A stretch of DNA of 64,000 nucleotides from contig OX597830.1 of the NCBI GenBank assembly GCA_951406725.2, forward strand, positions 73,408,001 through 73,472,000, given 5' to 3'. A model generated the notes under the pieces. The model saw only the letters and a list, made by a program, of their open reading frames with translations. It was not told the DNA's origin and searched no databases. The translations under genes and the position numbers were made by a program. Source of the DNA: Octopus vulgaris (lineage: Eukaryota). Below, one piece after another: positions 1-64,000 of the stretch. How positions within the stretch are numbered: the first letter of the stretch is position 1; every line of letters starts with the position of its first letter.

Positions 1-152
1 AAAACAACTGACATTTGAAACACTTGCAAACAAGACATTGTTTTTGTGTTTTTTTTTTTTTATTTTGACGTTCCTCTCTTCCTCTCATCCTTCTGCGTTG
101 CACGAGCATCTGTCTGTATCTGTGTAAATTTGCTTCTGTGTAAGTGTCTGTG

Positions 153-219
<67 letters not shown>

Positions 220-230
220 TGTAATATACT

Positions 231-655
231 AAGACAGCAAGTTGGCAGAATCGTTAGTACGGCGGGCGAAATATATTTCGTCTGCCGTTACGTTCTGAGT
301 TCAAATTCCGCCGAGGCCGACTTTGCCTTTCATCCTTTCGGGCTCGATAAATCAAGTACCAGTTATGCACTGGGGTCGATGTAATTGACTTAATCCCTTT
401 GCCTATCCTTGTTTGTCCCTTCTATGTTTAACCCCTTGTGGGCAATAAAGAAATAAGAATCGTTAGTAACCCGGAGAACTGCTTTGCGGTATTTCGTCGC
501 TCTTTCCATTTTGAGTTCAAATTTCGCCGCGGTCGGTTTTGCCTTTCATCTTTTTATAAGTTGATGAAGTCAGTATCTATCAAGTATTGGGGCAGATGAA
601 ATCAAGTAGCTCCCTTTCCAGCAATTCCTGCCTTGTGCCTATAGTAGAAAGGATT
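231..655 (+). mobile_element. SINE family A, two tandem copies
   Basis: Shared core GTTCTGAGTTCAAATTCCGCCGAGGTCGACTTTGCCTTTCATCCTTTCGGGGTCGATAAA (B-box-like GTTCAAATTCC) found dozens of times in the window. Confidence 0.85.
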
Positions 656-656
656 A

Positions 657-870
657 CAATAATCTCTCGGCTATCGCGGGTGTTGCGTTTCCAAAAGCCA
701 CCGCGATAGGTGAAAATCCGCGAAGTAGAAACAGTACTATACTGTATACATTTTAAAAATTATTTTTATAATTAATTTGTATATATTTATTTTGTTATAA
801 ATACAAAAACAACACTACGAAGGATTCGATGTAAGCTTAAATAATAAACCGCGATAGATGAACCGCGATA
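657..870. mobile_element. Pogo/Tigger-type MITE fragment
   Basis: TA followed by CAATAATCTCTCGGCTATCGCGGG (Tigger-like terminus) and repeated CCGCGATAG/CCGCGAAG subterminal motifs at both ends. Right terminus missing. Confidence 0.55.
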
Positions 871-1844
871 AGAAGAAAGAATTTATGTCAAAGTAGACAG
901 AGCGCGGTGTTCTTGACACGCACACCCACAGCCTGAACATTTTGGGAATGTGCAAACCAGTAATTAAGATGTATCAAAGGTATATAACAAAATTTAAAAA
1001 TCCTAATGTTAGGTAACAAGACACCCAATCACAATCTCACGAAATGGTACTACCCTTCGAACGCTTATTTTCCGAAATTACTATACTTCAGCGACAGAGC
1101 AACCACTACGATCCGCGTGTCTCTGTGTACTCAGAGTGACAGCATATGCAGTCGGCAATTACAAAACATTCTTTCTAATAATAGCTACCGAAGAAACAGC
1201 TTTGCCCCTAACAGCGGCCAACGCATGTTGATGGACTATCCTCTCCACCTGAACGAAGCTTGTGTTGTCTATCAGATAGACCGTACTCCATGCAGCAAAT
1301 ATGTCACTGACCAAATAACAGAACGCCTTCACGCACGCCTCACGTCGGTCAAAAACGCAACTAGATAAATAATGGAGCCAGAATCTTTATAGATACTATC
1401 AAAAACACAGGCAGAAAAGGAAGACGCAGAAAGTACAAACCAGTTATCAATAACTAACAAGGGCTGGACGAATCCTAAACGAAGTTAATTAGCAACTCCT
1501 ACCGTCCTCTATGTAACGCAACACTTGTCCTTTATTTTTCTACGCTGCATTAACGTGAGGTTTACCGCCATATATATGAAAGCAGTTGACGGTGAATCTA
1601 GGTTCATACATTTGCTTTCTTCATGCTTTGAAAAGGAGTATTTTTACCCGAAATATTATGTTATTTAATGATTAAGGCAAGATTTTTAATATTTGCATTA
1701 ATGATTTAACATTTCTCAACTGTACAGCTTTAGCTTTCTAAAATATATATCATACATCCACAAGACTAACTGTTGAATATTGACATGTTGGGTCTAGCAA
1801 TGAAACTATTATCTCGATAGAAACCATTCCACAAGTTATTTTTA

Positions 1845-2065
1845 TTTGTCTCATTCATTCGACTGCAGCCTTGCTTGGGCATCGTCTTGAGGAGTTTTTG
1901 TTGGACAAATCACCCTAATATTTTAATTTGTTTTTGAAATCTGTTACTTATTAAATCGGTCTTTTATGCCGAATCACCAAAATTATGTGATGTAAATGAA
2001 CAAGCACCGGTTGTTAAACGCTAAGCGCAATGACTTTCTCTCTCTCTCTCTCTCTCTCTCTCTTG

Positions 2066-2103
<38 letters not shown>

Positions 2104-2290
2104 AACATAGGAGCTTCTTTCAGTTTTCGTCAACCAAATCCTTTCAGTTTCCGTGTACCAAACCCTCTCTTTCGGTATCCTCTCACAAACCTTTGGTCGG
2201 CCAGGGGCTATAGGATACGGTGCCATGCATTGGAACTGAGCCCGAAATTATGTGTGTAGGAAGCAAGCTTCTTACAATAGAGCCTTGCCT
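1845..2290 (-). mobile_element. SINE family B, degraded
   Basis: Diverged match to the family B tail and head around (CT)n(CA)n. Confidence 0.7.
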
Positions 2291-2803
2291 ACCCTTATTA
2301 TAGAAGAAATGTTAATAATAAGACCACAAATATAAACAGAGACAAGGCTGTTCCTCATTTTTACTTTAACCCTTAGATTATCATCATAAATAACTCCTGA
2401 AAAATAGAAAAAGAAAAGAATGAATTTGAATGAATAGTTATCATTATTATTATTATTTTTTCGTTGACAGAATCACAGACTGAAATATATAACTTTTGGT
2501 AAATAGGTTGACTTTAAAGGAAAAGATTTAGTCTATAAAGCTAATTTAATGATATCAATCTCGGTAACTTTACAAAGAAGCTTATTCTTAAATCATCTTT
2601 CACCAGCTCATCAGCAACAAGAGGCTGCATCCTAGATGTAGTTTTGCAGCTTAGATGACCTATCGATAGCCATTTATCTATGAAACGCAAGTAACACCAC
2701 ACGTTGTATAACTTAAGTGCCATCAGTAGTTGTACATCTAACGGCCAGGCGTATTCAATTTTCTATGATAGTTACAGAATATCCTTCTCTAAGCTGCAGA
2801 ATA

Positions 2804-2838
<35 letters not shown>

Positions 2839-2948
2839 CGACGACGACGACGAGGAGGAGGAGGAGGAGGACGAAGGTGACGATGATGACTACGACGACG
2901 ACGACGACGATGATGATGAAGATGATGATAATGATGATGATGATGATG
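2804..2948. repeat. Compound (GAT/GAC/GAG)n microsatellite
   Basis: Direct reading. Confidence 0.95.
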
Positions 2949-3042
2949 GATTCTTTCGTCGAAGACGACGTATGAGCGTTCAGCTTTTTGTCGAAACGCC
3001 TGCACAAATGATTTGTGATCAAAATGTACGTGCCGCATAATT

Positions 3043-3098
<56 letters not shown>

Positions 3099-3265
3099 GA
3101 CGTTGCCTAAACAGGTGCACTATGTATCACTGGTCAGGTGTGTCGAAGTGATTGCAGAGGAACGTGAGATCAAGTGTTTTTACTCAAGAACACCATGCAC
3201 AACCCGGCCTAGGAATTGAAACCACGATCTCGAGATCGTATGTGCAACATCCTAACCATAGGACC

Positions 3266-3318
<53 letters not shown>

Positions 3319-3553
3319 AGTACTTGCTTTTAAATCTGGTGCTTATTCTTTCGGTTCCTTTTGCCGAACCGGTATTTTATGGGAACGTAAACGAACCAAT
3401 ATCGGTTTTCAAGCGCTGGTAGGGTCAGACGCAAACAAGCATATGATCGCGCGCACACACAGACACACGCACATACACATACACACACTCACTCACTCAC
3501 ACATGCACACACTCAGGCATACATTTACACTTATGTATGTTTGTATGCATGTA

Positions 3554-3670
3554 AGGCGGCGAGCTGGCAGAGACGTTTGCACGCCGGGCGAAGTGCTTCG
3601 CGGTATTTCGCCCGTCGCTACGTTCTGAGTTCAAATTCCGCCGAGGTCGACTTTGCTTTTCATCCTTTAT
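3554..3670 (+). mobile_element. SINE family A, 3'-truncated
   Basis: GGCGGCGAGCTGGCAGA...GCTTTTCATCCTTT head and core. Confidence 0.85.
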
Positions 3671-4543
3671 ATGAATACGTGCACTCAATCACGCATTGTT
3701 TTTTGTTTTTGTTTTTGCAAGATTAATTCTCAAAATTAAGCATTTTAGGAAGAAATTTTTATGGATCTTCTATTTCTGTTTTGATTTCTTTAAGTTTTTT
3801 TCTTTTTCATGGAACGTCTTCGTTACCATAGTTTTAGTCATATTTTTACCATTATTATTTTCATAAAGATTGCAATTAAAGATTCATTTTACGGCAAATT
3901 GAAGATGATTACAAGAATAATATGATTCTCAGGTGTATATTTATATATTGCCGGCAGGCTTAAAAAATATTACCGCTGCAGTGTATAGCTTTTCTGTTCG
4001 TGGTTTCGCATATTGATATTTTTATATAAATAATTTTATATCTTGTAAAAGATTGTTTATTTCACTCTCATTACTTTTCCATCTTGGAATGTTTTTATGG
4101 CTCTTTGAGTAGAGTACGTGTGTGAGTGTATGTATGCTGTGGTTCTGTGTGTGTATAGCAGTTTCTGTGCGCGCATGTTTGTTTGTGTTATACACACACA
4201 CATGTAATGATATATGTATCTCTCTTACTCGCTCACTCATTGTATAAATATATGTCTGCATGTGTGTATGTATATATGTATGTATGTTTGTATGTATAAA
4301 TAGATCAGGGAGAGAAAGTGGAATTCACAAGATTCATTATTTATTGTAGAAGATTGGAATAAAGAATCTCGTGAATTTCATATTCTATATCTGATATATT
4401 TATATACTCTCCGAAGGTACAAAGTATTTCTTAAAGTAAATCCAGTGGTATATGAATCACTACTGATGTTGACATCAGATAGCCAATAACAATGAACGTG
4501 CTTTAGACAGCATACTACAAGATTTATACCCGAATATAAGTTC

Positions 4544-4602
<59 letters not shown>

Positions 4603-5295
4603 ATACACACACATCATATGTGTGTGTACTTGGCGATTGCCTAGCAGAATCATAATAGCGTCACATAGAATAATTTGGCTACGCTTCCTTTCTCTCTCTC
4701 CCTCCCTTTCTCACTCTCTCTCTCTCTCTCTCTCTCTCTCACTTTCTCTCTTTTCTCTCTCTACTCTCTCTCCTACTTCCCCACCTATCTACCTCTGTTG
4801 CTATCTCTCTGTATGTATGTATGTATGTATGTATGCCTTTAGGTTCATCATATACACAACTGTTTGCTTGAAATTGTCTGGCATTTATAACTAACATTGT
4901 TGTAACTAAGGTCTGAACTACTTTCTATACTGTGTCTGTTATTACAGTTAATCCCACATCGGCCCTAATCCGACAAATATTATCAAAGTGCTTTCAGGTC
5001 AATTCTAACTTTTCGAATAAAATTAGAGAAATAACTATTTCTAACTTCATTCTCCTGAACGTGCGTATTATAAGTTTTATATTTCGCTTGTGCGTAATTT
5101 GATGAAGAATTAGCTGCTGCGTAGAGAACGTCTAGCATTCATATATTAATAGAAGCTTCTTCCTTTGGATAGCACTACACTCAAACACACACACGCGCAA
5201 CCCCAAAACCACTCCGACACATCATACATGCGTTCAGGTACAAGTATACGCATATATATATCTATACATATATATGTATCTATATATATGTGCAT

Positions 5296-5332
<37 letters not shown>

Positions 5333-5335
5333 ATG

Positions 5336-5709
5336 GGCGTAGGAGCGGCTGTGAGGCAAGTAGCTTGCTTACGAACCACATGGTTCCGGGTTCAGTCTTC
5401 TACTATAGCCTCGGGCCGACCAAAACCTTGTAAGTGGATTTGGTAGACGGAAACTGAAAGAAGCCCGTTGTATATGTGTGTATATATATATATGTGTATG
5501 TGTGTGTTTGCCTCCCCCCCCCCCACCAACATAAATTGACAACCGATGCTGGTGTGCTTACGTCCCTGTAACTTAAATGTTCGGCAAAAGAAACCGATAG
5601 AATAAGTACTAGGCCTACAAAGAGTAAGTCATGGGGTAGATTTGCTCGACTAAAGCGGTGCTCCAGCATGGCCACAGTCAAATGACTGAAACAAGTAAAA
5701 GAGTAAAAG
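5336..5709 (+). mobile_element. SINE family B (tRNA-like head, internal microsatellite)
   Basis: GGCGTAGGAGCGGCTGTG...GGTTCAGTC...GGAAACTGAAAGAAGCCCG-(TA/TG)n-GACAACCGATGCTGGTG...GACTGAAACAAGTAAAAGAG. Confidence 0.88.
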
Positions 5710-6112
5710 TGTGTATATATATATATATGCTGACATGCGTAGAAAGATGGCTGATAATCACTTTTAATATAAATTTTGGAAACGTACATGGAAGCTCAGT
5801 ATGTAACGAAATCTAACGGACGTTGGCACCTTGTTAGTTCGTCCAGGATCCATCGTACAAATTCTTGTGCTAACACCTAATATAAAGAGGTCAAATTGCC
5901 GTGCAATTATTGGTAAAATTACTGGTCCAACATCACACGCTCTCTCACTCTCTCTCTCGTTCTCGATCACGTTCTCTCTCTCTCTCTCTCTCACTCTCTC
6001 TCTCTTTCTCTCTCTCTGTCTCTCTCTCTCCCACCCCGTTCCTCTCTCTGCATGTATAAGGCTCTCTATTCGAGGCACAAGGCTTCAATATCAACAACAG
6101 CAACAACGATAA

Positions 6113-6330
6113 TAATGGTTTCAAATTTTGCCACAAGGGCAGCAGTTTTGTGGGAGGGGATGAGTCGATTATATTGACCCCAGTGTACAACTGGTACTTA
6201 CTTTATCGACCGCGAGAGGATGAAAGGCAAAGTCGGTCTCGGCGGAATTTGAACTCCGAACATGAAGGCAGACGAATTATCGCTAAGCATTCAACCCTGT
6301 AGCATTGCGTTAATGATTCTACCCGTTTAT
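6113..6330 (-). mobile_element. SINE family A (short-tail variant)
   Basis: Reverse complement of the family A core, between (AAC/AAT)n repeats. Confidence 0.8.
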
Positions 6331-6341
6331 AATAATAATAA

Positions 6342-6415
<74 letters not shown>

Positions 6416-6664
6416 GTATAATATACTAAATTTCTAACTGACCACTCGACTAACCAACCTTCGAACTGACCAACCAACGAACCAACCGAACAGCCAGCTG
6501 ACCAGCCTTGATGTGATTATAACAGCTTCGCGATTCATACAAATTACATTTTGCTCTCATGCGTTTACCTAACTCACCGTATAAATTTTTAATACTAAAA
6601 CTTACGGTCCTCTAGGGAGACTCGTTCGTGTGTATATATAGCGTATGGGGTGTGTGTATGCATG

Positions 6665-6887
6665 CACACCTATATGTATGTATGTATGTATGTATGTATG
6701 GGTGTAAGTATCTATTTCTCTCTCTCTCTCTCTCTCTGTATATATATATATGTATGTATATATATATATATATATATATACATATATGCATGTATATATA
6801 TACATATATATATATATACATATATATACATATATATACATATATATACATATATATATATATATGCATGTAATGTATGTATGTATG

Positions 6888-6924
<37 letters not shown>

Positions 6925-6991
6925 TTATATACATATATATATATGTGTGTGTGTGTGTGTGTATGTATATATATATATATATATATATGTA

Positions 6992-7055
<64 letters not shown>
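6665..7055. repeat. Compound (TA)/(TATG)/(TC)/(TG) microsatellite
   Basis: Direct reading. Confidence 0.95.
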
Positions 7056-7674
7056 GACACGTGTATACATGTGTGTTCGCAAATGCTTTCCATACACTTA
7101 TCTATCTATTTGTGTATTTCTGTATCGCTGTAAATGCATATAGTAAGCAAAGTGTGTGTGTGTGTCTGTGTTTGAATGTGTATATTTTGCTTGCTCCTTC
7201 TGGCTTACGTATGATAAATGGACATGAAATCAAGCGAGTGGAAATTACGGTGAATGGAATAAGAACATCGGCTTTGCAAAATAACTGGAATTATTTTGGT
7301 TTTCTCGAGTCTTTGCACACTTAACCGTTGAATAACTTGACTAAGCAACCCTGCGAGTTTCACCTTGATGCTAAATCTTAAATTTATCAAGTTCAATTAT
7401 AGCAAATATATGAAATGGTTCACGCTAGGTCTTTTCCTTTTCGCTCTGTTGTCTGAAGATTATCCGTTGTTTTATGTGGTTTTATATTTCAATTTTGTTC
7501 TTTTTTTTACTCCCTTATATATAGATATTTAGGTTCAGGTTCTTTGTGAATGAATGAAGCTCTCGGCAAATTATTTGAGAAATAATTTCATTAGCTTGTC
7601 AGTAGTAAATATGTGTGTGTGTATGTATGTGTGTGTGTGTGTGTGTATTCATGTATATGTATATATGTCACCAT

Positions 7675-7981
7675 CACCATCACGTGACCGACCAGACCAT
7701 CAGATGTTGTTACACATCGCTGGTCACAATGCGTTCGCATTGTTTTAGCCTTCGAATGACGCCACCTCGCTGGCTAAGCGAGCAGGCCAACAGAAGAAAG
7801 AGTGGGAGAAAGTTGTGGTGAAAGAGTACAACAGGGATCACCACCACCCCCTGCCGGAGCCTCGTGGAGCTTTTAGGTGTTTTCGCTCAATAAACTCTCA
7901 CAACGCCCGGTCTGGGAATCGAAACCGCGATCCTACGACCGCGAGTCCGCTGCCCTAACCACTAGACCATTGCGCCTCCAC
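7675..7981 (-). mobile_element. SINE family C, tail type 3
   Basis: tRNA-like head GGAGGCGCAATGGTCTAGTGGTTAGGG...GGTTTCGATTCCC. The tail also occurs alone at 36093-36201, 36770-36890 and 53728-53820. Confidence 0.88.
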
Positions 7982-8244
7982 ATGTATATGTATATATGTA
8001 TGATTCCAAATTATGATAGGGATCTAGAATCTAGGTGGGTACCACAGTCGCATGTACCGTTATTAATGCTGGCTAAACCTTGAAGAAGTGGTGACTAACA
8101 ATAAGTGCACATAAAGATGCAGATTTTGCAGTGTGCATTAGTTAATTGCTGGAGAAAAATTTGCAGTTGCAGTAACGAAAAGAAGTAATTGACTGCTGAA
8201 TAAAACTGGATATGAATCCCTGTTTTATCCCTTATTATATCCTT

Positions 8245-8904
<660 letters not shown>

Positions 8905-9970
8905 TTTTTCTTTCACCCAAAAGGTCCCTCATGCTGTTTTAGTCTCAATGAGTACCTAGATCGATTTTCAGAATATTGATTCATAACATAGGCAAAAGTT
9001 TTTAAGATCCAGGTGCTAGAGGTTAGTTATTTATATTGATACTATTGCTAACCTGGTACTTTATATTATTGACATCTAGGGGGTGGGAGAAAAAAAAGAA
9101 AAACAAAAATACAGAAACTCACTTTCGGCAAGGTTTGGACTTAAACCTCAAATGAGACACACCTATACACCGTAACCTGTTAACGGTTTAGCTGGCACGC
9201 AACTGGTTTTTCCCAAACTACCTACATTAAATAGACCACTCATTTGTATGCAACAAAATAACGTGAAAAACATAAAGATGTCGATGGTGATGATAACCAT
9301 GTCAATTCTAGTAGAGATGAAAGTGGTGATGATAGCGTCGAAGTTCATGATGATGATGATGATGATGATGATTCTGGTGGTGGTTATTATCGTTATTATG
9401 TGTGAGAACAGCGCATGCCATCAAAGTGACACTGGGGTACAAATATACGAAACCCAATATCCCAATTATAACTACCCGTCTGATAACGGTACACCTGGCG
9501 CATGCATCACAAGCATATGTGCGTGACATGGTGATTACATATCAAAATAAACAGCGCATGACCTTGCAGGTGGGGCCCAGTTAGAATTTTCTTCAGGTCG
9601 AGTAGCCCATCCCACTTAAAAGGTCCCTGAATAAGCGTTGTTTAAGGTTGCTGAACGAAATACTCATGTTTCCAGAGGTGAATTATTCAAACCACAAAGA
9701 ATTCCTCTCAACAAATGGCTATGATACTCCCCCACTACTTCTGCTCGTAATCAGAGATGTACAGATTGTCAGCTACCAAGGGACATGCCCAACTAGTTAA
9801 GGTCAAACACCTGACAATCAAATCTGTGGTATTGAGCAGAATTTTTGCTGTAGGCCATCATTTGCACCAGGACAAAACATGTACATGATAACACTTCCAA
9901 TCAGTTAAGATCAAAGGTCATGAGAGCCAGTGTCTGGTATTGCATCGGGGTATTATTATTTTTTAGTAGT

Positions 9971-10850
9971 AAGGTGGCAAACTTGAAGAATCGTTAGCAT
10001 GTCGGGCGAAATGCTTTGCGGTATTTCACTCTTCGTTACATTTTGAGTTCAAATTCCGCTGAGGTAAGCTTTGCCTTTCATCCTTTCGGGCTCGACAAAT
10101 TAAGTAGCAGTGAAACACTGGGGTCGATGTAATCGACTAGTCCCCTCCACACAAATTTCAGGACTTGTGCCTATAGTAGACAGGATTATTAATAGTAGTA
10201 GTAGTAGTAGTAGTAGTATTATTTTTAGTAGTAAGGTGGCAAACTTGCAGAATCGTTAGCATGCCGGGCGAAATGCTTTGCGGTATTTCACTCTTCAAAT
10301 TCCGCTGAGGTAAGCTTTGCCTTTCGTCCTTTCGGGTTCAACAAATTAAGTACCAGTGAAACATTGGGGTCGATGTAATCGACTAGTCCCCTCCACCCAA
10401 AAATCAGGCCCTTTGCCTATGGTAGACAGGATTATTATTATTATTAGTAGTAAGGCAGCGAGCTTGCAGAATCGTTAGCACGCCGGGCGAAATGCTTAAC
10501 GGTATTTCATCTGCCGTTACGTTCTGAGTTCAAATTCCGCCGAAGTCGACTTTGCCTTTCATCCTTTCGGGGTCGATTAAATAAGTACCAGTTACGCACT
10601 GCGGTCGATATAATAGACTTAATCCGTTTGTCTGTCCTTGTTTGTCGCTTCTGTGTTTAGGCCCTTATGGGCAATAAAGAAATAGGTATTTCGTCTGCTG
10701 CTACGTTCTGAGTTGAAATTCCGTCGAGGTCGACTTTGCTTTTCCTCTTTTCAGGGTCGATAAATTAAGTACGAATGAAACAATGAAGTTGTTGTAATTG
10801 ACTTATCCCGTCCCCCAAAATAGCTGTCTTTGTGGCAAAATCTGAAACTA
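9971..10850 (+). mobile_element. SINE family A, four head-to-tail copies
   Basis: Copies at about 9971, 10233, 10452 and 10685. The first two are near-identical including the TATTATTTTTAGTAGTAAGGTGGCAAACTTG flank (local duplication). Confidence 0.9.
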
Positions 10851-10865
10851 TTATTATTATTATCA

Positions 10866-10967
<102 letters not shown>

Positions 10968-11375
10968 TGACGGGTTTGGGAGGTGGTAGTGATGGGGAAG
11001 ATGATGACGATCGTGGTGATGATCATGGGTATAACCCTTGTCTCTGTGGGAGAATAACTGAGTGACGAAGATGAGCCTTGGTGGATATTTGAAACTCGGA
11101 TCAGCATGGTTTCCGAAAAGATAATATATGAGTCTATCACCTGTCACTGCTTTTGTCTCTGACTTCCTGATTCTCCTTCCTCCTCTTGCTCCTCCTCCTT
11201 CTCTATCCTTTTTCTTATTCACCCCCCCCCACACACACACACACATGGAGTGTGTATATGTGTGTGTGTGTAAATATACACGCCATAAAGCATATTTTTA
11301 TACGAATACACACAAACAAGCACACGTGTGTCTGTATACTTTTCTTGATGGTAGTTGGTAAAATACGTTGTATAT

Positions 11376-11409
<34 letters not shown>

Positions 11410-11903
11410 AGCGTTTGTGTGTATGAGTGTGTGTGTGTGTGTGTATCTAAGTAGGTATAAAACACAAGAAAATATCTTCTGTTACAGTTACAATATATAA
11501 GTCAAATGCATAGCCTCCATTATTTGAAACAAGATAGCTTAGCTTACTCTTTCTACTATTTATTAGTCTTTTTTGTTGGGTTTTCTTGTTGCTTTATTGC
11601 TTTCTTTATGTTTGTTATCTGCAAACACCCTTAAGGGTAACATAGTCGGGGGCGGGTCTTCGTGCTTCAATTACAGATATATTTTTCGTAATAAAATACG
11701 CATATACATCCACATACGCACGCACACAATATATGTATGTATGCTTATGTATGTATGTATGTTTGCATATATGTATATACATATACACGTTTTTATTGAG
11801 GTTTTTTCTATGTCTTCTAGCCAAGGGGTTAAGTCAGAGCCAATGATCTGTAGCAGAGCTGTCCTAGGCTTATAATGGGGTGGGCGGAGGGAAGAAAGTA
11901 TAT

Positions 11904-12135
11904 ATTTCTTTACTGCCCACAAGGGGTTAAACATAGAGGAGACAAATAAGGGCAGACAAAGGGATTAAGTCGATTACATCGACCCCAGTGCGTAACTAGT
12001 ACTTATTTAATCGATCCCGAAAGGATGAAAGGCAAAGTCGACCTCGGCGGAATTTGAACTCAGAACGTAACGGCAGACGAAATACGGCTACGCATTTCGT
12101 CCGGCGTGCTAACGGTTCTGCCAGCTCCCCGCCTT
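11904..12135 (-). mobile_element. SINE family A, full length with TSD
   Basis: 17-bp TSD GAGGGAAGAAAGTATAT at 11887-11903 and 12136-12152. Confidence 0.92.
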
Positions 12136-12589
12136 GAGGGAAGAAAGTATATTCAAACGGAATGCTGGCTACGGAGTGAACTCCACTAAAGGAAACCAAG
12201 TTACTCGTTGATGGTGTGGAATAGGAAGACAGATTAAGTCTAACCAAGAGATTTGAACTTACGAGCAAAGAGCCAAAAGAAATACTGCAAGGCACTCTCC
12301 GCTTTTGATTTACCATAGTTTTATCGTCCTCGTAAATGTGAAAGGCCAAGTTGACATCGGTGGCATTTGAACTCACGGTGCAGAAATTAGGGACAAAAGC
12401 GTTGACCAAAACTCATATAAGCTAAACAAATATTTACTAATGGTGTAACTCTATACATTTAATAGAGTATAAGTTATTGATAATAATGATTTCACTGAAA
12501 TGATAGGTTTCATTATTTAACGGCTTATTCAAATGGCTGGACAAGCTATTAGAACCGAAATTTGAAGGCCCGGACAAATCAATATTATC

Positions 12590-12642
<53 letters not shown>

Positions 12643-12722
12643 CTGCGTGTGAATTTTTTTGCGGCTATAACTCTGTTAGAAAACCTGCAAGTCTAAGGTA
12701 GCTTGATGTATGGGTGCTACAT

Positions 12723-12728
<6 letters not shown>

Positions 12729-12786
<58 letters not shown>

Positions 12787-12799
12787 TAGTAGTAGTAGC

Positions 12800-12831
<32 letters not shown>

Positions 12832-12833
12832 CT

Positions 12834-12866
<33 letters not shown>
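12729..12866. repeat. (AGT)n/(AGC)n microsatellite
   Basis: Direct reading. Confidence 0.95.
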
Positions 12867-12869
<3 letters not shown>

Positions 12870-13588
12870 TTGGTGTTGGTGGTATTGTCGTGATGGTGGT
12901 GGTAGTATTAGTAGTAGCGGTGTTGGTACTAGTAGTAGCAGCAGTAATAGTGATGGTGTTGGTAGTATGGTGGTGCTTGTGAGTAGTAGTAGCAGCAGCA
13001 GCACTGGTTGTTATTCTTGTTATTGCTGCGGTGGGTCTCGTGGTGGTTGTGTATTTCTGGTCGGTCCTCATCCTGTGATGAGAGGTGTTCTAACTGCGAC
13101 AACTTAGTCTCAATGTCAGAAACAATATGCCCACGGTTACTTCTGTTGGTTTACCGAAAAGGCTGAGGCTCGTTTGAAAATATGCAAACTTGAGCATCAT
13201 TGCTATGATATATGTAGTTGTTTATCTCTCTAGAACTAAATTGTGTTCACTGTTAATCCAATTTCGGCCATTTCCCCTGTATCGAAGGAAACACGTTGTC
13301 CAGTTTACCGCAATTTACGAGATTAGTGTGTGATTTGACGGAGATTTGGTTGTTGACTATAAAGTGGTGATCTTAATTCTCCCACGTTCAGCCTATTTTT
13401 TTCATTTTTATACATACGTGCGTGTGTATGTGTGTGTGTGTGTGTATGTGCGTGTGTTTGCGTGTTTGTTTTGCGAAGGGCGAGTGGAGTGGAGCTTCAC
13501 AAAGAATTTTAAGCTACTCTTAGTAAAGAGTGAAGCCGTTGCTAAATTTTCGGTTGTTATTCGTGGTCTTATTTTAATACGAGAGATG

Positions 13589-13839
<251 letters not shown>

Positions 13840-14239
13840 CCACATTTTAATATTCGCTTATGTATGTATAACAGTCGTACAATTCTAAAATATCTAAATT
13901 AAAGAAATAAACATTAAATTGTATTCGGTTTCACTTCAATTGTATTGTTTCGCCTTGGGAGAATAACATTTGATGAAAACAAAGAATGTTTTCTCATAAA
14001 TTACTAATTCTCAACCTGATCTTTGTTATTTTAAAATAAACTATCGCGTACATATATATAAATACTTAGGTGTGCGTTTGAGTGGTATGTATACATATAT
14101 ATAAATGATATGTGTATGTATACATATATATATCTTTGTGAGTTTGTGTCTGTACCAAATGAAGTGATCATGTTGCAAACTGGTATTAGGAATGTCAAGA
14201 AATCCTGGTTAAGGGTCTGGTTTAATGAACTAGTAATTA

Positions 14240-14902
14240 GTGGTTTCAAATTTTGACACAAGGCGACCAATTTTGACACAAGGCCCGAAATTTTTGTGGG
14301 GAGAGGTAGTCGATTAGATCAACCCCAGTACGCAACTGGTACTTAATTTATCGCCCTGGAAAGGATGAAATGTAAAGTCGACCCCGGGTGAATTTGAACT
14401 CAGAACGTGAAGATGGGCGAAAGACAACTAAGCATTTTACCCGGCATGCTAACGGTTCTGCCAGATCACCGCCTTAATTGAAACTTTTATCATTTTGCCA
14501 TGAGATATCGACGGTTTACATAACATATTTTCTCCTTAATCTCAGCGAGCCTATTAAGTCTCTTAAGGGCGTTTGACTAGACTCGTTTGTACTCCGGACA
14601 AAATACCCTTATGATATTTGATTCAGTTCTTTAAGTTCTGAGTTCATTTCGTACTTATCTCAGGTTAGCCCTACCCCTTAATACCTATTTCTTTACTACC
14701 CACAAGGGGACAAAGAAGGACAAACAAACGGATTAAGTCGATTACATCGACCCCAGTGCGTAACTGGTACTTAATTTATCGACCCCGAAAGGATGAAAGG
14801 CAAAGTCGACCTCGGCGGAATTTGAACTCAGAACGTAACGGCAGACGAAATATGGCTACGCATTTCGTCCGGCGTGCTAATGTTTCTGCCAGCTCGCCAC
14901 CT
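14240..14902 (-). mobile_element. SINE family A, two copies (about 14240-14475 and 14685-14902)
   Basis: Reverse-complement matches to the family A consensus. Confidence 0.85.
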
Positions 14903-15791
14903 TTAAATACCATCTACCTTTAATTCTTCCCTTGTTATAGTCATACTATGTCACCACATTAAAGGGTTTAATCGATTAAATCGATCCCAGTACTATATTC
15001 TTAATTTCTGGTACTTATCCTATCAGACTACTTCGTCGGAATGGAAGAATCGTCAGACCGTTGGAAGAAAGAAAGAAGTTTTAGATATTTGTAAATGGTT
15101 CTTTTCTTACGTTAGAGGTGAAATTTGTCGTTAATACTTCCAGGTTTAGGTTGATAAAATCATATACCAATCAAACAGAGAAAGAAATAGATCGATGCAA
15201 TCATTTAAACTCGCCCTTTCAGAACTACCGCCGCTAGGTGTTTCGTCCGTCTTTACTTTCTGCGTTCAAATACCTTCAAAGTCTTAGCCTTTCATCTTAT
15301 CGGGATCGATGAAATAAGCACCGTTCTAGCAATGAGGGCAATGTAATCAACCAGGCCCCCTTCCACAAAATTTCAGGTCCTTTTGCCTATAATAGAATGG
15401 ATTACTGTTAATACTAGTGTTAGTAGTAGGGCTTAGCTCGCTGGAAAATGGTTTGAAAGCAGTTCTCGTTCTTTAGATTCTGTGTTCAAAAAATTCCGAG
15501 ATCACCTTTACCTATCATACTTTCAGGGTCAATAAAATAAAGGACCAAGCCAATACTGGAACCAGTGTAATCAATAAAACGCCGGTCCCTTTAGAGATGG
15601 CGCTGAGCATGAGCCTGAAATGCAAATATTATATAAAGTCCCTTGTATATGCACGGACACACATGCGCACAAATATGCTTACATACGAAAATATACACAC
15701 ACACACACTAACTCATCAATCAAGTCAATCTCGCACCACTTCTGAGTGTGTGTGCGCGTGTGTGTTTGCACATGCATATACATATACATAT

Positions 15792-15850
<59 letters not shown>

Positions 15851-15871
15851 TATATACATATATATATATAC

Positions 15872-15929
<58 letters not shown>

Positions 15930-16376
15930 GTATATATATATGTGTATATGTATATGTATATGCATGTGCAAACACACACACACACACACACATATATATA
16001 CACATTTTAGTGTGTATTTCTCTACGTCTTCTCAACAACAGCTGTAGCAAATCGAATGCCCGCTTTGCTCAGCTGTCTTCCACTCATTGCAATAATGTAC
16101 AACAATTACCATCCATAAATCAATCACATACTCTAGTAAGGACGATGATATAATCATAACTGCGCTGATACTGATGTTGACGACGATGATGATGATGATA
16201 ACGGTGTTGGTGGTGATGATAGTGATAGTGGTGGAGGTGGTGGTGGTGGTGGTGCTCTCGATGCCAAAGACTTAAAGCATTATTCATTAAATCAATAAGA
16301 ATGCAAAAGAAAAGCATCAACACGAAAGATTAATGTATTTATTACTTTGGTCCGGGGGACGACATGAATATATATG

Positions 16377-16409
<33 letters not shown>

Positions 16410-17044
16410 GTATATGTATATATGTCAAAATGGCCTAAAGACAAACAAACTGTCGTATGTAGATACATAAATTAGAGAAGAACAACAAAGTGTATATAGG
16501 AAATATATACATATTTTGACGTAGATAGGAATCAACACTCAAACACGGCCTTGTATATGTATATGTATGTGTGTATATTTCTGTGTGTGTGTGTGTGTGT
16601 AAGAAGGGGGGGAAAGTAAATCGGGAAAAGTAAAATTCTTTACTTCAACTGAATTGTTCTTTTAGTCATTATTATTATTATTATCATCATCATCATCATC
16701 ACCATTATTATTATTATCATTATTATTATTGTTGCTTCAAGTCTCGCAGTGCTTGGTTTTTCAGGTGAATGAACGTCTCGTTGCCTTATTTATATATTTA
16801 ATTACAAGGACGTTCGTAGAGCATTCATAACGGAGGATTGTATCAGAGCTGTAGGATTAAGGTTAGGTCTTCTGTAGCTCCTCCCTATGTTCACCTTCAA
16901 GACTGAAACCTGAAGGCTTAGGTTTAAATTTTACTACCGTCAAAAGAACGTAGACATTACACGAAATGTATGCAGAAGTCCCTTGTTCAATTCTTTAGCA
17001 ATACTGTCGCTCAACCAGTTAGATACATTGCTTGAAATATTATA

Positions 17045-17279
17045 ACCTATTTCTTTATTACCCACAAGGGGCTAAACACAGAGGGGACAAACAAGGACAG
17101 ACATAGGTATTAAGTCGATCACATCGACCCCAGTGCGTAACTGGTACTTAATTTATCGAGCCCGAAAGGATGAAAGGCAAAGTCGACCTCGGCGGAATTT
17201 GAACTCACAACGTAACGCAGACGAAATACCGCTAAGCATTTCGCCCGGCGTGCTAACGTTTCTGCCAGCTCGCCGCCTT
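17045..17279 (-). mobile_element. SINE family A, full length with TSD
   Basis: 13-bp TSD TTGAAATATTATA at 17032-17044 and 17280-17292. Confidence 0.92.
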
Positions 17280-18558
17280 TTGAAATATTATACCGTTATG
17301 GCCACGCCTGGATGCCTTTCGACCTTGAGGTATGTTCATGCCTTAGATTAAGCAACAGCAATGACTACAAGTGACAGTGAAATGGTGGAAGTGTTTAGGT
17401 ATCAGAACAAACTCCTTATGATATATAGACCGGGTTCAATTTTCGCCGAAGCCAGGTTTATTGGGTTTTTTTTAATGGTTTTGTGATCCATAAATAAAAT
17501 ACGTGAATTGGGTGGTGTTTGGAAAGAAGAGTTGAAGCGTCGAACAGTTTGCTTCGCAATAATAGTATTAGTCTTAAGTGTTCTGCGTTCTAATCTCTTG
17601 TTTGCCCATATTGGAATTCATGCTGGTGCAAGCAGGAGAGCCAGATACTTTCCCCTCTAATCTTCCCTGGACCCCACTCATCTAGTTTCTGGAGAGGTAG
17701 GTAACCACTGCACTCTCTGCTCTGAATAAGCAACGGAAAAATTGAATAAGGGAGACGAAATCAGCGACGATTTTTAGGCCTACACAAGTCCTTAGAAAGA
17801 GTACTCCATGTCGACACTGATCGCAAAGTATTCCATATGATAAGCTACTAAATATCAGAATACACAGTATGGTACTAATCTTGGTGTCATCACGAAAGAT
17901 TTGGGGTCAACCGCTCTACAGATCCCATTTATTCTTTTGAGGAGTGCCTCGAATCATCGACGTCAGTTCTAAGATTGTTGGCCAAATTGCTAAATATTAG
18001 CAGCTAAACCTCCTTCAAATACTACATCTTTTTACTATTTCATATCTTATATTTTAAAAGCCCATCCATGCCCATCATGTCCTACAATCAGTTTGGGCGG
18101 CTTTTTGTGGAATGCTAAAATGGAGTTTGTTAGTTCCTGAGAAGAAAATGTTTCTTCGAATAGTACTCTGTGGCTCTCATATAGCGTAGCATAGACTCCA
18201 TTTTGTATGTGGACGTGTAGGCATCCGTATGTCTGTGCATGAGTATGTGAGCGAGAATGTGCGCATGTGTGTGTGTTTCTATGTGAAGGAGTGTGTGCGC
18301 ACTTATGAGAGACAAATTGTGTTCGTGCATTTGTGTGTGTGTGCGTAAGAGTGCGTTCGTACATGTGTGCGCGGGGATGTGTTCGTGGTAATGGAGTGAG
18401 GTGCAGATAAACAGAAAGAAAACAATCGACTTAGTGACTTGGTTGCTAGTTTATCGACTTCCGGAAAACGAAAGATAATGTTGCTTTTGATGGAAATTCA
18501 ACTCAAGTTCAAAGATCCTGAATAGACATTGCGGGCTGATCTGCTTGTCACTCTAAAC

Positions 18559-20560
18559 CAAAGGTCACCAAACTTATTTCGCAGCGGGTCAGATAGCCGA
18601 GAGAATGTCGAGCGCTGGCAGCATAACCACTTTGTTTAACACAATATAGTGAATACACAAAACATAGAGACAACCAACATATTTATTTACCAAAAAGTCA
18701 TCAAAGAATGTGATGTTAACCTTAAAATAGTTATATCACACCAGTGCGCATATATCCGAATTTTGTTGTCTGTTCCTTCTCGAGCCATGCCTGGCTCATA
18801 AGGGCCAGTTTCCCGGTTTCATTGGCGTATAGGTTCCCCACCTGGACAGGACGCCAGTCCGTCGCAGGTGAGCAGCAAGATGCAAGAGGAAAGAGTGAGA
18901 GAAAGTTGTGGCAAAAGAGTCAGCAGAAGTTTCGCCATTACCTTCTGCCGGAGCCGCGTTGAGCTTAGATGTTTGGCTCATAAACACACACATCATCCGG
19001 TCTGAGATTCGAACCCTGGATTCCTCGACCACGAGTCCGCTGCTCTAACCACTAGGCCATGTGCCTCCACACGTATCCGAATCTCACAAACTAAGCAGCA
19101 AAAATGGTTAGTGAGATTTGTGAAACTGCTGTTTAGGTTTTAAGATATCAATATTTTCTTTGGAATTGCTGCATCCAACCAAGAGAATTCCTTTCAGTTG
19201 GTCATCAGTCAAGCTCGTTCGATGCGCTTACTGCACAGATATAAGTTGTTCCAAACACTGATGCCATGCCAAAGGCAAATGTCTTCAAATTTGAAAACTC
19301 ATCATCAGGTAAACAACGATAAGATTCAACAAGTTTTCCTCCTCTGTGCTTCTCTTTCAACAAGTTAATTGCTTGCAAATCAATTAGCATCATTTGTACG
19401 TCATCAAGTTTGCAATTAAATGGATTCTAGAACAGAAGAATGTCATTCTCAATCTTGTCGAGATCTGAAAATTCCTGCAAATAATGCTTATTTAAATCGC
19501 GAATAATCTTCTTCGGGAACTAAAGGTTGAGATCTTTTTGCGATTCCCGCGCGAAGCTCTTTAAAATACTGAAAATGAGAGAAGTTTCCTCCTTCCAGTT
19601 GTACTTGAAACAATGATAGCTTTCTCTGAAATCTTTTGATGATTCTGTAGAGATCACAGATAAGGTTATCCTTTCCCTGAAGTTTCAAGTTCAATTCATT
19701 CATCTGGGATGTGATGTCAACTATAAATGATAACTTTGAGTGCCAAGGAAAGATCTGACAGAAGTGGATCAGTTCTATCCTTTTCAGTAAGAAGAATATC
19801 TATTACTGTTCGGAGATTTAAAAAAAAACAAAAAACGAAAGAGGATTTTATCGCAGCTGAGCCACTTAACTGCTGTGTGATAAGGTAACTCACAGAATTC
19901 AGAATCAATTTCATCAAGTAAAGCCTAGGACTGGCGGTGATTAAGGGCATGACCCCGAATGAAGTTCACCGCAGAACGACTGGTTTCAGTTCGCAAGAAA
20001 TACCTGTCTTTCCCACAGAGTGCTTGGTGATGTATAATGTAATGTATCAAAGAGCAGCCATGTTTTTACCTACATCAAGTGTAACACATCGAAACCGATT
20101 CCGCTGAAGGTTATAGCCTTGCAAAATTTTCTGCACTTCCATAAAAATGTCTTCTCCAGTTGTTGTTCTGCGCACGCTGCAAATGGATGCCAAATCCTTT
20201 GTGATCTGAAAGTCCAAATTGACATCACGAATGAATACGAGAAGTTGTGACATATTCGAGAGATCAGTAGACTCATCCAACACCGGAGAATACCGCAAGT
20301 AGTTCCTAACTTTCTCGCGTATCTGTAGCACTATGTTCTCTCGAAGTTCTTCAGTTCTCCGCACAGCTGAACTTGCCGAAAGGTTGATACTTACGAGCAA
20401 CACAAGTCATTTGCTGCTTCCATCATACACTCTTTGGTGAGGTTGTCGCTCTGCCATCTTATGCACTATTTTGTCACTTATAGGTGTGACAGATTCATTT
20501 TCAGCAAACATTCTCGTGAAGAGAATGTTTAAAAATGGCAATGCAAGTTAAAACATAATC
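18559..20560 (-). mobile_element. Decayed hAT DNA transposon (Charlie/Buster/SPIN, GTF2IRD2-like transposase pseudogene)
   Basis: Minus-strand fragments: TKECMMEAANDLC, VLDESTDLSNMSQLLVFIR...TTTGEDIF...VTLDVGKNM, HYIIHQ, NELNLKLQGK, FGTTYIC, with stops and frameshifts. Degenerate Charlie-type end CAAAGGTCACCAAACT at 18559 is preceded by an NNNTANNN site CTCTAAAC (18551-18558). The other TIR was not found. Confidence 0.85.
18766..19070 (-). mobile_element. SINE family C, tail type 2, inserted in the hAT element
   Basis: TSD core TATCCGAAT at 18753-18761 and 19074-19082. Confidence 0.9.
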
Positions 20561-21458
20561 TCTGCACGAATGAACTCTCGTTGCAGGTACTTGCACAAAA
20601 ATGCAGCAGCGGACTGGATGAACTGACCTCACGGTACAGATCGGTGATCAGAGAGGCGATTCAAGTTGAGTTGCTACTCGTTCGAACTGAGCGATCACAG
20701 CTATTCAGTGTTGTACTAAGACTAAAGGACCGTGTAGTGACTGATATATCAAATATAAACAAGATTGTCACAACTAGAGCGCCAATAATCATAAGTCTGC
20801 TTGATTAAGGCTAACCCAGGGCTAAATAACAAACAACTAGACAAAAACAAAATAAAAAGCGTATCGAGTAGAAAGCCAACCAAAATGACCCTTGCATATA
20901 CTAGAAACTTGAGGGTACAATAAAAGAAAAAATGGTGTTGGTGGTGGTGGTGGTGGTGGTGGAGAGTCCTGGGAGAAAGAGAGAAAGAAAAAGGGAGAGT
21001 AACAATCAGACAAATACAGAGATAGTCAAATAAAAGGGTATAGATTGATAAGACATGCAGGAGACCCGAGCCTTTTGTCCTGCTATGCAATCTGAAACGA
21101 AGATTTGTCTCTATTTATTTATTTATTTATTCATCTATTCAGTAATTCTCAAGTTATTCAGATATTCTTGTTCTGCATTGAATCGCTTGACGTTTGCGTT
21201 TGTTAAGAAATCATATACATATACATACATACATATACATGAATCGCTTGACGTTTGTTAAGAACTCATACATATACATATACATACATATATATATATA
21301 CATACATACGTATATATACATACATAGAAAACGCATATATGTATGCATGTTTGTATAAAGATGTGTATGTGTATAAGTATGTATGTATTATGTATGTATG
21401 TATGTAAAGCTGTATATGTGTGTGTATGTGTATGCATGAGTTCTTAACAAAAGCTAAC

Positions 21459-21535
<77 letters not shown>

Positions 21536-22406
21536 CGTAGTGGGAGAGCTAGTGAAAAGAAGAATGAAAACAAGGCGAAAGAAAGCAGATTGTTTTGACA
21601 AGGGCGTGTATATCGCCACTTTTTCAACACGTCAGTACCACGTCCTAACCAACCAGCCTCCTTAGATATAATAAATGAAGGAAACGAAAAGAAACAAGAG
21701 AGAGAAAAATAAATATAAAAAAAAGCAAGGAAGGAATTGGGGTAGAGGTTGTAAAATGTTAATGCCATTTTTTTTCTAAGTTGCTATGCGTATTTTTTTG
21801 TCTTCGCCTCTTATTCTTTCGTTGTTTTTGTTTTTTCAATGAGGTTGGAGGTTTCTCATTTTACCAAGTGTACTGAAAAACTTTTCCTCCTTCCTCTCCA
21901 AATACCCTTCGACAGTCGCTACAAAATGCATCCAATTTCTTCCCGTCAGTCCAGCCAATCCATTCATTCATGTAAACCCGTCTGTCTTTCCATGCCTCCA
22001 TCCAGACACACGTCCAATCAGCCATCTTGCTATACATCCATTCACACATACATGCATACATACATAGAGACGGCCGGACTCCTTGAGTGACTGATGGACA
22101 GACAGACAGACAGTCAGATAGATGCCTAAGAGGCAATCTGGAAAAGTAGGGGTTTTCTGAAAAGGAAATCAACTAGCTAACATGCGCAATACAAACACAA
22201 TCAACACAGCATGTAAGCGGAACAGTAAAAATATGCAAGACCTTTATCAAGTTTTAAAACGTTTCTACGTTCTGGTGATAGAGCTTTATATCTTTGTTAT
22301 AAACGAACTCCTTCCTTATAAGAAGACTTCAACGAATTAAGAAGGGAGCAAACGTACATACATACATACATACATACATACATACATACATACATACATA
22401 CATACA

Positions 22407-22439
<33 letters not shown>

Positions 22440-22460
22440 GCATGCATACATACATACATA

Positions 22461-22616
22461 GGCGCAGGAGTGGCTGTGTGGTAAGTAGCTTGCTTATCAA
22501 CCACATGGTTCCGGGTTCAGTCCCATTGCGTGGCATCTTGGGCAAGTGTCTTCTACTATAGCATCGGGCCGACCAATGCCTTGTGAGTGGATTTGGTTGA
22601 CGGAAACTGAAAGAAG
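22461..22616 (+). mobile_element. SINE family B, 5' half
   Basis: GGCGCAGGAGTGGCTGTGTGGTAAG...GAAACTGAAAGAAG, truncated at the palindrome. Confidence 0.88.
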
Positions 22617-23440
22617 TTCGGAATTACAGACGCGTCTGTAATTCCGAACTTTTCCATATATTGTTCGCCAAAGTTCCTTTAATAAATACAATGGTCGAGA
22701 AATCCTTTAGGTGCATGCACTGGCAAAAACACACCTTTCACTCATATGAATAATGATTAATATAGATAACCTCCTTGAATTTTAATAATATAATCCCATT
22801 TATATATCACCTCCATAGTTAATTTTTATACTCTTAAAGGACTACTACCCAATCCATTGAGGTATGTTTTACCTTTGTCTCTCTACCTCCCTCCTCTCTC
22901 TCTCTCTTTCCCTCTCTCTATCGTAAGCACAATCAAACACACAGACACAAACCTGTCACTTCATCACTGTCTATTTTTGGCATCTACCCAACCACACACA
23001 CAATCACCCACACACATACACATTCATAGACATTAATGCAGTTATATACATACACACACATAGGCACTCATTCACAAAAGAAAACAACAAAATCACCATT
23101 CATATTACCTGCACCCTATCACCTTCCTATTCTTAGACCTACCTCCTCCAACCTTGTTTGAACCCTTGAACCTTCTAGAATCTTCTACATTCAACCATTT
23201 TTGACGTCACTGCTTATAACGGAATATTTTAAAGAAACACTCATTATCGCTATGGGCTCCGTGTGGGCAGTCATCTAAAAGTGTTTGTGCATCTTGATGC
23301 TGACATAAGTCCCTTGTTTTTGCTGATGAGAAGGCGGCATAATGCACCCCTTATTCCTTCGAAACATAATATGCAGCCTTCGAAACATATGTCGAAAATA
23401 AAGGAATTTTGTTAATTCGTCGTTCAACTCCATTCTTTCA
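22617..23440 (+). mobile_element. Probable Penelope-like retroelement 3' end / pseudo-LTR with hammerhead motif
   Basis: Truncates a family B SINE at a 38-bp palindrome. Contains TGACGTCA (23202-23209) and TATAA (23215), then a hammerhead motif (23323-23393), and ends in (TA)n. No recognisable RT or GIY-YIG ORF remains. Confidence 0.55.
23311..23404 (+). ncRNA. Type I hammerhead ribozyme motif
   Basis: CUGAUGA (23323-23329). Stem II GAAGGC-G-GCAUA / UAUGC-A-GCCUUC. GAAA (23382-23385). Palindromic helix III ACAUAUGU. GUC cleavage triplet (23391-23393). Interrupted helix I CCUUGUUUUUG / GAAAAUAAAGG, whose first pair is a G-G mismatch. Confidence 0.75.
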
Positions 23441-23495
23441 TTTATATATATATATGTTATATATTTTATATATATATATATATTATATATATATA

Positions 23496-23552
<57 letters not shown>

Positions 23553-23554
<2 letters not shown>

Positions 23555-23962
23555 CGTAGGAGTGACTGTGTGGTAAATAGCTTGGTTACGAACCACAGGG
23601 TTCTAGGTTCAGTCCCATTGCGTGGCACTTTGGGCAAGTGTCTTTTACTATAGCCTCGGGCCGATCAAAGCCTAGTGAGTGGATTTGGTAGATGGAACCT
23701 GAAAGAAGTCCGTCGTATATATGTATGTGTGTGTATGTGTGCGTGTGTGTCCGTCCGTTTGTGTGTCCGTGTTTGTCCCCTAAACATCGCCTGACAACCG
23801 ATGCTAGTGTGTGTGTGTGTGTGTGTGTGTGTCCGTAACTTAGCTGTTCGGCAAAAGAGACCGATAGAATAAGTACTAAGCTTACAAAGTCCTGAGGTCG
23901 ATTTGCTTGACTTAAGGCAGTGCTTCAGCATGGCCACAGTCAAATGACTGAAACAAGTAAAA
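23553..23962 (+). mobile_element. SINE family B, full length
   Basis: Complete head, internal (TG)n and tail. Confidence 0.9.
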
Positions 23963-24192
23963 TAATACATATATATATATATGAGAATGAAACATTTGGC
24001 GAGTAAAAAAAGCGTAAAATGATACTAAAAAAATAACTAGGAAGCAGGAATTAAGTAATCAAATTCATTAGTTTCTCCGAAGAAGCTATAAAGTGACGCA
24101 TGGGTTTACAGCTCCGAGTGCATTGCATCCCTTAGCAGAAACAGTTGTAAGCTAATGCGGTTGATTACGTTGTTCCGATCCCTTGTGATTTC

Positions 24193-24231
<39 letters not shown>

Positions 24232-24705
24232 GGGGTATTCTGAGCAAATATACATAGCTATGTTCACTACCCAACATATGGAGTTTTATATCGGGAAAAC
24301 CATTTTCGTATAACGTTAAACTACTATATTTTTGTATGCCTTTGTGTGTGTGTGTGTCTTCTTCCATGTGTATGTAGGTGTGTGTTTCTAATTTCTTCTA
24401 CATGTAAATATACATATAGATATATACAATACATAAATATATATATATATATATGTCTATATACATATATATATATGTATATATACATATATATTTATAT
24501 GTGTATATATTTATATATAAATATATTTATGTATATATACACATATACTTATATATGTATGGATATATATAAAACTATATATATATATATATAAATATAT
24601 TTATGTATATATACACATATACTTATATATGTATGGATATATATAAAACTATATATGTATATATTTATATATTCACACATATGTAACTATACATATGTAT
24701 TTATT

Positions 24706-24738
<33 letters not shown>

Positions 24739-25557
24739 TTATTTATATATATATATATATATTTATGCACACACACACACATACACACAAACACATAGTG
24801 TGTGTGTACATATAAAATTGAAATCATTTTCTTTGATGTCATTGAACTTTATTATTCGTGACTGAGAAGGGTTAAAACGATTTCCTTCAAACGTTCAATA
24901 CGATATTGTCTGCAGTTTTTCATCTCAATATACTGCAGTCAAAGGTTAGGTTATTTAACAGAGAGAGGAAAAAAAAAGCAAAGTGTTTTGTTCTCAGATA
25001 AAAATTTTCATCAAAGAGTAACAGTCTGTTCTTGGCCATTTTAAATGTAATTATATCTATTTTTAGCATTTATATTAGTTGTAGAACGTACGTACGTATT
25101 GGTCTGTATATACGAAAGCCAGTGTAAGTGAATGGATGTGTGTGCGTGTATACAAGTCGTTTTATTATAGAATATAGAAACTGTGAGAGACGTGAAGTTA
25201 TTCGTTTTCAAGTGTGGAACTCGAAGTAGATGAAGCTATAAATAACAGACTGGTTTAAAAATACCGTGTGTGTCTCTGTGTGTTTGTGTGTGTGGGTGTT
25301 TATGTGTGTCCTTGTGTGCGCATATTCGCTGGTGTGTTTCTTTCTACTTTGTACATATTCAACTTTGCATTTTGCTGAAACTTAGAAAAGTCTCATGCCT
25401 TAGAAGTTCAGACCGATACACAGACACACACACAAAACACATCATACACAGAGCGAGACAAATAGATAATTAGATATCTGTGTGTGTGTGTGTAAAGACT
25501 CATGTGCTTGTCTTGTACTGTTCTCTTCCTTCTCTCTAGACTTCTGTCTCTTTCCTC

Positions 25558-25591
25558 TTTCTGACGAGGAGCTTAGGCTCGAAACGTCAGA
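25558..25591 (+). ncRNA. Minimal hammerhead ribozyme motif
   Basis: UUU-CUGACGA-G-GAGC(UUAG)GCUC-GAAA-C-GUC-AGA: intact core boxes, 4-bp stem II, loop-less palindromic helix III (ACGU), 3-bp helix I. Confidence 0.7.
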
Positions 25592-25697
25592 TCCCTTCTT
25601 TTTTTCTCCACATCTTAAATTTTCCCTGAGATTCAATCTAATACATTCACTGTATGCCCCACTTGGCTTTTATAGTTTTCCTGCTTTTATTATTGAC

Positions 25698-25756
<59 letters not shown>

Positions 25757-26237
25757 CATAACTTGAACGAGCGTTTTATAGAGAGGGAGTGAATGTTTAG
25801 AAATTTCTTGTTTCAATTCTCAAGCCTTTTCCCGTATTCGGTTAATTGAAACTGAGTTTTACGAAACTTATATTTTCACTTCAATAGATTTATTTTAGCT
25901 CTCCACTTGGGAAAGTCTCTCCTACTTCTTTGCACTTGAATGCTTACACCTACCCCGCAACACATACACAAACACGCAATGTGTGTGTGTGTGTGTGTGC
26001 AGGCATACGTATAGCATTTATGGGTGGGCGAGCGTTAGTTATTTGGGAGAAGTAATATGTCAGTAGTTATATTTATATTTAATTCTATTAAAATACGAAT
26101 AAATCAATTTAATTTAACACTATGACAAAGTTAATATACCATTTCAGTGACGGATTGTTCCATAAGAAGCTTTTACAGATATATACGTTTATAAATAGGT
26201 TTATTTGAGTCAAATATCTATAATTGCATATGTAGGC

Positions 26238-26325
<88 letters not shown>

Positions 26326-26331
26326 CTACAT

Positions 26332-26401
<70 letters not shown>

Positions 26402-26407
26402 ATATAG

Positions 26408-26509
26408 TTAATCCAAACAAGTAAACACAAAAAAAAACAAAAAAAAACACAGCAACGCGAGGACGTGGAACAAATAAAGTATTATTGGACGCTCAGGAAA
26501 GGAGGGAAG

Positions 26510-26510
<1 letters not shown>
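26408..26510 (-). mobile_element. Truncated copy of the 8559-8761 element
   Basis: AGTTAATCCAAACAAG...CAACGCGAGGACGTGGAACAAA...GTATTATTGGACGCTCAGGAAAG shared with 8559-8650. Embedded in (TA)n. Confidence 0.85.
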
Positions 26511-26566
<56 letters not shown>

Positions 26567-27187
26567 AGTACGTATTTATGAATGTACGTGTGTATGTATG
26601 AATCTATGTATGTACGTACGAACTTATGTATGTATATACGTATGTATGCGTGTATGTTTGTGTCCATATGTATTTCTGTCAATCTATCTATTATCTATTA
26701 TCTATTTATCTATCTGTCTAACTATATACCTATCTATCTATCTATTTGTTTATCTATCGAGACATATTCGGGCGGATGTTTAATGAAAGAATGGATCTTT
26801 TCTACTCTAGGCGCAAGACCCGAAATTTTGGGGGAGGGAGCCAGTCGATTAAATCCACCCCAGTATGCAACTGGTACTCAATTTATTTTTAATGAAAGAA
26901 TGAGAGATAATGAGACAGGGGCGGAACAAAGGAACAGAAAAGTTGATGGACAATAGTAGAGCAGAAGTGAAAATCGAATATATAGTGCGCATGCGTATTT
27001 GGCAAGAAAAGAAAAAAAAGCAACATTATTGAATTTATATGCAACGTCAACATATATTCGAACGCCTGCAGCAAATGACTGAAATCTGTCTGTCTTTCTT
27101 TATATGTCTACAGAGAGAGAAGTGAGAAAGATATGCACACGCACATACATACACTCTGAGACATACATCCACATGCACACATACACG

Positions 27188-27219
<32 letters not shown>

Positions 27220-27222
27220 CAT

Positions 27223-27273
<51 letters not shown>

Positions 27274-27809
27274 ATATGCATGTGGGTGGAAATATGCAAA
27301 ATCTGTTAAATGTGTTAAGTCATGTGTAATTAAACAATTAGACCATTAAATCATTAAATCATTATTCTTACTTCATGCTGAGTTCTAAGCGGCCCACTGG
27401 GGATACTCTGTGGGTCAAAGGCCAGGGGTGATGCGTAAATAGGCTAACATGTGATTTAAAGTAAAATATGTATTTATATAAATACCAGCTGTGTTTGCAG
27501 GTTAACTGTGGAGTCAGCATGTTATCATAAATAGTTTATAATTAGTTAATATTTTCTTAAATTGCTGACAAAATATATGGTCGTTTGTCGTTTGATATTC
27601 GTAAGGTAGGACGACGAAGAGGAGGGTCAAGAAAGACATGGTTCTTGGCCCTCCCAGAGTCAATTGCACATTGGTGCGATACATGTGTATGACGCAAATC
27701 TATGTTTCCAGGAACAAAGAAGTAATAAAACAGAAGATATATCGTCTTGAAGGGAATTTATATATCATTTCAGAGAAGTATTTACCACATGATGTATATA
27801 TGCAGCTAT

Positions 27810-28192
27810 GTGGAGGCGCAATGGCCCAGTGGTTAGGGCAGTGGACTCGCGGTCGTAGGATCGCGGTTTCGATTCCCAGACCGGGCGTTGTGAGTGTTTA
27901 TTGAGCGAAAACACCTAAAGCTCCACGAGGCTCCGGCAGGGGATGGTGGTGATCCCTGCTGTACTCTTTCACCACAACTTTCTCTCACTCTTACTTCCTG
28001 TTTCTGTTGTACCTGTATTTCAAGGGGCCGGCCTTGTCACTCTCTGTGTCACGCTGAATATCCCCGAGAACTACGTTAAGGGTACACGTGTCTGTGGAGT
28101 GCTCAGCCACTTACACGTTAATTTCACGAGCAGGCTGTTCCGTTGATCGGATCAACCGGAACCCCCGTCGTCGGAACCGACGGAGTGCTTCC
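27810..28192 (+). mobile_element. SINE family C, tail type 1, full length
   Basis: A box TGGCCCAGTGG and B box GGTTTCGATTCCC. Near-identical to 34810-35080. Confidence 0.9.
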
Positions 28193-29854
28193 ATCCATAA
28201 CTTACTTTGATGTTGTTGGTTTACTTTATTTTCTCATATAACAGATTTGGTAGATGTTTGTGAATATTAAAGAAAATGTTAAATTATAGTTAGGAAAAAG
28301 TCATTTTTACATACGGAATGGTTATGATTGCTTACGACTTTAAGCAGATTTCTACTTAACCAGGGAAGGTTCGGGGCTAGACAGCCAAAATATTTAGACA
28401 TTTTTAAAAAGCCACTTTTAAATATGTTTATTCTGCTTAACATAGTAAATGCTGGTTCGAAATAAACACGTTTTTCGTTCTTGAGTGTGGAAATATTTGC
28501 TCATTAGTGAAAGGTGGTTATTGCCACATGCATTTCAACAAAAGAAGCAAAGAGAGATTGAGAGAGATGATTTATTAGGAATGGGGATTCTGCGCGTAAT
28601 ACTGTTAGATCAAATGAGAAAAAGCCGTTTTATCGTAGCTGAAAGAGATAACGAAGCAGTGTATGTGTATCATCGATGTTAAAATCCTGTTGGTCAGTAA
28701 ATCTTAACCAATCAAATGAATGGTTTTCTTTCACCTCTGTGATAGTAATATTTGAGGAAATTACAAAAAGAACATAACATTACAAGTTAATGAGGAATTT
28801 CTATATTTGGCCGCTCGCTGCGCTAAAAATAGAACCAAGTTCTCTATCGATCTGCACTCTTCTGTCTTCAAAAAGAATGGCCACATTGCATAATGTGATC
28901 TTGGGTACGCTATGTCAGTAAAAGTACTGCGTAGATACTGTATAGCTGACCACGGCTTTCATCATAGTTCTACATAATCAGGGCAATTCTGTAGCTAAAC
29001 AATGTCAATATCGGGTTCCTTTTGTTTTATAATTATGTTTAAGCATGATTATTCTCTTTAAGAATTACCATACACTTTCAAAGAGGTTTTCTTCAGAATC
29101 TCTACTTTCTCAGTTGCGCAAGTCCTTTCATCTATTTTCTACAGACACGTCTGAGTTGCCGATGTAATGGTGCAGTCGGATGTAAAATCTGTCCTAGGCT
29201 AATAAGATCTGATAACTCTTTATTGTTCACTTTTTCTATGGTGCTTTTGCTGTAGATATTGCCTCAGGCTAAGTGTGCTCTGCATAGATATATAATTCCT
29301 TGTTTTTATTTCAGTTTATTTTTTATCTTATGTGCGAAATTTAATTGTCACCATTACATTGTGGGTGTATTTGAAATTTTAGTGTAACTTATACTCTGGC
29401 GTTCTATTACGTGATTATAAATCTTATAGCGCGTACACAGCTGTAGCTTACTTTGATGTTGTTGTTTCAAATAAAAAAGACTGGAAGAATTTGAGAACAT
29501 TAGGTTTTTGTTTTTTCTTTTTTTCACTGAAATTTTAACAATTCATAATGAAGATTTTAAAACCGCTTTTTTCTTATTTTACTGTAGTATATTATTTACT
29601 GTGTAAAATGAATATCTAAATTTTCGGTTGAAAATTAATGCTTGTTGATAGCTTTCTGTTGATGTTTTGTCAGTTCCTGCTTTGGGGAGTTGAGAAGCAT
29701 GTATAATTCTATAAGTGCATATGTCATGGTGAGGAGATAGTAGCTCAAATCTAGAAATATATATGTATGGTATGTAAGTTTGATTTTCTAGACTAATGTC
29801 TTTTTGCCTTTGTGTGTATGTGAGTATATGTATATGGGGTATATATGTATATAT

Positions 29855-29923
<69 letters not shown>

Positions 29924-30189
29924 TCTGCGCATGTGTATATAAACTATCTATCACATCTGCTCTAAAGCTAGGCGGATGGGTGTCAACGTTTCGCAAAGAA
30001 TCTGTATATATGTATATGTGTGCGTGTGTATGTATATTCACACACGCACACGAACGCTTTGTGTAGTTGCAGTTGCAGATAAGGAGAAAACGTGCTCAGC
30101 ACGGCTAGTTACAGTGATACTGTCAAAAGAGCAGCTGCTGACAAGAGATGAAAGTCGTGTTGCGCAAGCTGAACAGAGAATAATTGTTT

Positions 30190-30453
30190 AAAACTTTTCC
30201 ACAAGATCTGCAGGTTTACAGGGTGGAGTTAGTTGACTACATTGACCCAGTACCTTGACCGCTGGTTTATTTTATTGACCCTGAAAGGATCAAAATTATG
30301 TCTACCTCGGCGATACTTGAACTCAGATTGTAAAGCGCCTAAAAGAAATACGATTAGATGTTTCTGTCAGCTCACCTTCTTTAAAAAGAAAAGATTGGTT
30401 TCAAATTTTGACACTAGACCAACAACATTTAAGGAAGGGGCTAAGACGTGTTT

Positions 30454-30518
<65 letters not shown>

Positions 30519-31410
30519 AGAAGAAGGGGAAGTAAGTTTACTTGGATGAAATTTGGACATAGAGCCGGCAGAAATATTGCTAAGGATTTTGCGCCCACAA
30601 TTCTGCTAACTTGACATTAAATCCTTTCTACTATAGACACGAGGCTTGAAATTTCATGGAGATTGGCAAATCAATTACATCAGGCCCAGTCACCGGCGGA
30701 ATTTGAACGCAAAACTGACGTAAAGATAGATGAGATGCAATTAAGCATTTTATCCTGCGTGCTAACGCTGATGCTAGCTCAATGCCTTATAAAGTAATTT
30801 TTTTCTACTAAAGACACAAGGACTGAAATTTGGTGGGATGGCATAAATCGATTACATTGACTCCAGTGTTTCACTGGTATTTAATTTATCGACTTTGAAA
30901 GGATGAAAGGCAAAGTCGACTTTGGCGAATTTTCAACGCAGTACGCAGCGACGGGCGAAATATCGCTAAGCATTTGGTTCAGCATGCTAACGTTTCTTAT
31001 TTCTTTACTGCCCACAAGGAGCTATACACAGACGGGACAAACAAGGACAGACAAACGGATTAAATCGATTACATCGACCCCAGTGCGTAACTGGTACTTA
31101 TTTAATCGACCCCGAAAGGATGAAAGGCATAGTCGACCTCGGCGGAATTTGAACTCAGAACGTAACGGCAGACGAAATACCGCTAAGTATTTCGCCCGGC
31201 GTACTAATGTTTCTTATTTCTGTATTGCCCACAATGGGCTAAACATAGAGGGTACAAACAAGGACAGACAAACGGATTAAATCGATTACATTGAACCCTG
31301 TGCGTAACTGGTACTTAATTAATCGAAACTGAAAGGAGGAAAGGCAGAGTCGACCTCGGCGGGATTTGAACTTAGAACGTAACGGCGTGCTAACGTTTCT
31401 ACCAGCTTAC
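30190..31410 (-). mobile_element. Cluster of family A SINE copies, all minus strand
   Basis: About six copies of differing divergence. Younger copies at 30995-31410 are nested head-to-tail. Confidence 0.85.
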
Positions 31411-31646
31411 AGCCATAACGTCTTATAGAAAGTAATAAATACGCAAGTATTTCTATCTGCGTCTGTGTGCGTACGTGTATATGTGAATGCGAATAAAACC
31501 ACCAAGAGTTGTATATAATACGCTTGAGATACGTAAAAAAGGCCATAAATTAATTAAAGACGCATGGATTTTAATGAAAATACACCGCTCTCTCTTATAC
31601 ATCGGAGGAGAAAGCCTGTGGCAGATACGCGTGAGCCTGTGTCAAC

Positions 31647-31692
<46 letters not shown>

Positions 31693-31829
31693 ATGCGTGT
31701 GTGTGTGTATGTACGTACGTATGTATATATGTATGTATGTTTGTATGTATGCACGCGTGCGTGTATGTGTTTATGTATTTATATATTACACATGCTAATA
31801 ATAATCATAATCGCAATAATGATAATATA

Positions 31830-32094
<265 letters not shown>

Positions 32095-32457
32095 TGTTCA
32101 TTTATTTATCTATATATACTTGTCATGCTTTCCAGGGACTGTATCAAAATACATATCATGTGACATTGTAAGGCATCTTGACGGATCTTTGTGTGTGTTA
32201 GTGTGTGTTAGTGTTTGCGCGCGAACGTGCATGTTTCCCCCTTTTTTAATTTCAATATATTAAACAAAACACTTCACATGAAACATGGTACGGAGAATAA
32301 AAATACCAGCGCTTTCCATTTTATTTGTGCTCAACCCCTCGATACGTCTTGGCAAAACTTTCATTCATTATATTTAATTCCCTCTTAATTCACTTCTAAA
32401 GAAATCTAAGTTACAGTTTGCGCATGTTCATGTATGCCTGCATAACGTTAAGTTTAT

Positions 32458-32508
<51 letters not shown>

Positions 32509-32625
32509 TGGGGTTTATTATGCGTGTTTCAATATTCATGTCTGCAGGTATGTAAATGTGCTTTCAACGATCAAACATTTTTATTGCATAACTCAAAAAT
32601 ATACACAAAATTAGTAAGAACATAT

Positions 32626-32671
<46 letters not shown>

Positions 32672-32841
32672 ATATACGTACGCACACGCACACATATAAA
32701 CAGAGAGAGAGAGAGAGAGATGGAAAGAGGGGGGAAGGATAGACAACGGCAGACAAACAGACAGATATATTGTTCTGTTGAACATTATATCTGGTATGTC
32801 AACATCTGTCGGTCTCTCTCTCTATCCCTCTCTTTCTCCAC

Positions 32842-32872
<31 letters not shown>

Positions 32873-32933
32873 CATACAGTGACAGAGAGAGAGAGATCCA
32901 CAAGGTTTCGAAAGCACTCGGTACTATAAAGAC

Positions 32934-33301
32934 TTACTCTTTTACTTGTTTCAGTCATTTCAATGCGGCCATGCAGGAGCACCGCCTTTAGTCGAGGATA
33001 TCGACTCCAGAGCTTATTCTTTGTAAGCCTAGTACTTATTCTATCAGTTCCTAAGTTGCGGGGTCGTAAACATACCAGCATCGGTTCTCAAACGATGTTG
33101 GGGGAACAAACACAGACACACAAATATATACACACACATACATATACATAAACATAAATATAGGACGGCTTCTTCCATTTTCCGTCTACCAAATCCACTC
33201 ACAAGGCTTTGGTCGGTCCGAGTCTATAGTAGAAAATACTCGCCCAAGGTGTCACGCAGTGGGACTGGTTGGTAAGCAAGCTATTTACCACACAGCCACT
33301 C
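32934..33301 (-). mobile_element. SINE family B
   Basis: Reverse-complement match with small deletions. Confidence 0.85.
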
Positions 33302-33923
33302 TTAAATGATTTTATATACAGTAATATAAATGGCTTCTGACAGCAACTCAGGTTTCATGCTCAAATGTTCTGGTTAAACTGATGCCGTCCTACTATCAGT
33401 CACCAAACTCTATCGATACATATCACAAAATTTGTTGTGCTAATGTATAAGAAAACTTTAGAAAATATTCTTTCTGTGAGTGAATACAGACATTGTGGCA
33501 AGAACGGTAACTCAGAGTGGTATAATGTAATTTATGCTTCGAGATTGGGAATAATTATAAAAGCAGAAAAATTGTTGAAATCTAAATCTCTATAGCATGT
33601 TTAGGATTTTGGGAAGTCTATTACGAGTTCCATAAATGTTGTATATGCTGTTGCGTGTGAGTGGTTTGGAGGAATTCTGAAAAATTTTGTTAAAACTTAC
33701 AGGAGTGATGGTGTTATTAGACAGGAGTATTGACATCTGCACCATGATGATAGTGTGTAGTCGAGAGTAATCTTTGGGAAGATTGAAAGAAGGAAATAGT
33801 GATAAGCGGAGGATGTCTTCAGCTTGATCCACAGTATATAGCGATGCCTATTTGTTTAATATCTGTGGCAAATTTATATTACATATTGCATAGTAAACTG
33901 TTCTGTCTCAAAGGACAGCATGT

Positions 33924-34209
33924 TTGCTCCTTCTCGAGCTACGTCTGGGTTTCCCGGTTTCCTTGGCGTATAGGTTCCCCACCTGGACGGGACGCCGGTC
34001 CGTCGTAGGTGAGCTGCAAGATGCAGGAGGTAAGAGTGAGAGAAAGTTGTGGCGAAAGAGTCAGCAGAAGTTCGTCATTACTTTCTGCCGGAGCTGCGTG
34101 GAGCTTAGGTGTTTCGCTCATAAACACACCCATCGCCCGGTCTGAGATGTGAACCCACGATTCCTCGACCGCGAGTCCGCTACTCTGACCACTAGGCCAT
34201 ATGCCTCCA
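33924..34209 (-). mobile_element. SINE family C, tail type 2
   Basis: 15-bp TSD CAAAGGACAGCATGT at 33909-33923 and 34210-34224. Confidence 0.92.
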
Positions 34210-34284
34210 CAAAGGACAGCATGTGGGTTATACACACACACGTGTGTGTATGCATGTATGTTTGCATGTATGTATGTATTTTTC

Positions 34285-35080
<796 letters not shown>

Positions 35081-35308
35081 ATCCCATATATATATGTATG
35101 TATATGTACTCTTGTCAATTTAATGGCATGCACAGCTATAGCTATTACATATGTTTTTCTTTGGATGGCTGCCGTCAAAGGAAAGAAACTCTCCAGTTGT
35201 TGGAGTGTACTTTCACGTTCAGTTTCACACTTGCAGCCGCCTCTTCCAAAGAATATCGCTAAAGACATAATGAGAAACATTACTACCCCACCACCACCAA
35301 CGTTGCTG

Positions 35309-35356
<48 letters not shown>

Positions 35357-35660
35357 TTACTACTAGAAGGTGAAACACTGGTCTGGTTCAGGAATTTAGT
35401 ATTCACAATGCCACCTGGAATATAACACCAGCAGTTTCCAGGGAACGGAATTTGGTCGGCTCCACTGATCTTTGTAAAAGAATGATTTATGTTGAATATG
35501 TTAATGATGGCGACGCCATTTAACAATCAAACTGCACTGATTGTATGTAACACTAACATTAATGGTGGTGTTTTCTCTTCTGTCTTTGCGTGCGTCCGTG
35601 TTTTTTTTTTGTGTGTATGTATGTACCTATCTCCATGTGTGCACAGACAAATATGTGCAC

Positions 35661-35744
<84 letters not shown>

Positions 35745-35986
35745 CGTACGTACGTATGTATATATGTATGTTTGTTTGTATGTATGCACGTGTGCGTGTA
35801 TGTGTTTATATATTTATATATTACACATGCTAATAATAATAATAATAATTATTATTATTATTATTAGTAGTAGTAGTAGTAGGTATGTAAGTGAGTGTAC
35901 ATATACATATATTTATACACACATACATACGTACGTATACATGTAATGTGTACATTTACATGGATACACACATATATGCATGTTTT

Positions 35987-36036
<50 letters not shown>

Positions 36037-36041
36037 ACATC

Positions 36042-36084
<43 letters not shown>

Positions 36085-36198
36085 ATATATGCGCCTGCTC
36101 GCTTAGCCAGCGGGGTGGCGTCATTTGAAGGCTAAAACAATGCGAAGCGCATTGTGACCAGCGATGTGTAATAACTTCTGATAGCCTGGTCGGTCACG

Positions 36199-36235
<37 letters not shown>

Positions 36236-36323
36236 AGAGACAAAACTAAGTAAGGTAATGCATAGCCAACTTACGCCACATGAGGTTAAGCCACTACACA
36301 CATTTGTATATAAACACCGTATT

Positions 36324-36397
<74 letters not shown>

Positions 36398-37947
36398 GCT
36401 GCATTTGTGAAGCGTTTAGCATAGGTACATGGTTATCTGAATGCTTATTCCTCCAATGACGGTTTTTGTTTGGGCGCATTAATAGCTGTGCGCTTAAGGA
36501 CTTCGATTTGCAATTGCTTGGTCGCGTGTTCGATGGCATATACCGGCATCTTGGATATACGGCTTCTACCATAGGTTTCGTTTTGCTTTTTAAAAAAAAA
36601 TGTCAAGCAGAAGTTGCAGTTCCCAATGTATTGTGTGTCTGTGGGGGGTATATACAGTTAGATGTATGACTGCTGCTGTTGTGTATAGAGCTCTACGTAG
36701 ATTATTATCATCCAGTCTGCATTCATCATAGTAGTTTGTTTTCTAGTGAATCTAGCATTATTACTAATGGTCACGTGATCACATGCCCGACCGAGCTGTC
36801 AGATATTACTGCACAATGCTGGTCACAATGCACTTTTTGCATTTATTTAACCTTCAAATAGCCCACCATCACCACCACCGCTGGCTATAAGTCCCCAGCC
36901 CTGATCGAGGTGGACTGGAGCAATGTGAAATGAAGTGTTTTGCTGAAGAACACAATGCGCCGCCCAGTCAGGGAATCGAACCCGTGATCTAGCGATCTAA
37001 GCAATTTATTGCAGATAAATTTCAACAAAAAATCTAATGTGGACCCCAGTTGAAAACCATTAACACTTTCGACATTCCTTTACCCTAAACTGTTTATTTA
37101 TTTTTTATTAATCCTGGAAGGGTTTTTTCTACTACATATACAAGGACTTAAATTTTGAGGGACGGGGTTAGTCGACTACTGAGACTCAAGCACTCAACTG
37201 GTACTTATTTTATCGACCCTAAAATAATGAGAGGCCAAGCCGTACTTGGTAACATTTGAACTTTAGCATAAAAAAGCTGAAGAAACACTGCTAAAAATTT
37301 TATAGGGGATGCTAACGATTCTGCCAGCTCGAAATGATAAAAAGATAACTTGTTTTTGATGTCATTCGAACTCAGATCGCAAAGAGTTAGAATAAGCGTT
37401 GGATCCATCGTTTTAATGAATTTGCCAATTTTTTCCCTACTCATAACGCCGACAAGGCGATTAAAAAAAAACACCAAATGTGTATGTGTATTTTGTAATC
37501 GTTGTTGTTTTTTAATCACAATTTGGCGCCTTTATTTAATTCAAAAACCGAGACATTAAGTCTGTCTGAGGATTAGATTAAAGTTGGATGTATTTGTTTA
37601 ATACACATGTACCCTCTTTAGACCTACGCTAAATGCAATGGCTGCATTATAATGTTTACGCGATCTGAGCCAACCCAGTCTCCACAAAACACAAGCCGTA
37701 CTATCTGAGATACAAATCTCTTGATTGTAACCTATTTTCCACTTCGATGTGCCCTCTTCAGACGAACATGAAAACGCAATGGTAGCCAACGTTTCTGCAT
37801 AAGATCGAAGGATGTGTGTGTGTGCGCGCGCACGTGTGCGTGTGTTTATATACATATATTTATGTATGTATGTTTAGGCACGCATATATGTGTATTTATA
37901 TACGTAGATGTATATGTATATATATGTAAATGTGTGTATATATATTC

Positions 37948-37996
<49 letters not shown>

Positions 37997-38229
37997 ATTG
38001 TGTGTGTATATATATATGCATGTGTGTGTCTGTGTGTTCCTGTGCATATGAAACGACATGTTAGCTTGGAAGTCACATCCTTTTCATTACGAATGAAAAT
38101 ATATTAGATACCCCACTGTATGACAGCATGGTACGCCAGTTTCATCTCTGGAAGCTAGTATAAGGGATTAAAGCAAGCCCACCATATGAGAGGGTTCTAA
38201 AGAATTCTTGACGTTAAAGGTATCGGAAT

Positions 38230-38405
38230 GGCCTCACTGGAAGCCCAACCCTTCGAGTTCTATTACAGGGCTTAGAATAAGTGGAGGATCTCTGCAATAA
38301 GTGTGTTAATCTGAGAGGGAAATATGTTGAATAAAATCATAATTAACTGATCTTGTTGCATTTCGTTTTCCCCAAAGCCAGGAACATTCCAGTCCCTTTT
38401 CGGTA
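38230..38405 (+). mobile_element. Mariner transposase 3' end plus terminal repeat remnant
   Basis: Frameshifted ...FYY...NKCVNLRGKYVE* matches the typical mariner C-terminus (WxKCxxxxGxYVE), followed by a TIR-like tail. Confidence 0.5.
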
Positions 38406-38573
38406 TCCCTTGTGGGGTCTGGTGTGAAATGAATCACGTACATAACACCGAACATTCGTTTCATAGTAATATTGACACTTCACTAAATATATTGTGATTC
38501 AGTGAAGGCCAGTTGTAAAGATGGAGTACCTTTAGAGCTTTACGAAAATAAATGAATTCTGTACGTGAATATG

Positions 38574-38647
<74 letters not shown>

Positions 38648-39778
38648 TGTATCATACATAAATATAAGTTACGTAGATATAAGTTAGAAATGTTTAAATC
38701 CTCTAAGGGATGGTTAAGTCCAAAGACGCTCCTGGTGATTACCTGCGTAGGTACAGTCCTTGGTAACATGTATACGGTAGCAAGTGATTCAGCTGGTAAA
38801 CCGTAGTCTAAATTATATGCAAGAAGAATGTAGGGAAAATAACAGGAAGAAGTTAGTCGTTTGCGCTAGTAATTAATTAATGAAGAGAAGTGGTAGTAAT
38901 AGTGCATTTACGATCGTTTCTGTTTACCAGTTGTAGTGGTAGACATCACCAGAATGTATATATATGTATGCATATGGATATACATATACATATACATACA
39001 TACATACATACATACATACATACATACATACATACATACATACATACATACACATTCATATATACTCAAATATGTATATTGTGTGTTTGAAAGTACATAG
39101 GTCAAACACGTGTTCTAATTATATGTTCCAGTTATTTAACCTATTACTCATGTGTGAATCAAATATTATATATATGTATATTTATATATATATAAATATG
39201 ATTTCCTCGTGCTTCTTCATGTGTGCGTTTAAAATCACTTTGACACAAAATCTTAACATAAACGGACAGGGAAATCTACGTAAAGAGAAATAAGTATAAA
39301 AGTCTTTTAATCATTTTATAACATATAAAAAGAAAATATACAAAAATATCGAATCAAACAGCAAAAAATAAACAAAACAACAATATGCATATATATATAT
39401 ATATATATATACATTCATATATATACATACGTATATACTACACATCAAACAGATGCTTTCTTATGCTTAAACACTCGACTTAGGCTACGGTTGAAGAATC
39501 ACAAGACTTATTTGAAACCTTTTCGCCCATTAAACGACTTGAGAAGTTCATTGCTGGAATCGCTGAGGCATTTCTTTCTTGCCGTTTCGGTGTTAACATT
39601 TCGACATCGATATATCTAGGTAAGAACTGTTTTACTTTCTGCTGAAGTCAGATGAAAATGTTCGCCATTGCTGGTTTACTTATTCAACAACTGTTTCCTT
39701 AATCCTAACACTACAGTTTGTATTCCGGCCACCGTTGTTCAAGAGTTGTCGTGACATTACACACACACACACACATAC

Positions 39779-39856
<78 letters not shown>

Positions 39857-40789
39857 GCATTAAGTATATAGTTATAAAAGTAGAGAACAAATTTAGAGTG
39901 GATTACAGACATTTGACATCTACTTCTGGCATATAGGCGTTGGTACTCAAGTGCTCTCAATTATAATTATAATTTTATAATTGTATATTCAAAAAAGAAT
40001 TTTTCCCGATATGGTGGGTTTTTTAATACGCTATTGACTGATATAATGATTATATCCTCAATTTATATATATATATATACATATAAAATACAGTGTGCAT
40101 TTAAACACATTTAAGAGGTTTCCATCATAGGAATCCTTTACGCTAGGAAGAACAGCTAAAATCCAAACCACTAATTAGGGATAAATTCTCGAAAGGAATG
40201 AAAAATAAAAACATTTACCATCTAAATAGATGTATTTTATATAAATAATATATAGTCTCTTGACTAATCTTTCTATACGCTAGGCCACTGGTAGTAAAAA
40301 TTTCTAAAATTTTTATTACCCTGATATTATTAAATATGTATATATATTTAAATATATATGTATGTGTGTGTGTGTGTGTGTGTGTCTGTGTGTGTGTGCG
40401 CGTGTATTTGTATGTATATACGTATATGTATATAAATGTACATATATATTATATCATGTGTGTATGGGGGTGGGATAAGCGGCAGAACTTACAGAATGAC
40501 TCCAGGGCAGAGAGTTTCGTGCCTAGAGAGTAAATGAATACCAGTGCTCGAGACACTCAGCCAATGGGTCACTCTGTAACTTTTGCCGATTAATGATGAT
40601 GATGATATTGATGATGATGATGATGATGATGAAAGCTACTACAAGTTCAAGCGACACAATGAGGTAGGAAGCTAAGGTGCCAGATGTGAAACTATGCAAA
40701 AAGTGTGGGCAAGAGGGAGGCAAGACGGTATGAGCACAAATTGCAGGGAAAGATGGAGTTGGAGACTAGCAAAATCTTCTGGAAATTCA

Positions 40790-40889
40790 GCCTCGGGAAA
40801 ATTTGAACTCAGAACGTCTTTAAGTCAGACGAATTGCCGCTAAGCATTTTTCCCGGCGTGCTAATGATTCTGCAAGCTCGACGCCTTAC

Positions 40890-40950
<61 letters not shown>

Positions 40951-41161
40951 TAATAAAAATAATAATAAATCTTTCTAATGGAAGCACAGGCCTCATATTT
41001 GGGGGAAGAGATTAAGTCGATTATATCGACCCCAAGTGTTCAACTGGTACTTATTTTATCGATCCCGAAAGGATGAAAGGCAAAGTCGACCTCGGCGGAA
41101 TTACAACTCAGAACGTAGCGACAGACGAAATACCGCTAAGCATTGCACGCGATGCTTAATG

Positions 41162-41230
<69 letters not shown>

Positions 41231-41293
41231 ATAATAATACTGCTGCTGCTGTAATACTACTACTACCACCACCACCACCACCACTACTACTAT

Positions 41294-41354
<61 letters not shown>

Positions 41355-41650
41355 CGACAAAAATGAACACATTATGCTGCACACCCCTCAGCAACACGCA
41401 GTTGTAGTAGGTGATGCAGTACTTTCCAATGTCAAATGATAATTACAAGGCTTGTGATTTTGGGACAGAGGAGGAGGGGAGGCTAGTCGATTACATCAAC
41501 CCCCTGTACCCGACTGGTACTTTGTCAATGCGCCACTTATACTTATTTCATCGGCCTCGATGGGATTTGCATTCGTAACGTGAAACCGGAAGAAATGCTA
41601 CTAGGCGTTTGTTGCCCGCCATGCTAACGACTCCCAATGCTCACCGCGCC
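40790..41650 (-). mobile_element. Family A SINE copies interleaved with (AAT)n/(CTA)n
   Basis: Core matches at about 40790-40886, 40970-41150 and 41445-41650. Confidence 0.8.
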
Positions 41651-41658
41651 TCGATCAC

Positions 41659-41737
41659 AATAATAATAATAATAATAATAATATTAATAATAATAATAAT
41701 AATAATAATAATGACAATGAAAATGATAATAATAATG

Positions 41738-41810
<73 letters not shown>

Positions 41811-41817
41811 TATGATG

Positions 41818-41869
<52 letters not shown>

Positions 41870-41926
41870 TGATAATGATAATAATAATAATAATAATAAT
41901 GACAATGATAATAATAATGGTAATAG

Positions 41927-41974
<48 letters not shown>

Positions 41975-42009
41975 TGATGATGATGATGATGATAATGATG
42001 ATAATGATA

Positions 42010-42044
<35 letters not shown>

Positions 42045-42100
42045 AATAATAATAATAATAATAATAATAAAATAATAATAATGTAATGATGATGATGATG

Positions 42101-42157
<57 letters not shown>

Positions 42158-42311
42158 TTGATAATAATGATAATGATAATAATAATAATGATAATGATAA
42201 TGATGATAATGATGATGATGATAATGATGATGATGATGATGATGATGATGATAATAATAATAATAAAATAATAATAATAAAATAATAATAATAAGAGTGA
42301 TGATGATGATG

Positions 42312-42346
<35 letters not shown>

Positions 42347-42370
42347 GAGTAATAATAATAATAATAATAT
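41659..42370. repeat. ~700-bp compound (AAT)/(GAT) microsatellite
   Basis: Direct reading. Confidence 0.95.
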
Positions 42371-42895
42371 CTAAATTAGGCTTGAAACCCAAGCGATTTG
42401 AAGGAGGAGATATCGAGGTTTTGCCAGCCCTGATATTCCCTATGGTGTCAGTACAAGATGCTGAAAGATCTCGAAGAGGGAATGAAACCGATCTTCCATT
42501 CCATGTGGTGGGAACTTGTCAGTGCCTGCATTACCACAATGATAATAGAGACATGTCTGTTGAGTCAGGAGATTTAGTTCGAGCTTCTCTTGTTGTGGGT
42601 GATGTGTGCCGGAAGTTAGATAATGTTGGAATGATGACTTTTGGGAAGCTTGCGTGCATTTCTCTGTGTATGCGAGTATGTATGCGTGTGCGTGTGTGTG
42701 TGTGTGTTCGTGCGAGTGTTATGCGAGTGTGTGTGTGTGTGCGTGAGGCTGGGGGTCGTGTGTGAGAGAGAGACAGGCACACAGGCAGAAACTGCATGTG
42801 TTATGAGAAAGTATATTCATGCTTAAAACATGTAGAAGCATTGCTGTATGCATGTGTATGTATACATATATATGTGTGTGTGTGAGAGAGAGTGA

Positions 42896-42949
<54 letters not shown>

Positions 42950-43128
42950 TTACATAAACAGTATAAATGTATTTTATTTTTATCCATATACTGTCTATAC
43001 ATGCATTTGTGTGTGTGTGTGTGTGTGTACAGGCGCTATATATATATATATATGTAATATGTATATATAATATATATGTATGTATATATATATTGTTGTA
43101 TTTAGGAACGGTCATTTTGCACACACAC

Positions 43129-43161
<33 letters not shown>

Positions 43162-43177
43162 TATATATGTATACACA

Positions 43178-43575
43178 GGCGCAGACATGACTATGTCGTA
43201 AAAAGATTGCTTCCCAACCACATGGTTCTGGGTTCAGTCCCACTGCGTGGCACCTTGGGCAAGTGTCTTTTACTATAACCTCAGGTCGACCAATACCTTG
43301 TGAGTGAGTTTGGTAGACGGAGACTGAAAGAAACCCGTCGCGCGTGTGTGTGCGCGCACGCGCGCGTATTTGTGACTTCGTTTTTCGCCACTCCCACCAT
43401 CGCCTGACAACCGATGCTTGGTGTCTTTTTCGTCGCCGTGACTTAGCGGTGTGGCAGAAGGGAAGGATAGCACGGGCTTACAAAGCATAAATCCTGGGCT
43501 TGATTTCTTCGTCTAAAACTATTTAAGGTGATGCTCCAGCATGGCCGCAGTCAAATGACTGAAACGAGTAAAAGA
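43178..43575 (+). mobile_element. SINE family B, older copy
   Basis: Head GGTTCAGTCCCACTGCGTGGCACCTTGGGCAAGTGTC and tail CTCCAGCATGGCCGCAGTCAAATGACTGAAAC. Confidence 0.88.
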
Positions 43576-43601
43576 AAGAATAAAAAAATAGGGATAAAAT
43601 A

Positions 43602-43653
<52 letters not shown>

Positions 43654-44110
43654 GGAAGGTAGGAAAGAAGGGACAGAAAAGAAAGGAGAGATAGAAAGAT
43701 GAAAGAAATGCACATTTTCATGTATGCATAGATACATGCATGTTGCATATCTATACAAAAACACACGCATGCGTAAACGAACACACAAGCATGCGTAAAC
43801 GCACATACACATCGATATGAACTCATCTCGTATATATATATACATATCCGTATATCAGCTGTAATTAAACTGCCCCAAATCACATCATTTCAATTTTCTG
43901 GTCAATAACTAGATTATCGCCAGTTGTTAATAATATCTAAATTAGCCTTGAAAGCAGTTGTTAAGAAAGTCTGAATGCAGTCAATTATACCCCAGCGTCC
44001 AGTTATGTTTACGCAACGAACCGTCGAGCTGTTTAATACGTTATATTGCAAGGGACGCTACCCTGTTCAAGAGGTATAATGTGAATTATGTCCCTTTAAA
44101 TCTCTCTACT

Positions 44111-44471
44111 CTTTACTCTTTTACTTCTTTCAGTCATTTGACTGCGGCTATGCTGGAGCACCGCCTTTAATCGAGCAACTCGACCGACCCCGGGACTTAT
44201 TATTTGTAAGCCCAGTACTTATTCTATCGGTCTCTTTTGCCGAACCGCTAAGTGACGGGGATGTAAACACACCAGCATCGGTTGTCAAGCAACAGACACA
44301 CAAACACACACACACATACATATATACATATATACGACAGGCTTCTTTCAGTTTCCGTCTACCAAATCCACTCACAAGGCATTAGTCGGCCCGGGGCTAT
44401 AGCAGAAGACACTTGCCGAAGATGCCACTCAGTGGGACTGAACCCGGAACCACACAGCCACTACTTCGCCT
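44111..44471 (-). mobile_element. SINE family B
   Basis: Reverse-complement match. Confidence 0.88.
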
Positions 44472-44504
44472 ATTGTATAAATCGTTAATTTTGATTCATA
44501 TATT

Positions 44505-44717
44505 ATTTTCTACTCTAGACACAAGGCCCGAAATTTTGTGGGAGTGGGGCCAGTCGATTAGATCAACCTCCGTATGCAACTGTTACTTAATTTATCGACC
44601 CCCGAAAGGATGAAAGGCAAAGTCGACCTCGGCGGAATTTCAACATAAAAAATAAAAACAGACGAAAAACCGCTCAGCATTTCCCGTGGCGTGCTAACGT
44701 TTACGTCGCCTCGCCGC
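44505..44717 (-). mobile_element. SINE family A
   Basis: Reverse-complement core plus short-tail variant. Confidence 0.85.
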
Positions 44718-44918
44718 TTTTGTTGGGATTGAAATATTGATAAGCAAGAATGAAACAATTATTTATGGGATACGTCGATGTAGTTTGAGGAGAATTTCTG
44801 TTGGTGTGTGTGCGTGTATGTGTGTGTGTGAGCGTGCGTTCGTGTGTGTGTGCGTACACGCATATATGCACATATGTACACGAAGATTTGTAGCCGAAAT
44901 GTGATTTCTCTGTCTCTT

Positions 44919-45439
<521 letters not shown>

Positions 45440-45444
45440 GTTAT

Positions 45445-45636
45445 TCTTACATTTGTTTCAATCATTTGACTGCAGCCATGCTGGAGCACTGCTTTTAGTC
45501 GAGCAAATCGCCCCCCTGACGTATTCTTTGTAAGCTTAGTACTTATTCTATCGGTCTCTTTTATCGAACCGCTAAGTTACGGGGACGTGATCACGCCAAC
45601 ATCGGTTGTCAAACGATGGCCAGAGGACAAACACAG

Positions 45637-45673
<37 letters not shown>

Positions 45674-45917
45674 CAACACATATATACAATAGGCTTCTTT
45701 CAGTTTCCGTCTACCAAATCCACTCACAAGGTTTTGGTCGGGCCAAGGCTATAGCAGAAGACTCTTGCCCAATATAGAGAATATGTTAGTAGAGTGTAGA
45801 ACACCCCTCGGAATATATGATACATGTGTTAAGTCACCGAAACTATTAGGTGTGGGACTGAACCCGGAGCCATGTAGTTGGTAAGTAAGCTACTTACCAC
45901 ACAACCACTCCTGCGCC
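45445..45917 (-). mobile_element. SINE family B interrupted by an inverted duplicated segment (45771-45851)
   Basis: SINE sequence stops at TTGCCCAA (about 45772) and resumes at GTGGGACTGAACCCGG (about 45852). Confidence 0.85.
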
Positions 45918-46407
45918 TATACATACATATATATAGATATTGACATACATTCACATGCACTTGCATATGTACGTGTATTATATATAAACTGTTTTTTCTG
46001 AGACTACCCACATCTAAGAATCTCAGTTACTTAACACATGTATAATATATTTCGAGGCGTATTCTGCACACTACAAACATATTCTCTATCTCTTCCAAGA
46101 CACCGGGTCACATTTCAGATGACATAGCAGGGGTTAAACGTCCAGGCTTACAAGCTGTGTGAAAAGCAATTATTTATTGAATGCTAAAACGCTTAATGTA
46201 CTGATCCTTAAAGTTTTACTCTGTTCACATAACAACCATATGGACATGTATCAAATATTATCTTAACTCTCTTGGATTGAATTAATTAAAGTTGAAATAA
46301 AATATGGAATGCAGTAGGCAATGTGTCAAATATTTTGTAGGGTACAGACAAAGGAGATTATGTTTTGGTGTTATTAAACCTTATCAGTGTAGAATTTAGA
46401 TATATAT

Positions 46408-46635
46408 ATCTTTACTACTCATAAGGGGCTAAATACAGAGGGGACAAACAAGGACAGACAAACGGATTAAGTCGATTATATCGACCCCAGTGTGTAACTG
46501 GTACTTAATTTATAGACCCCTAAAGGACGAAAGGCAAAGTCGACCCCGGCGGAATTTGAACCCAGAACGTAACGGCAGACGAAATACGGCTACTCATTTC
46601 GCCCGGCGTGCTAACGTTTCTGCCAGCTCGCCACC
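46408..46635 (-). mobile_element. SINE family A, full length
   Basis: Reverse complement of the 53474-53706 sequence. Confidence 0.9.
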
Positions 46636-46703
46636 TGGCAGAATTTTATGTTTAAATTTAGACCGGTGTTTGCTATGTATTTAGAGATATATGTATGTGT
46701 GTT

Positions 46704-47004
46704 TGGAGGCATATGGCCTAGTGGTTAGAGCAGCGGACTCGCGGTCGAGTGATCACGGATTCAAATCTCAGACCGGGTGATGTGTATGTTTATGAGCGAA
46801 ACACCTAAGCTCCACGCAACTCCGGAAGAAGTTAATGGCGAACTTCTGTTGACTCTTTCGCCACAACTTTCTCTCACTCTTTCTTCTTGCATCTTGCAGC
46901 TCACCTGCGATGGACCGGCGTCCCGTCCAGGTGTGGAACCTATGCGTCAAGGACACTGGGAAACCGGTCCTTATGAGCCAGGCGTGGCTCGAGAAGGAAC
47001 AAAC
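46704..47004 (+). mobile_element. SINE family C, tail type 2
   Basis: Contains CCTGCGATGGACCGGCGTCCCGTCCAGG (V-domain-like). TSD ATGTATGTGTGT. Confidence 0.9.
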
Positions 47005-47549
47005 ATGTATGTGTGTGTGTGTGTGTGTGTGTGTACGAATGAATGCATGTATTCCTTTATGTTTAAGCAACAGCCAATCATTGATCGACAAATTAGTCGT
47101 TACTTTTATGCAACGTAACACATTTCATTTCTCGAAACAAATTTCAACAGTGGCTATCAACCTTTATCTTCTTCTGTGTGTTAGTTCGCCTATGCATAAT
47201 GATAGTAATAACCGGGTATTAGAACTGAATATACCTATGCTTCATTTTCTTCATCTTAGACAGACAGATAGGCACATAGATATTGTTTGAGGACGCTTGG
47301 CCTAGTTGTTAGGATTTTGCACGCGGGCGCTGTGTTTTGTATGTGAGCAAAATACTTGATCTCGCGTTGCTCTCTGATCTCTTCTATAACTGAAAGTGTT
47401 ACACTTTACACCTGTACAGGTAATATCGATTTGATGGAGATAGTGAGCTAATGAGCATCACGAACAATTGATCACTATAAACAAATCACCTGTGCTGATT
47501 CTTCAGCAAGAACTCGCGGAACCATCTTTTTCGGACCCGAAACATACTC

Positions 47550-47591
<42 letters not shown>

Positions 47592-47592
47592 C

Positions 47593-47630
<38 letters not shown>

Positions 47631-47993
47631 GATAGACAGACAGACAAACAAACACTAAAATTTAAATGCAAAGAAATGATGGCTGACAAAATGGCAATTG
47701 ACTCGGGGCAACGTATCGATCAAGCTGTTATACGTATAATAGAACAAAATGATAGATAAGCAAACAGCGGGGATCGGGCCATATATACTTATATTTATAT
47801 ACCTGTAGGGCAACCAAATGTATAATAGAATAAAATCGCTGGAGACGTTGTTAAATCTACCCCTCTTCATCTACATTAACATGATTCTAATAATGAATAT
47901 TACAAGTGAGTGCGTGTGTGCCTGCGTACCTATGTGTGTGTTTATGTTTAAATTTAGGCCGGTGTTTGCTATGTATTTCCAAGTACCTTATTA

Positions 47994-48282
47994 GGAGGCA
48001 CATGGCCTAGTGGTTAGAGCATCGGACTCGCAGTCGAGGGGTCTCGGGTTCGAATCTCAGACCGGGCGATCTGTGTGTTTATGAGCGAAAACACCTAGGC
48101 TCCGACAGAAGGTAATGGCGAACTTGTGCTGACTCTTTCGCCACATCTTTCTTTCACTCTTTCCACCTGCATCTTGCAGCTCACCTGCGACGGACTGGCA
48201 TCCTTTCCTGGTGGGGAACCTATACGCCAAGAAACCGGGAAACCGGCCCTTATGATCCAAGCGGGGCTCGAGAAGGAAAAAA
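47994..48282 (+). mobile_element. SINE family C, tail type 2
   Basis: 13-bp TSD CAAGTACCTTATT at 47980-47992 and 48283-48295. Confidence 0.92.
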
Positions 48283-48828
48283 CAAGTACCTTATTCCTAT
48301 GATTACAGATTCCTCTGCCGCTAATACAAGCAATCTGTTTATAGTTACATATAATAAACATATTTAGTATAGTTGCGAATTTATGACCGTGTTACAATGC
48401 TTTGATGCACCTTATAACTGAAAAAAGAAAGCAATTTCGAGTAAGGAGGTTTATGATCGGCGGTATTGAAACCCACACGTCTTATTTTCAGAACTAGTCA
48501 AAATAATGATTCGCCAGTTTTATCTTTATTCTTGACGTTATGGTGTAATTTAAAGATTTGGCCGCCATTTCTAGCATGACAACAGATCACATAAAGGTTT
48601 CATATTCGTTGCCTTATTCTTGTTTACTGACTCCCACAGGCACAGACAGTTGCAACTTCTGATATGTCGGTATTGGGAGCTTCCGTTTGGTTAATATTAC
48701 ATTAAATGCTTGTTGCATTTTTATTATTTATTTCGTGGGAGATAATTTTCATCACCATCGTCAAAGCCTACGTCGAGGCAGAAAATTTGAAAAATGATCT
48801 GGTGATTATTTCAGGAAATCTGATTGGT

Positions 48829-49047
48829 TACTCTTTTACTTGTTTCGGCCATTTTGACTGTAGCCATGCTGGAGCACCGCCTTCAGTCGAGTAAATCGTC
48901 CCCAGGACTTATTCTTTGTAAGCCTAGTACTTATTCTATCGGTCTCTTTTTGCCGAACCGCTAAGTTACGGGGACGTAAAACACCAGCATCGGTTGTCAA
49001 GCGATGTTGGGGGACAAACACAGACACGAAAACATACACACACATGC

Positions 49048-49097
<50 letters not shown>

Positions 49098-49265
49098 ATA
49101 CATATATACGACGGGCTTCTTTCAGTTTCTGTCTACCAAATCCACTCATAAGGCTTTGGTCGGCCCGAGGCTATAGCAATGACACTTGCCCAAGGTACCA
49201 CGCAGTGGGAATGAACCCGGAACCATGTGGTTGGTAAGCAAGCTACTTACCACACAACCACTCCT
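48829..49265 (-). mobile_element. SINE family B, full length
   Basis: Reverse-complement match. Confidence 0.9.
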
Positions 49266-49882
49266 GGAAATAATTTTTAAAGATACTTATCTGCTATTTC
49301 TAGCTCGTTCAAATGACCACTTTGAGGGTAAAAGCGGTGGTGGCATTGAGCCTTCTTTTTTCTATATTTCAATTAAAGGAAAAAGGGAAAAAATTACAAG
49401 AAAATAAAGATAAAGATTAACTCTCCATTGAAAGCTGTAATATGATAACTGAAGTGTAATGGAGATGGGGGAGAGGGAGGAAGATAGAGATAGAGAGGGT
49501 AGAAGGCAGAGGTGGGCTGTGAGAGGTGGTATGGATATTCTGCTGTCATAGTACAGCTGTTTGCTATACGTACACTTGACTTCTATTCAACTGTGTCTAC
49601 TCCGAGTATTTCAATGGCTGGCTTTTTAGTAAGGAAAAGCACGTGTTTGATATTCTGTTACACCTTTTTCTCAAGTAGAGACATGGCTGTCAGCCTTCCT
49701 GACTGTCTGTCTGTCTGTCTGCATGCCTGGTTGCCTGTCTGTCTGTCTTTGTGACTCTCCTTCTTTTATGTGTGTCTGCGTGATTGTTTGATGGTTGAAG
49801 TAGCTACATCTGCACCTGCTTTAGTTTAGTGTGGTGCGCTGTGATGTGGTGTGGTGGCTTTATGAATGACAAGAGAAAGAAA

Positions 49883-49933
<51 letters not shown>

Positions 49934-50205
49934 GAGGGAGAAAGAGATATACAAATAAATAAAATAATACAGCAGGAAAAAATAAAAGCATGTTACAGTG
50001 TGGATCAAAATTATCCGGAAATTCTTTTCCCTATTCGCAGCCCTCTCAGAAGGCAATGGAATTAATTGAGGTATCATATCGAAAGCTGCTGGAGAGAATA
50101 TACTATAGCGCATATCGCATGGGAAAAAATTATGTGCGTGTGGTGATGGTGTTGGTGGTGGTAGTAGTGAGGGGAGTTATGTTTGTGTGTGTGTGTGTGT
50201 GTGTG

Positions 50206-50459
<254 letters not shown>

Positions 50460-51178
50460 TGTATTTACGATGTATATGTTTGAAATATAACAATCTACTC
50501 TTTCGGTTGGATTTTGGGGTTCCAAGAACTGCACTGTCTCTTTTGTTTATTAGCTGTTTCGTTGCAATCACCTGTTCTTGAAGATTGCAAATGAATAGCT
50601 TTAAATTTGCGATATGATGCAGCGATCTTGAATTCAAGAAAGGCTACACTCGAGCATAGTATATTATTGTCTTGTTCAAGGCTTCAGGAAACACAGCCAG
50701 GAATAGCCTTTTTTTTTTCTTTTCTTTTAATTTTTTTTTCGTATGCTGATTGTCTCCAGGTACATTAGTCCGGCTGTTTTGTGGTTGTATATGAAGTCTT
50801 CAGAAGGAGAGTGCTTTCTGAGGAGCTTACTGCCGTTCCCTTCCCTTTTCAGCACTGCGGTTTCGTACTTGCTCCGCTGCTGTCGTGTAACAGGTGCTTC
50901 TCTGTATGTCCTGGTTATCGTTTACATTTCTCTTTGCCTGTTTTTCATTGGTTTCCTACCACTCCCACTTTCCCCTCACCTTTTCTCTGAAGGCAAACAT
51001 TAATGCATTCTTGTCATTTCCACTTTCTAAGTCTATGAAAAGTATCACGCATGCGCACAGACACATGCATACAGACAGATAGAAACGTGGCCGCATATAT
51101 ATATATATACATATATGCATGTATGTGTTTGTGTATATATACATAGTCATGTGCACTATCTTTTCTCTCTGATAACAA

Positions 51179-51221
<43 letters not shown>

Positions 51222-51224
<3 letters not shown>

Positions 51225-51624
51225 CTCTTTTACTCTTTTGCTTGTTTCAGTCATTTGACTGCGGCCATGCTGGAGCACCGCCTTTAATCGAGCAACTTGA
51301 TCCCGGACTTATTCTTTTTGTAAGCCCAGTACTTATTCTATCGGTCTCTTTTGCCGAACCGCTAAGTAACGGGGACATAAACACACCAGCATCTGTTGTC
51401 AAGCAATGCTAGGGGGACAAACAAAGACACACACACACTCATATATATATATACATATATACGACGGGCTTCTTTCAGTTTCCGTCTACCAAATCCACTC
51501 ACAGGGCTTTGGTCGGCCCGAGGCTATAGTAGAAGACACTTGCCCAACGTGCCACGCAGTGGGACTGAACCCGGAACCATGTGGTTGGTAAACAAGCTAC
51601 TTACCACACAGCCACTCCTGCGCC
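51222..51624 (-). mobile_element. SINE family B, full length
   Basis: Reverse-complement match flanked by (TA)n. Confidence 0.9.
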
Positions 51625-51627
51625 TAC

Positions 51628-51685
<58 letters not shown>

Positions 51686-51732
51686 TCATGTATATATAAC
51701 TCTCTCTCTCTCTCTCTCTCTCACATACATAG

Positions 51733-51765
<33 letters not shown>

Positions 51766-52707
51766 CATACACACATACAAACACAAGCATACATATATAC
51801 ATATAACAGACACCAAATCACAACAAACACTCAGGTATTGGTATTGTTTTCCTTTCCTCGTTTTCCTTTCACATTGAACACTAAGTAAGCATTTATCATA
51901 TCTCGCCACATTTCACACGAATGAATCAAATTTATTTCTAATATTTCAAACTCAAACTTGATTGACGCAATCCGATTAGAAGTGACAACCTTTTCCACTG
52001 CATATTGAAATAGTCTGGTTAGTTAATGCCATCCACGTTTCTTGTTGATTGCTGGTGCTGCAGTGCAGATGTAGGTGGTTGTAGCTTACCTGTACTTAGC
52101 TGTGTGTTTATTTAAATCAACGAGTGGCAGGCCTAGTGCGTTGCCCTGCTTTACGTCTTGTAGTATTTACTTAAATTCTTGCGTGATAGATTACATCCGT
52201 CACCCGGTTTCACACTGTCATATGGTCCTTCGATGCTTTTAGAGGAGTTCATTCTGTTCCAAGCATCCGTCTCCGTCAATACCCTTGCCCGTTCTTCAAA
52301 AATTGGGGTCTTCGAAAAAGAAGTGTCATGGGCACTATCTTTTCTCTCTGATGACAAGGCGTATGGCGATAGTGTGACAGACTGTTGTGTCATTTAGGAG
52401 TTGGTAGGGAGGCTATTTACCCACACAATACATACATATATGCTTTATGTGTGCGTGTGTATAAACATGCATACATACATACGTACATACGACCACATAC
52501 ATAATTGCATACATACATACATACACGCATACATACATACATACATACATACATACATACATACATACATACATACATTCATACATACATACAAAAGATC
52601 AGTTACCTCATACGGCGTTATATTCCGGGAAGAAACCCAAACTAGCTGAATTCTGCATGGTTGTGTGTGGTTTATATAAATAATATTATTACTCTCTTAT
52701 ATATATA

Positions 52708-53464
52708 TTGGGTCATCCTATAAATCATGAACTAAAATTCGGAGGTGGGCGGGTTAAACTACCTGCATCAGCTTAATATAAAAGCAGGTAGTAATTTTAA
52801 CTTGTACTTATTCTTAGTACAAGTTTTGAAGAGTGCAGTTCGATTTAAACAGTTAGTTTTTCATAGCTCTAATGGAAGTGTCAAAGGAACATATTCGGCA
52901 TATTTTGCTTTAAAAGTTCAATAAAGGCAACAACGCAACGGAAGGTGCGAGGAATACTAATGCAGTAAATGGAGATCGGACAATAAGCGTAAGCCAGCGT
53001 CAACGGTGGTTCCAGTAATTCCGACTCGGAAACTAAATCCTAGAAGACGAGCTTCGTCCTGAAAGATCTGTTGAGCTCGACTAGGAAGTCCTGCAAACCC
53101 TGGTGGAACAAAATCTCATCGTAACTGTTGCAGAACTAGTAGAAAAGGTTGGATTTGGTCATTCAACCAGTCATTCAAGTCAGCACTAGAAGAAAAACGA
53201 CCATTTTGGTTTTATTCCACAGTCTTCAAAATAATTTGGACGGAAAATATATGAATTATGTAGACGAGGTCAGGAAAGTACAGGAAGTTATTTTTCGTCA
53301 TGGACAAGGGAATTTTGGAAGAGAGGCGTTGCAAGTCTATCAGTTAGATGGAAGAGCATTGTAGAAAATGAAGGAGAGTAAATTCTAGATTAAATGATAA
53401 TTTTGTTTATCTTAATTTAAAAAATAAAAGTATAAAGAACCATATTATTTATGGAATGACCCAA
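52708..53464 (+). mobile_element. Internally deleted mariner (Tc1/mariner) element
   Basis: Imperfect TIRs TTGGGTCATCCTATAAAT... / ...ATTTATGGAATGACCCAA flanked by TA. From ATG 52872: MEVSKEHIRHILL*KFNKGNNATEGARN...QRWFQ*FRLGN*ILEDELRPERS (mariner HTH). C-terminal LFHSLQNNLDGK...RWKSIVENEGE. Most of the catalytic domain is missing. Confidence 0.88.
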
Positions 53465-53473
53465 TATATATAT

Positions 53474-53706
53474 AAGGCGCCGAGCTGGCAGAAACGTTAG
53501 CACGCCGGGCGAAATGCGTAGCCGTATTTCGTCTGCCGTTACGTTCTGAGTTCAAATTCCGCCGAGGTCGACTTTGCCTTTCATCCTTTCGGGGTCGATA
53601 AATTAAGTACCAGTTACGCACTGGGGTCGATGTAATCGACTTAATCCCTTTGTCTGTCCTTGTTTATCCCCTCTGTGTTTAGCCCCTTGTGGGTAGTAAA
53701 GAAATA
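53474..53706 (+). mobile_element. SINE family A, full length, young, in (TA)n
   Basis: GGCGCCGAGCTGGCAGAAACGTTAGCACGCCGGGCG...GGGTAGTAAAGAAATA. Confidence 0.92.
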
Positions 53707-54019
53707 AATATATATATATATATATATTGTGATCCCGTGATCCACCAGACTATCAGATGTTTTTATACATCGTTAGTCACAATGTGCTTTTAGCTTTCGA
53801 ATGATACCACCCCGCTCGTTGGTGGAGGTGCGTGACTTAGTGGTTGGGGTGTTGGATTCATGATCGTAACATTGTGGTTTTGGTTCCTGGATCGAGTGAC
53901 GTATTCCTGAATGAGTAACCCTTCGACGGACCCAGGTGGGGAATATATACGCCATGAAAACTGGGAAACCGGGCCTTATGAGACGGTATGATCCGCGAAG
54001 GTAGTTTTACCTTTACTTT

Positions 54020-54349
54020 ACGTAACTGGCATTTATTTAATCGACCCCGAAAGGATGAAAGGCAAAGTCGACCTCGACGGAATTTGAACTCAGAACATAG
54101 CGGCAGACGAAATACCTATTACTTTACTACCCACAAGGGGGCTAAACATAGAGAGGACAAACAAGGACAGACGTAGGTATTAAGTCGATTACATCGACCC
54201 CAGTGCGTAACTAGTACTTAATTTATCGACCCTGAAAGGATGAAAGGCAAGGTCGACCTCGGCGGAATTTGAACTCACAACGTAACGGCAGACGAAATAC
54301 GGCTATGCATTTCGCCCGGCGTGCTAACGTTTCTGCCAGTTCGCCGCCT
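54020..54349 (-). mobile_element. SINE family A, full copy plus tandem partial copy
   Basis: Full copy at about 54115-54349 and a partial copy at 54020-54114. Confidence 0.9.
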
Positions 54350-54596
54350 TATATGATCAAATAAATAATAACAACGTGATTAGCCGCGAAAGACTTCAGC
54401 CACGTCCCCACTGTATTCTTGGGATATTCTTTTGTTTGTTTTATCTGATAATTACGTTGTTTTTTTTTTTGTTTTTTTGGTAATGAAGTAATGCTCTCAT
54501 TCCATTATTTAAAAATGCATAAGAAACAGCTGTAATGAGCTGACAATTAGCAATTGTCTGTTATTATTCCTTTGATCATATATACATACATATATA

Positions 54597-54679
<83 letters not shown>

Positions 54680-54826
54680 CCCGAACCACATCACAACCGG
54701 TGTTGGCGTGTTTACATTCCCGAAAAACTAGTGGTTCGGCAAAAATGACCGATAGAAAATAAGTACCAGGCTTGAAAGACAAAGAAACAAAGTACTAGAG
54801 TCGATTTATTTAATCAAAAAATTCTC

Positions 54827-54870
<44 letters not shown>

Positions 54871-54886
54871 AATATATATATGTGTG

Positions 54887-55007
<121 letters not shown>

Positions 55008-55501
55008 GTGTGTGTGTGTATGTATATGTATATAAGTATTATATATATATGTATATATATATATGTATGTATATATATATATGTGTGTGTGTATATATAT
55101 ATATATATATGTGTGTGCGTGTGTGTTTGCGTGTGTGTATGTGTGTGTGTGTGTGTATTATATGTATGTTTCCAACCCCAAAACAATTACAATCAGCACT
55201 GAAAATAATGAACAACGAAAAGTAAAAAAAAAAAGAAGAAAAAAGAAAAAAAACATCGTCTCCAAACGAAACCTGCCAGCCCTAATACGACCAGCACGAA
55301 GGAAAGAAAGAAAGAACCTATCAGAACAAAACAAAAGAAAGAAAGATAAAAAAAAACAAAAACAAAAGGGAAAAAAATAACAAAACAAAATGTCAAAACA
55401 AATGAAATCAGGGTATTATTTCTTCTGTCGCGTATTCTCTTAGGTGTGTGTGTATACACACACACAAACATATATATATATATACATACATACATACATA
55501 C

Positions 55502-55547
<46 letters not shown>

Positions 55548-55962
55548 TGATGGAAGGGTGGGGTTGTAGTTATTTGGCGAATATGTGTGTGAAGGGGCGG
55601 GAAGGGCGGGAAGAGATACTATGGAGTAGTTTGGTGATTTATAGTTTCACGGCTTCTCTCGCTCCTCGGTGTGTAATCCAAGATTTTTCCTTGAGATTTA
55701 TGACTGGCACTAAAGCCAGTGGTGACCTATCAACGGGGAAAGCCGTCTGTTGATTCTTGGTGTGGCTTGTTGTTGTTGTTGTTGGTGGTGGTGGTGCTGT
55801 TGTCGTTGTTGATGGTGGTAGTAGTGGTGAGGAAGAGGTTGGTAGTGGCGATGATGGTGAGGATGGTGGTATTGTAGTAGTGACGTTGATGGTTCTAGAA
55901 ACGAAAGTAGTGGTGATTGTAGCGGTGATAACTGTTGTTAGTGGTAGTAGTATAAAAATTTC

Positions 55963-56042
<80 letters not shown>

Positions 56043-56087
56043 TGTAGTAGTAGTAGTAGTTGTAATTGTTGTAGTAGTAGTAGTAGT
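55963..56087. repeat. (GTA)n microsatellite
   Basis: Direct reading. Confidence 0.95.
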
Positions 56088-57280
56088 GCCATCGCGTTGT
56101 AGTGAATATTTAAAGCTCATGTCATCCTTGTTGGAGAGTACCTACGACCAAAGACAATCCCATCATGCCCATTTCGTTTTTATGCCCATCAACCCACTTT
56201 CATTGTGAGCATAGAATCCAAGATTACGTTAACCGATTCTAAGAGGAAGAGTGTACTTTGATTGCTATTTCTGGAATTTATGTTTAGGACACAGGTGGCA
56301 TCAGTTGTTTAAACCCCAGGCCAGCTCTAATAGAAATTTATGATCAAAGGCATTCTAACCATGCTTACTTTGTCTCTTTTTATCGCAAAAACCAACTATC
56401 TTAATTCTGATTTTGACCAGTATGTTATGAGTGAGATTTTTGCTACTGTTTCTAGCAAATCGAGTGGCGACGTAGAAGCTTCCGCTGATGATAGTGGTGG
56501 TTTTGGGTTGATATAAGAGAGATATGGCTGCTGTTTCAGGAAAATCGAGTGACAACACAGATACTTTAAAAACTATTAACTCTATTGATTTATGGTGAAA
56601 ATGAATTTCATATAAATGATTATCATAAAAAAAAACTACACCGATACACCAAATATGAAATCAATTAGAACAAAAATTGAAGAAATTGAAAAGTGGCTGT
56701 CAAGTGGCAGAAAACAGCCCACAGCGGTGGGGATGGTGGATGTAGGTCGCGTTTAGATGACATGAACGGGATTTCGTTGTTGTTTCAAGCAAATCAAGAC
56801 ATACAGCTCTTGTCGTTAGCGGTGGCAGAAGTGTTGTGGTGGTGGTGTTTGGGTGAAGATTTTTGGTCCAAGGTTCTAGCTGAGAAACTTAGGACAAAAT
56901 AAGACGTATGCATGTGTATTTGTCTTCCCGTTGTGCATGTTCTGTGTGTTTCTTCCACAGTCGAATGTATATGCATGTGTGCGTGCTCGTGGTCTTGAAG
57001 TAGGTGGATTCCTAAAAGAAAACCATAAAATACCAAATTCTGAAAATATTCCAGAACGGCGCACCATTCTAGAAAGATTCGCGTTTTTTTTTGTTTTTTT
57101 TTTCCTGCTACTGTTGATGAAATGTGATGGGTTTATGTGGAGCCGTGTTGATAAGGACAGATTCTGTTTCTGAATGAAATGAAGCAATCTGAAGGTCATA
57201 TTCACTTCGTTCGCTACTACTGACACTTCCCTTATTGTCAAAGCGATAGTGTTCGTTTCCATTATATCTTCTGTTGTTGA

Positions 57281-57281
<1 letters not shown>

Positions 57282-57311
<30 letters not shown>

Positions 57312-57440
57312 CTTCTTCTTCTTCTTCTTCTTCTCCCTCTCCTCCTCCTCCTCCTCCTCCTCCCCTCCTTCTTCTTCTTCTTCTTCTTCTTCTTCTTCTT
57401 CTTCTTCTTCTTCTTCTTCTTCTTCTTCTTCTTCTTCTTC
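57282..57440. repeat. (CTT)n(CCT)n(CTT)n polypyrimidine mirror repeat
   Basis: Direct reading. Confidence 0.95.
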
Positions 57441-58621
57441 ACGTGGTGTTTATTTACCCCCTGGGAAGAGAAATTTAGAAATATTAATATTTTTATTTGT
57501 GAAAACCAGTCGATGTGTTCCACTGAAAATATGTAAAATAAACCTTCGAACAGACAGTCAGTAGCGACGCCTGCTGGGTTCGGCTACTTCACATTGATAA
57601 GAGGCAATCACCCTGAAACTAGTCTGTGGATGTTGCACCAGCAAGAGGAAGCTGCTGACCTCCCTGTTCGAAGGTTGTAATGGTCTGTGTGTCACATGAC
57701 TAGCTAGAGGTGATGGCCTCTTGGAGCTAATCAACGTCAGCATTCGTCCTATTTTCCTAGACTGCTATGTTAGCTTGGCGATAACTATTAATATCCAGTG
57801 CTGCTAAAGTAGTCTCCTTTAGAGAGATTTAGAAATATTGATATGGCTGTTCGATGTTATAGGTGCAGCCTGCACCCTGAGTATATTGCAAGCAAGGGAG
57901 CGGACACCTTCCCATCCTCCAGCTGACGACGAGATCGCGAGACCGACTCAGTTTCGGTCTATCTCTGATAATCCTCAGTCACAAACACCCGGCCGCTAGA
58001 GAGATGACAAGAGTCCACTCCAGCTCGAAATGTATAGAAAACAAAGCGATTATCGGTTACTGATTTACAACGAGCAAAGTAGCCAGTAAGAAAATCTATA
58101 TAAGGAATGAGATTAGTAACTATACTGACAAGTAAAGTTAATCGCCACATCCACATCAATATGGTTATTCATGGTCTAGGCAGGTCTTCCGCCATCTGAT
58201 TATAGGTTATAAGTGAGAGAGGGAAAGCGAGAGAGAGCCGAAATTGTAAAGGTAACTAGTGAAGGAATCAGATTTATGCACGTCCGTCTGCGCCATATTT
58301 TTGCTTTTCTTCTGTACCATTTTCGTTTCCTTGGTTCTGCTATCTGCAATATTATTTGTAGTGCAACACATCGTTTATGTTTCATCTACCTACCTACCTG
58401 TCTGTCTGTCTCTATATCTACCTATTTAACTATCTATCTATGTATACATACATACACATATGCATACATGCATGCATACTTACATACATACATACATATA
58501 CATGTACATATATATATATATATATATATCTGTGTATGTGTGTGTGCACACCCATACACAGACGCACACATTCTAAAGTATTTGTTTGCCCTCGGTAGAT
58601 ATTTCGGTGTTTTATATTTGT

Positions 58622-58640
58622 TTTGTTGTTGTTGTTGTTG

Positions 58641-58707
<67 letters not shown>
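58622..58707. repeat. (TGT)n(TAT)n microsatellite just upstream of the Lox4 splice acceptor
   Basis: Direct reading. Confidence 0.95.
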
Positions 58708-58708
<1 letters not shown>

Positions 58709-58726
58709 ATCATCCTCTAATTTCAG

Positions 58727-59070
58727 GTCCGAATTCATCGCAGCGCAGAAGAGGTCGGCAGACGTACAGTCGTTTCCAAACTTTGGAACTTGAAAAAGAA
58801 TTCCAGTACAACAACTACTTGACACGGAAGCGAAGGATTGAAGTGGCCCATGCGCTGAATTTATCGGAAAGACAGGTGAAAATCTGGTTCCAGAACCGAA
58901 GAATGAAATTAAAGAAAGAAAAACAACAGATTCGGGAATTAAACGTAGCCTGCCGCCCGAACGCAGGGAGATTAACAAACAATAGCAGTGATTCGGAGGA
59001 AAACGATGTGAAAGTCGAATTAAGAAAGAGCAACTTTGACTGTCAACCTCAATTATCTCCGACTACGTAA
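58727..59070 (+). CDS. Lox4: Terminal homeobox exon of a Hox gene, Lox4-like (Ubx/abd-A/Lox2/Lox4 group); partial CDS, upstream exon(s) not in window
   Basis: Acceptor TTTCAG|GT at 58721-58728 (phase 1, G|GT Gly). Frame reads [66 protein letters not shown] (homeobox 58744-58923), then the UbdA peptide QQIRELN, with stop TAA at 59068-59070. Q21, K29 and KLKKEKQQI fit Lox4 rather than Lox2 (KFNR, ELSH, KEKKELQAI). Confidence 0.9.
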
Positions 59071-59089
59071 CTACATGACAGAAAACGGT

Positions 59090-61767
59090 CACAGCAGGGA
59101 CCAAACGCCTTGCGGTATTTAGTTACGGAACTATATGTTCTGAATTGAAATCCCGCCGGGGTTAACTTTGCCTTTCATCCCTTCGGGGTCGATAAAATAA
59201 AGTACCAGTCGTGTACTGGGGTCGATGTAATCGACTGATCCTCCTCTCCCCGTCAGAATTGCTGGCCTTGTGCCGAACTTAGAAACAATCATCATCATCG
59301 ACGTTGTCATCATTCTCATCATCATCATCATCGTCATCATCATTGTCATCATCATCGTCGTCGTCGTTATCGTCATCATCGTGCTCGATTCTCGCCGAGG
59401 TCAACTTTGGGTTTTCATCCCTCCAGGGTCGATGAAAATGGAGTACCACTCAAGTACTTGGGTCGATATAATCGATTCAACTACTGTTCTTAATACTGCT
59501 GGCCATGTACCAAACTTAGTTACGAAATAATAAGAATTTTCATCTTCATCGTCACCACGTGGTCGATTCTAACTAAGTTTAACGTTGGCTTTCACAGATC
59601 CGAGGTCGAAAAAATTAAGTATCAGTTCTGAAATCCCAGTTCTCGATCAAAATGATCGGCTAAACCCTTTCCTCCCTCAAAATAATTTTTGAAATCATCA
59701 CACGCAGCCCTGTACCTCCCTTAAAAACTAATTACTAAAAATATATAACTATTATTATTGCTTAACGGCATTTCATCTGACTTTGCTGTCTGAGATCAAA
59801 TGTCGAAGTCATCTTTGCTTTTCATCCTTTCGCGGTCGATAAAATAAGTATCAGTTAAGCACTGGGGTCGATGTAATCGACTAGCCCTCCCCTCCGCGAA
59901 ATTTCAGACCTTTTACCGATACCAGAAATAATTATTAACATTATTGTTAGTGGACGAATGGCGACGAGCTGGCAGAATCGTTAGCATGCCAGCTAAAATG
60001 CTTAGCGGAATTTTGTCAGCCGCTACGTTCTGAGTTCAAATTCCGCCAGGGTTGACGTTACCTTTCATCCTTTCTGGGACGATAAATTAAGTACCATTTG
60101 AGTGTGGAGAGAAATTGATGTAATCGACTAGTCCTTTACCACCAAATTTTAGGCCCTCTACTTCCAGTACAGGGACGAAGTAGGAGAATGGTTTGTGATA
60201 TTTTGGGTGCATTTCAGTTTTTTTTATTCTGATTTCAAATACCATCACAGTCAACTTTAACTAACATCGTCTATTACGTTCCTCCAAAATTTCTGATCCT
60301 TTAGCAAATGTTACGAACAATTAGGGGCTGTAGATTTGTAGAACCATTAGAGCGATGAATAAAATCTGCTTGCAGTTTATGTTCCATCTCTTTACGTTTT
60401 GGGGTCCCTTGCCACCAAGGTAAGCTTTGTTTTTCATCCTGCACATAAAATAATGTACGAGTCAAATACTGTGGTAGGGAATTATCATAAAAGACACTAG
60501 CTTTCCTCTGAATAATTGGAGCCGAGTCAATCTAAGATTAAAAAAAAAAAAAAAAAGTTAAATTTCGTAGACGAACTGAAAGAATTATTTGCGGAATTCA
60601 ATTACCTTCTTTCGTTTTTCCGGGTCCGAAAATCCCTTGAGTCGAATTTGCGTGTTTGTCATATCCAGGTTGATTGATAAAGTAAACCCCAATTTAATAC
60701 TGCGAAACGGCGATTATGTTTAATTATCATATTTGGTGGCATATAAGACACCTGTCAACCCTGCCATACCGACGACCACACACAAAGAAAAAGTTCCCAA
60801 ACAATTACTCCGGGTCTTATATCCGAAGATGGGCCTCTCATGAGTTTATTTTGTCCCAGACGCTTTTTTTTTTTGAATAAGCGCTGCTGAAATTAGAGCG
60901 CATCTTATATGCCTGTTTGTCTTTTATTCCACCAAATACGATAATTACGTTTGTTCTCGGTTCCTCACTCTAAACAGCTGCAAGCCCCTTTGCTTTATGC
61001 TAACGATAGGAATAATAATAATTGTTTTTGATATAGGCACAAGGCCAACAATTTTAAAGGTGGAGGATTAGTTAAATTGACTCTAGTGTTTGACTTGTAT
61101 TTCACTAATCAACCCCGCAAAGATAAAAAGTAAAGTATCTTATATTACCATGGTTTTGTTGATAGGAGTCATGTGGCAGGTGTTGTACGCTTGAAAAATA
61201 TTTTATTTATATTTTGTTATTTTGCTTATATCATCTTCGTTCTCAAGTTACTTTAAAAAAAAAAATGAAAAACAAAAGTCTTAAAAGATTTTTTTTCTTT
61301 CGGGGTACAAAAAAGAAAAAAAGGTAAGGTATATAAAAGCAACGGTAACAACAACATAATGTTCCGATTGTATTGGTAGAATCGGCGAAGCAACAGATGA
61401 AATCGCCTTGAAGTATATTATTTATTCAAATCTCGTTACATCTTAGCCCTCTTTATCATTCTTTCGTTAACCTTGAGAAACAACCAAGCACTAGTGTCGA
61501 AGTAGATCCTTATTAGCTCCCTTCAAAAAAAAAAAAAAAAAAAGCTTGAGGCTTTGTGTCGGCAGAACCATTACCGTGCCGAACAAAATGCATAGTAAAT
61601 AGTAAATGCATCCATCTTCGTATTCTGAGTTCAAATTCCGTCGAGGTCGACTTTGTCTTCCATCCCTTTCGGGATCGATAAATTAAGTACGAGTGAAACT
61701 CTCGGATCGATGTAATCGGCTATCTGCCGCCTCAAAATTTCAGGCCTTGTGCCTTTAGTAGAAAGGA

Positions 61768-61798
<31 letters not shown>

Positions 61799-62330
61799 TA
61801 TTATTATTATTATTATTTCTACTGTATTTAGTTACGGCTTATTCATTTTACTCAAAGTTGACCTGCGGATTTAAATCACTCAGAGGTCAACATTATCTTT
61901 CATTCTCCAGGAATAGATTAACCAAATTAACAGTCAAGACCGATATGAATCAATCGCTTAATTCTGCTCCATAGAACTGTGGTATTGTTCCTGCATTGTT
62001 AGGAATTATAAAAATGGATAAAATCATTTGAAAGTTGAAAAAAAAAAAGCGCTTCTATTTGTTTTGAGACTTTCTGTTCTGTATTCAAATCTGGTAAAGG
62101 TCACCTCTTCCTTTCATCTTTCTGGAGTCGATAAAGTAAATTAACGATAAAGTAGTGGAGCCCTTGCACCTATGTTAGAGCGTCGAACAAAATGCTTTAC
62201 GGAAATTGCTTTGACTCTTTAAGTTCTCCCGTAGAGGTCAGCTTTGCCTTTCATCCTTCTGGTATGGAGACAATGAAGAACTCATCAAGTATTGGATTCG
62301 TTATGATAGACTAAAAGTTTGGGCCCCGTG
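59090..62330 (+). mobile_element. Array of degenerate family A SINE copies downstream of the Lox4 stop codon
   Basis: About a dozen CTTTCATCCTT...GTCGATAAA-like cores on +, and one minus copy near 61030-61140. Confidence 0.8.
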
Positions 62331-62858
62331 CCTCCAAGTTGAGGTTGTGATACCCTAATCCACGATATCATGGCCATGTTAACTCTGTTGAACATGAAAG
62401 GAACTTGTGCTTGTTTGGACTGGTTCGAGAGGATTATAATTTTATAGGTATAGTTTTGCTTTTCTAACAACGCACTATTTAACACTTGTATCCAAAACAC
62501 CTTCACAAAAGTTTATTTTCGTCAATAACTTGTCTTTTGTCTTTAATTCCAACCATTCCTATAGCGTCTACACAGCCAGTTGCAATTGCCATATCTTCCT
62601 TGGTTTTTACTCTCTCTCTCTCTCTCTTTCTTTCTCTCTCTTTCTCTCCCTTTCATTTCACAGGCTAATGTCACTGTTCTCTTTCCCGTTTTCTTTTTTG
62701 AAGTTGCAGTCCTTGTGTGTTTTTCTCATTGGTACAAAGTTTCATTTTTAATAATCTAGACCGGGTTCTGTTCGTAATATTTTTAATTAAAACTTTCAAT
62801 GGGTGAAATTACCCATGCGATTCCTGTGCATGAGTTTATGGGTGTGTTGGGGTGGGGG

Positions 62859-62891
<33 letters not shown>

Positions 62892-63066
62892 ATAGAAACA
62901 TTTATTCTTTTTTTAAGTTTTAGACTGCAAAAATGTGAACATATACGTTTTCTTCCACTACTGTCGTCCTTGCAAAAGTCGTACTATATATTCATACATA
63001 CACACACACACATACGTACATGCTCACATACATACATACTCACGCATACATGCATACACACACACA

Positions 63067-63110
<44 letters not shown>

Positions 63111-63111
<1 letters not shown>

Positions 63112-63360
63112 TGGAGCGCGTGGCTTAGTGGTTAGGGTGTCAGCATCATGATTGTAAGATTGTGGTTTCGATTCCTGGACCGGGCGATGCGTTGTGTTCT
63201 TGAGCAAAACACTTCATTTCACATTGCTCCAGTTCACTCAGCTGGCAAAAATGAGTAACGCTGCGATGGACTGGTGTCTCGTCCAGCTGCGGAACACATA
63301 CACCATTGGAACCGGGAAACCTGGCCCATGAGCCTGGCTAGGCTTTAAAAGGGTGCATCT
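63111..63360 (+). mobile_element. SINE family D (tRNA head, TTGAGCAAAACACTT core, V-like domain)
   Basis: TGGCTTAGTGGTTAGGG...GGTTTCGATTCC. Related diverged copies at about 3105-3265(-), 36900-37000(-), 47290-47510(+) and 53823-54005(+). Confidence 0.82.
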
Positions 63361-63419
63361 ATTTATTATTTTATATATATATATACACACACACACACAC
63401 AAATAAACATGTTCTTAAT

Positions 63420-63560
63420 AAAAGACAAATAAGACCCACTTTTTTTATATAAAAAAAATTGTCTCGAAAAATGGTCCCATTTTACACACTTGAATACTCT
63501 AAAAAAAAAATTTTTTCTCCTGAATATGCTCTGCAAAAAATAGGGTGCGACTAAGATGCC
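63420..63560. mobile_element. Degenerate pogo/Tc2-like DNA transposon end
   Basis: TAAGACCCAC ... TAGGGTGCGACTAAGA ... GTGCGTCTTTTATACGGCA resembles the TATAAGACGCAC/GTGCGTCTTATA subterminal motifs and TACGGTA terminus. Confidence 0.4.
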
Positions 63561-64000
63561 CGTGCGTCTTTTATACGGCATGTGTGTGTGTACGTGTGTG
63601 TACTTGAACGCTTCTCTCCTTTTACTCTCACGTCGTTCCAGTTTTACCCCATCTGATATTTTGCTACGTGGACAATCCGTTTTCCTTTGCTAAGTTACTG
63701 CTAAGACCATCAATGCTTTAGAACAATCATTCTCAGAATTTTTCTTTTTTTTTTATCAGCAGACAGCAGACGATGAACTCTTAATGTCTTTCATAGTCTG
63801 CGCACGTCTGACGTCACTTCCGTCCCTCTCAATTTATTCCACTTATTTGTTTCTACTTAATGACGAAACAAGTTTTCCTGGAATATGAGTTACAACTTGA
63901 CAATTCATTTTTTTTTTTTTTTCGTCTCACCTGGTTAGTTCGAGATCTGTGGCTCACCCAGGTATCATCGTGCAGGTAAACTTGCTTAGAATACATTCGT

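Follow-up and report, generated by a model that had tools for sequence, protein, structure and literature searches.

Hammerhead motifs and repeat units in the window

The window analysed here, a stretch of 64,000 nt from the genome of Octopus vulgaris, contains a minimal hammerhead ribozyme motif, CUGACGA-G-GAGC(UUAG)GCUC-GAAA-C-GUC, at 25561-25588(+). The motif lies inside a pyrimidine-rich unit (25491-25700) with (TG)7 on one side and (CA)n on the other. An initial annotation had described both conserved boxes, the 4-bp stem II and the palindromic helix III of this motif, as well as the placement of a unit of about 200 nt between simple repeats, and these descriptions were confirmed on the sequence. 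The units and motifs, assigned to families F1 to F3, are as follows:

25491-25700, +, F1 unit: old, 5'-truncated pseudo-LTR (pLTR) copy of a Penelope-like element (PLE), between (TG)7 and (CA)n
25561-25588, +, minimal hammerhead motif: canonical core CUGACGA, bulge, stem II GAGC/GCUC, GAAA, palindromic ACGU, GUC triplet
34277-34504, +, second F1 unit, decayed: 76% identity to the focal unit over 136 nt
34360-34386, +, decayed motif: C3U (UUGACGA), broken stem II pair, AAAA instead of GAAA
34502-34694, +, F2 unit: pLTR, ends in (TA)n, 74% identity to the pLTR of intact element L155
34568-34595, +, A6U motif (CUGUGGA): 4-bp helix I, GUU triplet
8560-8763, -, F3 unit: pLTR, flanked on both sides by (TG)n/(TA)n
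8662-8688, -, U4C motif (CCGACGA): GUU triplet
26407-26511, -, fifth copy (F3): shorter, cut off 3' of the motif, with (TA)n runs on both sides

The same architecture had been proposed to recur at 8688(-), 34360 and 34568. Related units do exist at these positions, but among the four window motifs both boxes are intact in the focal copy only. CCGACGA at 8688 and CUGUGGA at 34568 are fixed subfamily states rather than products of decay. The fifth copy, at 26407-26511(-), had escaped the initial annotation. Judged by sequence, unit 34502-34694 is the pLTR of a lineage with an intact 4.5-kb PLE as its youngest member, and unit 8560-8763(-) that of a lineage including an intact 6.2-kb PLE. The trinucleotide GCC is common to the 3' end of unit 34277-34504 and the start of unit 34502-34694.

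Helix I of the focal motif consists of only 3 weak pairs (25558-25560 with 25589-25591), and the predicted fold of this copy hides the core within a long hairpin (ensemble frequency 0.85, z -1.6). A tRNA scan of the window found 0 genes, in agreement with the initial annotation, and a TBLASTN search with an intact PLE protein gave no match to it. The statement that the units have no ORF is likewise true within the window, but the F2 and F3 lineages have ORF-bearing members elsewhere and F1 has decayed ORF ends. No hammerhead was present among the 150 matches listed of 373 to Rfam over the window, these being of a microsatellite-driven, miRNA type; a scan of 25520-25640 with E values up to 10 returned no hammerhead model and 2 chance matches.

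Families, copy number and divergence

The genome searched comprises 2.8 Gb in 227 contigs. Searches with the units yielded 228 (F1), 1,436 (F2) and 1,884 (F3) candidates, and 40 of each were scored. The F3 unit 8560-8763 was 91-94% identical to 39 other top-ranked copies, the F2 unit 34502-34694 was 86-91% identical to 39 other scored copies, and the focal unit was 72-79% identical to 39 other top-ranked genomic copies of F1. Median divergence from the F1 consensus was 0.16, and the F1 motif pattern had just 9 exact genomic matches; F1 is an old, scarce family.

Profile HMMs run over 800 kb of evenly spaced genome stretches identified 19 units (9 F2, 10 F3, 0 F1), with 0 in the reversed sequence. 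The density of about 24 units per Mb gives, by extrapolation from these 19 units in 800 kb, about 65,000 units genome-wide. Short copies greatly exceed long ones in number. Ten subfamily consensus rows were obtained, bearing out the earlier impression of several subfamilies.

Ends and targets of the insertions

To study insertion shape, 90 copies were drawn from three motif searches according to genome position. The run (TA)3 was found 85-140 nt 3' of the motif in 69/90 copies, compared with 13% of random 61-nt windows, so that insertion at (TA)n, as had been suggested, holds. A TTATA tract about 100 nt beyond the would-be cut site marks the fixed 3' end. Free 3' ends pass from this tract directly into (TA)n, and where units of either young family are joined in tandem, the short TTATA tract closes the pLTR and the element body follows.

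The 5' ends range from 4 to more than 1,200 nt upstream of the core in the same 90 copies, although alignment of CA-rich sequence may inflate some of the long values. Measured from a conserved ATG located about 60-90 nt before the core, 33/90 copies begin between -15 and +5, 4 between -99 and -16 and 22 beyond -100, the rest starting further in. The size class of about 200 nt recognized in the initial annotation is thus real, with 33/90 copies beginning in one 20-nt zone. The ATG at this peak (window sites 25491, 34281-34290 and the region of 8763) runs directly into a stop codon (ATG-TAA or ATG-TGA) in F1, F3 and F4, and not in F2.

Of 79 incidental copies, for which the motif had played no part in selection, 67 extend across the would-be cut site and 12 begin 9-75 nt past it; in 0/79 did a 5' end fall within 8 nt of this site. 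A second same-strand motif within 400 nt was seen in 1/90 copies, and the units are therefore not retrozyme arrays. An opposite-strand motif within 400 nt occurs in 4/90 copies, and loci L184/L185 and L202 carry inverted unit pairs at close spacing, as described for PLE insertions.

Linkage to Penelope-like elements

Remnants of reverse transcriptase (RT) and GIY-YIG endonuclease (EN) were present upstream of F2 units, on the same strand, in 4/30 loci, and ORF homology within 1.5 kb of F1 units in 1/30 loci only. The RT remnant as query returned 3,372 candidates, of which 150 were scored; many of these lie within frames of 1,000-1,200 codons. In 20 genome stretches picked for such long frames, a same-strand motif was located 474-887 nt 3' of the frame in 20/20 loci, and in 15/20 there was an upstream motif too. 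Direct repeats in 13 of these loci are 97.0-99.8% identical, with a 5' repeat of 342 nt up to a full extra unit, and their junctions fall mostly within simple repeats. The check for linked RT/GIY-YIG frames that had been proposed was thus positive in all 20 long-ORF loci, and the suspected tie to PLEs is supported by units flanking intact frames as 97-100% direct repeats.

The intact 4.5-kb family of the F2 lineage encodes a protein of 1,082 aa with an RVT_1 match above cut-off and a weak C-terminal GIY-YIG match below it (E 0.007). The protein contains the motifs ADKG, YIDD and YIGQT, and in the two young families the CX4CX2C linker between RT and EN reads CSRPRCRTC and CSRSRCNTC. It has 1,108 homologues (E up to 0.001), including named proteins of turtle, shark, snail, coral and urchin; those listed are 39-56% identical to it and carry RT Pfam calls. 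For the F3-type master, the 150 scored endonuclease matches were 99-100% identical, and 10 genome stretches contained a 949-aa frame in a 6.2-kb unit with repeats of 98.3-100% identity.

A follow-up for F1 was seeded from the single F1 locus with ORF homology. The endonuclease tail of this one locus gave 10 matches, with F1-like units behind 4/10 by BLASTN and behind a further 2 by HMM; those found by BLASTN sit about 500-750 nt downstream of decayed GIY-YIG ends on the same strand. At one locus RT-EN homology is retained over 360 residues. No intact F1 master was found in the genome searches. In a tree of 12 endonuclease fragments from this genome and 9 other rows, built only from sequences of this genome and unclassified homologues and with three of all rows under half filled, the 12 grouped together (98/96), and the F2 rows (100/99) and two U4C rows (99/99) formed separate branches.

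Copies of all three families extend upstream into 3' UTR or ORF sequence. Hallmarks of EN+ PLEs are a single ORF, RT, a CX2-5CxxC linker, a C-terminal GIY-YIG domain and partial tandems of pLTRs (PMC8557442). The units are 5'-truncated 3' ends (pLTRs) of PLEs that DKG, YIDD, the CX4CX2C linker and the combination of RT with GIY-YIG mark as Neptune/Nematis type (Craig 2021, PMC8557442). With Neptune and Nematis elements these PLEs share ORF layout, partial tandems, a truncated upstream copy and microsatellite bias; the joint label follows domain features. The initial proposal of a separate non-autonomous family is not upheld, as the three families continue upstream into PLE sequence and two of the lineages have intact young masters.

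Whole elements also occur head-to-tail (L352-L353, L169-L170): one site has three 6.2-kb units, and a second has 4.5-kb units. Internally deleted elements of the F2 lineage, in which the start of RT is joined to the end of the endonuclease, are present at L043 and L035 and may be 1-2-kb non-autonomous derivatives. Loci L324:3-1754(+), with a 583-codon open frame, and L104:2003-3026(+) hold another PLE-type RT-endonuclease lineage, which shares about 30% identity with the families described here.

State of the hammerhead

Exact motif matches in the 2.8-Gb genome numbered 5,118 for the canonical core, 19,618 for cores with a base other than A at position 6, and 9,312 for U4C, with 0 for reversed controls. 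The motif is not a product of chance, because 5,118 canonical matches contrast with 0 for the reversed pattern. A core change is present in 28,930/34,048 exact copies (85%), a count that favours young copies. Among position-6 variants, U was found in 97 of the first 100 matches listed. In the intact 4.5-kb family the downstream motif has U6 in 20/20 loci together with a 5-bp helix I, and in the intact 6.2-kb family 15/17 motifs have C4, with a U-U mismatch in helix I. The CUGANGA box is altered in both young intact families (A6U; U4C) and is present in the focal copy and in the consensus of F1, F2-A6, F3-canonical and F4. A young copy of the 6.2-kb family, L359, has the canonical U4 in both pLTRs; such cases are likely to be single CpG-type reversions. 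CpG decay was rejected as the source of all canonical F3 copies, which have other diagnostic bases and are more diverged (0.069 vs 0.034).

GAGC/GCUC, GAAA, ACGU and GUH are kept in 10/10 subfamily consensus rows, where the variable sites of the motif are U4, A6, N7, loop II and N17. Invariant columns make up 20/27 of the motif compared with 4/72 upstream and 22/112 downstream, a figure with some circularity, many copies having been chosen by their motif. The fit of the canonical subfamilies to the published minimal consensus agrees with the descent from a minimal type I hammerhead that had been put forward. The argument that stem II is kept by selection on RNA structure did not hold: among 54 real copies (the best 5 per subfamily and the 4 window motifs; 42 distinct rows), 0/4 stem II pairs had changed on both sides. 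The stem is invariant and therefore without covariation support. Helix I pair 4 switches from C-G to G-C between lineages (14/42 rows), probably in one event.

Helix I is 4-5 bp long in 8/9 subfamilies of F2, F3 and F4, the exception being a U4C/GUC subfamily with the U-U mismatch. The F1 consensus (38 copies) has U-A, U x C, U-A at this position; no two contiguous pairs are present, and F1 is a family without helix I. Predicted folds were no better than those of shuffled sequences (z -1.6 to +0.3). An alternative U3-type core register for the A6U motif was discarded on inspection, since helix I is lost and N7 variants break it, as was a conserved alternative hairpin, whose register differs between families.

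The published A6C cleavage rate is <0.1 per min, and U4C, although less active in vitro, is sufficient in vivo for a viroid (PMC3088659); no value for an A6U cleavage rate was found in the literature searched. Because F1 is without helix I and the two young families have core changes, a working ribozyme in these families seems doubtful. Nevertheless, the motif is the best-kept block and, like a working hammerhead, varies freely at N7, loop II and N17; it may therefore still be catalytic. Sequencing contigs of four runs (type guessed) cover pLTR and ORF, with no GT-AG joint among the joints listed, and are uninformative on expression, splicing and cleavage.

A second conserved block lies 20-45 nt past the cut site (about 25628-25645) in all subfamily consensus rows: first GAGCG, then the word TAATAC. 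Pairing is conceivable between the GAGC of this block and the 3' strand of stem II; TAATAC resembles a splice branch point.

Proposed mechanism and alternative explanations

The pLTR identity of the units, their fixed 3' end, the ragged 5' end with one peak, the intact cut site and the fixed core changes in two young lineages are established. Very probably, the units are 3' ends of PLEs inserted in 5'-truncated form into (TA)n, with a hammerhead that is weak or not needed for the spread of active families. Since a catalytic-core mutation is fixed in each of the two youngest intact families, these likely spread with little or no self-cutting. Transcription would start about 10 nt ahead of the conserved ATG of the upstream pLTR, an internal pLTR promoter being known from Drosophila Penelope (PMC2377424). 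The element endonuclease would nick (TA)n DNA, and reverse transcription would prime internally at the TTATA tract ending the pLTR. Synthesis running to the 5' end of the RNA would yield the class of about 190-200 nt; full elements, whose upstream pLTR is truncated, would derive from longer read-through RNAs. The 5' peak could alternatively reflect microhomology of ATG/TG with the target. The internal-priming model follows the precedent of Frangieh 2024 (PMC11167929), in which initiation is internal, hammerhead core mutants insert unimpaired in vitro, and cleavage needs protein. For the conserved stem II-GAAACGU block, the role would be that of a signal for protein binding or folding, or of a slow ribozyme assisted by protein. 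A more specific version, which we advance tentatively and at rather less than even confidence, is that two independent, still-jumping PLE families disabled their hammerhead cores (A6U; U4C with broken helix I) and kept stem II and GAAACGU; the ribozyme would now act, without cutting, as a signal to the protein of the element itself, and the repeats of about 200 nt would be run-off products from the pLTR start to the internal TTATA priming site.

The pLTRs might instead carry A6U and U4C motifs that are still working ribozymes, acting through dimers or with the element protein, with cut monomers ligated into template circles. With such circles, already proposed as a model (PMC4209133), each DNA copy would regain its cut site. 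The concentration of variation at N7, loop II and N17 suits this idea, as do the C-G to G-C switch of helix I pair 4 (14/42 rows, probably one event) and the longest helix I (5 bp) in the youngest A6U family, and the Poseidon hammerhead cuts only with protein added (PMC11167929). However, A6 changes strongly lower activity (A6C <0.1 per min; PMC3088659), the young U4C family also has the U-U mismatch in helix I, none of the 79 incidental copies is a run-off starting at the cut site, and a 5' peak upstream of the motif is more in keeping with a linear RNA that has a start site than with a circle. Retained catalysis is a minority possibility.

It is unlikely that the short units replicate independently as a retrozyme- or SINE-like non-autonomous family borrowing the PLE protein. 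In its favour, short copies are far more numerous than long ones and prefer one 5' start, transcription of solo copies could come from an internal promoter like that in the pLTR of Drosophila Penelope (PMC2377424), and retrozymes derive from pLTRs (bioRxiv 10.64898/2026.07.22.740005). Against this, all three families have copies reaching 3' UTR or ORF, 5' ends are spread from 4 to >1,200 nt upstream of the core, and, with a second same-strand motif within 400 nt in 1/90 copies, retrozyme-type tandem arrays are absent from the sample. Highly improbable is a chance look-alike, or a purely DNA-level signal without ribozyme ancestry: the failure of Rfam to find a hammerhead at 25520-25640 (E up to 10), folds not above shuffles (z -1.6 to +0.3) and a stem II without covariation would fit, but the canonical subfamilies match the published minimal-hammerhead consensus term by term, in pLTRs (PMC4209133), and the 5,118 canonical exact matches stand against 0 in the control.

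Comparison with known systems

Minimal hammerheads in pLTRs, solo copies and a microsatellite bias are already published. The octopus motifs share with the minimal hammerheads of PMC4209133 a U-rich 5' flank, short helix I, CUGANGA with a bulged base, a G-C pair opening helix II, GAAA, a loop-less CGU palindrome and NUH, as well as location in both pLTRs and a prevalence of solo copies. The focal family differs from them in having no helix I. All 44 of the 44 alignment rows inspected from that paper keep U4 and A6 (the descriptor used there required the boxes), whereas 85% of the octopus copies are of A6U type or U4C. Molluscan examples in Cervera and De la Pena 2014 (PMC4209133) include Lottia and Crassostrea; no cephalopod rows were among the alignment rows inspected. 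Canonical hammerheads are described as universal in PLEs other than Naiad/Chlamys (Craig 2021, PMC8557442), in contrast to the two young octopus families with their non-canonical cores.

Poseidon of Anolis (PMC11167929) is similar in its 3' end, fixed within the RNA downstream of the hammerhead, in its AT-rich targets and in that uncut RNA is apparently the template. It differs in that its ORF begins in stem II, that of the octopus elements several hundred nt later, and in a start site non-homologous to the target, whereas the octopus 3' boundary TTATA matches the (TA)n target. Metazoan non-LTR retrozymes resemble the octopus units in small size, type I hammerhead and kinship to pLTRs, but form tandem arrays without coding members, unlike these dispersed monomers, which are continuous with coding elements.

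PLEs have been catalogued in octopus (190 families, 6.83% of the genome, PMC13282606; also PMC8967140), and hammerheads are unmentioned in the main text and one supplement of PMC13282606. The literature searched yielded no account of PLE hammerheads in cephalopods and none of an A6U core in nature, although Repbase/Dfam, the octopus library or several supplements may already list these families. Both the element class and the motif class are known ones, and the twist would lie in the core changes of the young families. The role of hammerheads in PLEs has been called unclear (Craig 2021, PMC8557442). One in vitro system found cleavage dispensable, and recent, intact, core-changed elements bear on the same question; if the disabled-core version is true, they are a natural experiment on the purpose of PLE hammerheads. 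As recent core-changed elements coexist with older canonical relatives and with L359, activity and transposition can be compared on natural alleles. Descriptor searches that need CUGANGA miss 85% of exact motif copies in this genome. For annotation, an estimated 65,000 dispersed short repeats belong under PLE ends rather than SINEs or unknowns.

Other repeats in the window

Another dispersed repeat, of about 180 nt, has 8 matches in the window: 34810-34990, 27810-27991, 7799-7981(-), 45166-45331, 18892-19070(-), 46704-46880, 34033-34210(-) and 47994-48160. We take it to resemble a tRNA-derived SINE head. A third, high-copy repeat of about 230 nt is found at 17045-17277, 53481-53706, 54111-54348 and 46405-46635, with about 20 further matches, and one of its copies interrupts the 3' UTR of the PLE remnant in L043.
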